A stretch of 64,000 nucleotides of DNA from Fidelibacterota bacterium (GTDB lineage: Bacteria; Fidelibacterota; UBA2242): NCBI GenBank assembly GCA_049975265.1, contig JBNGDF010000009.1, positions 10,295 to 74,294 of the forward strand, given 5' to 3'. This document shows positions 1-64,000 of the stretch, piece after piece. A program made the position numbers and the translations under genes. The notes beneath the pieces are model-generated. The model was not told where the DNA came from. It did no database searches and worked only from the letters and a program-made list of their open reading frames with translations. The stretch's first letter is position 1; each line of letters opens with the position of its first letter.

Positions 1-28
1 GGAAATTTTCTATAAAATTAAAAAATAG

Positions 29-42
29 TTGATTTTAATCAA
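29..42. promoter_or_regulatory. FNR/CRP-family-type operator TTGAT-N4-ATCAA
   Basis: Sequence ttgat-ttta-atcaa is an exact match to the FNR consensus, upstream of hydrogenase maturation genes; AT-rich context makes a chance match possible. Confidence 0.5.
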
Positions 43-254
43 ATGAATCATGCGTTAGGGGAATTCATTAATCATCAGCCTGACGCTCTTGAAAATAACT
101 GCATAAATACCTTTCTTGTAACGGCAAATCATTGTAAATTTCCCCCGGTTTTTTACCTGAGATGAAGGATTAATCTAACATCAAGGGGTGTGAAAAAGAC
201 AACGATCAGAATCGGCGTAATTTCCATCCCTTGTCACAACGGATGGATTTTTTT

Positions 255-503
255 ATGGAAAAACGGGTTCACACCACAACCATCACGGTTTATGACCGGG
301 ATGCGTCCTATCAGCAGGTGGGCGAACTGCTGCACAGCCACGCAAAGAGTATCCTTTTGCGCGTCGGCTATCCTCTGGAAAAGCACAATGCGGCGATCAT
401 TTTTCTGATCCTGGAGATGACCACCGATGAACTGGGTGCGCTGACCGGAAAACTGGGTCAGATTCCAACAGTCAGAGTGAAATCCACAACCCTGAAAGTA
501 TAG
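255..503 (+). CDS. TM1266-family iron-only hydrogenase system putative regulator (ACT-like)
   Basis: MEKR...VGELLH...ILLRVGYP...GALTGKLGQIPTVRVKS pattern; directly upstream of hydE; ATG at 255 preferred over ORF-track 231. Confidence 0.85.
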   Translation: MEKRVHTTTITVYDRDASYQQVGELLHSHAKSILLRVGYPLEKHNAAIIFLILEMTTDELGALTGKLGQIPTVRVKSTTLKV

Positions 504-508
504 CGCTG

Positions 509-1573
509 ATGAGGTTATCCGAACGGAAAATCCGCAATTATCTGGATGGCAAGGATGATGCCGCTCTATTCGCTGAAGCCGACAGGGTTCGGCGGGAGGT
601 ATTTGGTGAGGGCGTCTATCTGCGCGGTATTCTGGAATTTTCCAATTACTGTCGCCGGAATTGTCTCTATTGCGGCTTGCGGCGGGATAACCGGCAAATC
701 GTACGCTATCGTCTCAGCACTGCGGAGATTTTGGATGGTGTGGCTGAGATCGCCGCCGCTGGAGTAAAGACGGTGGTTCTACAGACCGGTGAAGACCCTT
801 TCTATTCTGCTCGCGAAATTGCCCGGATCATCACCGCGATCAAGTCACGCTATGAGATCGCCGTTACTCTGTCACTGGGCGAACGCAGCCGGGAGACCTA
901 TCGGCTCTGGCGGGAAGCCGGAGCAGACCGTTATCTGCTGCGCATGGAGACATTCAACAGGGATAATTATGCCCGGGTACGCCCGCAACGTGTCTGGGAA
1001 AAGCGTCTGGAGTGCCTTGAGAGCTTGCGGGAGATGGATTATGAGGTCGGTTCGGGTATCATGGTTGGGCTGCCCGGTGATGAATTTGAAGATATTGTCA
1101 CAGCTGTCCGGGGGTTGACGAGATTGCAGCTGGATATGATCGGCACAGGACCCTTTATCGCCCATCCCCGGACACCGTTTGCCGATCAGCCCGACGGCAA
1201 TATTGATTTGACACTGCGGGTTTATGCGCTGCTGAGAATCCTGAATCCGCTGGCAAATATCCCGTCAACAAGCGCCATGGAAAGCGCCAGACCGGGAGGG
1301 AGAATGCGGGGTTTACAGGTGGGTGCCAATGTGATTATGCCGTCGTTTACACCGCCGCGGGTGCGGGAATTATACAATATTTATCCGGGCAAGAACGTCC
1401 AGCGGGACATTGATGATAACTATTCATCTGCATTGGCAATGATCGTAAAAGCCGGGTACCGGGCGGATTTTGCAAGGGGGGATTCGCCGGTGAAAAGTAA
1501 TAAGGATAAAGTTCAAAGTGTAAAGGTGAAAGTGGAGGGTAGGGTTATTAGTGAGAATGAGCCGGCACGATGA
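509..1573 (+). CDS. hydE: [FeFe]-hydrogenase maturase HydE (radical SAM)
   Basis: CRRNCLYC radical SAM motif, GPFIAHP, GANVIMP, C-terminal YNIYPGK; clustered with hydG/hydF. Confidence 0.9.
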   Translation: MRLSERKIRNYLDGKDDAALFAEADRVRREVFGEGVYLRGILEFSNYCRRNCLYCGLRRDNRQIVRYRLSTAEILDGVAEIAAAGVKTVVLQTGEDPFYSAREIARIITAIKSRYEIAVTLSLGERSRETYRLWREAGADRYLLRMETFNRDNYARVRPQRVWEKRLECLESLREMDYEVGSGIMVGLPGDEFEDIVTAVRGLTRLQLDMIGTGPFIAHPRTPFADQPDGNIDLTLRVYALLRILNPLANIPSTSAMESARPGGRMRGLQVGANVIMPSFTPPRVRELYNIYPGKNVQRDIDDNYSSALAMIVKAGYRADFARGDSPVKSNKDKVQSVKVKVEGRVISENEPAR

Positions 1574-1624
1574 GAGACGGAATAATATCACTATTTACCT
1601 TTTTGATTAAAATACGAGGTAACA

Positions 1625-3148
1625 ATGTCTGAATTAACGGTACAGGAATGGGTAAAACAGGTCATCAAGCAGGATGAGATCGATAAGTACCTGATTGGCG
1701 GTAAGGATTTTATCGATGGGGAGGTCATTAAAAATGAATTGTCGGCGCATCGAAAGCCGGACAGGCAGCAGGTCTGCGACATTATCGCGAAATCGCTACG
1801 GATCGAACGTCTGGAGCCGTGGGAAACGGCAGCACTGCTGAATGTAGAGGACCCGGATATCTGGGAAGAGATGTATGCGGCGGGTCTGGCGGTCAAGCGC
1901 AAGGTTTATGACAACCGGATTGTCTTTTTTGCACCGCTCTACTGCAGCAATCTCTGCGTGAATAATTGTGCCTACTGCGGTTTCCGCTATGATAATAAAG
2001 ACGAAAAGCGCCGGATACTCTCGATGGATGAAGTGCGGCAGGAGACTGAGGCTGTGATTTCCGAAGGGCATAAACGCATGATCGTCGTCTATGGTGAACA
2101 TCCCCGTTCCGATGCCGAATATATCGCCCGCACGATTGAGACCATTTATGGTGTGAAAAAGAGAGCCGGCCGCGGTTTTGGTGAAATTCGTCGTGTGAAT
2201 ATCAACGCCGCACCAATGTCTATTGCCGACCTGAAAAGACTCTGGAATGTGGGCATCGGCACCTATCAGGTCTTCCAGGAAACCTATCATAAACCTACGT
2301 ATGCGGCGCTTCATCCGGCGAACACGATCAAGGGCAATTATCGCTGGCGCCTGTATGCCCTGCACCGAGCGATGGAGGCAGGCATTGATGATCTGGCGAT
2401 CGGTGCGCTGTTCGGGCTTTATGACTGGCGTTTTGAGGTGATGGGATTGTTGTATCACGCCATTGATCTGGAACGGCAATTCGGAATCGGTCCCCATACG
2501 ATCTCCTTTCCCCGCATGACGCCGGCATCGGGCTCTTTTGTGAGTACTCATTCAAAATATCTTGTAAACGATGAGGATTTCAAAAAGTTGGTCACCGTCC
2601 TGCGGCTCTCGGTACCCTATACGGGATTGATTATCACCGCTCGAGAGCGAGCGAATTTACGCCGGGAAGTGATCAGAGTCGGCTGTACCCAGACCGACGC
2701 CTCCACGAAAATCGGTATTGGTGGCTACACCGAAGCGCTGAAAAAACTCAGTCAGCTGGAAAAGTCGGACCAGGAAATCGATAAACAGCAGTTTACCCTC
2801 GGTGATACCCGCCGTCTGGATGATGTGGTACGGGAACTGGCGAAGATGGGCATGATTACATCGTTCTGCACCGCCGGATACCGCTGCGGACGAACCGGGG
2901 ATAAAATCATGGGCTTGCTGAAGAGCTGCACCGAGGGCAAATTCTGCAAACTGAACGCCGTACTAACATTTCGGGAATATCTGGACGATTATGCCTCTCC
3001 GGAGACAAAAGCCGTCGGCGAGCAGCTGATCGAAAAGGAGCTGGCGGAGATTCGTCAAATTCCCTTTTTCCGGAAAGGAACTCTTCTGCAGACTTTTGAA
3101 AAGATGTATCGGGACACGCTGAATGGAAAACGGGATGTATATATTTAG
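1625..3148 (+). CDS. hydG: [FeFe]-hydrogenase maturase HydG (radical SAM)
   Basis: FAPLYCSNLCVNNCAYC, FQETYH, GPHTISFPR, C-terminal SFCTAGYRC...FC auxiliary-cluster motif. Confidence 0.95.
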   Translation: MSELTVQEWVKQVIKQDEIDKYLIGGKDFIDGEVIKNELSAHRKPDRQQVCDIIAKSLRIERLEPWETAALLNVEDPDIWEEMYAAGLAVKRKVYDNRIVFFAPLYCSNLCVNNCAYCGFRYDNKDEKRRILSMDEVRQETEAVISEGHKRMIVVYGEHPRSDAEYIARTIETIYGVKKRAGRGFGEIRRVNINAAPMSIADLKRLWNVGIGTYQVFQETYHKPTYAALHPANTIKGNYRWRLYALHRAMEAGIDDLAIGALFGLYDWRFEVMGLLYHAIDLERQFGIGPHTISFPRMTPASGSFVSTHSKYLVNDEDFKKLVTVLRLSVPYTGLIITARERANLRREVIRVGCTQTDASTKIGIGGYTEALKKLSQLEKSDQEIDKQQFTLGDTRRLDDVVRELAKMGMITSFCTAGYRCGRTGDKIMGLLKSCTEGKFCKLNAVLTFREYLDDYASPETKAVGEQLIEKELAEIRQIPFFRKGTLLQTFEKMYRDTLNGKRDVYI

Positions 3149-3153
3149 GTTTA

Positions 3154-3486
3154 TTGGAATGTAAGAGTTCGTGTATGGGCACTATCGAGAAAAGCAGGAC
3201 AACGGTCGCGCGGATCCGAGATATCTGTTTTCAGAAGAAAGGGACATTGCAGTATAAATTGCTGAGCATCGCAAGGGAACTGGCAGATTACCTTGAGACG
3301 GAGGTCTATTTTTGCAAGATCAGGGGCAGACGCTGGTCTTTTGTGGCAGGGAGTGGTGACGTGCTTTGTGGTTCATACCGACTGCGATTGTCCGATAAAT
3401 GGGGATTGATTTCTGAACGGAAGATCACACCAAGCCACTCTGTTCAGCTCATTATCAGCATGATACAAGAGATGCTAACAGGCTGA
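3154..3486 (+). CDS. Hypothetical protein inside the hyd maturation cluster
   Basis: 110-codon ORF filling the hydG-hydF gap on the same strand; start uncertain (TTG 3154 or ATG 3175). Confidence 0.6.
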   Translation: MECKSSCMGTIEKSRTTVARIRDICFQKKGTLQYKLLSIARELADYLETEVYFCKIRGRRWSFVAGSGDVLCGSYRLRLSDKWGLISERKITPSHSVQLIISMIQEMLTG

Positions 3487-3592
3487 TAGCCTGCAGGTTA
3501 GGACAATTACTTATAGCAAAAAAAATGATAGTGAAAGCGTCCGTGATAATAATAACAATACAAGTAAAGCCGGGATAAGAAAGCTAGCAGGT

Positions 3593-4861
3593 ATGATTAA
3601 AACACCCAAAGGACTGCGGCTGCATATCGGCATTTTCGGACGCCGGAATGTCGGCAAATCGTCATTGATTAATGCCCTGACACGGCAGAACGTATCGATC
3701 GTATCGGATGTGGCGGGAACCACCACAGATCCGGTGGAAAAACCGATGGAGCTGTTGCCGATTGGACCGGTAATTTTCATCGATACGGCAGGTATTGATG
3801 ATGACAGTATTTTAGGAGTCATGCGAACGACACAGACAAAAAAGATATTTGACCGTACCGACCTGGCGATTATCGTTACTACCGGCAGAGGCTGGGGGGC
3901 TTTTGAAGAGGAGCTGCAGAAAGAGTTTGATCATCGCGCTATTCCATTTATTGTTGTTTTTAATAAAAGCGATCTGGAAACTCCGGACCCTGCCATTGCA
4001 AAAAAATTAACGGGAAATAATATTCTCGCTGTCAGCACAATCGCAACGGATTCAACGGGGCTGTTTGACTTGCGCGAGGCGATTATCCGGAAAACACCGC
4101 CTGATATCATCAATGCGCCGAAAATTATCGGTGACCTGATCAAGCCGGGTGAACTGGTAGTTCTGGTGGTACCGATTGATAAAGAGGCGCCGAAAGGGCG
4201 GTTGATTTTGCCACAGGTCCAGACGATTCGGGAGATTTTGGACAGTAATGCCTATTGCATTGTGGTCAAAGAGAATGAATTGCGCACGGCGCTGCAGAAA
4301 TTGAAGACCAAGCCGGCGATGGTTGTTACCGACTCCCAGGCATTTATAAAGGTTGCCGCTGACACGCCGGGAGATGTGCCGATGACCTCCTTTTCGATTC
4401 TTTTTGCCCGGATTAAAGGCAATCTCGCAGAGTTGGTGCGCGGCGCGATGATGATTGACACGCTCCTGCCCGGCGACCGGGTTTTAGTAGCCGAAGCCTG
4501 TACCCATCACCCGATTACCGACGATATCGGTACGGTGAAAATTCCCCGCTGGCTGAATCAGTATGTGGGCGGCGAGCTGCGTTTCGGTCATGCGCAGGGC
4601 CATGATTATCCCGACGATCTGGAGAAGTACCGGCTGGTTATTCATTGCGGCTCCTGTATGTTCAACCGGCGGGAGATGCTTTCACGAATGATGCATGCCA
4701 AGCGGGCGGGTGTACCGATCACGAATTATGGTCTCACGATAGCCTATACACTGGGTATTTTTGAGAGGGCTCTGGAACCCTTTCCGGAGATTTTGGAGAT
4801 GTACCGTCGCGAAAAAAACAGGGACTTCCCTGCGAAAGTCCCTGAGATGAATACTGAGTAA
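3593..4861 (+). CDS. hydF: [FeFe]-hydrogenase maturation GTPase HydF
   Basis: GRRNVGKS, GTTTD, DTAG, NKSD GTPase motifs; APKGRLILPQ; ACTHH...HCGSC FeS motif. Confidence 0.95.
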   Translation: MIKTPKGLRLHIGIFGRRNVGKSSLINALTRQNVSIVSDVAGTTTDPVEKPMELLPIGPVIFIDTAGIDDDSILGVMRTTQTKKIFDRTDLAIIVTTGRGWGAFEEELQKEFDHRAIPFIVVFNKSDLETPDPAIAKKLTGNNILAVSTIATDSTGLFDLREAIIRKTPPDIINAPKIIGDLIKPGELVVLVVPIDKEAPKGRLILPQVQTIREILDSNAYCIVVKENELRTALQKLKTKPAMVVTDSQAFIKVAADTPGDVPMTSFSILFARIKGNLAELVRGAMMIDTLLPGDRVLVAEACTHHPITDDIGTVKIPRWLNQYVGGELRFGHAQGHDYPDDLEKYRLVIHCGSCMFNRREMLSRMMHAKRAGVPITNYGLTIAYTLGIFERALEPFPEILEMYRREKNRDFPAKVPEMNTE

Positions 4862-4875
4862 CCGGTCAGCCGGTA

Positions 4876-5058
4876 CTATTCCTGCGATTCTTCCACTACC
4901 GCATCCCTGGCATATTTGATGACCTGCTCTACCTGGCGGATGCAATCTTCCTTTGAATCAAAGCCCATTCCCGATACACCGACGATTTCCTGATCATCGG
5001 TTTTCAGGCGCCAGCGCCACTGATCGGCTTTATCGATATACAACTGCAAAATGGACAT
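4876..5058 (-). CDS. YegP/DUF1508 family protein
   Basis: YIDKADQWRWRLK...IVGVSGMGFDSKEDC pattern; AGGAG RBS upstream. Confidence 0.8.
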   Translation of the reverse strand: MSILQLYIDKADQWRWRLKTDDQEIVGVSGMGFDSKEDCIRQVEQVIKYARDAVVEESQE

Positions 5059-5070
5059 GATTAATTGCTC

Positions 5071-6102
5071 CTAACGTTTCTTAAAACTTTTGATGGCTTG
5101 CATATCTTCAAGGTCGATTTTGTTCTGGGATTTCGCCAGAATGGAGGGATCATACAGCTGGGCGACCCAGAGATAATATTTGGCGTCCTCTTTCCCCAGT
5201 TTTTTATAGATTAAATAGGCTTGCAGGTAACCTTCGGCAACCTTGAGTCGGTCGTTTTTACTGAGTTTTTGATAGCTGCCTTCCAGTGCGGGAATCAGCA
5301 ATTCGATACCCAACCACAAAATGTCCGGATTTCGGATCTTTGGGGTATTGGCGTTGTAGATATTGGGCCAGAGAAAGGCGTCGGAATAGTAGTCGTCCGC
5401 CAGATCCCAGAGCCGGTCACCTTTGACGACGGTGTGATAGATATCCATGGGAGTTGGTTTCGGAGTTCTCTCAAGTTCGGGGGATGTAACTTCGGTTTCC
5501 AGCTCTGTTGCTTCGGGTTCTTCTGCAATGTCTGGTGCCGGTTCGACGGGAGGCGAGGGTAGAATCGGTTCTGGCTGGACCTCTTCCGGTACGTCGGAAA
5601 TGATCTCCAGCGCTTCCGGCTCGGGTTTGGATTTATCCCGCAGTGACAGCAGAATTATCAGGATGATGATAATTGCCACGGAACCGATGGATGTGATCAG
5701 AGCCCAGTTTGGTCGTTTCCACTTTTCGGGCTCGGATGTAAATGACGATTCGCGCATCAGCGGCTGAACATCATCAGGATGCTCGGGCAGATTCTCCTCG
5801 ATGATTTCTTCGATTTCCTTCGTCTCTTCGGGCTTCTCTTCAGGCTCCGGTTCCGGTTCCGATGCTTCTATCGGTTCTTTGACAGATTCCGGGGCTTCCC
5901 GGTGAACTGTGAACTCCTCTTCGGTTTCATAAATGCGCACCTCAGAGATATCGGGGAGTTCCCTGGCGGTGTTGAGGTCGTCCAGACACTCTTCTTTTGT
6001 GTCGAAGCCTTCGCCGGAAACAGCGATAATATCGCCTTCGTCATTCCGGAGACGCCAGCGCCACTGACCGCCCTTGTCAATATAATATTGAAATACTGCC
6101 AT
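5071..6102 (-). CDS. YegP/DUF1508 domain - acidic linker - TM helix - LysM protein
   Basis: N-terminal YIDKGGQWRWRL...SGEGF; TM WALITSIGSVAIIIILIILL; LysM HTVVKGDRLWDLA...WPNIYNAN...NPDIL; GAGGAG RBS. Confidence 0.85.
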   Translation of the reverse strand: MAVFQYYIDKGGQWRWRLRNDEGDIIAVSGEGFDTKEECLDDLNTARELPDISEVRIYETEEEFTVHREAPESVKEPIEASEPEPEPEEKPEETKEIEEIIEENLPEHPDDVQPLMRESSFTSEPEKWKRPNWALITSIGSVAIIIILIILLSLRDKSKPEPEALEIISDVPEEVQPEPILPSPPVEPAPDIAEEPEATELETEVTSPELERTPKPTPMDIYHTVVKGDRLWDLADDYYSDAFLWPNIYNANTPKIRNPDILWLGIELLIPALEGSYQKLSKNDRLKVAEGYLQAYLIYKKLGKEDAKYYLWVAQLYDPSILAKSQNKIDLEDMQAIKSFKKR

Positions 6103-6317
6103 TGTCTCTCCTCTCTGATCATGTATACATTATGCAATAAAATAAATGAAATTTTAGTAAAACCAAAAGAAAAATTATGAATCTTCAAGCAGATGTATCA
6201 ATAAGATAGGCGAGTTGCTTTAGAATTTAATTGAACTAACAAAAAAATATGATTGCAGCTGCTTTTCCTGAAACCTTTTCTGCTTCAAATACTCTAATTA
6301 CAAAAAAAGGAAGGAAT

Positions 6318-6821
6318 ATGAAGAAAAATATTTGGGGATTTCTGGTCATTCTGGTGGTTTTGTTCCAGGTTCAGAGCGTTGCCGGTCAGTCATGGTATGA
6401 ATACACAGAGGGTATGCAGCAGGCTGAAACCGCCGGCAAGCATCTGGTAATTGATTTTTATGCCGACTGGTGCCACTGGTGCAAGGTAATGGAGAAAGAG
6501 ACCTTTTCCGATCCGGAAGTAGAGGAGTACCTCTTTGAAAATTTTATTCCCATCAAATTGGACTCCGACAACAATACCCGGATCATCACCTTTCACGGGC
6601 AGCAGATGACACCGCGGCAACTAACCTCGGCGTTTCGGGTCACCGGTCTTCCATCCCTGGCATTTTTGACGCCCGACCTGGAGGTAATCACCGTAATTCC
6701 TGGTTATATAAAGAAAGATATGTTTTTGAATATTCTGAAATATATGGAGCAGGAATGCTATAAATCCCAGATGCCTTTTGAGGAATTCCTGGAAAAGGGG
6801 TGCGACGATAACAATAAGTAA
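6318..6821 (+). CDS. Exported thioredoxin-fold protein (SoxW/DsbD-gamma-like)
   Basis: Signal peptide MKKNIWGFLVILVV; FYADWCHWCK CxxC; GLP cis-Pro loop; AAGGAAGG RBS before ATG 6318. Confidence 0.85.
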   Translation: MKKNIWGFLVILVVLFQVQSVAGQSWYEYTEGMQQAETAGKHLVIDFYADWCHWCKVMEKETFSDPEVEEYLFENFIPIKLDSDNNTRIITFHGQQMTPRQLTSAFRVTGLPSLAFLTPDLEVITVIPGYIKKDMFLNILKYMEQECYKSQMPFEEFLEKGCDDNNK

Positions 6822-7082
6822 TGGCTTTTACCGTATCTGAAAATCTTTTATTGTATGTAATGGATTTGTAATGATACTTTGTTCTATGTTTCATTGAGAT
6901 AGTGTCAATCAGGCAGGGCTGCTTCACATCTGAGTTTGTTTTGTTGTTCTGACACTGGTAAATGGTCGTCCAATATTCTGCCGCGATTTAATATTATCGG
7001 TTTGGTGACAAACTCGGCAGTCGATTACCAGTTTGATATTTTACGGCAATAGGGTATATTAACGTCTTATTTTAATCGTGAT

Positions 7083-8093
7083 TTGTTTATGCGCCACCAC
7101 TGGAATCCAATAATACGACAACTAAAGTCAGCGGCAAAAGTTTTGCTGACGACTCATATTAATCCAGACGGGGATGCGATCGGTTCGGAGATGGCACTTT
7201 ATCACTGCCTGCAAAGCATGCAAAAACCTACGGAAATTTTGAACAGTTCCGCACTTCCTGAGGAATATGCCTTTCTGGACACCGCTAAAGTGATCCGCCA
7301 GTATGTTCCAGAAAGGGATGCCGGTCGCCTGCGGGAATTCGATCTGGCTTTTATTCTGGATGTGGGTGGCATTACCCGCATCGGCAGTCTGGGCGATGAT
7401 CTGGCTCGGGCAAAGATTCCCTGTGTCTGCATCGATCACCATCCCGAAAACCATATTGTATGCGATTTTAAAATTGTGGACGAGTCGGAAGCGGCGACCT
7501 GTTGTCTGATTTACGAACTGATCAGGCGTATCAATCCGGAATGTATCCGTCGTGAAGTCGCCGAAGCGATATATGTCGGTCTGATGACCGATACAGGTTC
7601 CTTTCGGTTTGAGAATGCGACTCAGAAGGCGTTCCGGCTTGCGGCGGAATTGCTGGAATATGATGTTCGACCTAACGAGATATACAATCGCATATACGAG
7701 AGTCATTCACCCCGACGGATGACGCTGTTGGGCAAGATTCTGCAGCAGATACATTATGAAGAAGACGGCAGACTGGCGTGGTTTACCATCCGGCAAAGCG
7801 ATCTGCAGGAAGCCAACGTCGCCTCTGATGAAATCGGCGGTTTCACCGACTTCATTCGTTCCATCAGAGGTGTGGAAGTGGCGGTCATGTTTCTGGAACT
7901 CGGTTCCCAGCAGGTACGTGTAAATCTGCGCTCCAAGGGAGATGTGATTGTGAACGAGATTGCCCGTCAGTTCAATGGTGGCGGTCACTACTATGCTGCC
8001 GGACTGACCTATGAGGGCACCGTTGAAGCGGCTGTGGGTGCGTTGATTCCGGCGATTCGGCGTGTCCTGAAAAAAAGAGGAGCTAGAGATTGA
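7083..8093 (+). CDS. nrnA: DHH/DHHA1 phosphoesterase (nanoRNase/pAp phosphatase NrnA)
   Basis: [30 protein letters not shown] motifs. Confidence 0.9.
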
Positions 8094-8647
8094 GTATTCG
8101 ACCCGACTGGTGGATTGAAGCAATGTGTGAAAAGCACAAAATGATCGAACCTTTTGAGAAGGGACAGATCAGCAAGGGGGTCGTCTCTTACGGAATTTCC
8201 GCGTACGGTTACGACCTGCGTATTGCCGATGAATTCAGGATTCCGATATTTTCGGACAAAGCGGTGATTGATCCAAAGAGTGTTGGTGATTCCCTTTTTG
8301 AGAGCATCATTGCCAAGGAATGTATCATACCGGCGAATAGTTATGTATTGGCGCGCAGTCTGGAATATTTTCGCATTCCCCGCAATGTCGTCACATTGAC
8401 AACAGGGAAATCAACCTATGCCCGTTGCGGAATTCTGGTCAATGTTACCCCCTTTGAGCCGGAATGGGAGGGATTTGTCACCATTTCAATATCCAATACG
8501 GCGCCGGTTCCGGTAAAAATCTATGCCAATGAGGGGTTGGCGCAGGTCCTCTTTTTTGAAAGCGATGATGAATGCCGGGTTTCCTATGCTGATAAAAAGG
8601 GTAAATACCAGGCGCAGAAAACCATTACTCCGGCAAGAGTAAAATGA
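8090..8647 (+). CDS. dcd: dCTP deaminase
   Basis: [46 protein letters not shown]. Confidence 0.95.
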
Positions 8648-9489
8648 GCAAGCTGACCATCAACATCGCCAAAGACGCCGGGTTTTGTATGGGGGTCCGG
8701 CGTGCCATTGAAATCGCGAAAAAAGCCGCACAACAGTACGGTAGAGTTGCTATGCTGGGCGATATTGTCCATAATGAGGGAGTTGTCAGGGAGTTGGAAC
8801 AGGCAGGGATTGTCGTTTATGATGATTTGGATCAGATTCCGCCGGAAATGCCGGTCATTTTTCGTTCACACGGAACCCGGGCAGACATCCGGCAGCGGGC
8901 ACAAGCGCGGGGGATGACGATCATCGATGCAACCTGTCCGTTAGTGAAGGAGATTCACCGGGCTGCGCGGGAACTGGCGGTGGAAGGTCGCCGGGTCATT
9001 ATTATCGGTGACCATGGACATGACGAGGTCGAGGCGATTGCCGGTGAAATCGCAGACCCGCTGATAATTGCCGATGAGTCGGAAACTGTCGCCATACCGA
9101 AAATCGGTCAGGCTGGTGTCGTCATTCAGTCCACTCAGTTTCGGGAAAATGTGGACGCCATTTTGGCGAAATTGATCTGGAAAATCAGCGATGTGCGAAT
9201 TATCAACACGATCTGCAAACCCACCCGCAACCGGCAGGTGCAAATCCGGGAACTTGCCAGAGAAAACGACGTTATGTTGATTGTGGGCTCTTTTACCAGT
9301 GCAAATACAAAACGGTTGACGGGCATTGCAAAAAAAATCAATCCGAAAAGTTATCAAATCCGCGGTCCGGAGGATATTCAGACGGAATGGCTGCGCGGTG
9401 CTGCATCAGTGGGGATATCCGCCGGTGCTTCAACTCCTGATAAAATCGTACGGGATGTTGCAGATAAGATTGGCGCTTTAGGATTATGA
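8644..9489 (+). CDS. ispH: 4-hydroxy-3-methylbut-2-enyl diphosphate reductase
   Basis: AGFCMGV, IVHN, DATCP, TIC, SAN, AGASTP motifs. Confidence 0.95.
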
Positions 9490-9536
9490 GTAATAAATTA
9501 CAGGTTAGGTTTATTTCAGATGAGGAGTAATGTTCG

Positions 9537-10418
9537 ATGAATAAAGGTTCCTTTGAAGTAAAAGTCGGTCTGGCGGAGATGCTGAAGGGTGGCGTCATCA
9601 TGGATGTGACCACCCCGGAGCAGGCGAAAATCGCCGAAGATGCGGGTGCGGTGGCGGTCATGGCGCTGGAGCGTATTCCCGCCGATATCCGCGCCCACGG
9701 TGGAATCGCCCGAATGTCCCGCCCGGCTGTTATCAAGGCTATCCAGGAGACGGTTTCGATTCCGGTCATGGCAAAATGCCGTATCGGTCATTTTGCCGAG
9801 GCGCAGATACTCGAAGCGCTGGAGGTGGACTTTATCGATGAGAGCGAAGTGCTGACTCCGGCGGACGAAGAGAATCATATTTGGAAGCACGATTTCAAAG
9901 TTCCCTTCGTCTGCGGTTGCCGCGATCTGGGAGAAGCCCTGCGGCGGATCGGAGAGGGAGCGGCAATGATTCGCACCAAAGGCGAGGCGGGCAGTGGAAA
10001 TATCGTCGAAGCCGTGCGGCACATGCGTCTGGTCCAGAAAGAGCTGAAAGCACTGACCGTCTTGAGGGATGATGAGCTCATGGCGGCGGCGAAACGGCTG
10101 GGTGCGCCTTTTGAAATTGTCCGGCAGGTGGCAAAGACCGGGAAGTTACCGGTACCGAATTTTGCGGCAGGGGGTGTCGCGACGCCGGCGGACGCTGCGC
10201 TGATGATGCAACTGGGAGCGGAATCGGTGTTTGTTGGGTCGGGAATTTTCAAATCGGAAGACCCGCCGGCTCGGGCAAAAGCGATCGTCCTGGCGACGAC
10301 CTACTATAACGATCCGCAGAAACTCGCAGAGATTTCCATGGATCTTAAGGATGCCATGGAGGGGCTCGATATAGCATCGATTCCGGAAGAGGAACGCCTC
10401 GCCAAACGCGGCTGGTAA
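9537..10418 (+). CDS. pdxS: PLP synthase lyase subunit PdxS
   Basis: [38 protein letters not shown], ends RGW. Confidence 0.97.
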
Positions 10419-10436
10419 TCGGCTCCGTGTTTATAT

Positions 10437-11006
10437 ATGAATCATGATGTGACCATCGGCGTTCTTGGTTTGCAGGGTGCATTTGCAAAACATATGACCA
10501 TGCTCAATGCATTGAATGTTCATGCCATGCTAATTCGCTATCCCGAAGAACTGGATCGGTGCGACGGACTGATTATTCCGGGTGGTGAGTCGACTACCAT
10601 GTCCAAACTGATTCGTGAGATGGATATCCGGAACAAACTATTGAAATATGATCACCCGATTTTCGGAACCTGCGCGGGTGCGATTCTGATGTCTGAAGAT
10701 TCCAATGATCCACGCGTTGCGACTCTGAACCGGGTTCCGGTCCGGGCAAACCGGAATGCCTGGGGACGCCAGGTGGAATCTTTTATCGCTCCCGTGGAAC
10801 TCAGTTTCGATGAGGAGCCCTTTAATGCGGTTTTTATCCGGGCACCCAAACTCACGCATCCCGATCAGGATGTCCAAATATTGGGGAAGCTGAAGGATGA
10901 GATTGTACTTATTCAATATGACAATACCCTGCTGGCGACATTTCATCCGGAATTGACCGAAGATATCCGGATTCATGCGTATTTTCTTAAATTAATCAGG
11001 AATTGA
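10437..11006 (+). CDS. pdxT: PLP synthase glutaminase subunit PdxT
   Basis: GVLGLQG, PGGEST, GTCAG, FIRAP, FHPE. Confidence 0.96.
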   Translation: MNHDVTIGVLGLQGAFAKHMTMLNALNVHAMLIRYPEELDRCDGLIIPGGESTTMSKLIREMDIRNKLLKYDHPIFGTCAGAILMSEDSNDPRVATLNRVPVRANRNAWGRQVESFIAPVELSFDEEPFNAVFIRAPKLTHPDQDVQILGKLKDEIVLIQYDNTLLATFHPELTEDIRIHAYFLKLIRN

Positions 11007-11012
11007 GCCATT

Positions 11013-12905
11013 ATGACTGACGAGACAGAGGAGAAACAAGAGTATACAATTTTACCACGAATTGATTCACCGGCTGATCTGAAACAGCTGTCGGAAAGCG
11101 AATTGCTTGCGCTGGCATCGGAATTACGCCGTTACATCATTGAGGTGGTTCAAAAAACCGGCGGTCATCTGGCACCCAGTTTGGGAGTTGTGGAACTAAC
11201 AATTGCCCTGCACTACGTTTTTAATACGCCGGAAGACAGACTGGTCTGGGACGTTGGTCACCAGGCGTACGGACACAAAATTCTGACCGGTCGGCGCGAA
11301 GCCATCAAAACGATCCGGCAGTACGGTGGTCTCAGCGGATTCTGCAAGCGATACGAAAGCGAGTACGATACTTTCGGCGCCGGGCATGCCAGTACATCTA
11401 TATCCGCAGCAGTGGGTATGGCAATGGCACGCGACATGCGCAATTCTACCGAGCGAATCGTCACAATCATCGGCGATGGTTCGCTGACCGGCGGTATGGC
11501 GCTGGAGGGATTTAACAATGTATGTAATATCAAGGGGCAGTTTTTAGTTATTTTGAACGACAATAAAATGTCCATTTCCCGCAACGTCGGCGCCATGAGC
11601 CAGTACCTGACCCGCATCATCACCAGTCCCCGTTATCTGAATTTTAAAAACCAGGTCTGGAATTCACTCACAATTTTACCAAAGGGAACCAGCACGCTCC
11701 GCAAAATCGGTCGCAAGACTATGGAGTCATTGAAAAATTTCGTAGCCCCGGGGATTCTCTTCGAAGAGTTCGGTTTCCGCTACTTCGGACCGGTCAATGG
11801 TCACGACCTGCCGGAGGTCATTGCGACATTGAACAATATTAAAAATTTGAAGTATCCCGTTCTGTTGCATGTCATCACGCAGAAGGGCAGAGGTTTACCG
11901 CAGGCGGAAAACGATCCAACCCGCTACCATGGAATCGGACCACAGACCAGTTCCCAGACCAAATCACCCGATGCACCGCCGCAATTTTTGGAGGCATTTG
12001 GGAAAATTGCCTGTGAAATGGGAGCAAAAAAACCGGATACAGTTTTTATCACCGCCGCGATGTGCGACGGCACCGGGCTCGTGAACTACCGCGCCCGTTT
12101 TCCGGAACGGTATTTTGATGTGGGTATCGCCGAGGAACATGCGGTCACCTTTGCCGGTGGTTTGTCTGTCAGCGGTTTTCGCCCGGTCGTGGCAATCTAC
12201 TCAACTTTTATGCAGCGGGCTTTCGATCAGCTGATTCACGACATTGCGCTGCAAAACTTACCCGTCATATTCGTAATGGACCGCGCTGGTCTGGTTGGCG
12301 AGGATGGTCCGACCCATCATGGCAGCTTTGACCTGAGCTATGTTGGTTTGATTCCCGGTGTTATTATTTCCGCACCGCGCAACGGCAATGAACTGCGCGA
12401 CCTGCTGTTTACAGCTTATGAGCAGAAAGAGCACCCTTTTGTCATTCGCTATCCGAAAGACAGCTGTGTCATTTTTGATGAGAGCCGGGAAGCGGACATT
12501 CTGAAAATCGGCACCTGGGAAACCATCCGGCAGGGTAGCGGTATTGCCGTCATCACCGTCGGTGTGATGACCAATGTCGCCGAAGCAGCACTGCAGATAC
12601 TGGAAAACGATAATATCAAGCCGAGTCTCTATCATGCACGCTTTATTAAGCCAATTGATGAAGATCGGCTGAAAACCATTGCAGAGCGGCATTCCGTGAT
12701 TATCACCATTGAAGAAAACAGTCTCCGCGGCGGTTTCGGCAGTTTCCTGCAATCCTATGTGGCGGAGAAGAATTGGGATGTCCGGGTCTGGTCGCTGGGA
12801 CTACCCGATCAGTTTATCGAACACGGTCCCCGGGACCTCTTGCTGAAAGAGGTCGGTCTTGATCCGGTGAGCACCGCAAATACGATAAAAAATATAGCCA
12901 GATAG
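11013..12905 (+). CDS. dxs: 1-deoxy-D-xylulose-5-phosphate synthase
   Basis: GGHLAPSLG, WDVGHQAY, GDGS...NDN TPP motif, DRAGLVGEDGPTHHG. Confidence 0.97.
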   Translation: MTDETEEKQEYTILPRIDSPADLKQLSESELLALASELRRYIIEVVQKTGGHLAPSLGVVELTIALHYVFNTPEDRLVWDVGHQAYGHKILTGRREAIKTIRQYGGLSGFCKRYESEYDTFGAGHASTSISAAVGMAMARDMRNSTERIVTIIGDGSLTGGMALEGFNNVCNIKGQFLVILNDNKMSISRNVGAMSQYLTRIITSPRYLNFKNQVWNSLTILPKGTSTLRKIGRKTMESLKNFVAPGILFEEFGFRYFGPVNGHDLPEVIATLNNIKNLKYPVLLHVITQKGRGLPQAENDPTRYHGIGPQTSSQTKSPDAPPQFLEAFGKIACEMGAKKPDTVFITAAMCDGTGLVNYRARFPERYFDVGIAEEHAVTFAGGLSVSGFRPVVAIYSTFMQRAFDQLIHDIALQNLPVIFVMDRAGLVGEDGPTHHGSFDLSYVGLIPGVIISAPRNGNELRDLLFTAYEQKEHPFVIRYPKDSCVIFDESREADILKIGTWETIRQGSGIAVITVGVMTNVAEAALQILENDNIKPSLYHARFIKPIDEDRLKTIAERHSVIITIEENSLRGGFGSFLQSYVAEKNWDVRVWSLGLPDQFIEHGPRDLLLKEVGLDPVSTANTIKNIAR

Positions 12906-13135
12906 ATCGAACCGGACCGCTTTTTGCCAATATCAGATGCTTTTGACCGGTCGACAAATACCGGTGTTGAATATCCAATATAACGATTATTCTATTACGA
13001 TAATACACATATATTGATATTTCAACCGGGATTAACCTGCCGATAAATGAGATATAAGTCACATCGGCGTAACGAAGCTGAACGTAACTTATCCAAGTGT
13101 TTATTCAGTTAATAATTATGAGAAGGATATACATT

Positions 13136-16099
13136 ATGAAAAAAGTTGGATTATTGGTTATCAGTGTTGCTATAATATTGTCCAGCTCCTGTATGATGAA
13201 ATTACCGGAAGAATCTGACATGCCCAGCTGGAATGTCAATCTTGAGATTCCTCTGGTTAAAACGACTGTGACTCTCGCCGATCTGCTTGAGGATTCGCTG
13301 TTCGTGGGCGTCCCTTACGGGTTGAGCGGCGATTCGATTTTTGCCTATGAAGATCAGGTGGATATCGAAAAAGTTGAGGTAGGCGATCAATTGAATATTG
13401 ACGACATTCAGCAGGTCTTTTCTCAGTCCATTGATGATGTCCGGGTTAAGCCGACGACCAAACAGTATATATCGGAGCTGGACCCGGTAGGCGTGGATCC
13501 GGTTAGTGAGTCGGTGTTGTCAGAGCTGGGGAATATTTCACTTGACGACACCGATCCCAAAACGACCGACCCGGTTCTGATGAGTGAAATTGTGGACTTT
13601 TCCGGCGTAAACGAGGATCAGCAGGTAACCATTCAACAGGGCACCGACTTTCCGACAGTCTACCGAAATATTACGTTCGAAGATTTCGACAACGCCGATT
13701 TTGCCAGCGGTGTTCTGGAAATCACGGTTGATAATGATTTAATGAATCTGGAACTGGGTGCTCCGCTGGTGATCCGGATTTTGAATTCCGACAGCCTTAC
13801 GATTGTGGGATCAGACGGCGACAGTGCCAAGGCGGTCTGGAGCAGCGGTATCATGTTGGGAACCTCCGGCACACAAACCATCGATCTGGCTCACAAAATC
13901 CTGCCGGAGACGGTCATTATCAAGATCAGCGGGGTACTGAATGGATCGGACGCCAGTACGGTGACGAATAATTCTGCTCACCAAAATTCCGGATTTGTGG
14001 TCGGAGTGCAGGCGAAAAATCTTGAAGTCGTTTCTGCGGAAGCCATGGTGCCATCCCAAACAATCGACACCACCGACGTAATCCTGCTGGAAGAATCGGA
14101 AGATAAGGTCAAGACCGCTCGTATATTGAACGGAACCCTGGCAATTGATGTGACCAATGACATTCCCATTAATTCCACTCTGGAATTAACCATATCTTCA
14201 ATTGATATATCTGAAGCCGCTGGCATTCAGGCATATACGCAGAGTATTAATCTGACCGCCGACCAGGATTTCAACAATGCCGACAATCTGACCGGTTACT
14301 ATCTGGTGATGGATGTGAACAGTCAGCAGGTGGATTACAGCTATCAGGTGATCACCGAAGATACCGGCACGGAAAGGGTGACAATATCCAAAAATGACGG
14401 TGTTTTGGTGGATATTCAGATGTATGGTCAGACAGCCGGAGAGCAGCTGACTTTTGATGAATTCGAAGGCATCGTGACCCAGGACCCTATTAACGACAAT
14501 GGCGAGATAGATGTGACCACCGATTCGGAAATTTCCTCAGCGCTCATTTCCAGCGGTACAATGACAATCAACATTTACAATACCGCGAATACCAGCGATC
14601 AGAATGTACCCGAGCTGACACTCGATATACCGGAAATCCTGGACCCCGCAGCGAATCCAATTCACATCGAACGAAATCTGTATCCCGAACCCAATACAAC
14701 CACTATCCAGATCGATTTGAGCGGATATACTCTGCATCCGAATACAATTCCCGTGACGGCGGACAGCATCAGTCAGAATATTACCTATGCATCGACAGTG
14801 GAGATTCCAAGCGGTGTGATTACGGCTTATGATCTGCGTGGTGCCTATGATGTCAATATTGCCGTTTCGGAACTGCTGTTTTCCGAAGTCACCGGCTACT
14901 TTTCCCAGGATGCCATTGTGGAGCGTGATTCCATTGCACTGGCAGAGGCTACGAAAATTCAGGAAGCATATTTCAACACCGGCGAGCTGGCTCTCTCGAT
15001 TGTCAATAATATCGGTGCCATTGCCGAGGTGAAATTTCGGGTGAAAGAGCTGATCCACAAAGATACAAATGCACCGCTGCAGCAGACTATTCAACTCACC
15101 GAAGATTCTCAGCCGGTTGACCGGATTATTCCGCTTGAGGATTATAAAATCGTTATACCGACGGTGGATTTCTCGGCGGACCAGCAGATTCACTATCGCT
15201 CAACTGTCAGTTTGCCCTCTGATCAGGAGATGACCCTTTACGTGGAAAATGAAATTGATGTGAATCTGGACTTGCGAAACATATCATTTAGTTCCGTAGA
15301 GGGATATATTGACACGGTGACGATTGACATTGATTCCGTCGAACAGGAAATCACCGCTCTGCCGGAGGAACTGGATGGGATTGATCTGAATGAAGTAGAG
15401 ATACAGATCAACTTCGATTCGGATATCGGTGTCCCGGTAATTCTTGACCTGAATCTGGTCAGCTCGAATAAAAAGGGTGAGCGCGCAGAGTCGCATGTCC
15501 ATCAGAATATTACCGATAATCCTGTTGTGGTGATTCCCAATGCCGCCGATTTGATCAATCTCAAGCCGGATAAAATTGTATCGTACGGCAGTGCATCGAT
15601 CGGAGGTACGGGATATGTCGCCACTGATCAATCGATTCAGGGAGTCATGGAGATTCTGGTACCCATGTCCTTTGAGGTGGAGGAAGGTGCCTCTATCGAT
15701 ATCGAGCCCGAATTGGTCGAGGATGATATTCCCGAAGAACTCGATGAAGTCGCCTTGTTTGCCAACCTCGATAATCAGCTGGAACTAAACGGAATCCTGA
15801 AAGTGCTGGGCGCCAGAGACACGCTCTATTTTGCCTCCGGTTCACCGGTCAACCCGGATACGCTGGCGATATTTCACCTGATTCCGGACAGCGCTTACCA
15901 GGAGATGATTCTTCTGGACGAGACAAAATTTGCCCTGTTCCAGGATTCATTGTACATAAAAACCAAGATCGATCTACTTAGCAATACCGATGATCTCGGA
16001 AATCCTGTTCCCACGCGCCTGTTTAAAAATGATTCCCTGACGATCCAATTGTACAGCCGGATCAAGGGGTTGATCGATTTAGCCGATAAGGATAATTAG
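13136..16099 (+). CDS. Large acidic beta-rich lipoprotein with internal repeats
   Basis: MKKVGLLVISVAIILSSSC lipoprotein-type signal; D/E-rich; recurring A-x3-G-x-L-x-I-x3-N motif. Confidence 0.75.
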   Translation: MKKVGLLVISVAIILSSSCMMKLPEESDMPSWNVNLEIPLVKTTVTLADLLEDSLFVGVPYGLSGDSIFAYEDQVDIEKVEVGDQLNIDDIQQVFSQSIDDVRVKPTTKQYISELDPVGVDPVSESVLSELGNISLDDTDPKTTDPVLMSEIVDFSGVNEDQQVTIQQGTDFPTVYRNITFEDFDNADFASGVLEITVDNDLMNLELGAPLVIRILNSDSLTIVGSDGDSAKAVWSSGIMLGTSGTQTIDLAHKILPETVIIKISGVLNGSDASTVTNNSAHQNSGFVVGVQAKNLEVVSAEAMVPSQTIDTTDVILLEESEDKVKTARILNGTLAIDVTNDIPINSTLELTISSIDISEAAGIQAYTQSINLTADQDFNNADNLTGYYLVMDVNSQQVDYSYQVITEDTGTERVTISKNDGVLVDIQMYGQTAGEQLTFDEFEGIVTQDPINDNGEIDVTTDSEISSALISSGTMTINIYNTANTSDQNVPELTLDIPEILDPAANPIHIERNLYPEPNTTTIQIDLSGYTLHPNTIPVTADSISQNITYASTVEIPSGVITAYDLRGAYDVNIAVSELLFSEVTGYFSQDAIVERDSIALAEATKIQEAYFNTGELALSIVNNIGAIAEVKFRVKELIHKDTNAPLQQTIQLTEDSQPVDRIIPLEDYKIVIPTVDFSADQQIHYRSTVSLPSDQEMTLYVENEIDVNLDLRNISFSSVEGYIDTVTIDIDSVEQEITALPEELDGIDLNEVEIQINFDSDIGVPVILDLNLVSSNKKGERAESHVHQNITDNPVVVIPNAADLINLKPDKIVSYGSASIGGTGYVATDQSIQGVMEILVPMSFEVEEGASIDIEPELVEDDIPEELDEVALFANLDNQLELNGILKVLGARDTLYFASGSPVNPDTLAIFHLIPDSAYQEMILLDETKFALFQDSLYIKTKIDLLSNTDDLGNPVPTRLFKNDSLTIQLYSRIKGLIDLADKDN

Positions 16100-16109
16100 G
16101 AGTCTGACC

Positions 16110-17399
16110 ATGAAAACGATAAAATATTTTCTCATTCTAATGCTTATCTCAACGACGGTATTTGCACAGTATTATCTCAATCCCGTCGGTACGTCGCTGG
16201 CAGGCGCTTATGCCACCAAAGCACGCGGTGCCTACATCAATGGTTGGAATCCGGCGAATCTGGGGCTAGATAATAATCCCCGTTTTTCCATGCACTTTGG
16301 GGTTTTTCCCTTTGTGCCGTTTCCCACGGTTCAGATCAGTAATTCCGCCGTATCGCCATTTTTCCTGAATGAACACTTTTTTACTGGCGGATATTTAACG
16401 GATCGGGATAAAGAAGATTTACTTGCCTTTTTTCCCGATGACGGATTGAGTGTGAATCCGCTGATACAGCTGCCCATTTTAAATTTATCCTTTGGTCGCT
16501 GGGCGGTGTCGATCGGGACGGAAGTCACCGGCGTCGTGACCCTGCCGAAATCGCTGTTCCGATTGGCATTTTTCGGGAATGAATTCGGAAAACCTATGCT
16601 CGATCTCGACGATACCAATGTGGAGATGCAGGCGGTTACATCGGTTGCCCTGGCGCATGGGCGGGAAGTACCAATTCCGCTGCTGAGTGATGTGGTTGAA
16701 AAGACGACGGTCGGTGCGGCTGTCAAGATGCTGATTGGTGGCGGATATACCGGATTTGAAAAGATTTCCGGTGCGGTGACCAGCTACCCGGATAAAGTCG
16801 TCCTGGACGGTGATTTGAAAGGTCTGATGGGCATCGGTGGATACGGCGTTGCCTTTGATCTCGGACTGGCGGCGGTCATCAATGAAAAAATGTCAGCCAA
16901 TGTCTCGTTGCATAATCTGTTTGGTTTTATCAACTGGGGCATGATCGAAGCAGAGAAAGTCGAGTATTCGGTCTATTCCGAAATTTATTCGGAGGATTTT
17001 GAGGATTTCGATGCTGCCCTGGAAGAGGGAATTCAGACGGACACCAGCTATTCCGTTAACAATTTTAAATCAAACTACCCTGGCTATCTGCTACTGGGAT
17101 TCGAGTACCGGGTGTTTGACAATCTGAAGACCTATGCCACGGTCAAGCAGCATTTCAGCAACGATCTGGCTGCCAGCTACCTACCGAAAATTTCCATCGC
17201 CGCCGAGTACGGGATTACCTCTTGGTTTCCGGCGCGACTCGGTATTTCCTTTGGCGGTCTTGAAAATTTTCAATTGGGTATCGGAACCGGGCTGAACTTT
17301 CGTCATTATGCAATGGATATTGGTTTTTCGCAAATTGGCGGAATGTTTAATCATGCCAAAGGATTTGCGATTTCCTTCGGACAGTCTGTATTATTCTAA
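16110..17399 (+). CDS. Putative outer-membrane beta-barrel (DUF5723-like)
   Basis: Signal peptide, WNPANLG motif, GYGVAFDLG, amphipathic strands, terminal Phe; AGGAG RBS. Confidence 0.7.
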   Translation: MKTIKYFLILMLISTTVFAQYYLNPVGTSLAGAYATKARGAYINGWNPANLGLDNNPRFSMHFGVFPFVPFPTVQISNSAVSPFFLNEHFFTGGYLTDRDKEDLLAFFPDDGLSVNPLIQLPILNLSFGRWAVSIGTEVTGVVTLPKSLFRLAFFGNEFGKPMLDLDDTNVEMQAVTSVALAHGREVPIPLLSDVVEKTTVGAAVKMLIGGGYTGFEKISGAVTSYPDKVVLDGDLKGLMGIGGYGVAFDLGLAAVINEKMSANVSLHNLFGFINWGMIEAEKVEYSVYSEIYSEDFEDFDAALEEGIQTDTSYSVNNFKSNYPGYLLLGFEYRVFDNLKTYATVKQHFSNDLAASYLPKISIAAEYGITSWFPARLGISFGGLENFQLGIGTGLNFRHYAMDIGFSQIGGMFNHAKGFAISFGQSVLF

Positions 17400-18176
17400 A
17401 TGAAAAAGAGTATGCAATTAATCTCATGGAATGTCAATGGAATTCGTTCAGCCTACCGAAAAGGGTTTTTAGATTGGTTTCGGCAGCAGAATCCCGATAT
17501 TTTCTGTGTTCAGGAAACCAAAGCACAGATGGATGTGCTGCCTCATGATCTTCTGAATGTTCAGGGCTATCATTCGGTTTTTTCTTCGGCAGAGAGAAAA
17601 GGCTACAGCGGGGTTGCCCTCTATTCCAAGCTAAAACCGCTGACGATCAAAACCGGACTGGGAATCCAGAAATTCGACCACGAGGGGCGTACTATCATCG
17701 CCGACTACAGCGATTTTGTGCTGTTCAATATCTATTTTCCCAATGGTCAGATGAGCGCGGAGCGGCTCAATTACAAGATGGAGTTCTACGACGCATTCCT
17801 CGGTGTTGTAGAGACGTATAACAGGGAGGGGCGCAATATTATCGTTTGCGGCGATGTCAATACGGCACATCAGGAGATCGACTTGGCACGACCGCAGGAG
17901 AACGAAAATATTTCCGGCTTTTTACCGATTGAACGCGCCTGGATTGACAAATTTATCAGTCACGGCTGGATTGATACGCTGCGCATGTTTCACCCGGAGC
18001 CGGAGCTCTATACCTGGTGGTCCATGCGGACTAGAGCAAGAGACCGCAATATCGGCTGGCGGATCGATTATTTCTTTATCAATGAGCGGTTTCGCAAGCA
18101 TGTCAAAGATGCCTTCATTCTACCGGAAGTGCAAGGGTCCGATCACTGCCCCATCGGACTCAAGATAGCACTATAA
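17400..18176 (+). CDS. xth: Exodeoxyribonuclease III / AP endonuclease
   Basis: SWNVNG, QETK, GYSGV, YFPNG, GDVN, WRIDY, SDHCP. Confidence 0.96.
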
Positions 18177-18264
18177 AGAATCTTCTGTTACACAGCAATC
18201 GGAATTTGGTTGATTTAGAGCGTAATTATGTTCAACTTTATGGCATTAAAAATGGGATGATGAA

Positions 18265-18633
18265 ATGGAATATGAAATTAAGAGTATAAGTCCCTCATCG
18301 GTTTTGAAAATTTCCTTTGTTGTGATTTTGACAGTCTCATGTATTTTCATTTTTCTGCTGTCGCTAATGGCAATGTCGCTGCTCTCTTCGATGGGCGATG
18401 CGCTCAGTAGTATACCACTGCTGGAAAGTATGGGACCGGTGGACTTCAATTTCGGCACGATTCTGTTCTCTTCGATCTTCAACGGAATATTACTGGCTCT
18501 GTTCATTGTGTTTTTTCTTATATTAGCGGTCATCTTTTATAATATTTATGTCAGCCACTTTGGTGGCATTGTGATCCAGCTACAGCCGGAAAATGAACTG
18601 ACAATTCAAAACGGGGAAACCAGCGATGAGTGA
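18265..18633 (+). CDS. Small membrane protein (DUF3566-like)
   Basis: IKSISPSSVLKISF followed by two hydrophobic helices and YN...GGI; overlaps gltX start. Confidence 0.65.
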   Translation: MEYEIKSISPSSVLKISFVVILTVSCIFIFLLSLMAMSLLSSMGDALSSIPLLESMGPVDFNFGTILFSSIFNGILLALFIVFFLILAVIFYNIYVSHFGGIVIQLQPENELTIQNGETSDE

Positions 18634-20056
18634 TATCCGTGTCCGATTTGCCCCGAGTCCCACCGGTGCGTTGCACCTGGGCGGTGCCCGGACGGCTATT
18701 TATAACTGGCTGTTTGCCCGAGCCAATGATGGTCGGTTTTTACTACGGATCGAAGACACCGACACGAAACGTTCAAAAACAGAATATATAGAACAGATTT
18801 ATGAATCACTGCGCTGGCTGGGAATGAGCTGGGACGAAGAGCCGGTATTCCAGTCCCAACGAATGGCGGCATATCGGCAGGCAGCGGAAGAATTACTGAA
18901 TAACGGCAGTGCCTATTACTGTTTCTGTACTCCTGAAGAGCTCGAGGCGCGCCGTAAAGCCAGCGGGGTATATCAGTATGACCGCAAGTGCCGGTCGCTT
19001 TCCCAATCGGAAATTGACGCCAATTTCGGCGCCGGTAAAAAAGCGGCAATCCGCTATAAAGTGCCTGTCGGTACGACAGAGTGGAACGATTGTGTGTATG
19101 GCAAGATCAGCGTTAACAATGCTGAAATCGACGATTTTGTTCTGCTGCGTTCCAACGGCTTTCCCACCTACCAGTTTGCCGTGGTGGTGGATGATATCTT
19201 TATGCGGATCAGTCATGTGATTCGGGGCGAAGATCACATTTCCAATACACCCAAACAGATTTTACTTTATAAAGCTTTCGATGCCGGGATTCCGGAATTT
19301 GCCCATCTGCCCCTGTTGAATGGCACCGACGGTAAGCGGCTCAGTAAGCGCCATGGCGCCACCGGTGTTGACGAGTATCGCGATCAGGGTTACCCCGCGG
19401 AAGCCGTGTTCAACTATCTGGCGATTCTGGGCTGGGTGCCGAAAGATGGCAATGAGATTTTAAAGCCGGCTGAACTGATTCAGCGCTTTCGACTCGAGGA
19501 TATTGCCCGCAAGTCGGCGGTCTTTGATCTGAAAAAATTCGACTGGGTCAGCAACGAGCACATCAAGCGGATGGATAATGCGGAAATCTATCGTCACATC
19601 CTGCCAATTCTTACTGATTATCCCCTGGTCGGCGCCGAATTGGACGAATCCGGGCGGCAATATATCCTGACATTCATCGATCTGATGAAAAACCGTTTTC
19701 GCAATTTCCGGCAGTTTGCCGAACTGGGCAGTTACTTCTTCAAAGACCCGGAAGCCTATGAAGAAAAAGCCGTCCGCAAGAACTGGAAAGATTCTGAAGT
19801 AAACGGTCGCATGACAATCCTGCTGGAAAAATTGCAGAATCAGGCGGAATTCAGCGCGACATCCATCGAATCCGCCGTTCGGGAATTGGCTGATGAACTG
19901 GATATTTCTGCTGGCAAACTGATCCACCCCTTACGGCTGGCAGTCAGCGGCTACAGCGTCGGTCCGGGGATTTTTGAACTGCTGGAATTTCTGGGAAAAG
20001 AGACGGTCCTGCGCCGGATTCAGGCAGCATTGCATAGATTGCCAGAAAGGGAATAA
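18626..20056 (+). CDS. gltX: Glutamate--tRNA ligase
   Basis: RFAPSPTGALHLGG, LRIEDTD, HVIRGEDH, RLSKR, anticodon-binding helical domain. Confidence 0.97.
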   Translation: MSDIRVRFAPSPTGALHLGGARTAIYNWLFARANDGRFLLRIEDTDTKRSKTEYIEQIYESLRWLGMSWDEEPVFQSQRMAAYRQAAEELLNNGSAYYCFCTPEELEARRKASGVYQYDRKCRSLSQSEIDANFGAGKKAAIRYKVPVGTTEWNDCVYGKISVNNAEIDDFVLLRSNGFPTYQFAVVVDDIFMRISHVIRGEDHISNTPKQILLYKAFDAGIPEFAHLPLLNGTDGKRLSKRHGATGVDEYRDQGYPAEAVFNYLAILGWVPKDGNEILKPAELIQRFRLEDIARKSAVFDLKKFDWVSNEHIKRMDNAEIYRHILPILTDYPLVGAELDESGRQYILTFIDLMKNRFRNFRQFAELGSYFFKDPEAYEEKAVRKNWKDSEVNGRMTILLEKLQNQAEFSATSIESAVRELADELDISAGKLIHPLRLAVSGYSVGPGIFELLEFLGKETVLRRIQAALHRLPERE

Positions 20057-20061
20057 GAACC

Positions 20062-20283
20062 TAACCTGGATTATTCACCAGCCTAATTGAAAAGAATTAA
20101 TAAGTGCAAAGAAAATATCTACTTAATGAAATTATTAACAATCAAATGGTGAATAATCCATCTAGCCCAGCAGGATGCTGGGCTAGACCGCCGTTTGGCG
20201 GGGTGTACCCCGCAGTCCGCCGAAGAGCGGACGTGCGGCCCTATCGGGTGATTAATTCACGATCTCGTGAATTAATCAGGCTA
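20062..20283. mobile_element. MITE-like element whose right terminal inverted repeat is interrupted by stacked hairpins
   Basis: Left end taacctggattattcacca (20062-20080); right end tggtgaataatcca (20147-20160) plus ggcta (20279-20283) gives an 18/19 inverted match once 20161-20278 is removed. Confidence 0.55.
20161..20278. repeat. Cluster of REP-like palindromes
   Basis: 12-bp stem 20161-20187; ccgcc-gttt-ggcgg 20188-20201; gcggggt-gt-accccgc 20198-20213; gtccgc-cgaaga-gcggac; 14-bp inverted repeat 20249-20278. Confidence 0.8.
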
Positions 20284-20329
20284 AGTCCCCTGACATGCTA
20301 AAATACGGAATTATTGCCCTTTTGAGAGG

Positions 20330-22483
20330 TTGATGATTCGAAAGTATTTTATATCAATTCTTTTATTGCCGTGTGTCTGTCTGGCACAATGGGAGTGGCA
20401 GCATCCGCAACCCCAGGGCAACACCCTCTGGTCACTGGAATTTACTGAATCCGGCATCGGCTTTGCTGTTGGTGATCACGGTACCCTTATCAGTACAATA
20501 GACAGCGGCGCAACCTGGTTAGTCCGGGAAAGCGGTACCGAAAATGATCTGCTTTCTGTTTATTTTTTGAATACGAATAAAGGCTGGATATTCGGAGCAG
20601 ATGGTACGATCCTGAGAACATTGGATGGAGGAAAGAGTTGGATTTTTCAGCCTGGACCCGATATCCATATCTTTGACGGACTTTTTGTTAATCCCGAGAC
20701 CGGCTGGATTTGCGGCGGGAAGGATTACCACGCCGCCATATACCGGACAAATGACGGGGGACAAACCTGGGAGGAACAAATCCGATATCAATCACCCAGT
20801 CCGCTGCGATCTATCTGCTCTGCTGAGAACGGGAAAATTTTTTCATCGGGTCTGCGGCAAATTCTGAAGACAAGTGACGGTGGTGACAACTGGCTTCAGT
20901 ATCCCACGGAATCTGATTGGGATTGTCGCTCAATCTGCTTTACCGATTCGCTGACCGGCTGGATTGCCGGCTTTGAGACGTGGGGCACCTTAATTCTCAA
21001 TACCAGTGACGGCGGAGAAACCTGGACTGAGCGGATCACGGGACAGACCGGCATTCTCAACCGTAGTTTAAATGATATCTGTTTCGTGAATAAACAATTC
21101 GGCTGGGCTTGCGGAACCTATGGTCATATTTTATACACCCGGGATGGTGGCGACAATTGGAATACCTACTCACAGGAATTCGAGCCGGAGCTGATCGCTG
21201 TCCATTTCAACAATCCCGAGACCGGCTGGGCGATCGGCTCTGCCGGAGTCATTCTAAAAACGGAAAATGGCGGGAGTGATTGGGAATGTGGCGGCAGTCC
21301 ACCCTGCGGAGACCTCTTTGATGTTTTTTTCCTCAATTCTGAGATCGGATTCGCAACCGGTGCCCGCTATAACTCGTCCACTGCCGTCATATTGAAAACT
21401 GAAAATGCCGGAAAAAACTGGAGCATCTGCCATCTTCCCGTAATCGATTTTATGCATGCGATTCATTTCTCTGATGATAGTACCGGCTGGGTGGTCGGCG
21501 CCGGCAACTCCGTTTTAAAATCTGTCAATTACGGAAAAGACTGGTTCCGCCACGATATCGGTCTGACGTTGAGTGACTGCGGGGCATTTTACGATGTCTT
21601 TTTTATCAATCCGGACACGGGCATAATTGTCGGTGAAAACGGGGCTATTATCCGGACCGGCGATGGTGGTGCCAGTTGGCAACGCAGAAGCAGCGGAACA
21701 GGCGAGCGGTTAGCGGCAATCTGCTTTACGGATTCAGAGACAGGCTGGATCGGCGGTAACAGGGGTGTTATCCTGAAAACCACCGATGCCGGATTGAGCT
21801 GGCAGAGGATCAGCTGTCAAGTCGATGTTTATCTGAATTCCATCTGCTTCATTCATCCTGATACCGGTTGGATTGCCGGAAGCAATTGTGTTCTGCGAAC
21901 AACTGACGGTGGAATAGGGTGGGAGGTAGCCACGATTCCCCTGAATTGTTCGCTTATGAGTGTCTGCTTCACCAATTCTCAGTTCGGCAGGGTGGTGGGC
22001 TTTGAGAGCCGGGATTTCTGGCTTTTTGGCTATGCCGCTTATTCCGATGATGGGGGAATCAGCTGGAGCCGGGAGCGGCTTCCGACATCGAACATTTTGA
22101 ATGAAATTGTGTTTACCGACGACCATAACGGGTGGGTTTGCGGTATGACCGGTACTATCTTGTCCACCCGGAATAACGGCGGAATCTCATCTTTTGGGGC
22201 GGAGCCGGTGGCGACACCGTTTTATTTTTCAATTGATGCCGTCTACCCGAATCCCTGCAACTCATCAGCCACGATTCGTTATGAAATTCCAGCTTGTCAA
22301 TGGCTAAAAATGTCCCTGTTTGATATTCGGGGTCATAAAATCATCGATTTGGTCAATGAGGTCAAATCGGCTGGGGTTTATGAGACTGTCTGGAATGCCG
22401 AGAACTGTTCCAGTGGAATCTATTTTATCAATCTGATTGTCGGTCATTCTGCAGCAAGGAAGAAAATCCTACTGATTAAGTAA
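20330..22483 (+). CDS. Secreted YCF48/BNR-repeat beta-propeller protein with FlgD-Ig/Por-type C-terminal domain
   Basis: Signal peptide; many T-x-D-G-G-x-x-W Asp-box repeats; C-terminal YPNPCN...SSGIYF. Confidence 0.9.
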   Translation: MMIRKYFISILLLPCVCLAQWEWQHPQPQGNTLWSLEFTESGIGFAVGDHGTLISTIDSGATWLVRESGTENDLLSVYFLNTNKGWIFGADGTILRTLDGGKSWIFQPGPDIHIFDGLFVNPETGWICGGKDYHAAIYRTNDGGQTWEEQIRYQSPSPLRSICSAENGKIFSSGLRQILKTSDGGDNWLQYPTESDWDCRSICFTDSLTGWIAGFETWGTLILNTSDGGETWTERITGQTGILNRSLNDICFVNKQFGWACGTYGHILYTRDGGDNWNTYSQEFEPELIAVHFNNPETGWAIGSAGVILKTENGGSDWECGGSPPCGDLFDVFFLNSEIGFATGARYNSSTAVILKTENAGKNWSICHLPVIDFMHAIHFSDDSTGWVVGAGNSVLKSVNYGKDWFRHDIGLTLSDCGAFYDVFFINPDTGIIVGENGAIIRTGDGGASWQRRSSGTGERLAAICFTDSETGWIGGNRGVILKTTDAGLSWQRISCQVDVYLNSICFIHPDTGWIAGSNCVLRTTDGGIGWEVATIPLNCSLMSVCFTNSQFGRVVGFESRDFWLFGYAAYSDDGGISWSRERLPTSNILNEIVFTDDHNGWVCGMTGTILSTRNNGGISSFGAEPVATPFYFSIDAVYPNPCNSSATIRYEIPACQWLKMSLFDIRGHKIIDLVNEVKSAGVYETVWNAENCSSGIYFINLIVGHSAARKKILLIK

Positions 22484-23329
22484 TCCGTTGTGATTTGAAC
22501 GTTTCAGATTTTGATAATAACGCCGGTACAGTAGATTTTTATCAGGGATATCGTTTTCCCGGAAACGCTGATATTTGTCATCGAACAGATTTTGGGCGTG
22601 TAAAACCTGCAGTTGCGGGTAGTAAGCTGTAAGTAATTTGCCCCGTGCCCGGGTGAAAAAATCGGCGTGATCCAGGCGTTTCAGCTGCTCGTCCCAACCG
22701 ATTTGACAAATACTTACTGTCCGCCCAATATAGAAATTGGCGACCTTTTCCATAACTTCCGCAGCGCCGATCCGGCTTCCGGGTGTCCTGAGCGGTTCGG
22801 CATGGGTGGGAAAGAGTTCTGCCTCGCGATAGTCGGTACTGGTGTAAAAGGGCAGGTTGATTACTTTTCCGCCGAGAATGTCAACCTCCGGGTAGCGCTC
22901 CATTAGCTCCAGTGCCGGCGCCAGAACAGTATTCCGGAAAAAGACAAAATCGTCATCCAGCATGAGAACATATTTCGTTCTAACGACTTTGAGAGCGGCA
23001 TTTCGTCCGGCGGACACCCCCGAATCGAAGGTCAGAATGACAGTTTCTATACCGGGGATCGTGGCAGGTTTGCGGCTGTCATCAGCCACAACGATTTTCA
23101 ACTGCGGGTAGAAACGGCGAATACTGCGGATTAACCGCTTTAGAATCAGCGGACGTTCAAAGGTTTTGATGACTGCCGTGACATCATCCAGTGAATCCGT
23201 TGAACTGGACTTTCCAAAGTCGGTCAGGCGGTGCCAGGCAAGTTCTGCGGCGATTGTCAGATTGTATGCGATGCGTCCCAGAAAGCGAAGTCTGCCGTAA
23301 TAGAACCAGCGAGAAAGAGGTTTCGCCAT
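22469..23329 (-). CDS. GT-A fold glycosyltransferase resembling beta-1,4-N-acetylgalactosaminyltransferases
   Basis: KTFER, SIRRFYP, VADDS, SAGRN, TKYVLMLDDDFVF; ATG at 23329 just downstream of the glnS stop. Confidence 0.85.
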   Translation of the reverse strand: MAKPLSRWFYYGRLRFLGRIAYNLTIAAELAWHRLTDFGKSSSTDSLDDVTAVIKTFERPLILKRLIRSIRRFYPQLKIVVADDSRKPATIPGIETVILTFDSGVSAGRNAALKVVRTKYVLMLDDDFVFFRNTVLAPALELMERYPEVDILGGKVINLPFYTSTDYREAELFPTHAEPLRTPGSRIGAAEVMEKVANFYIGRTVSICQIGWDEQLKRLDHADFFTRARGKLLTAYYPQLQVLHAQNLFDDKYQRFRENDIPDKNLLYRRYYQNLKRSNHNGLLNQ

Positions 23330-23342
23330 TACACCCGGATTA

Positions 23343-25049
23343 TCATTTCTGCTGTTTCTGAGCAATTTTTGCCCAGGTATCCCGCAATGTGACCGTGCGA
23401 TTCAGCACCGGTTTTGTGGGAGTCGTATCGGGATCAACACAAAAATAGCCCAGCCGTTCAAACTGAAAGCGAAAACCGGGGAGAGCATGCTCGGTGAGAG
23501 TCGGTTCGGTGTAGCATCTCTTCAGGATTTTCAATGATTCCCGATTCAGCTGTTCCAGAAAATGTTCACCGCCGGGATTTTCCACATTAAAAAGGCGATC
23601 GTACAGGCGTACTTCGGCGGTACGGGCATGCCGGGCGGAGACCCAGTGCAGCGTACCTTTGACTTTTCTGCCGTCGGGAGAATCGCCACCGCGGGTTGCC
23701 GGATCATAGGTGCAATGGACCTCTGTGATGTTGCCGGCGCTATTTTTAACAACCCCTGTGCAGGTGATGAAATAGGCATAACGCAGGCGTACCTCGCGAC
23801 CGGGCGCCAGCCGGAAATATTTTTTCGGCGGGTTCTCCGTAAAATCGTCCGCTTCAATGTATAATTCTTTCGAAAACGGCACCTGGCGGGTACCGGCGTC
23901 CGCATCCTCGGGATTGTTGATGGCGTTCAGATACTCTTCCTTGTCATCCGGGTAATTGTCAATGACTATTTTCAGCGGTTTGAGTACCCCCATGAAGCGG
24001 GGTGCGATTTTGTTCAGATGCTCCCGGACGCTGAATTCCAGCAGGGCGACGTCCACCGTGCTATCACGCTTGGCAACACCGATCCGTTCGGCGAAATTCT
24101 GGATGGCTTTAGGTGTATAGCCGCGTCGGCGCATGCCGGAAATGGTAGGCATGCGGGGATCGTCCCAGCCGTTGACATATCCCTTTTTGACCAGCTCCAG
24201 TAAGCGCCGTTTGCTCATAACGGTATAGGTCAGATTGAGGCGGGCAAATTCAATTTGCTGGGGACGGTAGGCGTCTAATTCGATCAAAAACCAGTCGTAT
24301 AAGGGACGATGGTCTTCGAATTCCAGAGTACAGAGCGAATGGGTTATTCCTTCGATGGAATCTTCCAGACCGTGAGCCCAGTCGTACATGGGATAGATGC
24401 ACCATTTGTTGCCGGTGCGGTGGTGAGGCGCATGCAGGATGCGGTACATGACGGGATCGCGCATGTTCAGATTGGGCGACGCCATGTCAATCTTCGCCCG
24501 CAGGGTTCGGGAACCGTCGGGAAATTCGCCGGCTTTCATCCGTTCAAGCAGGTCAAGATTTTCCGCAATACTGCGATTGCGATAGGGACTTTCCTGCCCC
24601 GGCTCCGTCAATGTTCCGCGGTTGGCTTTGATTTCCTCGGCGGTTAAATCACAGACATAGGCTTTGCCCTTTTTGGTCAGTTGAACGGCATATTCGTACA
24701 TTTGGTCAAAATAGTCCGATCCGTAGAAGAGACGATCCTCGAAATCGGCACCGAGCCATTTGACATCTTCGATGATGGATTGAACATATTCCTCTTCTTC
24801 CTTGATCGGATTGGTGTCGTCGAAGCGTAGATTGAATTTTCCGTTGTATTTCACTGCGGTGCCGTAATTAAGCAGAATCGCTTTGGCGTGACCAATATGC
24901 AGATAACCGTTGGGTTCCGGGGGAAAACGGGTGTGAACCCGACCTCCGAATTTGCCGGTCCGGTTATCCTCTTCGATGATCTGATGGATAAAATTCAGCG
25001 GTGGTTTTTCCGGGCTGTTTTCCCTGGCTGCGTCTGATTCAGAATGCAT
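23343..25049 (-). CDS. glnS: Glutamine--tRNA ligase
   Basis: [38 protein letters not shown] 25049 after AAGGGA. Confidence 0.97.
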
Positions 25050-25302
25050 GCAGTTCCCTTTCATCAATATCGAAGTCGAATTTAACAAATTTCATGAAAA
25101 TATAAATCAGAAACCGGCGGTTTGGTTTCAATATTTTTAAATTATCCGCTACCAGCAACCGCTTTTTGACTCTGATAAAGTGGAAAATGCTTGATTTCGA
25201 GGGAAAATATTATGAACTTAAACAGTTATGAATTAATATCGGATTATGGCAAGGGATAAATAGTATATCAGACAATTCTTGAAACAACAGGCAGGCTCCG
25301 AA

Positions 25303-26547
25303 ATGCATCGGTTGAAGCAACACTGGCGATATTGGTTCCTCCTTTTAATAATCGGGCAAGGCATCATTCGCGCCGATGTAAACCTCTGGGTCTTGTCATT
25401 TGATAACCTCTATTCAGATTCTGAAATCCAATGGTTGAAAGAGGGCTTCGTCGATTTTATTCTGGATCACTACGTTGACAATCCCTACGTTGCGGCGTAC
25501 CGCTCCGCTGAATTGGATGAAACCCTTGCAACGATAAAAACCGAAAAATACCGGCAATCCCGGAATCTGCTGCTCACCGGCACCTACCAACGCAGCAGGG
25601 CAGAGTTTATCGTTGATCTGCAATTGACCGATCTGGAGACATGGAAAACTGTGTCAGAGACGCAGGTCCGTGAAACGTCACCGGATCTGGAAAAACTTAT
25701 CCTGGCGGTGAACAAAACACTTGATCAGCTGATCGATCCGCAAATTGAAAAAAAACTCAGTGAAAGTACCACCACGCCTGTTCCCCAGACTCAGACACCC
25801 GATATCCGGCAGGAACGCGAACTGCAGAGCAGCCGCGAAATGACCGTCGCTACCCGTAATATCGGTGAGGCTCTGGAGCGGCTGTTGACCGAGTACAGGG
25901 ATCATACGTCAATGCAAATTGAGTCACCCGAACCCTTTCAGCAGAGCCGGTTTCAGGAGGATGCTTTTACCGGTCGGGTCAAAGAGTATATTCGCGAAAG
26001 TCACAGTTTTGAAGAGGTCATCAATTATGTCCTGAGCGATCCCTACCTGATCAATATCGGCGAGCCTTCCATTCAGCGTCTGCCCGGTAACAGCAGCAGT
26101 GTATCGCTCTCGTTTCGCATTGATTATCAGATTAAACTGAAAATACTAAGAGACATGCTTGAGACTCTGGTCATTCGTTCAAAAAAGGAGGGGGATTCGT
26201 TCCTTGAATACTCTTTTTCGGGCAATGACTACGTTTTCACAGCAGATTTAATCAGAAAAGTAGCGCATGGTGAGTATCGCTATTTTCCGGTGATTGCCCT
26301 GGTGGATGAGAATGGTATGACGCTGGCGCGAATCATTGACGCTCCGTCAAACTCCGGTCGCCTCAAACACTTCAATCCCATGTTCAATATCATCACAGGT
26401 CCCTGGACGATGACCATTTATCTGAATAAAGAGATTCAGGAGATCGACTACCAACTGGTTTTGCCGATCAGTACCGTCGCGAAAATTGCCCAGGTGACCA
26501 TCGATATGGTGACCGAAGACGAAATCGCATATTTGAAATCCCAATAA
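25303..26547 (+). CDS. Exported hypothetical protein with N-terminal CsgG/FlgO/TolB-N-like domain
   Basis: Signal peptide; VLSFDNL...WLKEG...LLLTGTYQ...VDLQLTDLET pattern; start uncertain (25279 or 25303). Confidence 0.6.
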   Translation: MHRLKQHWRYWFLLLIIGQGIIRADVNLWVLSFDNLYSDSEIQWLKEGFVDFILDHYVDNPYVAAYRSAELDETLATIKTEKYRQSRNLLLTGTYQRSRAEFIVDLQLTDLETWKTVSETQVRETSPDLEKLILAVNKTLDQLIDPQIEKKLSESTTTPVPQTQTPDIRQERELQSSREMTVATRNIGEALERLLTEYRDHTSMQIESPEPFQQSRFQEDAFTGRVKEYIRESHSFEEVINYVLSDPYLINIGEPSIQRLPGNSSSVSLSFRIDYQIKLKILRDMLETLVIRSKKEGDSFLEYSFSGNDYVFTADLIRKVAHGEYRYFPVIALVDENGMTLARIIDAPSNSGRLKHFNPMFNIITGPWTMTIYLNKEIQEIDYQLVLPISTVAKIAQVTIDMVTEDEIAYLKSQ

Positions 26548-26567
26548 ATCTGAAAGAATTATTTACG

Positions 26568-26939
26568 TTGGAAAAGAACAAAATTCTGATAGTGGATGAC
26601 GAACCCAATGTCTGTCAATTTTTATCCGAGTACTTGGAATACCGCGGTTTCGGGACCCGAATCAGCAACTCCGGCAACGAAGCGCTGCAGTGTCTGCAAA
26701 AGGAGAATTTTGATGCGATGCTGCTGGACCTGATCATGCCGGGCATGAATGGCTTGGAAGTTCTCGAAAAGATCCGCCAGATGAACATCACAATTCCGGT
26801 TATCATTGTAACCGGTGTAAAGGATAAAGATGTCGCTGATGAGGCGATTAAACTTGGGGCGGTGGATTTTATTCCGAAACCGATCGACCTTGATCGCCTT
26901 GAGCAGAGCCTGATCGTGAACATAAAAAACCTGCACTAA
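26568..26939 (+). CDS. Stand-alone response regulator receiver
   Basis: ILIVDDE, LLDLIMPGMNG, IIVTG, FIPKP; TTG start. Confidence 0.95.
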   Translation: MEKNKILIVDDEPNVCQFLSEYLEYRGFGTRISNSGNEALQCLQKENFDAMLLDLIMPGMNGLEVLEKIRQMNITIPVIIVTGVKDKDVADEAIKLGAVDFIPKPIDLDRLEQSLIVNIKNLH

Positions 26940-26942
26940 TAT

Positions 26943-28205
26943 TTGAGGAACGCTATTTTGGAAAACGTAAAGTGGTTGATTCCCGGGCAGAAAATATCAA
27001 AAGAGACGGTGAAATTCATCGAAGAGATCGGTAGTATCATCGGTCAATCCCAAGGAGTAAATGTCGTTTATAAACGGTTGAACAATGACCGACCGGCGGT
27101 GGAGCAGATTTCGAAACGCAGCAACGTTATTTCTCTTGTCAGTAATTACGAAGCGATGTACCTGGAAACATTTTATGAGTTTCTGCCGCTTTTCAAACTG
27201 GCTCCCGGCGATATCAAAGGGTATGTGGTCGTTCATAAAAATTCCCGCGCTAAAAAATTGATCGATCTGCAGCGGCAAGCGCTGATAATGCTTAACAGTA
27301 CCGATACTATTTTTATCAATCCCGTAACTCTTTACCTGTTAAACAATACCAATGTAACCCATCTGGATCAGTCTCAGACGTTTGCTGCCAAACTGGAGCC
27401 GCTGCATCTCTATCAGATTATTGATAAAAAGGTGGATGTTGCCGTAGCGACCAGTTTTGAATACAATCTTATTCCCGAAAAAGAGCGGAAGAATCTGCGG
27501 ATTCTGGGCGAATTTCCGATTATGCCGGAATATGTGGTAGTCCTGGGCGCCGATTTAAAAGGGAAAAATATCGCGAAAATCAAACCGATGCTGGAGCGCT
27601 GGCGTTCCAAATATGGCGAGCGGTATAAGTCGCTGGGAATGGAGATCTTCGCCTATGAGGGTGCCGATCACTCGCTTCTGCTCGAAGCCATTGAAGGTTT
27701 GGGCTATACGCTGAACAAGTTTGTGGAAGAGTATAACGACCTCCTTATCCACAGCGTCTCCGTCAGCCCGAAGAAAGAGCTGCAGGAGATGGAAGAAAAG
27801 TATACCCGGTTGAAAACATTTAACGAGAAACTGGTGAAAATGTACCAGGATGTGCGCGACAGCCGTGACCGCCTGACGAAAGAGATTGAATCGGCGACCG
27901 ACAATACGATCCTGTTCCTGAAGGATGGTACAATTCTGGGGGCTTCACGGGCTTTTTGCACGCTGCTTAAATACGGGCGCCAGGATATTGTCGGACAGGA
28001 GATTACCCGCTTTGTTCAGCCGGATTTAAATACACCCTTTAGTAAACTGATTCAGCAAATCGATGTCGGACTGGTCCGTTCCTTTGCAATTAAATTGAAA
28101 AAATCCGACGGAAATGAATCTTCGGGCAAGATGGAGTTCAGCATTATCGAATTGATGGACTCAAAAGTGATATTGGGAATTTTATCCGACTCCGGGAAAA
28201 ATTAA
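26943..28205 (+). CDS. Solute-binding-protein-like domain + coiled coil + PAS domain protein
   Basis: KVDVAV...LRILGEFPIMP resembles phosphonate-binding PBP2 fold; C-terminal DGTILGASRAFCTLLKY...KKSDG PAS; no signal peptide seen. Confidence 0.6.
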   Translation: MRNAILENVKWLIPGQKISKETVKFIEEIGSIIGQSQGVNVVYKRLNNDRPAVEQISKRSNVISLVSNYEAMYLETFYEFLPLFKLAPGDIKGYVVVHKNSRAKKLIDLQRQALIMLNSTDTIFINPVTLYLLNNTNVTHLDQSQTFAAKLEPLHLYQIIDKKVDVAVATSFEYNLIPEKERKNLRILGEFPIMPEYVVVLGADLKGKNIAKIKPMLERWRSKYGERYKSLGMEIFAYEGADHSLLLEAIEGLGYTLNKFVEEYNDLLIHSVSVSPKKELQEMEEKYTRLKTFNEKLVKMYQDVRDSRDRLTKEIESATDNTILFLKDGTILGASRAFCTLLKYGRQDIVGQEITRFVQPDLNTPFSKLIQQIDVGLVRSFAIKLKKSDGNESSGKMEFSIIELMDSKVILGILSDSGKN

Positions 28206-28221
28206 CTACGCGAGGTGAAAT

Positions 28222-30405
28222 ATGATAAGGTTAACCAAGTTGGTTTTCATTATGTCTCTGGCAAGTATTGCTGCCTGGGGACAGAACTATTTTGCAACGG
28301 TTTTGAAATCGAGCGGCGCCGTATTTGTTCGTCCCAGCGGCGAAGCAGAGTATAACGTCACTGCCGAAACCGGCATGGGGTTGCATGCCGGCGATGCCAT
28401 CATGACCGGTGAAGACGGGTTTGTTGCGGTCATTTTCACGAAAGACAGGAGTCTGGTAAAAATCCGCAAAGATTCTGAAGTCACGATCCGGGAGGAATTC
28501 TCGGTCAGAACGGTAAAAATCAGTCAGGGACGGCTGCTTGCCAGCGTGACTCCCGGTGTGAAAGGCGCTTTCCGGGTGGAAACACCCACCTCTGTAGCCT
28601 CGGTTAAAGGTACCCAATTCTGGACGGTTACGAACAGCCAGTATGGCGATCGCTTCTACGGCGTCGAGGGAAATGTGAATGTGATGAATCTGATCACCGG
28701 TGTCGAGACCAATCTGGCGCCCGGTCAGATGATCATCTCAACACCGCAGGGGCAGCTGGTCAATATGCCTGTAGATGAATCGGAAATTCCTCAGGACATT
28801 GATCCGGATGAAGTTCAGCCGGCACCCGAACCGGAGCCGGAACTTCCGCCGGAAGAGGAGCAGGTGTATCAGCCGCAACCGCAAACCACCCAGCCGGGCG
28901 CTGCAGAAACGGCGGCTGCTCCTTCAGAAATGCTGGCTGAAGAGGCTGCCGAACCGCTGGAGAAGAGCGGCGGGGGTAAGCCTTTCGGGATGGGACTCGG
29001 TCTTGGCTCTGTGACCATTGACAATAAAATCTACAATCAGATTGCCCTGCGCCCGGAATTCAGATTCGGTAAACTGGCAATTGCCCTGGATGTCGCCATT
29101 TACATGGATGAACAGGGCAAAATCCGGGAAGAAGAATGGAACGAATTATCGGATTATATCGACAAATTTTACTACATCCGGTGGGCTCAGCCGGGCGATC
29201 CGTTCTTCGCAAAATTGGGTGCCATGGATAATGTCACCATGGGATACGGAATTCTCATGAACGGCTATTCCAACACCACCGAATATCCGCAGGTTCGAAA
29301 AGTCGGGATCCATACCGGAATGCAGATGGAGAAACTGGGCTGGGAAGCCTTTATCGCCAACGCCAAAGAGATTACCGGACCGGGTCTGCTGGCGACGCGT
29401 GTCAACTACAAACCGTTAAAAAAATTGCCTCTGAGGGTTGGAGGTACCGTCGTAGCCGACCTCTATCCTTACAAGGGTTTGCCGGATTCTGATGAAGACG
29501 AAGTCGCCGATGCTCTGGACCTCTATCCCGACAAAGACGATAACGATGTGATTGATGATTTAAGAAGTAATTTCAGTGCCGCGCAGCGGGAATTCCTCAG
29601 GTCTATCGGGTACGATATGCCCAGTGAATCGATTATTGACAAAGGCATCACCAAACTGTCCGATTATGATCGCATCATGAACGGAGCCCTGGCGGTAGAT
29701 GTCGGTATGCCGGTACTGAATATGAAGTTCCTGAAGCTGGACGTATACGGACAGGCTGCCTCCTTTATACCAAAAGAGGATTCCGCCTATGTTTGGAATC
29801 CTCTCAGCAAAGAATACGAAGGCGAGGCATTCACGCCCGGTTTTGGGTTTGCTGTTCCGGGTGTCCGCGCTAATCTGTTCCGAATCGCCAATCTGACGTT
29901 GGAATACCGCTATGCCGGGAAGAATTTCCTCTTCGGATTCTGGGACCGGGCGTACGATTATGAGCGCGTTCAGATTCGCAATAATGAAATTTATACCAAA
30001 CAGCAAATGAAGCTGAGGCAGGATCCCATGCAGGGTATCTTCGGTGCTTTTGATGTGAATATCCTGAACTATATCGTTCTCGGCAGCTACTACCAGCATA
30101 TGTTTACTTCCGGCAATGAAATCAAGAGCTTCATGGCGACGGCATCGATTCCCAAAGGTAAAATTCCAAAGCTGGCGGACGCCACCGCATTTTACCAACG
30201 CAATAATGACATGGATCCGTTTGATTTTAATAATCCGTCGGAAAATACCATCCTCGGTTACAAGGTCGGTTTCGAACTGGGTGGCGGTGCGGTGATCTAC
30301 TATGTTTTTCAGAAAACCTATCGCGACTTCGACGGCAGTGGTGTCATTGATCCCAAGACCGAATCGGTGTCGATCACGACCATCGAAACCGGATTCAGTT
30401 TCTAG
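28222..30405 (+). CDS. FecR-domain protein with Pro/Glu linker and probable C-terminal outer-membrane beta-barrel
   Basis: Signal peptide; GDAIMTG...FRVETPTSVASVKGTQF FecR motif; strand-like C-terminal part ending GFSF. Confidence 0.75.
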   Translation: MIRLTKLVFIMSLASIAAWGQNYFATVLKSSGAVFVRPSGEAEYNVTAETGMGLHAGDAIMTGEDGFVAVIFTKDRSLVKIRKDSEVTIREEFSVRTVKISQGRLLASVTPGVKGAFRVETPTSVASVKGTQFWTVTNSQYGDRFYGVEGNVNVMNLITGVETNLAPGQMIISTPQGQLVNMPVDESEIPQDIDPDEVQPAPEPEPELPPEEEQVYQPQPQTTQPGAAETAAAPSEMLAEEAAEPLEKSGGGKPFGMGLGLGSVTIDNKIYNQIALRPEFRFGKLAIALDVAIYMDEQGKIREEEWNELSDYIDKFYYIRWAQPGDPFFAKLGAMDNVTMGYGILMNGYSNTTEYPQVRKVGIHTGMQMEKLGWEAFIANAKEITGPGLLATRVNYKPLKKLPLRVGGTVVADLYPYKGLPDSDEDEVADALDLYPDKDDNDVIDDLRSNFSAAQREFLRSIGYDMPSESIIDKGITKLSDYDRIMNGALAVDVGMPVLNMKFLKLDVYGQAASFIPKEDSAYVWNPLSKEYEGEAFTPGFGFAVPGVRANLFRIANLTLEYRYAGKNFLFGFWDRAYDYERVQIRNNEIYTKQQMKLRQDPMQGIFGAFDVNILNYIVLGSYYQHMFTSGNEIKSFMATASIPKGKIPKLADATAFYQRNNDMDPFDFNNPSENTILGYKVGFELGGGAVIYYVFQKTYRDFDGSGVIDPKTESVSITTIETGFSF

Positions 30406-30408
30406 AAT

Positions 30409-31335
30409 ATGAGCGAACGGATCGTCAAAATATCCCCTTGGAAAGAAAAATCCCGCCCGCCAGCGGGATTTTTTCTGAAGAGATTAAGCAGATCGTGGTT
30501 GCTCATTTCCGGATTATTACTGATTTTGACGAATCTGAAAGCGGATGTGGTTCTGGCCCTGCACGAGGCGGTGGGTGCTGAAGTGGACATTATCGAAAAG
30601 ACTCATTACCGGTTGTTTCCCGATATTCACAACTTTATCAGCGCTCAGTTTTATCTGCTCCCGAACGATAGCGTCGTTGCAAGGATTCAATCCTGGAATG
30701 CCGCCGAGCCGGTGACCTATTACCACAAATTTTACAGCCTTTATGAATTCCACCGGCTGGGACAGGAGATCGGCAGTCAGGCACCGCCCGAGCGGGAGAA
30801 AATTGAGTTTCTCCAGCGCAAATACAAACCGCTCTTCGCAGAAGAGCATCTGCGCCGGTTACCCTCCGATTCCTACTGCCTGATCAGGACAAAGGATCGT
30901 AAAGAGTACCAGGGACTTTTTGTGAAACTGAGTGGTCAAAATATCCGCATTCTGGATGATAACCAACTCCTGGATATTCCGGTTGCTTCTATCGCCACAT
31001 TGAAATATTGGGAAGTAGATCAACCGGTGAAAATTCTCCAATGGGCAACACTGGCGGGATTTGCCGCCATCGGATTGACTGGCGGACAGCTGGTTGCCGT
31101 CGTTCTAAGGATTTCCGCCCACCAGACCGGTCTGTATCTCTTTTCCGGTGCTGTTGTCGGAATTGCAGTCGGGTATCAGGCGATTCCCGTTATAGTGGAA
31201 AAACTTAGACCGAAAACCGTGATTGAGTTTCGTAAAAGCAAGATAAAAAGGCTTGACTCTATCGGACGTATCACCTATACTTTTAAAAAATTGAAAGGGA
31301 AAATATGCCGGACCCGCGAATCAGATCGAGACTAA
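30409..31335 (+). CDS. Hypothetical membrane protein
   Basis: 308-codon ORF with an N-terminal hydrophobic segment and two C-terminal TM helices; true start probably downstream of the 30446-30474 hairpin. Confidence 0.65.
   Translation: MSERIVKISPWKEKSRPPAGFFLKRLSRSWLLISGLLLILTNLKADVVLALHEAVGAEVDIIEKTHYRLFPDIHNFISAQFYLLPNDSVVARIQSWNAAEPVTYYHKFYSLYEFHRLGQEIGSQAPPEREKIEFLQRKYKPLFAEEHLRRLPSDSYCLIRTKDRKEYQGLFVKLSGQNIRILDDNQLLDIPVASIATLKYWEVDQPVKILQWATLAGFAAIGLTGGQLVAVVLRISAHQTGLYLFSGAVVGIAVGYQAIPVIVEKLRPKTVIEFRKSKIKRLDSIGRITYTFKKLKGKICRTRESDRD
30446..30474 (+). terminator. Intrinsic terminator (possibly bidirectional)
   Basis: aaaaatcccgc-ccgcca-gcgggatttttt hairpin with T tract about 40 nt after the FecR-barrel stop. 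Confidence 0.7.
31253..31281 (+). promoter_or_regulatory. Sigma70-type promoter
   Basis: TTGACT-17 nt-TATACT ending 23 nt before ATG 31305. Confidence 0.7.
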
Positions 31336-31826
31336 ACCGCCGAACAGACAGAGACGCTGAGGCGCAGGAACAGGATCGCCGCAACGATATCGATTTCAGT
31401 GAGCCTGACAAGCGTCGCGACTACCTGAAACAGCGGCTGGATGATATTCTGGACAATATCGGGCAGAGCTATGGAAAGCGGATGGCGGAGGAGCTGATGA
31501 AGCGACTGCAGAAGACGGTTCTGGATTTTAATGCAGAAGTCAATCAGATGCTGGACAAACTGGAAGTAATCGAAGAGGAACGGCGCAAAGAGGCGGAGGC
31601 AGAAAAGGTTTCGGCTGAGCAGCCTGTGGATACGAAAGCGGGCGAAGGGGGTGAGGGAGAGACGGAGCCCTCGGAAGACGAATTTGCCAATATGAGTGAT
31701 TTTGAAAAGCGGATCGAGATGCTGGAGCGGAAGAAAAAACAGAACAACGATGAGATAAAAAAAGCCGCCGAAGAAGCCGAAAAAAAGCCGCAGAAAAAAG
31801 GGCTGTTTCGCCGTAAAAATAAATAA
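31305..31826 (+). CDS. Hypothetical charged coiled-coil protein
   Basis: 173-aa ORF with consensus promoter and AAGGGA RBS; ends KKGLFRRKNK. Confidence 0.75.
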   Translation: MPDPRIRSRLNRRTDRDAEAQEQDRRNDIDFSEPDKRRDYLKQRLDDILDNIGQSYGKRMAEELMKRLQKTVLDFNAEVNQMLDKLEVIEEERRKEAEAEKVSAEQPVDTKAGEGGEGETEPSEDEFANMSDFEKRIEMLERKKKQNNDEIKKAAEEAEKKPQKKGLFRRKNK

Positions 31827-31881
31827 ATTAGTTTTTTGAAACCAGAGCGGATTTTAATAAGTTTAACCCTGCTTTTTGAAT

Positions 31882-31954
31882 GGGGCTGTAGCTCAGCTGG
31901 GAGAGCGCAGCGTTCGCAATGCTGAGGTCGTGGGTTCGATCCCCATCAGCTCCA
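31882..31954 (+). tRNA. tRNA-Ala (CGC)
   Basis: ggggctg/cagctcc acceptor with G3:U70; anticodon arm cagcg-ttcgcaa-tgctg; GTTCGAT T loop; CCA not encoded. Confidence 0.96.
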
Positions 31955-31977
31955 CTGATCTTTGATGAGACACCCTA

Positions 31978-32250
31978 TGGCTATGCTACACGGGGAGCCA
32001 GCGGTGCCCTGTAACCTGCAAACCGCTATAGCAGGGTGGAAGCCAGGCAGCGGGTCATGTTTTTGGTTATTTCGTTGTGATGTGCAGCGATGACACTTTC
32101 CATTTTGCGCAATAAAAGGTTGGCAAACCCCGTCAGGCCCGGAAGGGAGCAGCGGTAGCCGGTTCTTTTATGTGCCGCAAAATACCCGAAAGCGAGCCCG
32201 CAGTCATAACGGAGTAGTGAAAAACGGATTCAATGCCTGGTGCATAGCCA
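31978..32250 (+). ncRNA. ffs: Large (Alu-domain-containing) bacterial SRP RNA
   Basis: Terminal stem tggctatgc/gcatagcca; Alu-like ggggagccagcggtgccctgtaacctgcaaaccgctatagcaggg; S-domain tcaggcccggaagggagcagc (32133-32153); directly upstream of dnaX. Confidence 0.93.
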
Positions 32251-32259
32251 GTTTTTATT

Positions 32260-33915
32260 ATGAGTTATCAAGCAATATCCCGCAAATATCGCCCACAAAC
32301 ATTCGATGAGGTCATTGGTCAGTCCCATATCTGTGCCACGCTGAAGAATGCCATCAAAGCCAACCGGATTTCCCACGCCTATCTATTCACCGGTTCCCGG
32401 GGTATCGGCAAGACCTCCACTGCCCGGATTCTTGCCAAGAGTCTGAACTGCCTGCAGCCAAAGGGCGTCGATCCCTGTAATGAATGCCAAAACTGCAAAG
32501 AAATTACCGCCGGAAACAGCATGGATGTTCTGGAAATCGACGGCGCTTCGAACCGCGGGATCGATCAGATTCGGGACCTCCGGGAAAATGTCAAGTATCC
32601 GCCTTCCAACTCCAAATACCGGATTTTTATTATTGATGAAGTGCACATGCTGACCAAGGAGGCTTTCAACGCCCTGCTGAAGACCCTGGAAGAGCCGCCC
32701 AGTCATGTGATTTTTATCTTTGCCACCACCGAACCGCTGAAGATTCCGGCGACGATTATTTCCCGCTGCCAGCGCTATGATTTCCACCGAATTCCAATTC
32801 GCGAAATCGCTGATCATTTAAAAAAGATCGCTGGCAAGGAGCAGGTGGAGATAGCGCCGGAGATTCTGATGCTCCTGGCAAAAAAAGCCGGAGGCGGAAT
32901 GCGGGATGCCGAGAGTCTTCTCGACCAGTTGATTGCCTTTTCCGGGCAGTCGGTTTCCAGTGACGACGCCAAACAGGTACTCAGCCTGATCGATTATGAT
33001 TATTATTTCGACATTGGGAATAAAATTCTTGCCAACGATACCGCCGCGCTTTTACAGATTGCCGGAAATGTTATCGATGAAGGAATCAATCTGAGTGAAT
33101 TCTTTTCGGGCTTTTCGGAGCATTTTCGAAATCTGCTGATCGCCAAGTCGACCGGTTCGGTGGCGATGCTGGATATGCTGGACGATATGAAAGAGCGTTA
33201 TGTCGAAGAGAGCCAAAAATGGGAAGTCGGCGACCTTTTACGCCTGATTAAATTGATCAATGAAGCCGAAATCGGTCTGAAAAATGCACTGAATCAGCGC
33301 CTGTACATCGAATTCAACCTGTTCCGTTTGGGAGTGATGACAAAAACGGTAACCGTTGAGGAGATTTTAGGAGCACTGAACAACCCCTCCTATTTTTCTA
33401 AAACCACGCAGGTCCGTGAAACCACCGATCTGTTCCAGTCTCCCGACTCTAAAACCGCACCGGTAAAGAATGAACCGGTAAAATCGGTACAAGAACGAGA
33501 TAAACGAATCCCACCCGAACAGTCTGAGGAAAGCCGGCAGACAAAGTCACCAATTGAATCAGAAAAATCTGAAATTACTATTGATACGGTAAAGGAAAAA
33601 TGGGAGACACTTATCGCCAATGTCGCCAGTACCAATCCTTCGGTGGCATCGTTTTTAAGCATGGGGCAACCGGAAGCGATCGAAGGCAAGCGCCTCACGA
33701 TTGTATTCCGGAATGGAGCAACCTTTCATCTGAAGAGTATTCAGTCGAAAGCCGCGCTGATCGAAGCATGCCTCGAAAAAATCCTCGGTCAATCGCTGAA
33801 AATCAAATGTATTGAATCGGCGGTAAAGGATTCCGCCGGTAGTGACACGGAAACGATCAACACCATTACCCGGAAGGTTATCGATATCTTCGGCGGTGAA
33901 ATCATTCCAACATAA
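32260..33915 (+). CDS. dnaX: DNA polymerase III subunit gamma/tau
   Basis: RKYRPQTF, GSRGIGKT, zinc-binding Cys, IDEVHML, SRCQ. Confidence 0.97.
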   Translation: MSYQAISRKYRPQTFDEVIGQSHICATLKNAIKANRISHAYLFTGSRGIGKTSTARILAKSLNCLQPKGVDPCNECQNCKEITAGNSMDVLEIDGASNRGIDQIRDLRENVKYPPSNSKYRIFIIDEVHMLTKEAFNALLKTLEEPPSHVIFIFATTEPLKIPATIISRCQRYDFHRIPIREIADHLKKIAGKEQVEIAPEILMLLAKKAGGGMRDAESLLDQLIAFSGQSVSSDDAKQVLSLIDYDYYFDIGNKILANDTAALLQIAGNVIDEGINLSEFFSGFSEHFRNLLIAKSTGSVAMLDMLDDMKERYVEESQKWEVGDLLRLIKLINEAEIGLKNALNQRLYIEFNLFRLGVMTKTVTVEEILGALNNPSYFSKTTQVRETTDLFQSPDSKTAPVKNEPVKSVQERDKRIPPEQSEESRQTKSPIESEKSEITIDTVKEKWETLIANVASTNPSVASFLSMGQPEAIEGKRLTIVFRNGATFHLKSIQSKAALIEACLEKILGQSLKIKCIESAVKDSAGSDTETINTITRKVIDIFGGEIIPT

Positions 33916-33920
33916 GGAGC

Positions 33921-34265
33921 ATGACAATGATACCCAAAGGCGGTTTGAATAATATGATGAAACAGTTTTCAAAAATGCAGCAACAGATGGAGAAAATCCA
34001 GGATGAACTGGCGGACCTGACCGTGGAAGGAAGTGCCGGCGGGGGAATGGTGAAAGTCATCGCCAACGGCAAACAGGAGATCATATCGGTTAAAATCGAT
34101 CCCGAAGTGATAACCGATGATATTGAGATGATTGAAGATTTGGTGGTCGCCGCCACAAATCAGGCGCTGACAAAAGCCCAGGAACTCTCACAGGAGAAAA
34201 TGGCGGGTCTGACCAGCGGACTGCTTCCCAATCTGCCCGGGGGCTTTAAAATACCGGGACTATGA
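33921..34265 (+). CDS. ybaB: YbaB/EbfC nucleoid-associated protein
   Basis: EGSAGGGMVKV, EDLVVAA; dnaX-ybaB-recR synteny. Confidence 0.95.
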   Translation: MTMIPKGGLNNMMKQFSKMQQQMEKIQDELADLTVEGSAGGGMVKVIANGKQEIISVKIDPEVITDDIEMIEDLVVAATNQALTKAQELSQEKMAGLTSGLLPNLPGGFKIPGL

Positions 34266-34855
34266 ATATGTTACCCGCATCTCTGCAGACTTTGATCGAT
34301 CGCCTTTCCCGTTTTCCGGGGGTTGGCAACAAGTCGGCTCAACGGCTCGCTTTTTTTATTCTGAAACATTCAAGGGAGGATGCCGTCGCTCTGGCAAAGG
34401 CGATCATTGACGTGAAAGACCGTATTTCCGAGTGCAGCCAGTGCCACAATATCGCCGAAACAGACCCCTGCCATATCTGCAGTGACCCGAAGCGTGATCG
34501 TAGCACTCTGTGTGTCGTTCAGGATGTCATGGATGTGCTGGCGATTGAAAAGATCAGTCGGTACCGAGGTCTTTATCACGTTCTCGGTGGCGTTCTCTCG
34601 CCGCTGAACGGAATCGGTCCCGAAGATTTGCACATTGACGATCTGATGACCCGCCTGGATAACGTCAAGGAGGTGATATTGGCTATCAATCCAAGCCGTG
34701 ACGGTGAAACCACGTCCCTTTATTTGCAAAAATTGTTGAAGGATAAGGGTGTCCGGATCAGCCGGATTGCACAGGGCTTGCCGATGGGAATCGACCTGGA
34801 ATTTGCCGACGAGCTGACGTTGACAAAGGCGTTGGAGGGCAGAACGTTATTATAA
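34262..34855 (+). CDS. recR: Recombination mediator RecR
   Basis: PGVGNKSAQRLA HhH, C4 zinc finger, YHVLGG toprim domain. Confidence 0.97.
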   Translation: MNMLPASLQTLIDRLSRFPGVGNKSAQRLAFFILKHSREDAVALAKAIIDVKDRISECSQCHNIAETDPCHICSDPKRDRSTLCVVQDVMDVLAIEKISRYRGLYHVLGGVLSPLNGIGPEDLHIDDLMTRLDNVKEVILAINPSRDGETTSLYLQKLLKDKGVRISRIAQGLPMGIDLEFADELTLTKALEGRTLL

Positions 34856-35460
34856 TGAGCAAAAGGGTTTTAACTCGCGCCAATTTTGTGACAACTTCCA
34901 GAATTCTGTTAACACCGCTGTTTCTCTATTTTCTCTTCGGTGGACGGGAATATTTCGAAATCTTTGCGCTGATCATCTTTATTATTGCTTCGGTGACCGA
35001 TGCATACGATGGGTATGTAGCCCGGAAATACCGGGAAGAGACACCACTGGGTAAATTTCTGGATCCCCTGGCGGATAAGGTTCTCATGTCGGCGGCTTTT
35101 ATCTCCTTTGTGATTATGGATTTAATTCCGCTCTGGATGGTCATTCTGGTTATTCTGCGTGATTTTATGGTGACCGGCATTCGGATTATGATGTCCACGC
35201 GGGATAAAATCATGGTTACCCGTAAATCGGCAAAAGCCAAAACCGGTGCTCAGATCGGGGCCGTCTGCTTCATTCTCGTTTATATCATAACCCAGCGCTG
35301 GAAAATATTTTTCGGAATATCGGATTATGTTAAAATATTAGAAGATTATCATGTCATTTATATCCTCATGCTGCTGGTTACGATATTTACCGTATGGACA
35401 GGCATTGAGTATATCATCGTCAATCGACAAGTGTTCAAAGAATATCTGCGAAAGTCTTGA
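34855..35460 (+). CDS. pgsA: CDP-diacylglycerol--glycerol-3-phosphate 3-phosphatidyltransferase
   Basis: TDAYDGYVAR...LGKFLDPLADK CDP-alcohol phosphotransferase motif. Confidence 0.92.
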   Translation: MSKRVLTRANFVTTSRILLTPLFLYFLFGGREYFEIFALIIFIIASVTDAYDGYVARKYREETPLGKFLDPLADKVLMSAAFISFVIMDLIPLWMVILVILRDFMVTGIRIMMSTRDKIMVTRKSAKAKTGAQIGAVCFILVYIITQRWKIFFGISDYVKILEDYHVIYILMLLVTIFTVWTGIEYIIVNRQVFKEYLRKS

Positions 35461-35924
35461 AGAAAATTTCATTAATTAGAACGGCAGCCTCGTTTTTTTA
35501 TGTCGGCTTTTTTCCGGTTGCGCCCGGCACATGGGCAAGTCTGATCGCCATGCTGATCTGGCTGTTGCTGCCGGTTCAGTCCGTTATCATCCGGACCATT
35601 ATCGTCGGTCTGGCATTTGTCACTGGACTCTATGTAGCCAATGCCGCCGAGATACAGGCTGGTGTCGACGATCCGGCGTATGTGGTGATTGACGAGGTAG
35701 CGGGAATGTGGCTGGCGCTGCTGCTGCTGCCGAAATTCGAATATCCGCAATCTTTTTTATGGGCGCTGATCGCTTTTCTGATCTTTCGAATTTTCGATAT
35801 CACCAAAATTTTTCCCATTAACAGGCTGGAAAAGATGAGTGGCGGTTTCGGGATTATGCTGGATGATATTGCCGCCGGTCTCTTTACCGCCGTGCTGCTC
35901 AATCTGATCATCTGGATCGTATAA
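35457..35924 (+). CDS. pgpA: Phosphatidylglycerophosphatase A
   Basis: APGTWAS, VVIDEVAG, FRIFDITK, GIMLDD. Confidence 0.93.
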   Translation: MKKISLIRTAASFFYVGFFPVAPGTWASLIAMLIWLLLPVQSVIIRTIIVGLAFVTGLYVANAAEIQAGVDDPAYVVIDEVAGMWLALLLLPKFEYPQSFLWALIAFLIFRIFDITKIFPINRLEKMSGGFGIMLDDIAAGLFTAVLLNLIIWIV

Positions 35925-35925
35925 C

Positions 35926-37164
35926 ATGATTGCCAAAATCATCGCCATCGGCAGTGAACTACTGAACGGTTCTGTCGCGGAATCCAATTCGCGTTTCCTA
36001 ATCAGCGCACTGAAGTCGATCGGGCTGTCCGTGGCTGCCGTCAAATTGATCAGGGATGACGTTGCTTCCATCGTAAGAGCGCTGGAATGCGAAAGTGATG
36101 CCGATATCCTGCTGATCACCGGAGGGCTCGGTCCCACTCACGACGATGTAACGGTGAAAGCGGCGGCGAACTATTTTCGGTGCGAACTGGTTTTCAGCGA
36201 TATCGCCATGCAGCGCATGCAGATGCTCTTCAAAAACCGGGGCGCTGCTGCTGTTCTGAATAATACAAATCGGCGACAGGCAATGGTGCCCGCAAAAGCA
36301 GAACTGATTCCAAATCCTATCGGAACCGCTCAGGGATTAAAATTCAAAAAGGGCAAAACAGTCTTCTATTTTATGCCAGGTGTGCCTGTCGAAATGGAAC
36401 AGATGATGACGGGCTGTATCCTACAGGAGCTCAGGCAGTTTTCCCATAAAGCGAATATCTCGACGACTATACATACCACCAGTGTCCCGGAATCCATCCT
36501 ATTTCGCAGGATAGAGCACTGGATTGAAAAAAATCAGGATATTGAGGTGTCGATATTGCCGCATTTCCCGGAAGTGGATATCGTGATTTCCGCTGATCTG
36601 TCAAAAGGGGGAAAACCGGGGTTTGAAAAAGCGTTGTCGGAGCTGACGGAGATTTTGGGTGATGATCGATACGGTGACAATCAAGATTCCTTGGAACTGG
36701 TCGTCGCTCGACAATTGCTGAGCAACCATTTGACCATCGCCACGGCGGAGTCCTGCACCGGAGGATTAATTGCCAACCGCCTGACCAATATTTCCGGCAG
36801 TTCCGCCTATTTTCGGCAGGGGATGATCTGCTATAGCAACCAATCGAAAACAGAGCAGCTGGGTGTGCCGGACAGGATATTGGCGGATTTTGGTGCCGTC
36901 AGCCGGCAGACTGCTCTGGAAATGGCGGTAAGCATCCGCCGGATCGCCCAGACCGACGTTGGTCTGAGCACAACCGGAATCGCCGGACCCACCGGAGGTT
37001 CAGCGGGAAAGCCAGTGGGGACGGTTTATATCGGACTGAACATCGGCGATCACCAGGTGGTCTTCCATTTTCGATACAACCGCGACCGGCTGTCCAATAA
37101 AATATACTTTTCGCAAATGGCTTTAAATCAATTACGACTACAATTAAAAAGGGTTTATGGATAA
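35926..37164 (+). CDS. cinA: Competence/damage-inducible protein CinA (MoCF-like + NMN deamidase)
   Basis: IGSELL, TGGLGPTHDD, PGVP, AESCTGG, TGIAGP. Confidence 0.95.
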   Translation: MIAKIIAIGSELLNGSVAESNSRFLISALKSIGLSVAAVKLIRDDVASIVRALECESDADILLITGGLGPTHDDVTVKAAANYFRCELVFSDIAMQRMQMLFKNRGAAAVLNNTNRRQAMVPAKAELIPNPIGTAQGLKFKKGKTVFYFMPGVPVEMEQMMTGCILQELRQFSHKANISTTIHTTSVPESILFRRIEHWIEKNQDIEVSILPHFPEVDIVISADLSKGGKPGFEKALSELTEILGDDRYGDNQDSLELVVARQLLSNHLTIATAESCTGGLIANRLTNISGSSAYFRQGMICYSNQSKTEQLGVPDRILADFGAVSRQTALEMAVSIRRIAQTDVGLSTTGIAGPTGGSAGKPVGTVYIGLNIGDHQVVFHFRYNRDRLSNKIYFSQMALNQLRLQLKRVYG

Positions 37165-37726
37165 GCGTCTTTTTCTTGCGGTAAACGTTTCAGAGCAGAC
37201 CCGCTCGCTGATCCGGGCTGTTCAATCAGAACTGCATTTTGACAAGTCCAGGATTCGATTTGTCAGTCCGCAGAACGTGCATGTGACCCTGAAATTTCTG
37301 GGCGATGTACCTGCTGATCGGATTCCTCAGATCATTCGCCAGGTTGAAAGTTCTCTTAGCAGTTTTCAAAATTTTAATTATATTTGTGAAGGGACCGGTG
37401 TGTTTCCCAATATTAAAAAACCGCGTGTGCTCTGGCTGGGAATCACGGAGGGCTCGGAAATTTTGAGTGAGTTGAGTCTAATTCTAAATGATGCGCTAAA
37501 AGAAGAAATGCCTGTAAATCAGGAAGATAGGGAATTTCACTCGCATATTACCTTAGGTCGTGTGAAGTATTTCAATTTTCAGAAAGATGCTGTTGATTTG
37601 CGCCGGTTTTTAGAGATGAAATTTGAGAAGATCGTCAATAGAGTGGGAGAAGTTGTGCTCTATGAGAGTTTTTTGAGACCCAAAGGGGCAGTCTACAATG
37701 CCGTGCATAAATTTAAATTAACATAG
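37157..37726 (+). CDS. thpR: RNA 2',3'-cyclic phosphodiesterase (2H family)
   Basis: Two HxT motifs: HVTLKFLG and HITLGR. Confidence 0.92.
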   Translation: MDKRLFLAVNVSEQTRSLIRAVQSELHFDKSRIRFVSPQNVHVTLKFLGDVPADRIPQIIRQVESSLSSFQNFNYICEGTGVFPNIKKPRVLWLGITEGSEILSELSLILNDALKEEMPVNQEDREFHSHITLGRVKYFNFQKDAVDLRRFLEMKFEKIVNRVGEVVLYESFLRPKGAVYNAVHKFKLT

Positions 37727-37744
37727 AAAACAGGAGTATCCATT

Positions 37745-38776
37745 ATGGCCACTTCAGCTGACAATAAGGAACGGGCTCTCGAATTGGCGGTATCCCAGAT
37801 TGATCGCCAGTTCGGAAAGGGTTCAATTATGCGTCTCGGGGATGACAACATCAAAATTCCAGCGGAGGTGATTTCCACCGGCTGTCTGACACTGGATGCT
37901 GCGATCGGAATAGGAGGCATTCCCAGAGGTCGGATTACCGAGATTTACGGACCGGAATCCTCCGGTAAAACAACCCTGGCGTTGCATGTGGTGGCAGAAG
38001 CTCAGAAAAAGGGCGGATATGCCGCTTTTATCGATGCCGAACATGCACTGGACCCAAATTACGCCGCTAAACTGGGTGTCAAAACAAAGGACCTGCTGAT
38101 TTCGCAGCCGGATAACGGCGAGCAGGCATTGGAGATTACGGAAACGCTGGTCCGCAGCAATGCTATTGACGTGATTGTGATTGATTCTGTGGCGGCGCTG
38201 GTTCCGCGTGCGGAGTTGGAAGGCGAGATGGGTGATTCTCATGTTGGCTTGCAGGCGCGTCTGATGTCGCAGGCACTTCGCAAACTCACAGGCGCCGTTA
38301 ATAAGTCGCGCACCTCGGTTATTTTCATTAATCAGATTCGGGAAAAAATCGGGGTAATGTTCGGTAATCCGGAGACCACCACCGGAGGACGCGCCCTGAA
38401 GTTTTATACCTCCGTGCGTCTGGAAATCAGGCGGATCGGTTCGCTCAAGGAGGGGAACAGTAATATCGGTAACCGGGTGCGGGTCAAAGTCGTGAAAAAT
38501 AAGATGGCGCCGCCCTTTCGTGAAACGGAATTTGATATTATGTACGGTGCCGGTATTTCCTACGAAGGCGACGTGCTCGATGCCGCTGTAGAGGGTGATA
38601 TCATCCAGAAAAGCGGCTCCTGGTTTTCGTTCGGCGATGAGCGGATCGGGCAGGGGCGCGAAAATGCCAAGCAGTATCTGCTTGAAAACCGGGAGACTTT
38701 CGACAAGGTCGAAGCCCAGGTGCGGGAATTTTTAGGGCTCTCCGTAAAACCGGCGTCGGATAAAAAAACCGAATAG
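37745..38776 (+). CDS. recA: Recombinase RecA
   Basis: [36 protein letters not shown]. Confidence 0.99.
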
Positions 38777-38781
38777 AAACC

Positions 38782-39444
38782 TTGATCAGCCGGGAATATA
38801 GTGCGAAAAACGAGGATTCAGGCGGCAGAATAACCAAAATTGCATTCCAGAAAAAGCGAGTAGATCGCCGGTCGGTTTTTATCGACGGCGATTATGCTTT
38901 TAGTGTGTCCGAAGCGACCTTCCGGCTGTTTCCTCTTCAGCAGGATCAATGGCTGACAGCAAAACAGATCGAGATCATTAAAAATCATGAGGATTTCGAG
39001 AAAACCAGGGAAGCGGCTCTCAAATATCTGGCACTCCGGATGCGCAGTGAATTTGAACTGAAATCCTATTTAAAGCGAAAAGGATTTTCACCGCAAAATA
39101 TACGGAGAGTGTTGAATTACTTTCGGGAGCACCGGTATCTTGATGATCGAAAATTCGCCGAACTGCTGGTTCGGGATATGACGACTATCAATCGTTACGG
39201 ACGCTATAAAATGATTGCCCAATTGCACAAACGCGGAATCTCGTCTACCACCATTAAAGAGGTCCTGGCTGAGCATATCGATACATCCGATCAGCTGCAA
39301 AACGCTCTGACGCTTGCCGAGAAAAAATTGGCATCGCTGAAGAATACTGGATCTGTCAGAGAAAAATTATACCGCTACCTGAAACAGAGAGGTTTTGATT
39401 ACGCAGTCATTACGGAAGTGATCAACCGTTTGTTAAAAACCTGA
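38782..39444 (+). CDS. recX: Regulatory protein RecX
   Basis: ALKYLALRMRSEFEL, YLDDRKFA, YLKQRGF; follows recA. Confidence 0.92.
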   Translation: MISREYSAKNEDSGGRITKIAFQKKRVDRRSVFIDGDYAFSVSEATFRLFPLQQDQWLTAKQIEIIKNHEDFEKTREAALKYLALRMRSEFELKSYLKRKGFSPQNIRRVLNYFREHRYLDDRKFAELLVRDMTTINRYGRYKMIAQLHKRGISSTTIKEVLAEHIDTSDQLQNALTLAEKKLASLKNTGSVREKLYRYLKQRGFDYAVITEVINRLLKT

Positions 39445-39502
39445 AATAAACCCGAAAAATTTTGTATATTTGGTCGGTTTAAGAAATATCGGGAAACGGA
39501 AT

Positions 39503-42289
39503 ATGAAGTGGCGTTTTAGAAAAATCATATTGCTCTTATTCCTTTTTAGTCAGATTTATGGAAAATTCATAACCAGCGATGCACCAGTAACTTATCGGTT
39601 TTTAGCCGATGAGAATTCACCTCCCTATATGTATACGGAAAATGGGCAGGTCGTCGGCTTCTGTGTGGACCTGATCCATCGTATTACCGAAGTGATGAAT
39701 TTTCAGGTTGAAATCGAGGCGGGGCCCTGGGACGAGGTGCGGTCCGCCGTGGAGAATGGTGAAGTGGACGGTATACTGGCAATGTATTATTCCACCGAGC
39801 GTGATAAAATTCTGGATTTCTCAATTCCCCATTCTTCCATTACGCACGCTGTTTTTGTCCATGCCAAATCACCGGTACAATCGTATACCGATCTGAATCA
39901 TCGGAAAATAATCGTGCAGAAGGGCAGCATCATGCACGATTATCTGATCCAAAATGAAATCACCAGGTCCATCATCACCGTTGATAATGTAAAGGATGCC
40001 ATTCTGCTGCTGTCGCACGAAATTTATGACTGTGCGCTCCTCAGCAAAGTGCAGGGCGATTTTTACATTAAAAAGTATAAATTAAAAAACATTAAATCCC
40101 TGGAGGATTATTTTTCACCACGGGACTACTGTTTTGCCGTCTATAACAATCCGAAGCTGCTCCACCAGCTCAATGAAGGTTTAATCATTCTCCAGACCAG
40201 TGGAGAATATAACGCTCTTTTTCAGAAATGGATGACCATACCCGACAGGCCCAACCTGTTTGCGGGTCCGCTATTTCGCTACATTATCATCGGCGTCGTC
40301 ATTTTGGTCATCGGCATTTTTCTGACCCTTTTCTGGATTTGGTTTTTACGTAAGAGCGTTATCCATAAGACGGAGGAACTGCGGCGGGAAAATCAACAGC
40401 GCCGTCAGATCGAAAAGGCGCTCAGAGCCAGTGAAGAGAATTTTCGCTCCCTGGCGGAAAATGCCTTCGACGGGATTTTGATCAATGATGAGAATGGAAA
40501 TTATATTTATGCGAACAACAATGCGGCGGAAATCACCGGATATCCGGTATCGGTACTCTTAAAATTAAATATCAGAGATTTGACGCCCGAAGAAAATGTA
40601 AATGACGTGCTGGAGGCGTCAAAGAAACGTATTCGGGGTGAATCTGTCCACTCTTTTTATGAATCGCTCCTGCAGAGGAAAGACGGAACCATCATCCCCA
40701 TCGAAGTAGTGGCTTCCAGGACCGACTGGCACAATCAACCGGCGGACCTGGTGTTCATTCGGGACATTTCGTTGCGTAAGCAGATGGAGCGGGCGTTACA
40801 GAACAGCGAGATGAATTTCCGCCAGATCGTCGAGCGTTCGAATGACGCCATCTACGTGCAGCAAGATGACCGGTTTGTGCTGGTCAATCCGGCGCTGGTG
40901 AAGTTGATGGAATACAGTCGCGAGGAGCTATTACATCCGGATTTCGATTTTATTCATTTTGTGGATGATTCCGACCGGGCAAAAATCCGGGAGCGCTATG
41001 AAAACCGGGACCACAAAATCCGGATCAGCAAGCGTTGTGAATTCAAAGCGAAAACCAAAAGCGGCAGGAATCTGGATATGGAGGTCAGTGCCTCCAAGAT
41101 CATCTGGAACAATCGATCAGCCAGTCTCGGGATCATCCGGGATCTGACCCGTTTTAAACGCCTGCAGGAAGAGGCTTTCAAGATTGAAAAGCTGGATTCC
41201 ATCGGTGTATTGGCTGGCGGAATAGCCCACGATTTCAATAATATTCTGTCGGTCCTTTTGGGCAATGTCCAGCTGATCAAACTTAAGATCGGTAAGGAAG
41301 AGGACCTCAGCAAATATCTGGATCGTCTGGAAGAAACCATCTCCCGTGCAACCGGTCTGACACAACAGCTGTTGACCTTTTCCAAAGGGGGTGAACCGGT
41401 GGTTGAAGTAGCGTCAATAGCGGAGCTGATCCGTGACGTGGTGCCCTTTACTCTTACCGGCAGCAATGTCAAATCGGAATTTGTGATAGAGGACGATCTC
41501 TATCCCGTTGAGATGGACGTAAACCAGATATCTCAGGTTTTGACCAATATCGTTATCAACGCCAAACAGGCGATGCCCGGTGGCGGCAAACTGACCGTTG
41601 AGGCGAGTAATGTGATTATTGAGTCAGGCGATTTAGCGGGTAGTCTGGAACCCGGCGAATATGTGAAAATATCTATCACCGATCAGGGGATTGGGATTCC
41701 CGAAAAGATCATCGACAAAATATTTGACCCCTTCTTTAGTACAAAAAGTTCCGGCAGCGGCTTGGGTCTGGCGACCTGTTATTCTATTATTCAAAAGCAC
41801 GGCGGACATATCACCGTATCGTCCAGATCCGGCGAAGGGTCGACATTCACCATCTATCTGCCGGGGACGAAGAAACGGCTAAAGAAGGAAAAGAAGGTCA
41901 GGCGGAAACAGAAATTTCAGGGCAAAGTACTGCTGATGGACGATGAAGAGTCGGTGCGTGATTTTATGAGCAGTATGCTGCAGAGTCTGGGACTCAGTGT
42001 CGATGCTGTCGCTGATGGCAGTCGGGCGGTAAGTCATTACCAAAAGGCGCTAGAAAGCGGGTCGGCTCATGACCTGGTCATTCTTGACCTGACCATCCCC
42101 GGCAGCAAGGGGGGCAAAGATGTACTGAAAGACCTGCAAGCCATGAAACCCGATGTCGTGGCTATGGCATACAGCGGATATGCCGATAATCCGGTGATCA
42201 GTCGCCCTGAAGATTATGGTTTTAAAGCATCTTTCAGTAAGCCTTTTTCTATAGATACGCTGGTTAAGGTTATTTCGAAAGTAATGTAA
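39503..42289 (+). CDS. Hybrid sensor histidine kinase (SBP family 3 - TM - PAS - PAS - HisKA - HATPase - REC)
   Basis: Extracytoplasmic amino-acid-binding-type domain, two PAS, GGIAHDFNN H-box, NAKQA, DQGIG, GSGLGL, C-terminal LMDDE...DLTIP receiver. Confidence 0.93.
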   Translation: MKWRFRKIILLLFLFSQIYGKFITSDAPVTYRFLADENSPPYMYTENGQVVGFCVDLIHRITEVMNFQVEIEAGPWDEVRSAVENGEVDGILAMYYSTERDKILDFSIPHSSITHAVFVHAKSPVQSYTDLNHRKIIVQKGSIMHDYLIQNEITRSIITVDNVKDAILLLSHEIYDCALLSKVQGDFYIKKYKLKNIKSLEDYFSPRDYCFAVYNNPKLLHQLNEGLIILQTSGEYNALFQKWMTIPDRPNLFAGPLFRYIIIGVVILVIGIFLTLFWIWFLRKSVIHKTEELRRENQQRRQIEKALRASEENFRSLAENAFDGILINDENGNYIYANNNAAEITGYPVSVLLKLNIRDLTPEENVNDVLEASKKRIRGESVHSFYESLLQRKDGTIIPIEVVASRTDWHNQPADLVFIRDISLRKQMERALQNSEMNFRQIVERSNDAIYVQQDDRFVLVNPALVKLMEYSREELLHPDFDFIHFVDDSDRAKIRERYENRDHKIRISKRCEFKAKTKSGRNLDMEVSASKIIWNNRSASLGIIRDLTRFKRLQEEAFKIEKLDSIGVLAGGIAHDFNNILSVLLGNVQLIKLKIGKEEDLSKYLDRLEETISRATGLTQQLLTFSKGGEPVVEVASIAELIRDVVPFTLTGSNVKSEFVIEDDLYPVEMDVNQISQVLTNIVINAKQAMPGGGKLTVEASNVIIESGDLAGSLEPGEYVKISITDQGIGIPEKIIDKIFDPFFSTKSSGSGLGLATCYSIIQKHGGHITVSSRSGEGSTFTIYLPGTKKRLKKEKKVRRKQKFQGKVLLMDDEESVRDFMSSMLQSLGLSVDAVADGSRAVSHYQKALESGSAHDLVILDLTIPGSKGGKDVLKDLQAMKPDVVAMAYSGYADNPVISRPEDYGFKASFSKPFSIDTLVKVISKVM

Positions 42290-42406
42290 AAAACTGTGTC
42301 GTAAGTATGGTTTAGCGCTTGATTATTGAGCGTGGAGCAAATAACTTACCGCTTTATAAATGATGGGGTTGATAATTAAAAAAGAAGCTTTAAATATCGG
42401 AGATGA

Positions 42407-45025
42407 ATGAAAACGGCGGCGGAGATTCGCAAAGATTTTATCGACTTTTTTAGCAGTTTGGATCATGCAATTGTAAAAAGTGCTCCGGTTATTCCCATCA
42501 GTGATCCTACACTGCTTTTCACCAATGCCGGAATGAATCAGTTCAAACCGATCTTTCTCGATCAGGAGAAGCCGGTCTATAAACGGGTAGCCAATTCTCA
42601 AAAATGCATCCGGGTGAGCGGTAAGCACAACGATCTTGAGGAGGTTGGTAAAGACACATATCATCACACTTTCTTTGAAATGCTGGGTAACTGGTCGTTT
42701 GGGGATTATTATAAGCGTGAAGCGATCCGCTACGCCTGGACCCTATTTACCGAAATCTGGAAATTTCCCAAAACGCAACTCTGGGCGACAATTTACCAAA
42801 AAGACGACGAAGCTTATAAGTGTTGGCGGCAGGCAACCGACATTGATCCCAAGCGGATTTTACGCTTTGGGGAGAAGGATAATTTTTGGGAAATGGGTGA
42901 AACCGGTCCCTGCGGACCCTGCTCGGAAATTCACTATTATACCGGAGACGAACCAGACCGGCAATCCGCTGAATGTATCAATGCCGACAATCCGGAGTAT
43001 ATCGAGCTGTGGAATCTGGTCTTTATTCAGTACAATCGCGATGAACAGGGAGAGCTGCATCCGCTTTCAAAAAAACATGTAGATACAGGTGCCGGACTGG
43101 AGCGAATTGTTGCTGCTCTTCAGGGAAAGAAATCCAATTACGATACCGATCTTTTTACACCCTTAATCCGCAGAATCGAGGATCTGACGAAAATCGGGTA
43201 CCGTACCGAAACCGGAATGCCCCATCGCGTGATATCCGATCATGTCCGGATGCTGACCTTTGCTATTGCCGATGGCGGAATGCCTGCCAATGACGGTCGG
43301 GGGTATGTGATTCGGCGGATTCTGCGCCGGGCGGCGCGCTTTGGACGTATGCTGAATATGCACCAACCCTTTATTTATCAACTGGTGGATACGGTGGGTG
43401 AGATTCTGGGCGATGTTTATCCGGAAATCATCGAACGTAAGGAGCATATCAGGAAAGTAATCCGCTACGAAGAGCAATCCTTCGGTGAAACGCTTGATAA
43501 GGGACTGGAGGTCTACCAGCGAATAAAGGCTGAGCTCATATCGCAAAAGAAAACGGAAATACCCGGTACAGAAGTGTTCAAACTGTACGATACTTTTGGA
43601 TTTCCGCTGGACTTAACCCAGCTCATGGCTCGGGAGGATGGATTGACGGTTGACCTTGTGGGATTTCACCGGGAGATGGATAAACAGAAGGAGCGCGCAC
43701 GTGCCGCACAGCATTTCAAAAGAGGCGATACTGAATCTGCCCAACACTGGATTGTTGTCACCGAAGGTGAAGATTCGGAATTTGTAGGGTATGTGCAGAC
43801 AGCCACCCAGTCGATTGTAAGAAGATATTATGTTCAGGATGATACCTATTACCTGGTTCTGGACAAAACGCCGTTCTATGCGGAATCCGGTGGCGAAATC
43901 GGGGATACCGGGATCATTTCAAACAGCGAATTCAGCATAGAGGTCAGCGACACGCAAAAAACGGGCAATACGATTGTCCATATTGGTCGCCTGACAGATG
44001 GGAAAATCGGTCGGCAGGCAGAAGTCCGGGCTGAAATCGATGTCCGGCGCAGTGATGCAATACGTGCCAATCATACCGCCACCCATCTGTTGCACGCCGC
44101 TTTGCGGGAGGTACTGGGCGAGCATGTACATCAGGCTGGTTCTCTGGTGGAAGCCGGGCGCCTGCGTTTCGATTTTACCCATTATACGAAAGTCACGTCG
44201 GAAGAACTGGAACAAGTCGAGGATATCGTCAACCGGAAAATCCGTGAGAATATCGAGGTTGATATTCAATTCAAGTCGTTTGACGAGGCGAAAAAATCCG
44301 GTGCCATGGCGCTTTTCGGTGAAAAATATGACGACATCGTACGGGTGATCGATTTGGGTGATTTTTCCCGGGAGCTGTGTGGTGGCAAACATGTAGAACG
44401 CACGGGCGATATCGGCGGTTTTAAAATTATTTCGGAATCAGCAGTAGCCGCCGGAACCCGGCGCATTGAGGCGGTTACGGGTAAAATGGTATTTGAACTG
44501 CTGCGACAATATGAGCATTTAATCAGGGAAGTGACCCAGCTGCTGAATACCACATCCGATCAATTGTTGGCTAAGGTTCAGGAAATGCGTGAGCAACTCA
44601 ACCAGCTGGAAAAAAAGTTGCAATCTCAAACGGTCAGGGATGTGCAGACGGAACTGAACGAACTACTTGAGCAGGCAAAACGAATCAATGACCTAACACT
44701 TTTTTATCATCAGTATACCTCAATGTCGATGGACGAGTTGAAGCAGGTCGCCGACCTGTTTCGGGAAAGGGTGCAAACCGGCGTCGCATTGCTGATCTCA
44801 AAGACAGCTGAAAAATTGCTCCTGGTCGTATGCGTCAGCGACACCGGGATTCAGAAGTATAACCTCAATGCCGGTCAGATTGTCCAACAGCTCGGAATGA
44901 TACTCGGTGGCGGAGGTGGCGGCAGACCGCACCTGGCAACCGCCGGTGGGAAAGATTTCACTAAAATTCCCGAAGCCGTTGCAGCATTTGAGAACATGGT
45001 CAAGGAGCATTTAAACGGTCAATAA
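42407..45025 (+). CDS. alaS: Alanine--tRNA ligase
   Basis: DPTLLFTNAGM, HHTFFEMLGN, DTGAGLER, HTATHLLH and ELCGGKH editing motifs, GGGG. Confidence 0.98.
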   Translation: MKTAAEIRKDFIDFFSSLDHAIVKSAPVIPISDPTLLFTNAGMNQFKPIFLDQEKPVYKRVANSQKCIRVSGKHNDLEEVGKDTYHHTFFEMLGNWSFGDYYKREAIRYAWTLFTEIWKFPKTQLWATIYQKDDEAYKCWRQATDIDPKRILRFGEKDNFWEMGETGPCGPCSEIHYYTGDEPDRQSAECINADNPEYIELWNLVFIQYNRDEQGELHPLSKKHVDTGAGLERIVAALQGKKSNYDTDLFTPLIRRIEDLTKIGYRTETGMPHRVISDHVRMLTFAIADGGMPANDGRGYVIRRILRRAARFGRMLNMHQPFIYQLVDTVGEILGDVYPEIIERKEHIRKVIRYEEQSFGETLDKGLEVYQRIKAELISQKKTEIPGTEVFKLYDTFGFPLDLTQLMAREDGLTVDLVGFHREMDKQKERARAAQHFKRGDTESAQHWIVVTEGEDSEFVGYVQTATQSIVRRYYVQDDTYYLVLDKTPFYAESGGEIGDTGIISNSEFSIEVSDTQKTGNTIVHIGRLTDGKIGRQAEVRAEIDVRRSDAIRANHTATHLLHAALREVLGEHVHQAGSLVEAGRLRFDFTHYTKVTSEELEQVEDIVNRKIRENIEVDIQFKSFDEAKKSGAMALFGEKYDDIVRVIDLGDFSRELCGGKHVERTGDIGGFKIISESAVAAGTRRIEAVTGKMVFELLRQYEHLIREVTQLLNTTSDQLLAKVQEMREQLNQLEKKLQSQTVRDVQTELNELLEQAKRINDLTLFYHQYTSMSMDELKQVADLFRERVQTGVALLISKTAEKLLLVVCVSDTGIQKYNLNAGQIVQQLGMILGGGGGGRPHLATAGGKDFTKIPEAVAAFENMVKEHLNGQ

Positions 45026-45036
45026 TCGAGGAGAAT

Positions 45037-46479
45037 ATGGAGCCAGTCATCTATGAATACTCAGCCAAGGGGAAACAGGGGGTGTCGCTGCCGGGAAATC
45101 CGGTCGATGATAGCCTTGTGCGTCGGTTCATTCCGAATGAATTCCTGCGCAGAACAGAGCTGAATCTGCCGGAGGTCAGTGAACCCGAAGTTGTACGCCA
45201 TTTTACGAATCTTTCCGTCATGAATCATCATGTGGATAAAGGGTTTTACCCGCTGGGTTCGTGTACCATGAAATACAATCCCAAAATCAATGACAGACTC
45301 GCCGGTCTGGCGGGCTTTGCCGAAATCCACCCGCTGCAACCGGAAGAATCCGCCCAGGGAGCCCTGGAATTGATGCACGAACTGGAAAGACTTCTCTGCG
45401 CGTTAACCGGCATGTATGCGGCGACGCTGCAGCCGGCAGCCGGTTCACACGGGGAGTTGACCGGCGTGATGATCATGCAGAAATACCATGAATCCAAAGG
45501 AGAAAAACGGAAATATATTCTCATTCCCGATTCGGCGCACGGTACAAATCCCTCCAGTGCCTATTCCGCCAATTATGAAACGATTTCCCTGAATTCCAAT
45601 GACCGGGGTTGTATCGATATTGCCGACCTCCGTGAAAAAATGACTGCCGAAGTCGCCGGCTTGATGATCACCAATCCCAATACCTTGGGACTTTTTGAGG
45701 AAGAAGTGGTACAGATTGTAGAGCTTGTGCACCAGCACGACGGCATCGTTTATATGGATGGCGCCAATCTGAACGCTCTGCTGGGGATCACCTGTCCCGG
45801 TGATCTGGGTTTTGATATCACCCATATCAATCTACACAAAACCTTTTCCACACCCCATGGCGGTGGCGGACCGGGTAGCGGACCGATTGCGGTGGTGGAA
45901 AAATTGGCAAAATATCTGCCGGAACCGAGAGTCATAAAAACGAAAAACGGCTTTGCCTTGAGAACCGGTTCGCCGGATTCGATTGGTCGGGTTCTCGGCT
46001 CTTACGGCAATTTTGGGGTTATGGTTCGCGCCTATGTGTACATCACTATGTTGGGGCTCAGGGGTCTTACCGAGGTCTCTCGGAATGCGATTCTGAACGC
46101 CAACTATGTTCGGGTCAGGCTGGCTGACAAATTCAGCGTGCCCTACAATCGTGTCTGTATGCATGAATTTGTTGCCTCCGGTGAAAATCACCGGGAGTTG
46201 GGCATCAAGACTCTGGACATTGCCAAACGACTGCTGGATTTTGGTCTGCATGCACCGACGGTCTATTTCCCCCTGATCGTGCGCGAGGCTATTATGATTG
46301 AGCCGACAGAGACCGAGAGTAAACAGACGCTGGATAAATTTATCGCCGCCATGGAGCAGATCGACCGGGAAGCCCATGAAAATCCCGAGATTTTGCATCA
46401 GGCACCGCACATCACGCCAGTCCGCAGGTTGGAGGAGCTCAGGGCGAACAAGGAATTAAATGTCTGTTATGGAAAGTGA
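45037..46479 (+). CDS. gcvPB: Glycine dehydrogenase (aminomethyl-transferring) subunit 2
   Basis: YPLGSCTMKYNP, NLHKTFSTPHGGGGPG PLP-lysine motif, IEPTETE. Confidence 0.96.
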   Translation: MEPVIYEYSAKGKQGVSLPGNPVDDSLVRRFIPNEFLRRTELNLPEVSEPEVVRHFTNLSVMNHHVDKGFYPLGSCTMKYNPKINDRLAGLAGFAEIHPLQPEESAQGALELMHELERLLCALTGMYAATLQPAAGSHGELTGVMIMQKYHESKGEKRKYILIPDSAHGTNPSSAYSANYETISLNSNDRGCIDIADLREKMTAEVAGLMITNPNTLGLFEEEVVQIVELVHQHDGIVYMDGANLNALLGITCPGDLGFDITHINLHKTFSTPHGGGGPGSGPIAVVEKLAKYLPEPRVIKTKNGFALRTGSPDSIGRVLGSYGNFGVMVRAYVYITMLGLRGLTEVSRNAILNANYVRVRLADKFSVPYNRVCMHEFVASGENHRELGIKTLDIAKRLLDFGLHAPTVYFPLIVREAIMIEPTETESKQTLDKFIAAMEQIDREAHENPEILHQAPHITPVRRLEELRANKELNVCYGK

Positions 46480-46868
46480 CTATTATGACTCGAAAAATTA
46501 TTGAAACGGACAGGGCACCGCAGGCGATTGGTCCCTACAGTCAGGCGATTGTTTCCAACGGCTTTGTCTTTACTTCCGGTCAGGTGCCGATCAATCCGGC
46601 GAGCGGAAACATCGAAGCCACGACTTTCGGTGAGCAGGTACACCAAAGCCTTAAAAATGTTGCGGCACTTCTGGAAGCTGCCGGAAGCGATTTACACCGG
46701 ATCGTCAAAATAACGGTTTTTCTGACCGATTTGTCGCAATTTGCCGTACTGAATGAGGTATTTCAGGAATATTTTCCCGCGAATCAAGCCGCCCGCTCCG
46801 CCGTACAGGTCAGCCGGTTACCACTGGATGCTATGGTAGAGATCGAAGCGGTTGCAACTTTGGAGTAA
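46476..46868 (+). CDS. ridA: RidA-family reactive intermediate deaminase
   Basis: APQAIGPYSQA, SGQVP, ARSAVQV, VEIEA. Confidence 0.93.
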   Translation: MTIMTRKIIETDRAPQAIGPYSQAIVSNGFVFTSGQVPINPASGNIEATTFGEQVHQSLKNVAALLEAAGSDLHRIVKITVFLTDLSQFAVLNEVFQEYFPANQAARSAVQVSRLPLDAMVEIEAVATLE

Positions 46869-46874
46869 CAAATA

Positions 46875-47768
46875 TTGGGGGAAAAGCGATTTGCGATTAT
46901 TGTCAATCCGGTAGCCGGTCGGGGGCGAACGGCAAAGCTGTTACCCAGGCTGAAAGAGGTTGTTGCCCGGACGGATCAACGCTTTGACTTTTACTATACC
47001 GAGGCACCCTATCACGCCGCCCGGATTACCGATCAGATTCATCGCGAATACGATGCGGTGGTGGCTTTTGGTGGAGATGGCACCGCCAACGAGGTGGTCA
47101 ACGGTTTGGCGGGAACTCCGACCCCATTTGGTGTAATTCCGGAAGGTTCGGGAAACGATTTCGCCCGGACGATTCATGTTTCCCGCGATATTCGCAAAGC
47201 CGTAGATCTGCTGGTGAAATACGATTATCGTCTGATGGACCTGGGAACGATCGGCGATCGCGTTTTTCTGAACGGCGTCGGTATCGGCTTTGACGGATTC
47301 GTCAATTACCGTCGTAAAAATGTAAAATTCCTGAAAGGCTCGCTTTCCTATCTGTATACGGTTTTCAGCAGCCTGGCGATGTGGAAATCGATCCCGGTCA
47401 ATCTCGAAATCGACGGCAGAAGTATCGGTCGGAGTCTGGTCTATCTCCTGGCAATCGGCAACGGCTGGTCGGTGGGCGGTGGCTTGAAACTGACTCCCAA
47501 TGCTTCCATTCACGACAGCCTTTTTGATATCTGTCATGTGAGTGATATTCCTGTCTGGAAGGTACTGCTACATTTTGCAAAGTTGAAAAACGGCACACTG
47601 GAACGGGTGCGGGAGGTTACGATTACCCGGGGTTCACGGATAAAAGTGAGCAGTGATAGTCATCTGCCGATCCATTTTGATGGCGAGGTCTACGATCCTA
47701 AAGCCCGGGAAGTGGATATCGGCATCGTACCTCAATCGGCATTTGTCATTGGAGACTGGCGGAATTGA
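46875..47768 (+). CDS. Diacylglycerol kinase family lipid kinase (YegS/DgkB-like)
   Basis: IVNPVAG, GGDGT, GSGNDFAR, GGG, DGE. Confidence 0.92.
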   Translation: MGEKRFAIIVNPVAGRGRTAKLLPRLKEVVARTDQRFDFYYTEAPYHAARITDQIHREYDAVVAFGGDGTANEVVNGLAGTPTPFGVIPEGSGNDFARTIHVSRDIRKAVDLLVKYDYRLMDLGTIGDRVFLNGVGIGFDGFVNYRRKNVKFLKGSLSYLYTVFSSLAMWKSIPVNLEIDGRSIGRSLVYLLAIGNGWSVGGGLKLTPNASIHDSLFDICHVSDIPVWKVLLHFAKLKNGTLERVREVTITRGSRIKVSSDSHLPIHFDGEVYDPKAREVDIGIVPQSAFVIGDWRN

Positions 47769-47778
47769 ACCACCATCG

Positions 47779-48342
47779 ATGGGATCTGTGATTACACATA
47801 CCAGATTTCGGATACCCCTTATTTTAATTCTCTTCATTGTCACGGCAAGAGGGGAAGTCTTTGAAAAAATGCCGCCCGATTCGGCGCGACGAATCAGACC
47901 CAAAGCGGCGCTTATCCGTTCGGCGATTCTGCCCGGCTGGGGACATTTTTATGTTCATAAACCGCTCAAAGGCGTCCTCTATTTTTCACTGGAAGCCTAC
48001 CATCTATACCAATTTATCGAATACAATGCGATTTATCGGCATGTGAAAATGACGAAGGAGAAGGTCGGTATCGAAGACTGGAGTAAACTATCAGAAGCAG
48101 AGAAAAAGGAGGAAATTAAAACCATAACCGGATATGAATTGAACGATGCTACCTGGCGTCCGCGGGAGATTCGCAACAAATACGGCTGGTGGTGTGTCGG
48201 ATTCTATCTGATCGGCATGCTGGATGCCTTTGTTGATGCGCATCTCTACTATTTTCCGACTGATAAAATTGAACTCACAGGTCATCCTGTTACCGGCAGT
48301 GTCGGCATTCGATTATCATGGAATTTGAGGGGCACAGAATGA
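47779..48342 (+). CDS. DUF5683-like membrane protein
   Basis: PKAALIRSAILPGWGHFY and LDAFVDAHL motifs; start uncertain. Confidence 0.75.
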   Translation: MGSVITHTRFRIPLILILFIVTARGEVFEKMPPDSARRIRPKAALIRSAILPGWGHFYVHKPLKGVLYFSLEAYHLYQFIEYNAIYRHVKMTKEKVGIEDWSKLSEAEKKEEIKTITGYELNDATWRPREIRNKYGWWCVGFYLIGMLDAFVDAHLYYFPTDKIELTGHPVTGSVGIRLSWNLRGTE

Positions 48343-49694
48343 TAAATCAGCGTGAGCAGTGGGGCTCGAAACTGGGTTTTGTACTTGCGGCTGCCGGGTC
48401 GGCGGTGGGTTTGGGCAATATCTGGAAATTTCCCTATCTGGTCGGCGAAAACGGAGGTGCGGCGTTTATTCTGTTATATCTGATTTGTGTATTACTGGTG
48501 GGGCTGCCGGTCGTCATCGCAGAAATTCTGATCGGTCGCACCGCGCAACGCAATCCGGTCGGCAGTTTCAGGGAGCTCAGCCACGGGAATCCCTTCTGGA
48601 TGGCAGTTGGCGGACTGGGGGTTCTGACCGGCTTTCTGATTTTGTCCTATTACAATGTGATCGCCGGCTGGAGTCTGGGATATGTGGTGGAATCCTGCAA
48701 AGGCAGCTTCCGGCAGATCGGGGATCCGGCGCTTGCCGGGGAACTGTTCAGCAGCCTGTCATCAAAACCGCATTGGACACTGCTGTTTCACGCTGTTTTT
48801 ATGATGATCACCATTGCGATTATTTATTCGGGTGTGACGAAAGGGATTGAACGAGCCAGTAAGATTATGATGCCGGTGCTGGTGATCCTGATCCTGATTC
48901 TGGTGATCAGAGGAATTACCCTGGAGGGTGCCGGTGCCGGAATACATTATCTTTTGAGAGTGGATTTTTCGGTGATTACCGGAAGGACTTTTTTCCTGGC
49001 GCTCGGTCAGGCATTTTTCTCGCTTAGTCTGGGAATGGGTGCGTTACTGACGTATGGCAGCTATATGTCGAAAAAAGAGAGCATCCCCGGCAGTGCAATC
49101 AATATTGTCGTTCTGGACACGGTAATTGCTTTGCTGGCGGGTTTCATGATTTTTCCGGCGGTGTTTGCCATGGGTATGCATCCGGCGCAGGGTCCATCGT
49201 TGATTTTTAACATTTTGCCGGTTGTATTCAATTCGATTCCCGCGGGCTATTTTTTCCGCATTGTGTTTTTCCTGCTATTGACAGTGGCGGCACTGACGTC
49301 AACCATTTCGCTGCTGGAGGTGATCACCACCTTTGTCGTAGATGAATTTCATCTCCCGCGCAAGAAGGCGGCTATCGTTCTTGGAATCGTGGTATTTATC
49401 ATCGGTGTACCGAGTGCAATGTCCTTTTGCGGCTGGCAGAATGTGCGTCTGTTTGGATTGACCTGTTTCGATTTTGTTGATTTTATTTCTGCGAATATAT
49501 TCTTACCTTTAGGCGGAATTTTTATTGCGTTATTTGTCGGTTGGTTCTGGAATACGGAGAAAGCGGTCGGGCATTTACTCGAAGGTACCGCTAAACGGTC
49601 TTCCTTTCTGATATCGACCTGGATATTTTTGATTCGTTTCGTAACACCGGTGTTGATTTTGTTGATTTTCCTGAGCAGTATCGGAATTTTATGA
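48339..49694 (+). CDS. Sodium-dependent transporter, neurotransmitter:sodium symporter (NSS/SNF) family
   Basis: REQWGSKLGFVLAAAGSAVGLGNIWKFPY, GQAFFSLSLG; multiple TM helices. Confidence 0.95.
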   Translation: MINQREQWGSKLGFVLAAAGSAVGLGNIWKFPYLVGENGGAAFILLYLICVLLVGLPVVIAEILIGRTAQRNPVGSFRELSHGNPFWMAVGGLGVLTGFLILSYYNVIAGWSLGYVVESCKGSFRQIGDPALAGELFSSLSSKPHWTLLFHAVFMMITIAIIYSGVTKGIERASKIMMPVLVILILILVIRGITLEGAGAGIHYLLRVDFSVITGRTFFLALGQAFFSLSLGMGALLTYGSYMSKKESIPGSAINIVVLDTVIALLAGFMIFPAVFAMGMHPAQGPSLIFNILPVVFNSIPAGYFFRIVFFLLLTVAALTSTISLLEVITTFVVDEFHLPRKKAAIVLGIVVFIIGVPSAMSFCGWQNVRLFGLTCFDFVDFISANIFLPLGGIFIALFVGWFWNTEKAVGHLLEGTAKRSSFLISTWIFLIRFVTPVLILLIFLSSIGIL

Positions 49695-50041
49695 TAAGAA
49701 GAGTGTTGATAATTCTCATTATCCTGACAATTGGCAGCGCACCGATGTACAGTCAGAGAGGCGAATACGACCTGTGCGATTCCTGGTTTGGCAGGGATAA
49801 ATTAAAGCATTTAAGTAGTTCGTTTGTCCTGACCACAACCGGATACTACATTCAGACGCGGATGGTTGATTTTTCAGAAACGCAGTCACTCGGTCGCGCC
49901 GGTCTGGTTACGGTTTCTCTGGGACTGGGCAAGGAGCTCCGGGATCGGAGAAAACCCAAAGGGCTGTTCAGCTACCGGGACCTTTTGGCAGATGTAGCGG
50001 GTGCCGGTTTGGCAATTCTTTTTATCAAGGTGATTCAATGA
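49691..50041 (+). CDS. YfiM/DUF2279-like small membrane protein
   Basis: DSWFGRDKLKH, GLGKELRD, FSYRDLLAD motifs. Confidence 0.8.
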   Translation: MIRRVLIILIILTIGSAPMYSQRGEYDLCDSWFGRDKLKHLSSSFVLTTTGYYIQTRMVDFSETQSLGRAGLVTVSLGLGKELRDRRKPKGLFSYRDLLADVAGAGLAILFIKVIQ

Positions 50042-51096
50042 GCCGGGAATTTCATGAATACCGCGGTTGCATTCATGTCCACTCGATCTATTCGGACGGG
50101 GGTGGGACCATTCCGGAGATTATCAATGCCGCCCAAGGCGCAAAACTGGATTATTTGATGATCTCGGATCACATGACTCTGCGGGCGCGGGATGAGAATT
50201 ATTTCGGCTGGTACGACAACCTGTTTGTGACGGTAGGATATGAGATTAACGATCAGGATGATCAGCATCACTATTTAGCCTTTGGGCTGGATAAAATGCT
50301 GCCGCCGGAATACACTCACGAGCAATATATCCAGGCGGTCAAAGCAAAAGGTGCCCTCGGCATCGCCGCCCATCCTTTCGAGGAACGTGATATGAGTAAG
50401 TCGGTGGTGGGATTTCCGCCGATTCCCTGGGGTAATCTGGATTACCCGGAAATCGAAGTCATTGAAATTTGGAATATGATGTCACACTGGCTGGAACTGA
50501 CCACCGGCTGGAATAAATACTGGAATGTTCTTCATCCGCGCAGTTTTTCCACCTTTCCTTCACGCCGCCTGCTCAGTTGGTGGGATAAGGCGAATCTGGA
50601 GCGCAAAGTCGTTGGCGTCGGGTCTGTTGACGTGCATGCCATTAAGGTGAAACTGTTGAAAATTTATACGAAAGCCATCTTTGATTACAAAATCATGTTC
50701 AAATCGCTGCGTACGCACCTGCTCTGCGATACTGAATTAAGCAAAGAGGATACTCCTTCCATAACGGAGAAGTCCATTTTTGATGTTATTCAATCCGGGC
50801 GTACGTTCGTATCTAATTTCCGCTGGGGCGACGCCACCGGTTTTCGCTTTTGGGCGGAGGATGGGCGTCAGCATCTGCAGATGGGAGAATCGGGCGTATT
50901 GACCAAGCCGGTTATCCGGGCGGTATTGCCAAAGAAGGGTCACTGTCGTCTGATTCGAAATGGCGAAGTCATCCAGAAAGGTAAAGCAAGGGAAATCGAA
51001 ATCCCGGTGAAACCCGGTATCTACCGCCTGGAGGTATTGAGCGGGAAACGGGGTTGGATTTATTCGAATCATGTCAAAATAATGGAACCAGAGTAA
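50038..51096 (+). CDS. PHP-domain metallohydrolase (CehA/McbA-like)
   Basis: HVHSIYSDG, SDH, AHP, GSVDVH metal motifs. Confidence 0.85.
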   Translation: MSREFHEYRGCIHVHSIYSDGGGTIPEIINAAQGAKLDYLMISDHMTLRARDENYFGWYDNLFVTVGYEINDQDDQHHYLAFGLDKMLPPEYTHEQYIQAVKAKGALGIAAHPFEERDMSKSVVGFPPIPWGNLDYPEIEVIEIWNMMSHWLELTTGWNKYWNVLHPRSFSTFPSRRLLSWWDKANLERKVVGVGSVDVHAIKVKLLKIYTKAIFDYKIMFKSLRTHLLCDTELSKEDTPSITEKSIFDVIQSGRTFVSNFRWGDATGFRFWAEDGRQHLQMGESGVLTKPVIRAVLPKKGHCRLIRNGEVIQKGKAREIEIPVKPGIYRLEVLSGKRGWIYSNHVKIMEPE

Positions 51097-51097
51097 A

Positions 51098-52447
51098 ATG
51101 TGTGGAGTAGTCGGAGTATACGAAAACCGGGAAGCATCGACGCTGGCGTACCTGTGTCTCTATGCCCTGCAGCATAGGGGGCAGGAGGGAGTCGGCATCG
51201 CAACTTATCAGGATTCAAAAGTGTTCATGGCGAAGGGGCGGGGACTGGTCTCGGAAGTATTTTCCAGCCGCAGCAAGCTGGAGAGCCTGTCCGGTAATTT
51301 CGCCGTGGGGCATAATCGCTATTCCACCTGCGGTGAAAAATCCCCGATTAATATCCAGCCGTTGACATTTAATTATAAAGGCAATCAGATCATTATCGCC
51401 CATAACGGCAATCTGGTGAACCTAAATCCGATTCGCAAAGCACTGGAGGGAAAGGGGGCGCTTTTTCAAACCAGTTCCGATACGGAATATATCATACAGC
51501 TTTTTTCCCATTCCAAAGCCCCAACCATCGAGGAAAAGATGCTGGATGCACTCCGGCAGGTGGAAGGGGCATTTTCACTCGTTATCATGTACAATGATAA
51601 AATGATTGTCGCCCGTGACTGGCACGGTTTCCGCCCCATGTGTATCGGTCGGTTAAAAGAAACCGTGATTGCCACTTCCGAAAGTTGTGCCCTCGATCTG
51701 GTGGGTGCCAAATATGAACGCGACGTTATTCCCGGAGAGATGATCGTATTTGACGGAAAAAGTGAGAAAAGCTATACCATTCACGAACCAAAACCGCGTC
51801 ACTGTATTTTTGAATATGTCTATTTTTCCCGTCCGGACAGCCAGATATTCGGCGAATATGTGGATAAAACCCGCCGTAAGATTGGTAAAATACTGGCGAT
51901 GGAAAAACCGGTCGAGAATGCCGATATCGTCATTTCGGTGCCCGATTCCAGTAATACCACGGCGCTTGGCTATGCCCAGCGTTCGTCGGCGCGTTTTGAG
52001 CTGGGACTCATCCGCAATCATTACGTCGGGCGGACCTTTATACATCCGACTCAGGAGATGCGTGATTTCAGTGTAAAAATTAAATTTAATCCCATCGGTG
52101 GTGTTCTGAAGGATAAAAAAGTGGTAATTGTTGACGATTCCATTGTACGCGGAACCACCCTGAAAAAGCTGGTGCGGATGATCAAGGAGACGGAACCGGC
52201 GGAAATTCATATCCGGATCGGGTCTCCGCCAGTCAAATTTCCCTGCTTTTATGGCATGGATTTTCCTTCCAAGGAGGAGCTGATCGCCAATCATAAAAGC
52301 GTGGCGGAAATCCGGGATTATCTTGAAGTGGACAGCCTCGAATACATATCCGTAAAGGGGCTGCTGGAAGCCACTTCGTTGCCCGATGATCACTTCTGCA
52401 CCGCCTGCTTCACGGGAAAATACCTGGACGCCGACCGTAACTATTAA
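51098..52447 (+). CDS. purF: Amidophosphoribosyltransferase
   Basis: MCGVVG N-terminal Cys, LQHRGQE, HNGN, CIFEYVYF, VDDSIVRGTT, CTACF. Confidence 0.97.
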   Translation: MCGVVGVYENREASTLAYLCLYALQHRGQEGVGIATYQDSKVFMAKGRGLVSEVFSSRSKLESLSGNFAVGHNRYSTCGEKSPINIQPLTFNYKGNQIIIAHNGNLVNLNPIRKALEGKGALFQTSSDTEYIIQLFSHSKAPTIEEKMLDALRQVEGAFSLVIMYNDKMIVARDWHGFRPMCIGRLKETVIATSESCALDLVGAKYERDVIPGEMIVFDGKSEKSYTIHEPKPRHCIFEYVYFSRPDSQIFGEYVDKTRRKIGKILAMEKPVENADIVISVPDSSNTTALGYAQRSSARFELGLIRNHYVGRTFIHPTQEMRDFSVKIKFNPIGGVLKDKKVVIVDDSIVRGTTLKKLVRMIKETEPAEIHIRIGSPPVKFPCFYGMDFPSKEELIANHKSVAEIRDYLEVDSLEYISVKGLLEATSLPDDHFCTACFTGKYLDADRNY

Positions 52448-52456
52448 CCGGGAGAC

Positions 52457-53416
52457 ATGATGCTAACAATACCCGAAAAATATCTGAAACCACTGGACTA
52501 TCTCTTTATATTGAGACCGACACTCTTTTTCCCGGTCTGGATCATCACCCTGGCAGGCTATTCAACTCATTTTACCTCCGGAGAGACCATCATCTGGTGG
52601 AACACGGCAATCAACTGGCGACTCTTCTTTAATTTTTGTATACTGACGCTGGTTGCCGGAGCGACGTTTATTTTTAATCAACTGCAGGACACCGAAAGCG
52701 ACAGGGACAATCGGAAGCTGTTTCTTATTTCAGAAGAACATATCCATCCCAGGACCGCCCGTATAATCGGGATTACTCTGGCGGCGATCGGATTGATTGT
52801 ATTTTTAGTACAAAGTTTTCAACTCTTTATAGTGCTGGGTCTGTTTATATTGGTCTGGGGCTATCTGTACAACTATCCGCCCTTTACCTGGAAAGACCGG
52901 GCACTACCGGGGATAGTCGCGAATCTGTTAGGTGGCATGTTGCTGTTTCTGATCGGCTGGCTGATGGCGGGCGATTTTTCGGTAGAGGTTTTTCTATGGA
53001 TGATTCCATATACGTTGGCATGGGGTGCTGTAGCGCTTTTGACGACCATTCCGGATCAGGAGGGTGATGCCAAACACGATAAGAAAACCTTTGCAGTGAA
53101 ATACGGTGAAAAGATAACAATCTGGCTGGCAACCATATGGGTTTTTCTGGCATTTGTCTTGGGAATGATCATTAACGATCCGATTATCACACATCCGACT
53201 CTGCTGGCACTGCCGCTGTTCATCATTACCTGTTTTAATTTAAAAAAGGAGTGGGTGCTGCGGACAATCCGCTTTCCGCTGCTGTTTATCGGTTTGATTC
53301 TCTGCGTCCAGTTCCCCTACTTTTTCATTGCAATTTTAATAAACTATTATCTGGCAAAGATTTACTATGTCAACCGTTTCGAACTGGATTATCCTACATT
53401 CAAAGTGGAGGAGTAG
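52457..53416 (+). CDS. UbiA-superfamily prenyltransferase
   Basis: LRP, NQLQDTESDRDN and DQEGD Asp-rich motifs, YNYPP; multiple TM helices. Confidence 0.88.
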   Translation: MMLTIPEKYLKPLDYLFILRPTLFFPVWIITLAGYSTHFTSGETIIWWNTAINWRLFFNFCILTLVAGATFIFNQLQDTESDRDNRKLFLISEEHIHPRTARIIGITLAAIGLIVFLVQSFQLFIVLGLFILVWGYLYNYPPFTWKDRALPGIVANLLGGMLLFLIGWLMAGDFSVEVFLWMIPYTLAWGAVALLTTIPDQEGDAKHDKKTFAVKYGEKITIWLATIWVFLAFVLGMIINDPIITHPTLLALPLFIITCFNLKKEWVLRTIRFPLLFIGLILCVQFPYFFIAILINYYLAKIYYVNRFELDYPTFKVEE

Positions 53417-53419
53417 GGT

Positions 53420-53623
53420 GTGATTCTTGTCGATGTCAATGTGTGTGATCTATGCGGAACCTGTGTAGCGGTTTGTCCGGTGGACTGTATTGAATTGACG
53501 GAGTTTGATCTGCTGATCGACCATGAAAAATGCATCAATTGTAATGCCTGTGTCAAAATATGTCCATTTGCGGCGTTGCGAAATGCCGATGCAGAGGTAG
53601 TGCCGGATGAAACAACATTATGA
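53420..53623 (+). CDS. 2x[4Fe-4S] ferredoxin
   Basis: CDLCGTCVAVCP and CINCNACVKICP; GGAG RBS before GTG. Confidence 0.93.
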   Translation: MILVDVNVCDLCGTCVAVCPVDCIELTEFDLLIDHEKCINCNACVKICPFAALRNADAEVVPDETTL

Positions 53624-54782
53624 CATTGCCATTGTCGGAGGGGGACCAGCCGGAAGCACCGCTGCCCGGTTTGCCGCCGGTCAGGGTGCGGCGGTGGTTC
53701 TTCTGGAAAAAGACCGGGAGATCGGGGTTCCGGTACGTTGCGCCGAAGGGATCGGCGAAGACACTCTGGCAAAATATGTCGGTATCGATCCCTCCTGGAT
53801 CGTCAGCCGGATAACGGCATTTGGATTTCATTCTCCGTCAGGAATTGAGATTGCGTTTCAATCAACTACCGCACGGGGTTGTATATTAAACCGTCGCCTG
53901 TTTGATCATGCGCTGGCGGAGCTGGCAGCCCAAGCCGGAGCGGAAATTTACACCAAAGCCTATGTCCGTTCCCTGCGAAGACGCGAGCGCAGGTTCGTGC
54001 TGGGTTTACGGCATATCGGTCAGGAACGGGAGATTACGGCGGATATTGTCATCGCCGCTGACGGAATCGAATCCAGGATTGCACATCTTGCCGGAATAAA
54101 AACAAAACTTCCTTTCCGGGATATTGAAGCCTGTGCCCAGATGCAACTGGCAAATATTGATATTCACCCCGAACGTTGCGATTTTTATGTTTCCAACCGG
54201 TGGGCACCGGGCGGGTATGTCTGGGTCTTTCCGAAAGGTGCCCGAACCGCTAATGTCGGACTCGGAATAAACGGAATATATGCCGGTGAAAAACCGGCAC
54301 TGGGTTACCTGCAGGATTTTGTTAAGCAGCATTTTCCGCAGGCAACGATATTGACCACCACCGCTGGAGGTGTCCCGGTTGCCCGGACGCTGGACCCGCT
54401 TGTCAGCGATGGTATTATGGTGATCGGCGATGCGGCGCATCAGGTAAATCCTCTGACCGGTGGCGGTATTTCGGCTGCGTTAGCCGCCGGGAAAATGGCG
54501 GGGCGGGTCGCCGCTGAGGCGGTGAAAGCCGGTGATAATTCCAGCCGCCGTTTGATATCCTATCAGAAAGAGTGGAATAAAAGTTATGGCAAAGAAATTC
54601 GACGCTACTATCGTCTTAAAGAGTGGGTGATGAAACTAACAGACCAGGACTATGAAGATATCGCCGCCGCCCTGGATAGATTGCCACCGGAAGAGATTAC
54701 GCTTACCAGGATTTTCATGCAGGCTGTAAAAAAGAGACCTTCCCTGATTCCCACAGTAGTGAAGATTTTTGCCGGCTTGTAA
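53607..54782 (+). CDS. Geranylgeranyl reductase family flavoprotein (archaeal DGGGPL-reductase-like)
   Basis: VGGGPAG FAD motif, EKDREIGVPVRCAEG, APGGYVWVFPKG, ANVGLG, GDAAHQVNPLTGGGI. Confidence 0.88.
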   Translation: MKQHYDIAIVGGGPAGSTAARFAAGQGAAVVLLEKDREIGVPVRCAEGIGEDTLAKYVGIDPSWIVSRITAFGFHSPSGIEIAFQSTTARGCILNRRLFDHALAELAAQAGAEIYTKAYVRSLRRRERRFVLGLRHIGQEREITADIVIAADGIESRIAHLAGIKTKLPFRDIEACAQMQLANIDIHPERCDFYVSNRWAPGGYVWVFPKGARTANVGLGINGIYAGEKPALGYLQDFVKQHFPQATILTTTAGGVPVARTLDPLVSDGIMVIGDAAHQVNPLTGGGISAALAAGKMAGRVAAEAVKAGDNSSRRLISYQKEWNKSYGKEIRRYYRLKEWVMKLTDQDYEDIAAALDRLPPEEITLTRIFMQAVKKRPSLIPTVVKIFAGL

Positions 54783-54790
54783 CAAGACCG

Positions 54791-57652
54791 ATGACTGAGC
54801 TGTTAAAAGACCTGAATCTGACAAGATTTGTCTCTTTTGATCTTGAAACCACCGGATTGAATCCGGCAGGTGACGCTGTCATCGAATTTGCCGCTGTTCT
54901 TTTCCAAAACGGAAAACCGACCGAAAAACTCACTTTCCTGTGCAATCCCGGTTATGCAATCAATCCTGAAATAGAGGACTTGACCGGTATAACCACCGAT
55001 ATGCTAGCGGGTTGTGAACCTTTTGAGAATCATCTCGGCGATGTTCTGGATTTTCTGGCTGATGCTCCGCTGGTGGGACACAATATCGGCTTCGATCTGG
55101 GTTTTTTAAAACATGCGTGCCGCCGTCGTCGTGAATTCAGACGGCAGCGTTTTGATAATATTATTTACGATACTATGCTGCTGGCTCAGGCGTTTTTCTT
55201 TTATCTGCCCAATCATCGCCTTTCAACCGTCAGCGACTATTGCAGTCTGTTCACCGAAAATGCCCATCGCGCTGCTGCCGATGCCATGAATTCCGGGAGG
55301 ATCTTCTTAAAGCTGATTCCGGAAGTGTTAAAATACAGCCTTGATACACTCCAGCAGATCAACTATATACTCAAGGATACCGATGATCCCAATAAATGGC
55401 TGTATCAAAACGCCGCCAAAAGGATGCTGCTGACGAAAAGTATCGGTGCTGAAAAGAAACCGAAAATTAGCTGGCAAGCTCCTGGTAATATTTATGGTAC
55501 TCCGCTGCGGGAAAATATTACCGGCTCCGCAAAACCTGATCCGACGGAGCTTGATCGTTTTTTTGACCAAGAAGGGCTGCTGTCAAAACAGCTGAGCAGT
55601 TACGAACCGCGGACTCAGCAACACGCTATGGCACAACTGGTTTATGAAGCATTAAGCGGTGGTAAATCGGCGGTGATCGAAGCCGGGACCGGGGTTGGAA
55701 AGACTCTGGCATACCTGATTCCAGCCCTCCTGTGGCAAAAGCACACCTACCCAGACCATTCCCGGATCGTCATCGCCAGCAATACAAAGACCCTTCAGGA
55801 ACAGATTTTTTATAAAGAAATTCCCTTTGTTCATGATAAATTAAATCTGTATTTCAAAGCCGTTTTACTAAAGGGAAGATCCAATTATATCTGTCTGACA
55901 CGCTGGAATCAATTTCTGGCGGATATCGAAACCAAACTGCATATTACCAACCGATCGGCGATTATCCCAATCATCATCTGGTTGATCCATACGAAAACGG
56001 GGGATATTGCCGAAAATAACGGTTTCAGAATCCGGCAAAATCCGCAGATCTGGAGTGAAGTCGTATCGGAACCGGGGTATTGTACAACCAGTGTCTGCCA
56101 GAAATATGACGGCTGTTTTCTCGGTAATATTCGTTTTCAGGCTGGCAGTGCCGATATCGTGGTCGCCAACCATTCATTGTTGCTTTCCGATGCCGCTTCG
56201 GACAATACCGTCTTACCGCACTACGATATTGTAATCATCGATGAAGCTCACAATCTGGAAAAAAATTCCTATAATTATTTTTCGTCACGAATCAACCTGC
56301 AAATGCTGCTTTCCAAATTAAATACTGTCTACAATGCAGCAACCGTCGAAAGAGGCTTGCTGATCGACGCTGCCCAACTGCTTCGCCAGTACCAAAAGAC
56401 CGGGAAACTCGATAACGAAATTCAACGCCTGAAGGAGCATCTGAACGATCTCAACCTCACCGCTGAAATCTTCTACAAAGCGGTCTACCAACACTCCTTG
56501 CCGAAATTGCATAATAACCGGGGCTATTCCCTGAAGCAACGTTACAAACGGTTCCGGGATGAATTTCCATTGATGGAAACCGAGTCAAAGACATTTATCT
56601 ATGAATTGGACACAACTATCACCGCGCTTCGGGAACTGGTCCTGCTGATTGACCAGCTGGTCAGCGATCAACCCGAAGGTTTCGACGAATTGCGTCTGCG
56701 GTACACAAATATCATTGCCGACTTACAGGAGTACCTTGATACCCTGCGGACAATTGAGACAAGCGCCGACGATACCCTGATTTTCTGGTATGAAATAAAA
56801 GTCAACAGCAACGAATACGGCGTTGATTTTGTCTTTACGCCGCTGGATATATCCGGGGCCATCTTTGACAAATTACTGAAGGAAAAAGAGACCACGATCA
56901 TGACTTCGGCGACGATGCGAATTGCCGATTCCTTTGATTATATTCTCGAACGAACCGGAATATCGAAATTGGGGAACAAACAATTGTTCTACGATACGGT
57001 GGGTTCGCCCTTCGATTATGCTCATCAGATGCGGTTTATCACCTATCACCGGGGAACAGGCAGCAGTGAAACAGCGACGCTCTCAAGACTTATCATCGAT
57101 CTGGTTAATCACTTTAACAGAGGCATAATGGCGCTGTTTACATCCTATTCGGCTCTCCAAGAGGTCTACCGAAATATTCGTACCGAATTTCAGAAACTGG
57201 GCATTACCCTTTTGGCGCAGGGGGTCGGCGGCTCTCAGACCACACTTCTGGAACAATTCCGCAAAGAAAAGGCGTCGGTGCTGCTGGGAACCAGTAGTTT
57301 TTGGGAAGGCGTGGATGTCGTTGGAGATTCGCTGGAAATCCTGATCATCAGTAAGTTGCCCTTTCCTGTCCCGTCTGAACCTATCATCGAGGCAAATGTG
57401 GAAAAATTAAGACTGCTGGGCGGCAATCCGTTCAATGAGTACTACGTCCCCGAATCGGTCTTGAAATTTCGCCAGGGCATCGGTCGGTTGATTCGCTCGA
57501 AAACCGACAAAGGCGTTGTTATCAATCTTGATGACCGGATTGATAAAAAGGCTTATGGACAATTCTTTAAACAATCAATTCCGGTTGATGCATTAAGCAT
57601 CACCGATCTGGAATCGCTGAATTGGGAAATCGAGTCATTTTTTAACAGGTAA
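54791..57652 (+). CDS. dinG: DEDDh 3'-5' exonuclease - DinG helicase fusion
   Basis: FDLETTG, GHNIGFD, HRA exonuclease motifs; EAGTGVGKT, DEAH, SAT, FWEGVD, QGIGRLIR; four candidate FeS Cys. Confidence 0.93.
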   Translation: MTELLKDLNLTRFVSFDLETTGLNPAGDAVIEFAAVLFQNGKPTEKLTFLCNPGYAINPEIEDLTGITTDMLAGCEPFENHLGDVLDFLADAPLVGHNIGFDLGFLKHACRRRREFRRQRFDNIIYDTMLLAQAFFFYLPNHRLSTVSDYCSLFTENAHRAAADAMNSGRIFLKLIPEVLKYSLDTLQQINYILKDTDDPNKWLYQNAAKRMLLTKSIGAEKKPKISWQAPGNIYGTPLRENITGSAKPDPTELDRFFDQEGLLSKQLSSYEPRTQQHAMAQLVYEALSGGKSAVIEAGTGVGKTLAYLIPALLWQKHTYPDHSRIVIASNTKTLQEQIFYKEIPFVHDKLNLYFKAVLLKGRSNYICLTRWNQFLADIETKLHITNRSAIIPIIIWLIHTKTGDIAENNGFRIRQNPQIWSEVVSEPGYCTTSVCQKYDGCFLGNIRFQAGSADIVVANHSLLLSDAASDNTVLPHYDIVIIDEAHNLEKNSYNYFSSRINLQMLLSKLNTVYNAATVERGLLIDAAQLLRQYQKTGKLDNEIQRLKEHLNDLNLTAEIFYKAVYQHSLPKLHNNRGYSLKQRYKRFRDEFPLMETESKTFIYELDTTITALRELVLLIDQLVSDQPEGFDELRLRYTNIIADLQEYLDTLRTIETSADDTLIFWYEIKVNSNEYGVDFVFTPLDISGAIFDKLLKEKETTIMTSATMRIADSFDYILERTGISKLGNKQLFYDTVGSPFDYAHQMRFITYHRGTGSSETATLSRLIIDLVNHFNRGIMALFTSYSALQEVYRNIRTEFQKLGITLLAQGVGGSQTTLLEQFRKEKASVLLGTSSFWEGVDVVGDSLEILIISKLPFPVPSEPIIEANVEKLRLLGGNPFNEYYVPESVLKFRQGIGRLIRSKTDKGVVINLDDRIDKKAYGQFFKQSIPVDALSITDLESLNWEIESFFNR

Positions 57653-57658
57653 TTAAGA

Positions 57659-59032
57659 TTGGACACGGAAGATCAGCCGGGCGTTTTCGGGAATTTACCC
57701 ATTACAGGGGATATTCTTGTAACGACAAATGTAACTTCACTCACTCACCTGCAAGTTGCGAAATATTTCCGGTACGCTGGCGAAAATTTTGTGCTATTAC
57801 CCATTAACTCGATATCCGTCAGGCATCTGGGTTATAATCCCTACATTCACGGGATGATACACGTAGCCGGTAATTCTCTATGTGATGCTATCCAATTGGA
57901 CGCCTATGCCGAACAGGTGAGGGATAGCCAGCAGCTGGAACCGATAGTTGATAAATTTGCTCTGGGTAATGAGCAGGATGCAGTAATAGAGAAATATCTC
58001 GTTTTCAGACTTACACCGCTGCGAATTGATGTGATGAAAGGTCCAGACACGGTGAGTAGTGTAACTCTGCCTGCGAATGAACCACCCTTGCTACGCTGTT
58101 TTTTCTTCGGTATTTGGACAAGAATAAAACGCTGGACGGCGATTTTGCGTGCCTCCTTTTTCAGTGCCTCGATCGCACCGGTTTTTGTGGGTGCTGCCGT
58201 CGCTTATAACCGACAATCAGAAATCCATTGGGGACGACTCCTGTTGACACTTCTGGGGGCTGTATCTGTCCATGCCGCCGCAAATGTCATCAACGATTAT
58301 TATGATCATCGTTCCGGAAACGATGCTGGCAACCGCTATCCGACGGCTTTTTCCGGCGGAAGTCGCATGATTCAGGAAAAAATCATAACACCGGCAACCG
58401 GATTTTTTATCGCCCTGTTTCTTTTTGCTGTAACTATGGCAATCGGTCTGTATTTAAACAGTATTACCGCCGGAAATAACATTTTGTACATTGGGATTAT
58501 CGGAATTCTTTTAGCATTTTTCTATTCGGCAGCACCGCTGAAGCTGGCTTACCGCGGAATCGGCGAATTGGCTATTGTCAGCGCCTTCGGACCGATAATT
58601 GTCATGGGAACCTACTATGTTCAGGTGCAATCGCTGGATTTAGTACCTCTGCTGGTTTCCATTCCTGCCGGAGTTCTGGTCGGACTCATTCTGTTCATCA
58701 ACGAATTTCAGGATATGATCGCCGATAAAAAGGTTCAGAAAAATACCCTTGTTGTCAGAGCCAGATCGAAGAAAAGGGCTGTTTATATTTATGGGGGATT
58801 GCTGATTTTCGTCTATTTATGGTTGGCTGGATGTGCGATTTTGGGCATGGTGCCAATCTGGACATTGCTGGTTTTTATCACAATCCCCATGGTTTACCGG
58901 GCGGTTCGGATTGTATCGAACCATTATGATCAGATAGAGGAGTTATTACCAGCCAATGCACTGACAATTGGAATTCACCTGCTGGTTTCACTGTTGGTTG
59001 CCATCGGATTTATCCTGGATGCCATTTGCTGA
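57659..59032 (+). CDS. MenA-like prenyltransferase with about 150-aa N-terminal soluble extension
   Basis: NVINDYYDHRSGND, FSGGSR, YSAAPLKLAYRGIGE, INEFQDMIADKKVQKNTL. Confidence 0.8.
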   Translation: MDTEDQPGVFGNLPITGDILVTTNVTSLTHLQVAKYFRYAGENFVLLPINSISVRHLGYNPYIHGMIHVAGNSLCDAIQLDAYAEQVRDSQQLEPIVDKFALGNEQDAVIEKYLVFRLTPLRIDVMKGPDTVSSVTLPANEPPLLRCFFFGIWTRIKRWTAILRASFFSASIAPVFVGAAVAYNRQSEIHWGRLLLTLLGAVSVHAAANVINDYYDHRSGNDAGNRYPTAFSGGSRMIQEKIITPATGFFIALFLFAVTMAIGLYLNSITAGNNILYIGIIGILLAFFYSAAPLKLAYRGIGELAIVSAFGPIIVMGTYYVQVQSLDLVPLLVSIPAGVLVGLILFINEFQDMIADKKVQKNTLVVRARSKKRAVYIYGGLLIFVYLWLAGCAILGMVPIWTLLVFITIPMVYRAVRIVSNHYDQIEELLPANALTIGIHLLVSLLVAIGFILDAIC

Positions 59033-59049
59033 AAGACGAGTGGTAGACC

Positions 59050-59078
59050 TTGACCTTTGACGGACGGTATCGTAAATT
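59050..59078 (+). promoter_or_regulatory. Sigma70-type promoter for the tRNA locus
   Basis: TTGACC-17 nt-TAAATT ending 18 nt before tRNA-Gln. Confidence 0.65.
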
Positions 59079-59096
59079 AGCACGCTTTTTCACAAA

Positions 59097-59167
59097 TGGG
59101 GTGTCGTCCAACGGCAGGACACATGACTCTGGATCATGGTATCGGGGTTCGAATCCCTGCACCCCAG
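59097..59167 (+). tRNA. tRNA-Gln (CTG)
   Basis: tggggtg/cacccca acceptor; anticodon arm catga-ctctgga-tcatg; GTTCGAATC T loop. Confidence 0.96.
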
Positions 59168-59219
59168 CACCAAGGCAGGGGTTGTCTGTTATTTCAAAAT
59201 TGACTTTGTAGCGGATTAC

Positions 59220-59290
59220 CATGATTCTCATGGTATCGGGGTTCTCCCAAGGGAATCCCGACAAATCGGTAGAATCCCTGCACCCCAGCA
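59220..59290 (+). repeat. Degenerate direct repeat of the tRNA-Gln 3' half with a 27-nt T-loop insertion (att-like scar / pseudo-tRNA)
   Basis: tcatggtatcggggttc (59228-59244) and gaatccctgcaccccagca (59272-59290) are identical to the tRNA-Gln 3' region; insert at 59245-59271. Confidence 0.85.
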
Positions 59291-59300
59291 AAGAGCTCTT

Positions 59301-59400
59301 TGAAAAGTGCTAATAAGTGTTTTAAAGTACTTTTAAGTCCAATTAAATTTTCTTTTGCATATACTTATGAATGCTTATCAGCAGTTACCAGTACTTATTG
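59301..59400. repeat. Inverted pair of 4 x 10-bp phased repeats
   Basis: tgaaAAGTgc taatAAGTgt tttaAAGTac ttttAAGTcc, 20-nt spacer, then ataCTTAtga atgCTTAtca gcaGTTAcca gtaCTTAttg. Confidence 0.65.
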
Positions 59401-59408
59401 TGTATAAT

Positions 59409-59480
59409 GGCGCATTCGTCTAGCGGTTAGGACGCCGGCCTCTCACGCCGGTAGCAGGGGTTCGATTCCCCTATGCGCTA
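59409..59480 (+). tRNA. tRNA-Glu (CTC)
   Basis: ggcgcat/atgcgct acceptor; anticodon arm ccggc-ctctcac-gccgg; GTTCGATTC T loop. Confidence 0.96.
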
Positions 59481-59489
59481 CAAAATAAA

Positions 59490-59897
59490 TTAAAAGACTA
59501 AAGGTGCTTTCCCGGCTTTGCGGCGGATCGCATTGATAACCGGTAATACTTTCGGATGGCATACCAGTCGTCGTTCGAGTTTCCGTTTGCCGGGAAAATT
59601 CAGCAGCAGAATCCCGATGAACATTGTCAGCAAGCCCTGACCGGGAATGAAGAGCATGATCAAACCGGCGATCAGAAATACAATGCCGAGGATGTTTTTG
59701 ATCAGTAAAAATATTCCTCACGCAACCGGATGTTTGCGCAGACGGATTGGTGTTCGTTGTGGTTTAACAAAATAGTCGGCTGACATCCGGATCAGGATAA
59801 CTGGAATCAGCAGGATTGTACCGAAAAAGGTCAGAATCGAAACCGAGGCGAGCCAGATAAGCAGAGTGTGATGTTGCTGAATGAAGTCCGAGATCAT
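59490..59897 (-). pseudogene. PGPGW-like small membrane protein gene with in-frame TGA at codon 60
   Basis: Manual translation MISDFIQQHHTLLIWLASVSILTFFG...DYFVK...HPVA*GIFLLIKNILG...FIPGQGLL...NFPGKRKLERRL...APLVF; TGA at 59718-59720. Confidence 0.75.
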
Positions 59898-60110
59898 TTA
59901 AGGAGTAATATACATGCGAAAAGTAATTGAAAAAATAAAATAAAGACATTAGCGCGATTTCATTTTTATCTTGAATTCAGATTCTAAACACTATAATTTA
60001 AAATTATAGAAATAATTGCGGTATGGTTTCAGGGAATTTATTATGACATTATATAACAAAAATCAACCGTTTTTTAAATCTTCATTTCGCCCGTCAAAGG
60101 AGGTGATATT

Positions 60111-62057
60111 ATGAGGAGAAAGATTTTAATACTTCTGATGATGTTCATAAATATAGCATTTGCACAGATTGATACATCGGAATATCTGCGATATTTACCG
60201 CTGGACACTGGCAACCGCTGGTACTATCTTCGGGCTAATCTGAATACAAGCGGCTGGGATACCAGTTACGTCGTGAAAAGGGTGGTTGGAGATACGACTA
60301 TGATCAATGGGAAGAGATACCGGAATTTACAGCCTTCGGGACCATATATGAGAATTGATACCAGCACATTATTGGTATATCAGTTTGGTGACATGTCCTG
60401 GGCGGGTTGCTCCGATTCAGAGTCGGTGCTTTTTGATTTATCCTTAGTGATTTCCGGAATTGATACCTTTGTACGCTGTGATGATATTGTGGTACAAATG
60501 GATAGATATAACGGTAACGCCGGATTTATCGCCGGGGATTTTGAAAATATCTGCTATTCCTGGTATTCCGCCGTTGGAGAAGGCTATACCTTATCGAAAG
60601 ATATCGGGATATCATCTTTCGGGATGGAGGAAATATTTGTTCATTCGGAGAAACTGTTGGGTGCCGAGATCAATGGAGTGAAATACGGGACATTCGCCGC
60701 AATTGATACGCAAAAATGCCTGTCGTTTTTACCGCTGCAGATCGGAAATCAATGGGAATATGAAGGAATTTCATATCCTCCATTTATTGCTGAAAGCGAT
60801 ACCGAATATATTTTCGAACAAGTCACCGGCATTGTGACGAAAGAGAATAAAAACCGATATTATAAAATCGCCGGTCAGTATGATAGATATCTGCGGATTG
60901 ACACAACCAGTTTACTGGTTTATCAGTATGGCGATTTCGGCTGTCAGGATTCCGAATCTGTTCTGTTTGACCTGAGTCTGGTCTTTTCCGAACAGGATAG
61001 CTTTATGCGCTGTGACAGTATCGTTGTATTTACTGAAACGTACAAAGGCAATGCAGGAAAAATAAAGGGTGATTATCTCAATATCAGCTACGGCTGGTTT
61101 GATGGTGTATCTACAGGTTATACACTCTCAGAGGGACTTGGCATCTCAAGCTACAGCTTTTTTGAAATCGGAGGTGGCAACAAAAACCTGATCGGTGCGG
61201 TGATTGAAGGACAAAAATACGGTTCCTTTGCAGCCCGAGACACACTGGAGTATCTGTCCTACTACCCGCTGCATATCGGTGATAAATGGCAATATAAGTA
61301 TTCAATATATTACAGCGCCTCCGACTATCAAATCTGGTATTCAACCACCGAAATCATCGGGGATACGGTTTTACCGAACGGAAAGCGCTATTTCCAGTTT
61401 TCCAATCCCGGTCTGGAATATTCCCAGTTCGAACGAATTGACACAACAAACCTTTGTGTATTTGAATATTTTCCCAATGCCTGTTCAAATGATGAAAAGG
61501 AAAAATTGTATCTCTTTTACAGCTCTGATTCAACCCGTTCTCTCTATAATTGTTTTGAAGAATATTTTATTATTTCAAAAACCGACAGCATTCATCTGAG
61601 TATAGATTATTCATATTTGACGACTAAATATTACAATTTATTGCGGGGAATCGGAATTGTCTCATTTGGAGAGCAGGAGGGTGGTCCCGGTGTGAATGCG
61701 ATGCTGATTGCGGCGAATATCAACGGTGTGCAATACGGAAAATTTCTGGGTGTTGATGAAAGTTTGGATTTAGCCGGGGAGTTTCGATTATACAGCAACT
61801 ACCCAAATCCGTTCAATCCGGCGACCCATATCCGATTTAGTATCCCAAAATCCGGATATGTGGAATTGGCAATTTATAACCTGCGGGGCGGACGGGTTCG
61901 CACACTGATTGCCGAAAATCTGCAAGCCGGCGAATATGGAAAAATTTGGGACGGAAAAAATGAATTCGGGATAGATCTGGCAAGCGGCATATACTTTTCG
62001 GTCCTGAAATTCGAAGGACAGATCAGCCGCAGAAATAAAATGCTAAAGCTGAAATAA
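60111..62057 (+). CDS. Secreted protein with three tandem ~175-aa repeats and FlgD-Ig/Por-type C-terminal domain
   Basis: AGGAGG RBS, signal peptide; repeats begin YLPLDTGNRWYY / FLPLQIGNQWEY / YYPLHIGDKWQY; NYPNPFNP...WDG...ASGIYF. Confidence 0.9.
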   Translation: MRRKILILLMMFINIAFAQIDTSEYLRYLPLDTGNRWYYLRANLNTSGWDTSYVVKRVVGDTTMINGKRYRNLQPSGPYMRIDTSTLLVYQFGDMSWAGCSDSESVLFDLSLVISGIDTFVRCDDIVVQMDRYNGNAGFIAGDFENICYSWYSAVGEGYTLSKDIGISSFGMEEIFVHSEKLLGAEINGVKYGTFAAIDTQKCLSFLPLQIGNQWEYEGISYPPFIAESDTEYIFEQVTGIVTKENKNRYYKIAGQYDRYLRIDTTSLLVYQYGDFGCQDSESVLFDLSLVFSEQDSFMRCDSIVVFTETYKGNAGKIKGDYLNISYGWFDGVSTGYTLSEGLGISSYSFFEIGGGNKNLIGAVIEGQKYGSFAARDTLEYLSYYPLHIGDKWQYKYSIYYSASDYQIWYSTTEIIGDTVLPNGKRYFQFSNPGLEYSQFERIDTTNLCVFEYFPNACSNDEKEKLYLFYSSDSTRSLYNCFEEYFIISKTDSIHLSIDYSYLTTKYYNLLRGIGIVSFGEQEGGPGVNAMLIAANINGVQYGKFLGVDESLDLAGEFRLYSNYPNPFNPATHIRFSIPKSGYVELAIYNLRGGRVRTLIAENLQAGEYGKIWDGKNEFGIDLASGIYFSVLKFEGQISRRNKMLKLK

Positions 62058-62086
62058 AAAAGCCGTGATTGCATTTGACTACGGCT
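62056..62086 (-). terminator. Probable intrinsic terminator between convergent genes
   Basis: agccgtg...tacggct stem preceded by an A run (U tract on the - strand), just after the OsmC-family stop. Confidence 0.5.
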
Positions 62087-62099
62087 GAATAAAACCGGA

Positions 62100-62513
62100 T
62101 TAAACGGAAGCAACCGGTTCAGTAATTCTGGTGTGAACCTGAAACTTCGGCGGGTTTTCAAGATGCTTTTTGACGGCGCACTGGTTAGCTGAACGGACCA
62201 ATGCGTCATGATATTTTTGCGGGAAATCCGGAGGTACCTGAATCTCCAGCGTAATATTGATGATCATGCCGCTGAAGGGGTTACTCTCCATCTTTTGAAT
62301 GATGCGAATATCGTCGGTGGATAGTCCGCGCTGCCGGCAAAAGCTCAGCACATAAATCCCGGCGCAGGTACCGATGGAAGCCAGAAAAAGTGCAAATGGT
62401 GCTGGCGCCGAACCGCCCCCGCCGGCAGGTACCGATTGGTCTGTTGAGATTGTCCAGTGACCGAGATGAGCATCAACCCTTAAATCTTTTGGGAAATCTA
62501 CTGTCATATCCAT
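62100..62513 (-). CDS. OsmC-family protein
   Basis: TDQ...GG.G.AP.PF.LFLASIGTCAG and QCAVKK two-Cys pattern; CAGGAG RBS before ATG 62513. Confidence 0.9.
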   Translation of the reverse strand: MDMTVDFPKDLRVDAHLGHWTISTDQSVPAGGGGSAPAPFALFLASIGTCAGIYVLSFCRQRGLSTDDIRIIQKMESNPFSGMIINITLEIQVPPDFPQKYHDALVRSANQCAVKKHLENPPKFQVHTRITEPVASV

Positions 62514-62665
62514 AGATAATCTCCTGATAAATAATTTTTCCCCTGTTTGATACCCGGCGATAAGGTCAGTTACATTAAATTTTGTCAATATTTAATTGAA
62601 AAATTCGGAAACCTGATTATTTTAGAGAGTGATTAAAATTATGTAAAATGATAAGGAGTTATGGC

Positions 62666-63940
62666 ATGACAAGAAGAATGTTTGTGCTGCTGGTTTGTCT
62701 GTTGATCGGAAGCAACCTGCTTTTTAGTCAGCAGGACAAAGCCAAGTGGATTCCGAAACTCAAGTATCCGGTTCTCGATGAGCTGAAAGCCGAACTGGAG
62801 GCTGAACAAGCCCGGCAGGATTCCATCACCGCAGAAATCCGCAAGCGGCAAAAGGAAGACAAGGAAAAGCGGGATGAGGCTGAAAAGAAGTTCGTCGCCG
62901 ATTTTTCCAATGTCCAGAAACCGGAGTCGCCTGATGTTTTTAAAAGGGCTTTTGCCTTTCCACCGGTTGCTCAATATCAATCGGGGATGTGCTGGTGCTT
63001 TTCGGCAACCTCCTTTCTCGAATCGGAAATCTATCGGGAATATAAAAAAGAGATCAAATTGTCGGAATTATACACGGTTTACTGGGAATATGTGGAAAAA
63101 GCCCGGCGTTACATCCGTGAACGCGGCGATTCAGAATTCGGGGAAGGTTCCGAGAGCAATGCCGTATTCCGAATCATGAAACAGTATGGAGCGGTTCCGG
63201 CGGAGGCTTATACGGGATTGATAAACGGTGCAACCCGCCATAATCATACAGCTCTGTTCGATGAGATGGAAGCGTATCTGCAGTACTGCCAGGAGAATAA
63301 TTTCTGGGACGAAGAACTGGCAATCGAATCGATCAAATTGATTCTGAACAAACATATCGGAGCTCCACCAACGGTTTTTACATACAACCAAAAAGAGTAC
63401 ACACCGGAAACATTTTTGAAAAAGGTAGTCAAACTTAATCTGGATGATTATGTGGAAGTAATGTCTACTTCGTCAATTCCGTTCTACACGAAAGGTGTAT
63501 TCGATGTGCCGGACAACTGGTGGCGCGACAGCAGCTATCATAATGTGCCTTTGGATGAATGGTGCGCGGTTATTCAGAAAGCCATGGAAAAGGGCTATAC
63601 CCTATGTATCGGCGGTGATGTTTCGGAACCGGGCTATTTCGGTCCGGAAGATGCCGCTTTTGTTCCTGCCTTTGATATTCCGGTAGAATATATTAATCAG
63701 GATGCCCGGGAATACCGTATCCAAAATCGCAGCACGCAGGACGATCACGGCGTGCATATGATCGGCTATACAAAAATTGGCGATTATCACTGGTATCTGA
63801 TCAAGGATTCAGCCCGGGGAGCCCGGCAAGGTAAATATAAAGGTTATTATATGTACCGCGAAGATTATCCGCGCCTGAAGATGCTGACTTACACCGTACA
63901 TAAAGATATCGCTAAGGATATTTTGAAAAAGTGTAAATAG
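62666..63940 (+). CDS. Exported C1-family cysteine peptidase (aminopeptidase C/bleomycin hydrolase-like)
   Basis: Signal peptide; QYQSGMCWCFS catalytic Cys; DDHGVHMIG His; AGGAG RBS. Confidence 0.88.
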   Translation: MTRRMFVLLVCLLIGSNLLFSQQDKAKWIPKLKYPVLDELKAELEAEQARQDSITAEIRKRQKEDKEKRDEAEKKFVADFSNVQKPESPDVFKRAFAFPPVAQYQSGMCWCFSATSFLESEIYREYKKEIKLSELYTVYWEYVEKARRYIRERGDSEFGEGSESNAVFRIMKQYGAVPAEAYTGLINGATRHNHTALFDEMEAYLQYCQENNFWDEELAIESIKLILNKHIGAPPTVFTYNQKEYTPETFLKKVVKLNLDDYVEVMSTSSIPFYTKGVFDVPDNWWRDSSYHNVPLDEWCAVIQKAMEKGYTLCIGGDVSEPGYFGPEDAAFVPAFDIPVEYINQDAREYRIQNRSTQDDHGVHMIGYTKIGDYHWYLIKDSARGARQGKYKGYYMYREDYPRLKMLTYTVHKDIAKDILKKCK

Positions 63941-64000
63941 AAAAAATATGCGGAGAGACCGGGATTTCCCGCTTCCAGCGGGACATTTCCCTCAACAGAG

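Follow-up and report, generated by a model that had tools for sequence, protein, structure and literature searches.

Introduction

That bacteria of the FCB group may carry an archaeal-type ether-lipid pathway is an idea already published (PMC7852524, PMC6431249). All 12 FCB phyla surveyed by Coleman et al., with Marinimicrobia listed among them, carry GGGP synthase (GGGPS) and DGGGP synthase (DGGGPS) (PMC6431249), and the two enzymes of Cloacimonetes yield unsaturated PG-archaeol in E. coli (Villanueva et al., PMC7852524), the point at which the published FCB work stopped. Geranylgeranyl reductase (GGR) is treated in Fig. S15b of the latter paper, which may bear on the novelty of what we report. 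The possibility that FCB bacteria use GGGPS and DGGGPS catabolically has also been raised (PMC6431249), and the isolate description gives fatty acids only (PMC11652737).

In Euryarchaeota, GGR is found in synteny with a ferredoxin, and activation by the ferredoxin has been shown in E. coli (PMC9385802); one such pair is that of M. acetivorans (PMC9385802, PMC10821996). GGR enzymes are promiscuous and accept many prenyl substrates (PMC9385802, PMC10821996). A bacterial locus of this kind bears on the question of whether membranes of mixed archaeal and bacterial type occur naturally in any bacterium. The locus described here names a candidate reductase and its probable electron donor, tracking DGGGPS across the phylum, so the saturation step becomes directly testable. 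If the pathway is real, saturated archaeol would not be a strictly archaeal biomarker.

Results and Discussion

Gene content of the locus

We analyzed a stretch of 64,000 nucleotides, hereafter the window. A first-pass annotation had read three of its genes, encoding a UbiA-family enzyme (here UbiA3), a ferredoxin (fd) and a reductase (ggr), as one prenylate-then-saturate unit. Open reading frames and profile matches confirmed all three genes (Table 1), including the 3-nt gap between ubiA3 and fd and the 17-nt overlap between fd and ggr. The surrounding junctions are equally tight (purF to ubiA3, 9 nt; ggr to dinG, 8 nt; dinG to menA, 6 nt), so spacing alone cannot single out the triad, which sits inside a tightly packed block of housekeeping genes. 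An uninformative promoter and terminator scan returned 33 and 25 sites, respectively, compared with 24.4 and 19.8 in shuffles.

The MEP-pathway genes dxs and ispH and the ester-lipid genes pgsA and pgpA, also reported initially, were all found in the window. PgsA and PgpA are candidate promiscuous head-group enzymes for archaeol. The MenA-like protein has approximately 150 extra N-terminal residues, and its first 154 amino acids have no Pfam match.

Table 1. Genes of the locus and of its context in the window
Feature	Position	Strand	Size and evidence
UbiA3 (orphan UbiA-family membrane prenyltransferase)	52457..53416	+	319 aa; PF01040 95.8 bits
Ferredoxin fd, 2x[4Fe-4S], GTG start	53420..53623	+	67 aa; Fer4 families, two CxxCxxCxxxCP motifs
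ggr, Thermoplasma-type geranylgeranyl (DGGGPL) reductase	53607..54782	+	391 aa; TIGR02032, NF041160, 3oz2, motifs
purF, conserved upstream neighbor (context)	51098..52447	+	Pfam; sole genomic copy
Exonuclease-DinG helicase, downstream neighbor in Marinimicrobia (context)	54791..57652	+	
MenA-like UbiA protein, second UbiA of the block (context)	57659..59032	+	TIGR00751 125 bits, cut-off 102
pgsA + pgpA	34855..35924	+	TIGR00560 above cut-off; NF008288 below cut-off

A reductase of archaeal type with an adjoining ferredoxin

Profile scores and motifs support assignment of the predicted reductase to the euryarchaeal DGGR type, with an adjoining ferredoxin. The protein passes the cut-off of the geranylgeranyl reductase family (TIGR02032, 227.6 bits, cut-off 158.8), and its best NCBIfam model is NF041160, the DGGGPL reductase of Thermoplasmatales, at 228 bits. 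This is far under the equivalog cut-off of 780, which no control archaeon passes either. Scores against BchP (141 bits, cut-off 343), MenJ (61, cut-off 700) and FixC (52, cut-off 610) all fell short of their cut-offs, in agreement with the earlier view that the enzyme is archaeal in type; kinship with MenJ or FixC, which would have counted against that view, is not borne out by these scores. The best PDB match is 3oz2, the DGGR of T. acidophilum (E 1.5e-64), which also aligns over the two motifs first singled out, EKDREIGVPVRCAEG and PGGYVWVFPKG, both confirmed here.

By the motif definitions of PMC10821996, the reductase carries the features of the Thermoplasma type: GxGxxG (position 11), the active-site Cys in CAEG (45), RxxFD (96) and PxxYxWxFP (201), with NPLTGGG at 281. 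The first four of these recur in 63 to 64 of the 64 full-length homologs from genome loci, with PxxYxWxFP in 64 of 64 and the Cys loop in 63. Among the best 120 of 3214 homologs, those with names were bacterial, mostly Marinimicrobia, KSB1 and Calditrichota, and one was labeled Actinobacteria. We note that the class assignment comes from profile scores and motifs; a plasmid tblastn for reference sequences returned no match to either protein.

The ferredoxin motifs start at residues 9 and 38, and both clusters are present in 71 of 71 ferredoxin-homologous open reading frames of the loci. Gene presence links the ferredoxin to the reductase: fd is gone together with ggr in all eight loci lacking ggr, and both are retained in all seven loci lacking ubiA3. 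The ferredoxin is thus the presumptive electron donor of the reductase.

The rest of the ether-lipid pathway

Labels of homologs assign the organism to Marinimicrobia/Fidelibacterota. The genome, which is 95% complete, encodes the putative ether-forming enzymes outside the window. The absence of a GGGP synthase noted in the first-pass annotation holds for the window and not for the genome: one is encoded on contig C11 and passes its cut-off (TIGR01769, 212 bits, cut-off 161.55), so the genome-wide absence that would have spoken against the pathway does not occur. A separate DGGGPS-like UbiA is encoded on contig C31; its best match is NF009521 at 198 bits, under the cut-off of 296. With the MenA-like protein and UbiA3, it makes up the three UbiA proteins of the genome. 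Two polyprenyl synthases, PlsY, GpsA, CdsA, PgsA and PgpA are also present, and the genome search found no CarS. A candidate G1P dehydrogenase was an AraM-like (G1PDH-like) gene, which reached 171 bits against a cut-off of 413 and sits in a catabolic-looking cluster (glpQ / araM-like / HAD / glpT-like / rpiB).

UbiA3 as an uncharacterized subfamily

Judged from its sequence and predicted fold, UbiA3 is a UbiA superfamily member that is catalytically equipped, with an active site intact in this genome. It retains R20, N74, D78, D82, Y138, K146, D200 and D204, each kept by 74 to 75 of the 75 aligned members, and a conserved C-terminal YYxxRFxLxYP tail. As first reported, RP is missing after the first Asp motif, which reads NQLQDTESDRDN followed by RKLFL. 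The AlphaFold model (pLDDT 94.7) has a UbiA fold.

No NCBIfam UbiA model reached its cut-off with UbiA3, and scores against the MenA, UbiA, ChlG, HPT, CyoE, EboC, PRK12875 and DPPR synthase models were at most 58.5 bits. The UbiA3 profile matched AfUbiA (53 bits), MjDGGGPS (49) and ChlG (44) in the PDB, scores too close for an acceptor to be assigned; its match to DPPR synthase was weak (35 bits). AfUbiA was also the top structural match (Z 23.8, rmsd 3.2, 265 aligned). The sequence and model comparisons thus place UbiA3 in an uncharacterized UbiA subfamily, with AfUbiA as its closest relative among solved structures.

This subfamily comprises 398 clusters at 50% identity (E up to 1e-30). UbiA3 was found in all 61 genomes of the KSB1-containing phylum and, in a third phylum, in 27 of 41 genomes; more distant named members, from 20 of 150 matches looked up, belong to WOR-3, Stahlbacteria, Latescibacteria and Poribacteria. 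In a check for kinship with lycopene elongase, PRK12875 matched 46 of 75 UbiA3 members (best E 3e-19) and left the UbiA3 of the window unmatched. A literature search, outside which most subscription journals lay, found no work on the UbiA3 subfamily or its motif-less forms.

Two candidate roles were rejected. One was that of the DGGGPS of the pathway: the DGGGPS model gives UbiA3 41 bits and the C31 gene 198, the motifs of UbiA3 differ, and it co-occurs with a canonical DGGGPS-like gene. A role for purF as a pathway-specific second copy, with PRPP chemistry as in DPPR synthase, was dropped since it is the sole purF of the genome and the DPPR synthase match is weak.

Gene order across relatives

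We compared gene order in genome loci (113 confirmed, 80 kept, 2 too short) and metagenome loci (110, with 80 kept and 11 too short). The conserved block reads ridA-DUF5683-transporter-purF-ubiA3-fd-ggr and is followed by dinG in Marinimicrobia and, in KSB1-like genomes, by a CDP-alcohol transferase (many loci), ftsY and rimO. The expected conservation of the triad in relatives was borne out. Of the informative genome loci, 70 of 78 have ggr within 1.2 kb 3' of ubiA3, as do 59 of 69 metagenome loci; the figure for the KSB1-containing phylum is 21 of 28, and in the third phylum ggr lies downstream of ubiA3 in 16 of 28 loci. This adjacency across three phyla may reflect an ancestral functional link. 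Neither GGGPS nor DGGGPS was found within the fetched flanks of the 80 genome loci.

A CDP-alcohol transferase lies directly 3' of ubiA3 in 7 of 28 loci of the third phylum. Its position next to the triad or to UbiA3 was counted in favor of an ether-lipid reading.

Such adjacency is what would be expected if the triad were a dedicated unit, in which UbiA3 prenylates a novel acceptor and the ferredoxin and reductase mainly saturate that product. Also, among 52 genomes whose UbiA3 scores high and was not observed to be motif-less, 49 carry the reductase. Against this, purF is linked to ubiA3 as often as ggr is (upstream in 68 of 77 genome loci, 62 of 72 metagenome loci and 30 of 30 loci of the KSB1-containing phylum). 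Branch-rate covariation, computed on 52 loci, gave no specific UbiA3-GGR signal (rho 0.36), being no higher than with PurF (0.48, 0.52).

Separate losses of the reductase and UbiA3

Across 161 genomes of the phylum (completeness at least 85%), we found GGGPS in 124 (123 above cut-off), a DGGGPS-like gene in 136, the reductase in 114 and a G1PDH-like gene in 12. Because the genomes are related and incomplete, these counts reflect a small number of events, and no statistical test is claimed. Excluding six reductase matches of 141 to 152 bits, which we assigned to another family, brought the reductase count from 120 to 114; nine low matches to the UbiA3 profile at other loci were taken as DGGGPS cross-matches and left uncounted.

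The reductase tracks DGGGPS, not the neighboring UbiA3. DGGGPS is present in 112 of 114 reductase genomes, and the reductase is absent from 23 of 25 genomes without DGGGPS and from 24 genomes with it. The DGGGPS-less genomes come from few related lineages (13 are of ~1 Mb), so this correlation rests on few events. The same 114 reductase genomes divide into 49 with a high-scoring UbiA3 that was not observed to be motif-less (individual checks covered part of them), 24 whose UbiA3 is motif-less or strongly diverged, and 41 with none detected at E 1e-12. Conversely, the 50 UbiA3-bearing genomes drawn from the 80 loci carry GGGPS (48), DGGGPS (48) and the reductase (43), and all seven without the reductase retain both GGGPS and DGGGPS. 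The triad is not an obligate unit, as its genes are lost separately. UbiA3 is undetected, motif-less or strongly diverged in 65 of 114 reductase genomes, and these seven genomes keep UbiA3, GGGPS and DGGGPS without the reductase; we therefore regard a dedicated unit as unlikely.

A new observation is that all 11 genomes of genus g20 keep DGGGPS and the reductase and that none of them has GGGPS. In three g20 genomes searched with Pfam PcrB, no GGGPS was found, the single UbiA was DGGGPS-like, and fd-ggr was still in place. GpsA was not found in two g20 genomes examined, and the genus has a cluster of a fatty-acid kinase and a second PlsY.

Retention of the reductase without GGGPS in g20 fits with a substrate other than a membrane diether, such as a quinone side chain, a polyprenol or free GGPP (MenJ-, AF-PR- or HepR-like), and so do the breadth of GGR substrates and the MenA-like gene two genes downstream of the reductase. 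We nevertheless find this quite improbable given the MenJ and FixC scores, far below the 228 bits for the archaeal model, and the PxxYxWxFP motif in every full-length homolog. MenB and MqnC are absent from this genome and from two g20 genomes that keep the reductase, and fd-ggr persists in the three g20 genomes whose only UbiA is DGGGPS-like. The reductase was also not found in DGGGPS-less lineages, though two of those tested have two polyprenyl synthases.

The g20 gene set could also point to salvage or remodeling of archaeal lipids from neighbors, or UbiA3 could be a second, divergent DGGGP synthase; we consider this pair of explanations very improbable. Salvage would suit the catabolic use raised in PMC6431249, the araM-like cluster, and the lack in g20 of GGGPS and, in the two genomes tested, GpsA, alongside its fatty-acid-kinase cluster. 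The Cloacimonetes orthologs, however, are biosynthetic in E. coli (PMC7852524), and the distribution of the araM-like cluster, seen in 12 of 161 genomes, is patchy. A second DGGGPS would suit the rank of MjDGGGPS as second-best PDB match of the UbiA3 profile, but a canonical DGGGPS-like gene accompanies UbiA3 in 48 of 50 genomes.

Several observations weigh against a saturation step in ether-lipid synthesis, namely GGR promiscuity, the sub-cut-off NF041160 and NF009521 scores, g20 without GGGPS, the lack of CarS, and the rarity of G1PDH-like genes (12 of 161 genomes).

Motif-less forms of UbiA3

Motif-less forms of UbiA3 are under purifying selection and arose by at least three separate motif losses, which is new. 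The Asp-rich motifs are missing from 42 syntenic orthologs in the examined genomes of this phylum; 27 of these form one clade, all with an internal deletion of ~40-55 residues. Motif loss took four changes on a quick tree (76 rows), at least three of them forced by well-supported branches, and dN/dS was 0.08-0.22 in 9 of 13 motif-less pairs, those with unsaturated dS, the other four being saturated.

Conserved columns of the motif-less proteins move to TM1, TM8-9 and the C-terminal tail. Since TM9 walls the prenyl tunnel in AfUbiA, conservation at TM8-9 suggests by analogy that a lipid-binding role is kept. Five motif-less proteins had no Pfam match above cut-off; one carries the label hypothetical in the ESM Atlas, although its alignment to the family has a probability of 98.5. 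Nine genomes hold a motif-less UbiA3 without GGGPS, DGGGPS or the reductase, so its role needs no archaeol synthesis. That such forms are conserved suggests that the UbiA fold can serve a function other than catalysis.

A proposed saturation step

We favor, with modest confidence, a reading of the predicted genes in which the ferredoxin and reductase form the saturation step of an archaeol-type pathway, its ether-forming genes lie elsewhere in the genome, and UbiA3 is a separable accessory. MEP-derived GGPP and glycerol phosphate would be joined to GGGP by the C11 GGGP synthase, and the DGGGPS-like UbiA of C31 would convert GGGP to DGGGP. The roles of CarS and of the archaeal head-group enzymes may be filled by CdsA, PgsA and PgpA. 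The ferredoxin would pass electrons to the reductase flavin, and the reductase would saturate the geranylgeranyl chains of the archaeol-type diether to phytanyl chains, giving a lipid presumably made alongside ordinary acyl-ester lipids. UbiA3 would be a separate prenyltransferase whose disappearance from some genomes, or loss of Asp motifs in others, is not tied to the fate of the reductase.

What is shown comprises the identity of each gene (from profiles and motifs), the gene content of the genome, a conserved gene order and losses that occur separately; the first three make a saturated archaeol-type lipid the likely product. A phytanyl-type lipid alongside phospholipids, as originally suggested, thus survives as the likely product on the strength of the reductase type, GGGPS and the DGGGPS-like gene, while the route through the triad does not. 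The separate losses and the low UbiA3 score on the DGGGPS model, set against that of the C31 gene, argue against the three genes acting as one prenylate-then-saturate unit.

For UbiA3 itself, a tentative and rather doubtful proposal is an accessory O-prenyltransferase acting within the same lipid family, where it would attach an isoprenoid to a hydroxyl of the head group; TM1, TM8-9 and the C-terminal tail would carry a second membrane role that is not catalytic. A more speculative version, which we think improbable, has UbiA3, a core gene in one phylum (61 of 61 genomes), supplying archaeol or the archaeol head group with a third isoprenoid in deep-branching FCB phyla, and repeatedly giving up catalysis to become a lipid-handling protein, so that Marinimicrobia would possess a family of UbiA pseudoenzymes. 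If that were true, marine and subsurface settings would have a genuine bacterial source of saturated archaeol as well as of a new class of ether lipids.

Comparison with known systems

Among solved UbiA structures, AfUbiA of Archaeoglobus fulgidus (PDB 4TQ3-4TQ6; PMC4106721) shares with UbiA3 equivalents of R22, N68, D72, Y139, K146, D198 and D202 and the lack of RP after motif 1. As UbiA3 keeps equivalents of all the AfUbiA binding residues, the missing RP is no sign of inactivity. The two proteins have ~18% identity, UbiA3 adds an invariant NQ and the C-terminal YYxxRFxLxYP tail, and AfUbiA itself has no demonstrated activity. With the DGGGP synthase of M. jannaschii (6m31/7bpu; NF009521), UbiA3 shares the UbiA fold (Z 20.5) and both Asp-rich regions. 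It differs in its score (41 bits, cut-off 296), has no RP following motif 1 and no second motif of the REIVKD type found in the C31 gene, and is 17% identical to that gene.

The euryarchaeal DGGGPL reductase and ferredoxin (T. acidophilum 3oz2; M. acetivorans) provide the best profile and PDB match of the reductase described here. Both reductases belong to one length class, lack the C-terminal extension of Sulfolobus, and share GxGxxG, the Cys of the CxEG loop, RxxFD, PxxYxWxFP and a neighboring 2x[4Fe-4S] ferredoxin. The differences are a bacterial host, a score far under the NF041160 cut-off, a predicted substrate, and VIGD in place of LxGD.

Compared with the gene set of Ca. Cloacimonetes (PMC7852524, PMC6431249), the present genome has GGGPS and DGGGPS on different contigs, an AraM-like gene, and a ferredoxin partner and third UbiA that go unmentioned in the available portions of those papers. 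The two sets have in common GGGPS, DGGGPS, a euryarchaeal-like GGR, the MEP pathway, two polyprenyl synthases, the lack of CarS, and CdsA, PgsA and PgpA together with ester-lipid genes.

Variation in prenyltransferase and reductase genes across relatives

Some orthologs of UbiA3, the orphan UbiA-family prenyltransferase encoded 5' of the ferredoxin and geranylgeranyl reductase genes, formed a family (L202-L214, L341-L373) that lacks the Asp-rich motifs and includes some truncated members, but is under purifying selection. These motif-less orthologs had no Pfam annotation. In families f15 and f19 (L211, L353, L357, L361, L368), a more distant GGR-family flavoprotein, unaccompanied by a ferredoxin, occupied the position of the ferredoxin-reductase pair.

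Genomic surroundings and associated functions

The order of the PHP-domain phosphoesterase gene and purF seen in the window was conserved. We found no Pfam match for the N-terminal extension of the MenA-like protein, and neither MenB nor MqnC was found in the genome encoding it; this protein may prenylate a scavenged naphthoquinone. Elsewhere in the source genome, the cluster of glpQ-like, araM-like and neighboring genes appears to serve catabolism of glycerophosphodiester or G1P. The gene following the CDP-alcohol phosphatidyltransferase-FtsY frame was rimO, and in KSB1-like genomes the set of CDP-alcohol phosphatidyltransferase, FtsY and rimO genes sits 3' of the reductase gene.

Features in the window and source genome (G000)
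Feature	Location	Remark
PHP-domain phosphoesterase	window 50038-51096	5' of purF
MenA-like protein	window 57659-59032	~150 additional N-terminal residues
tRNA-Gln	window 59097-59168	at end of long + strand gene block
tRNA-Glu	window 59409-59481	with tRNA-Gln, terminates block
glpQ-like, araM-like (G1PDH), HAD-IIA, glpT/uhpC-like, rpiB-like cluster	L023:7795-12836 (G000:C5)	
CDP-alcohol phosphatidyltransferase + FtsY	G000:C6:50521-52020 (-)	single 500-aa open frame

Loci of genus g20 (L195-L197, L410-L412) encoded DGGGPS, ferredoxin and reductase without GGGPS, and GpsA was absent from the two g20 genomes tested. Additionally, a second PlsY gene in this genus adjoined FakA-like and DegV genes. 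This gene content possibly reflects lipid salvage or the formation of ester/ether hybrid lipids.
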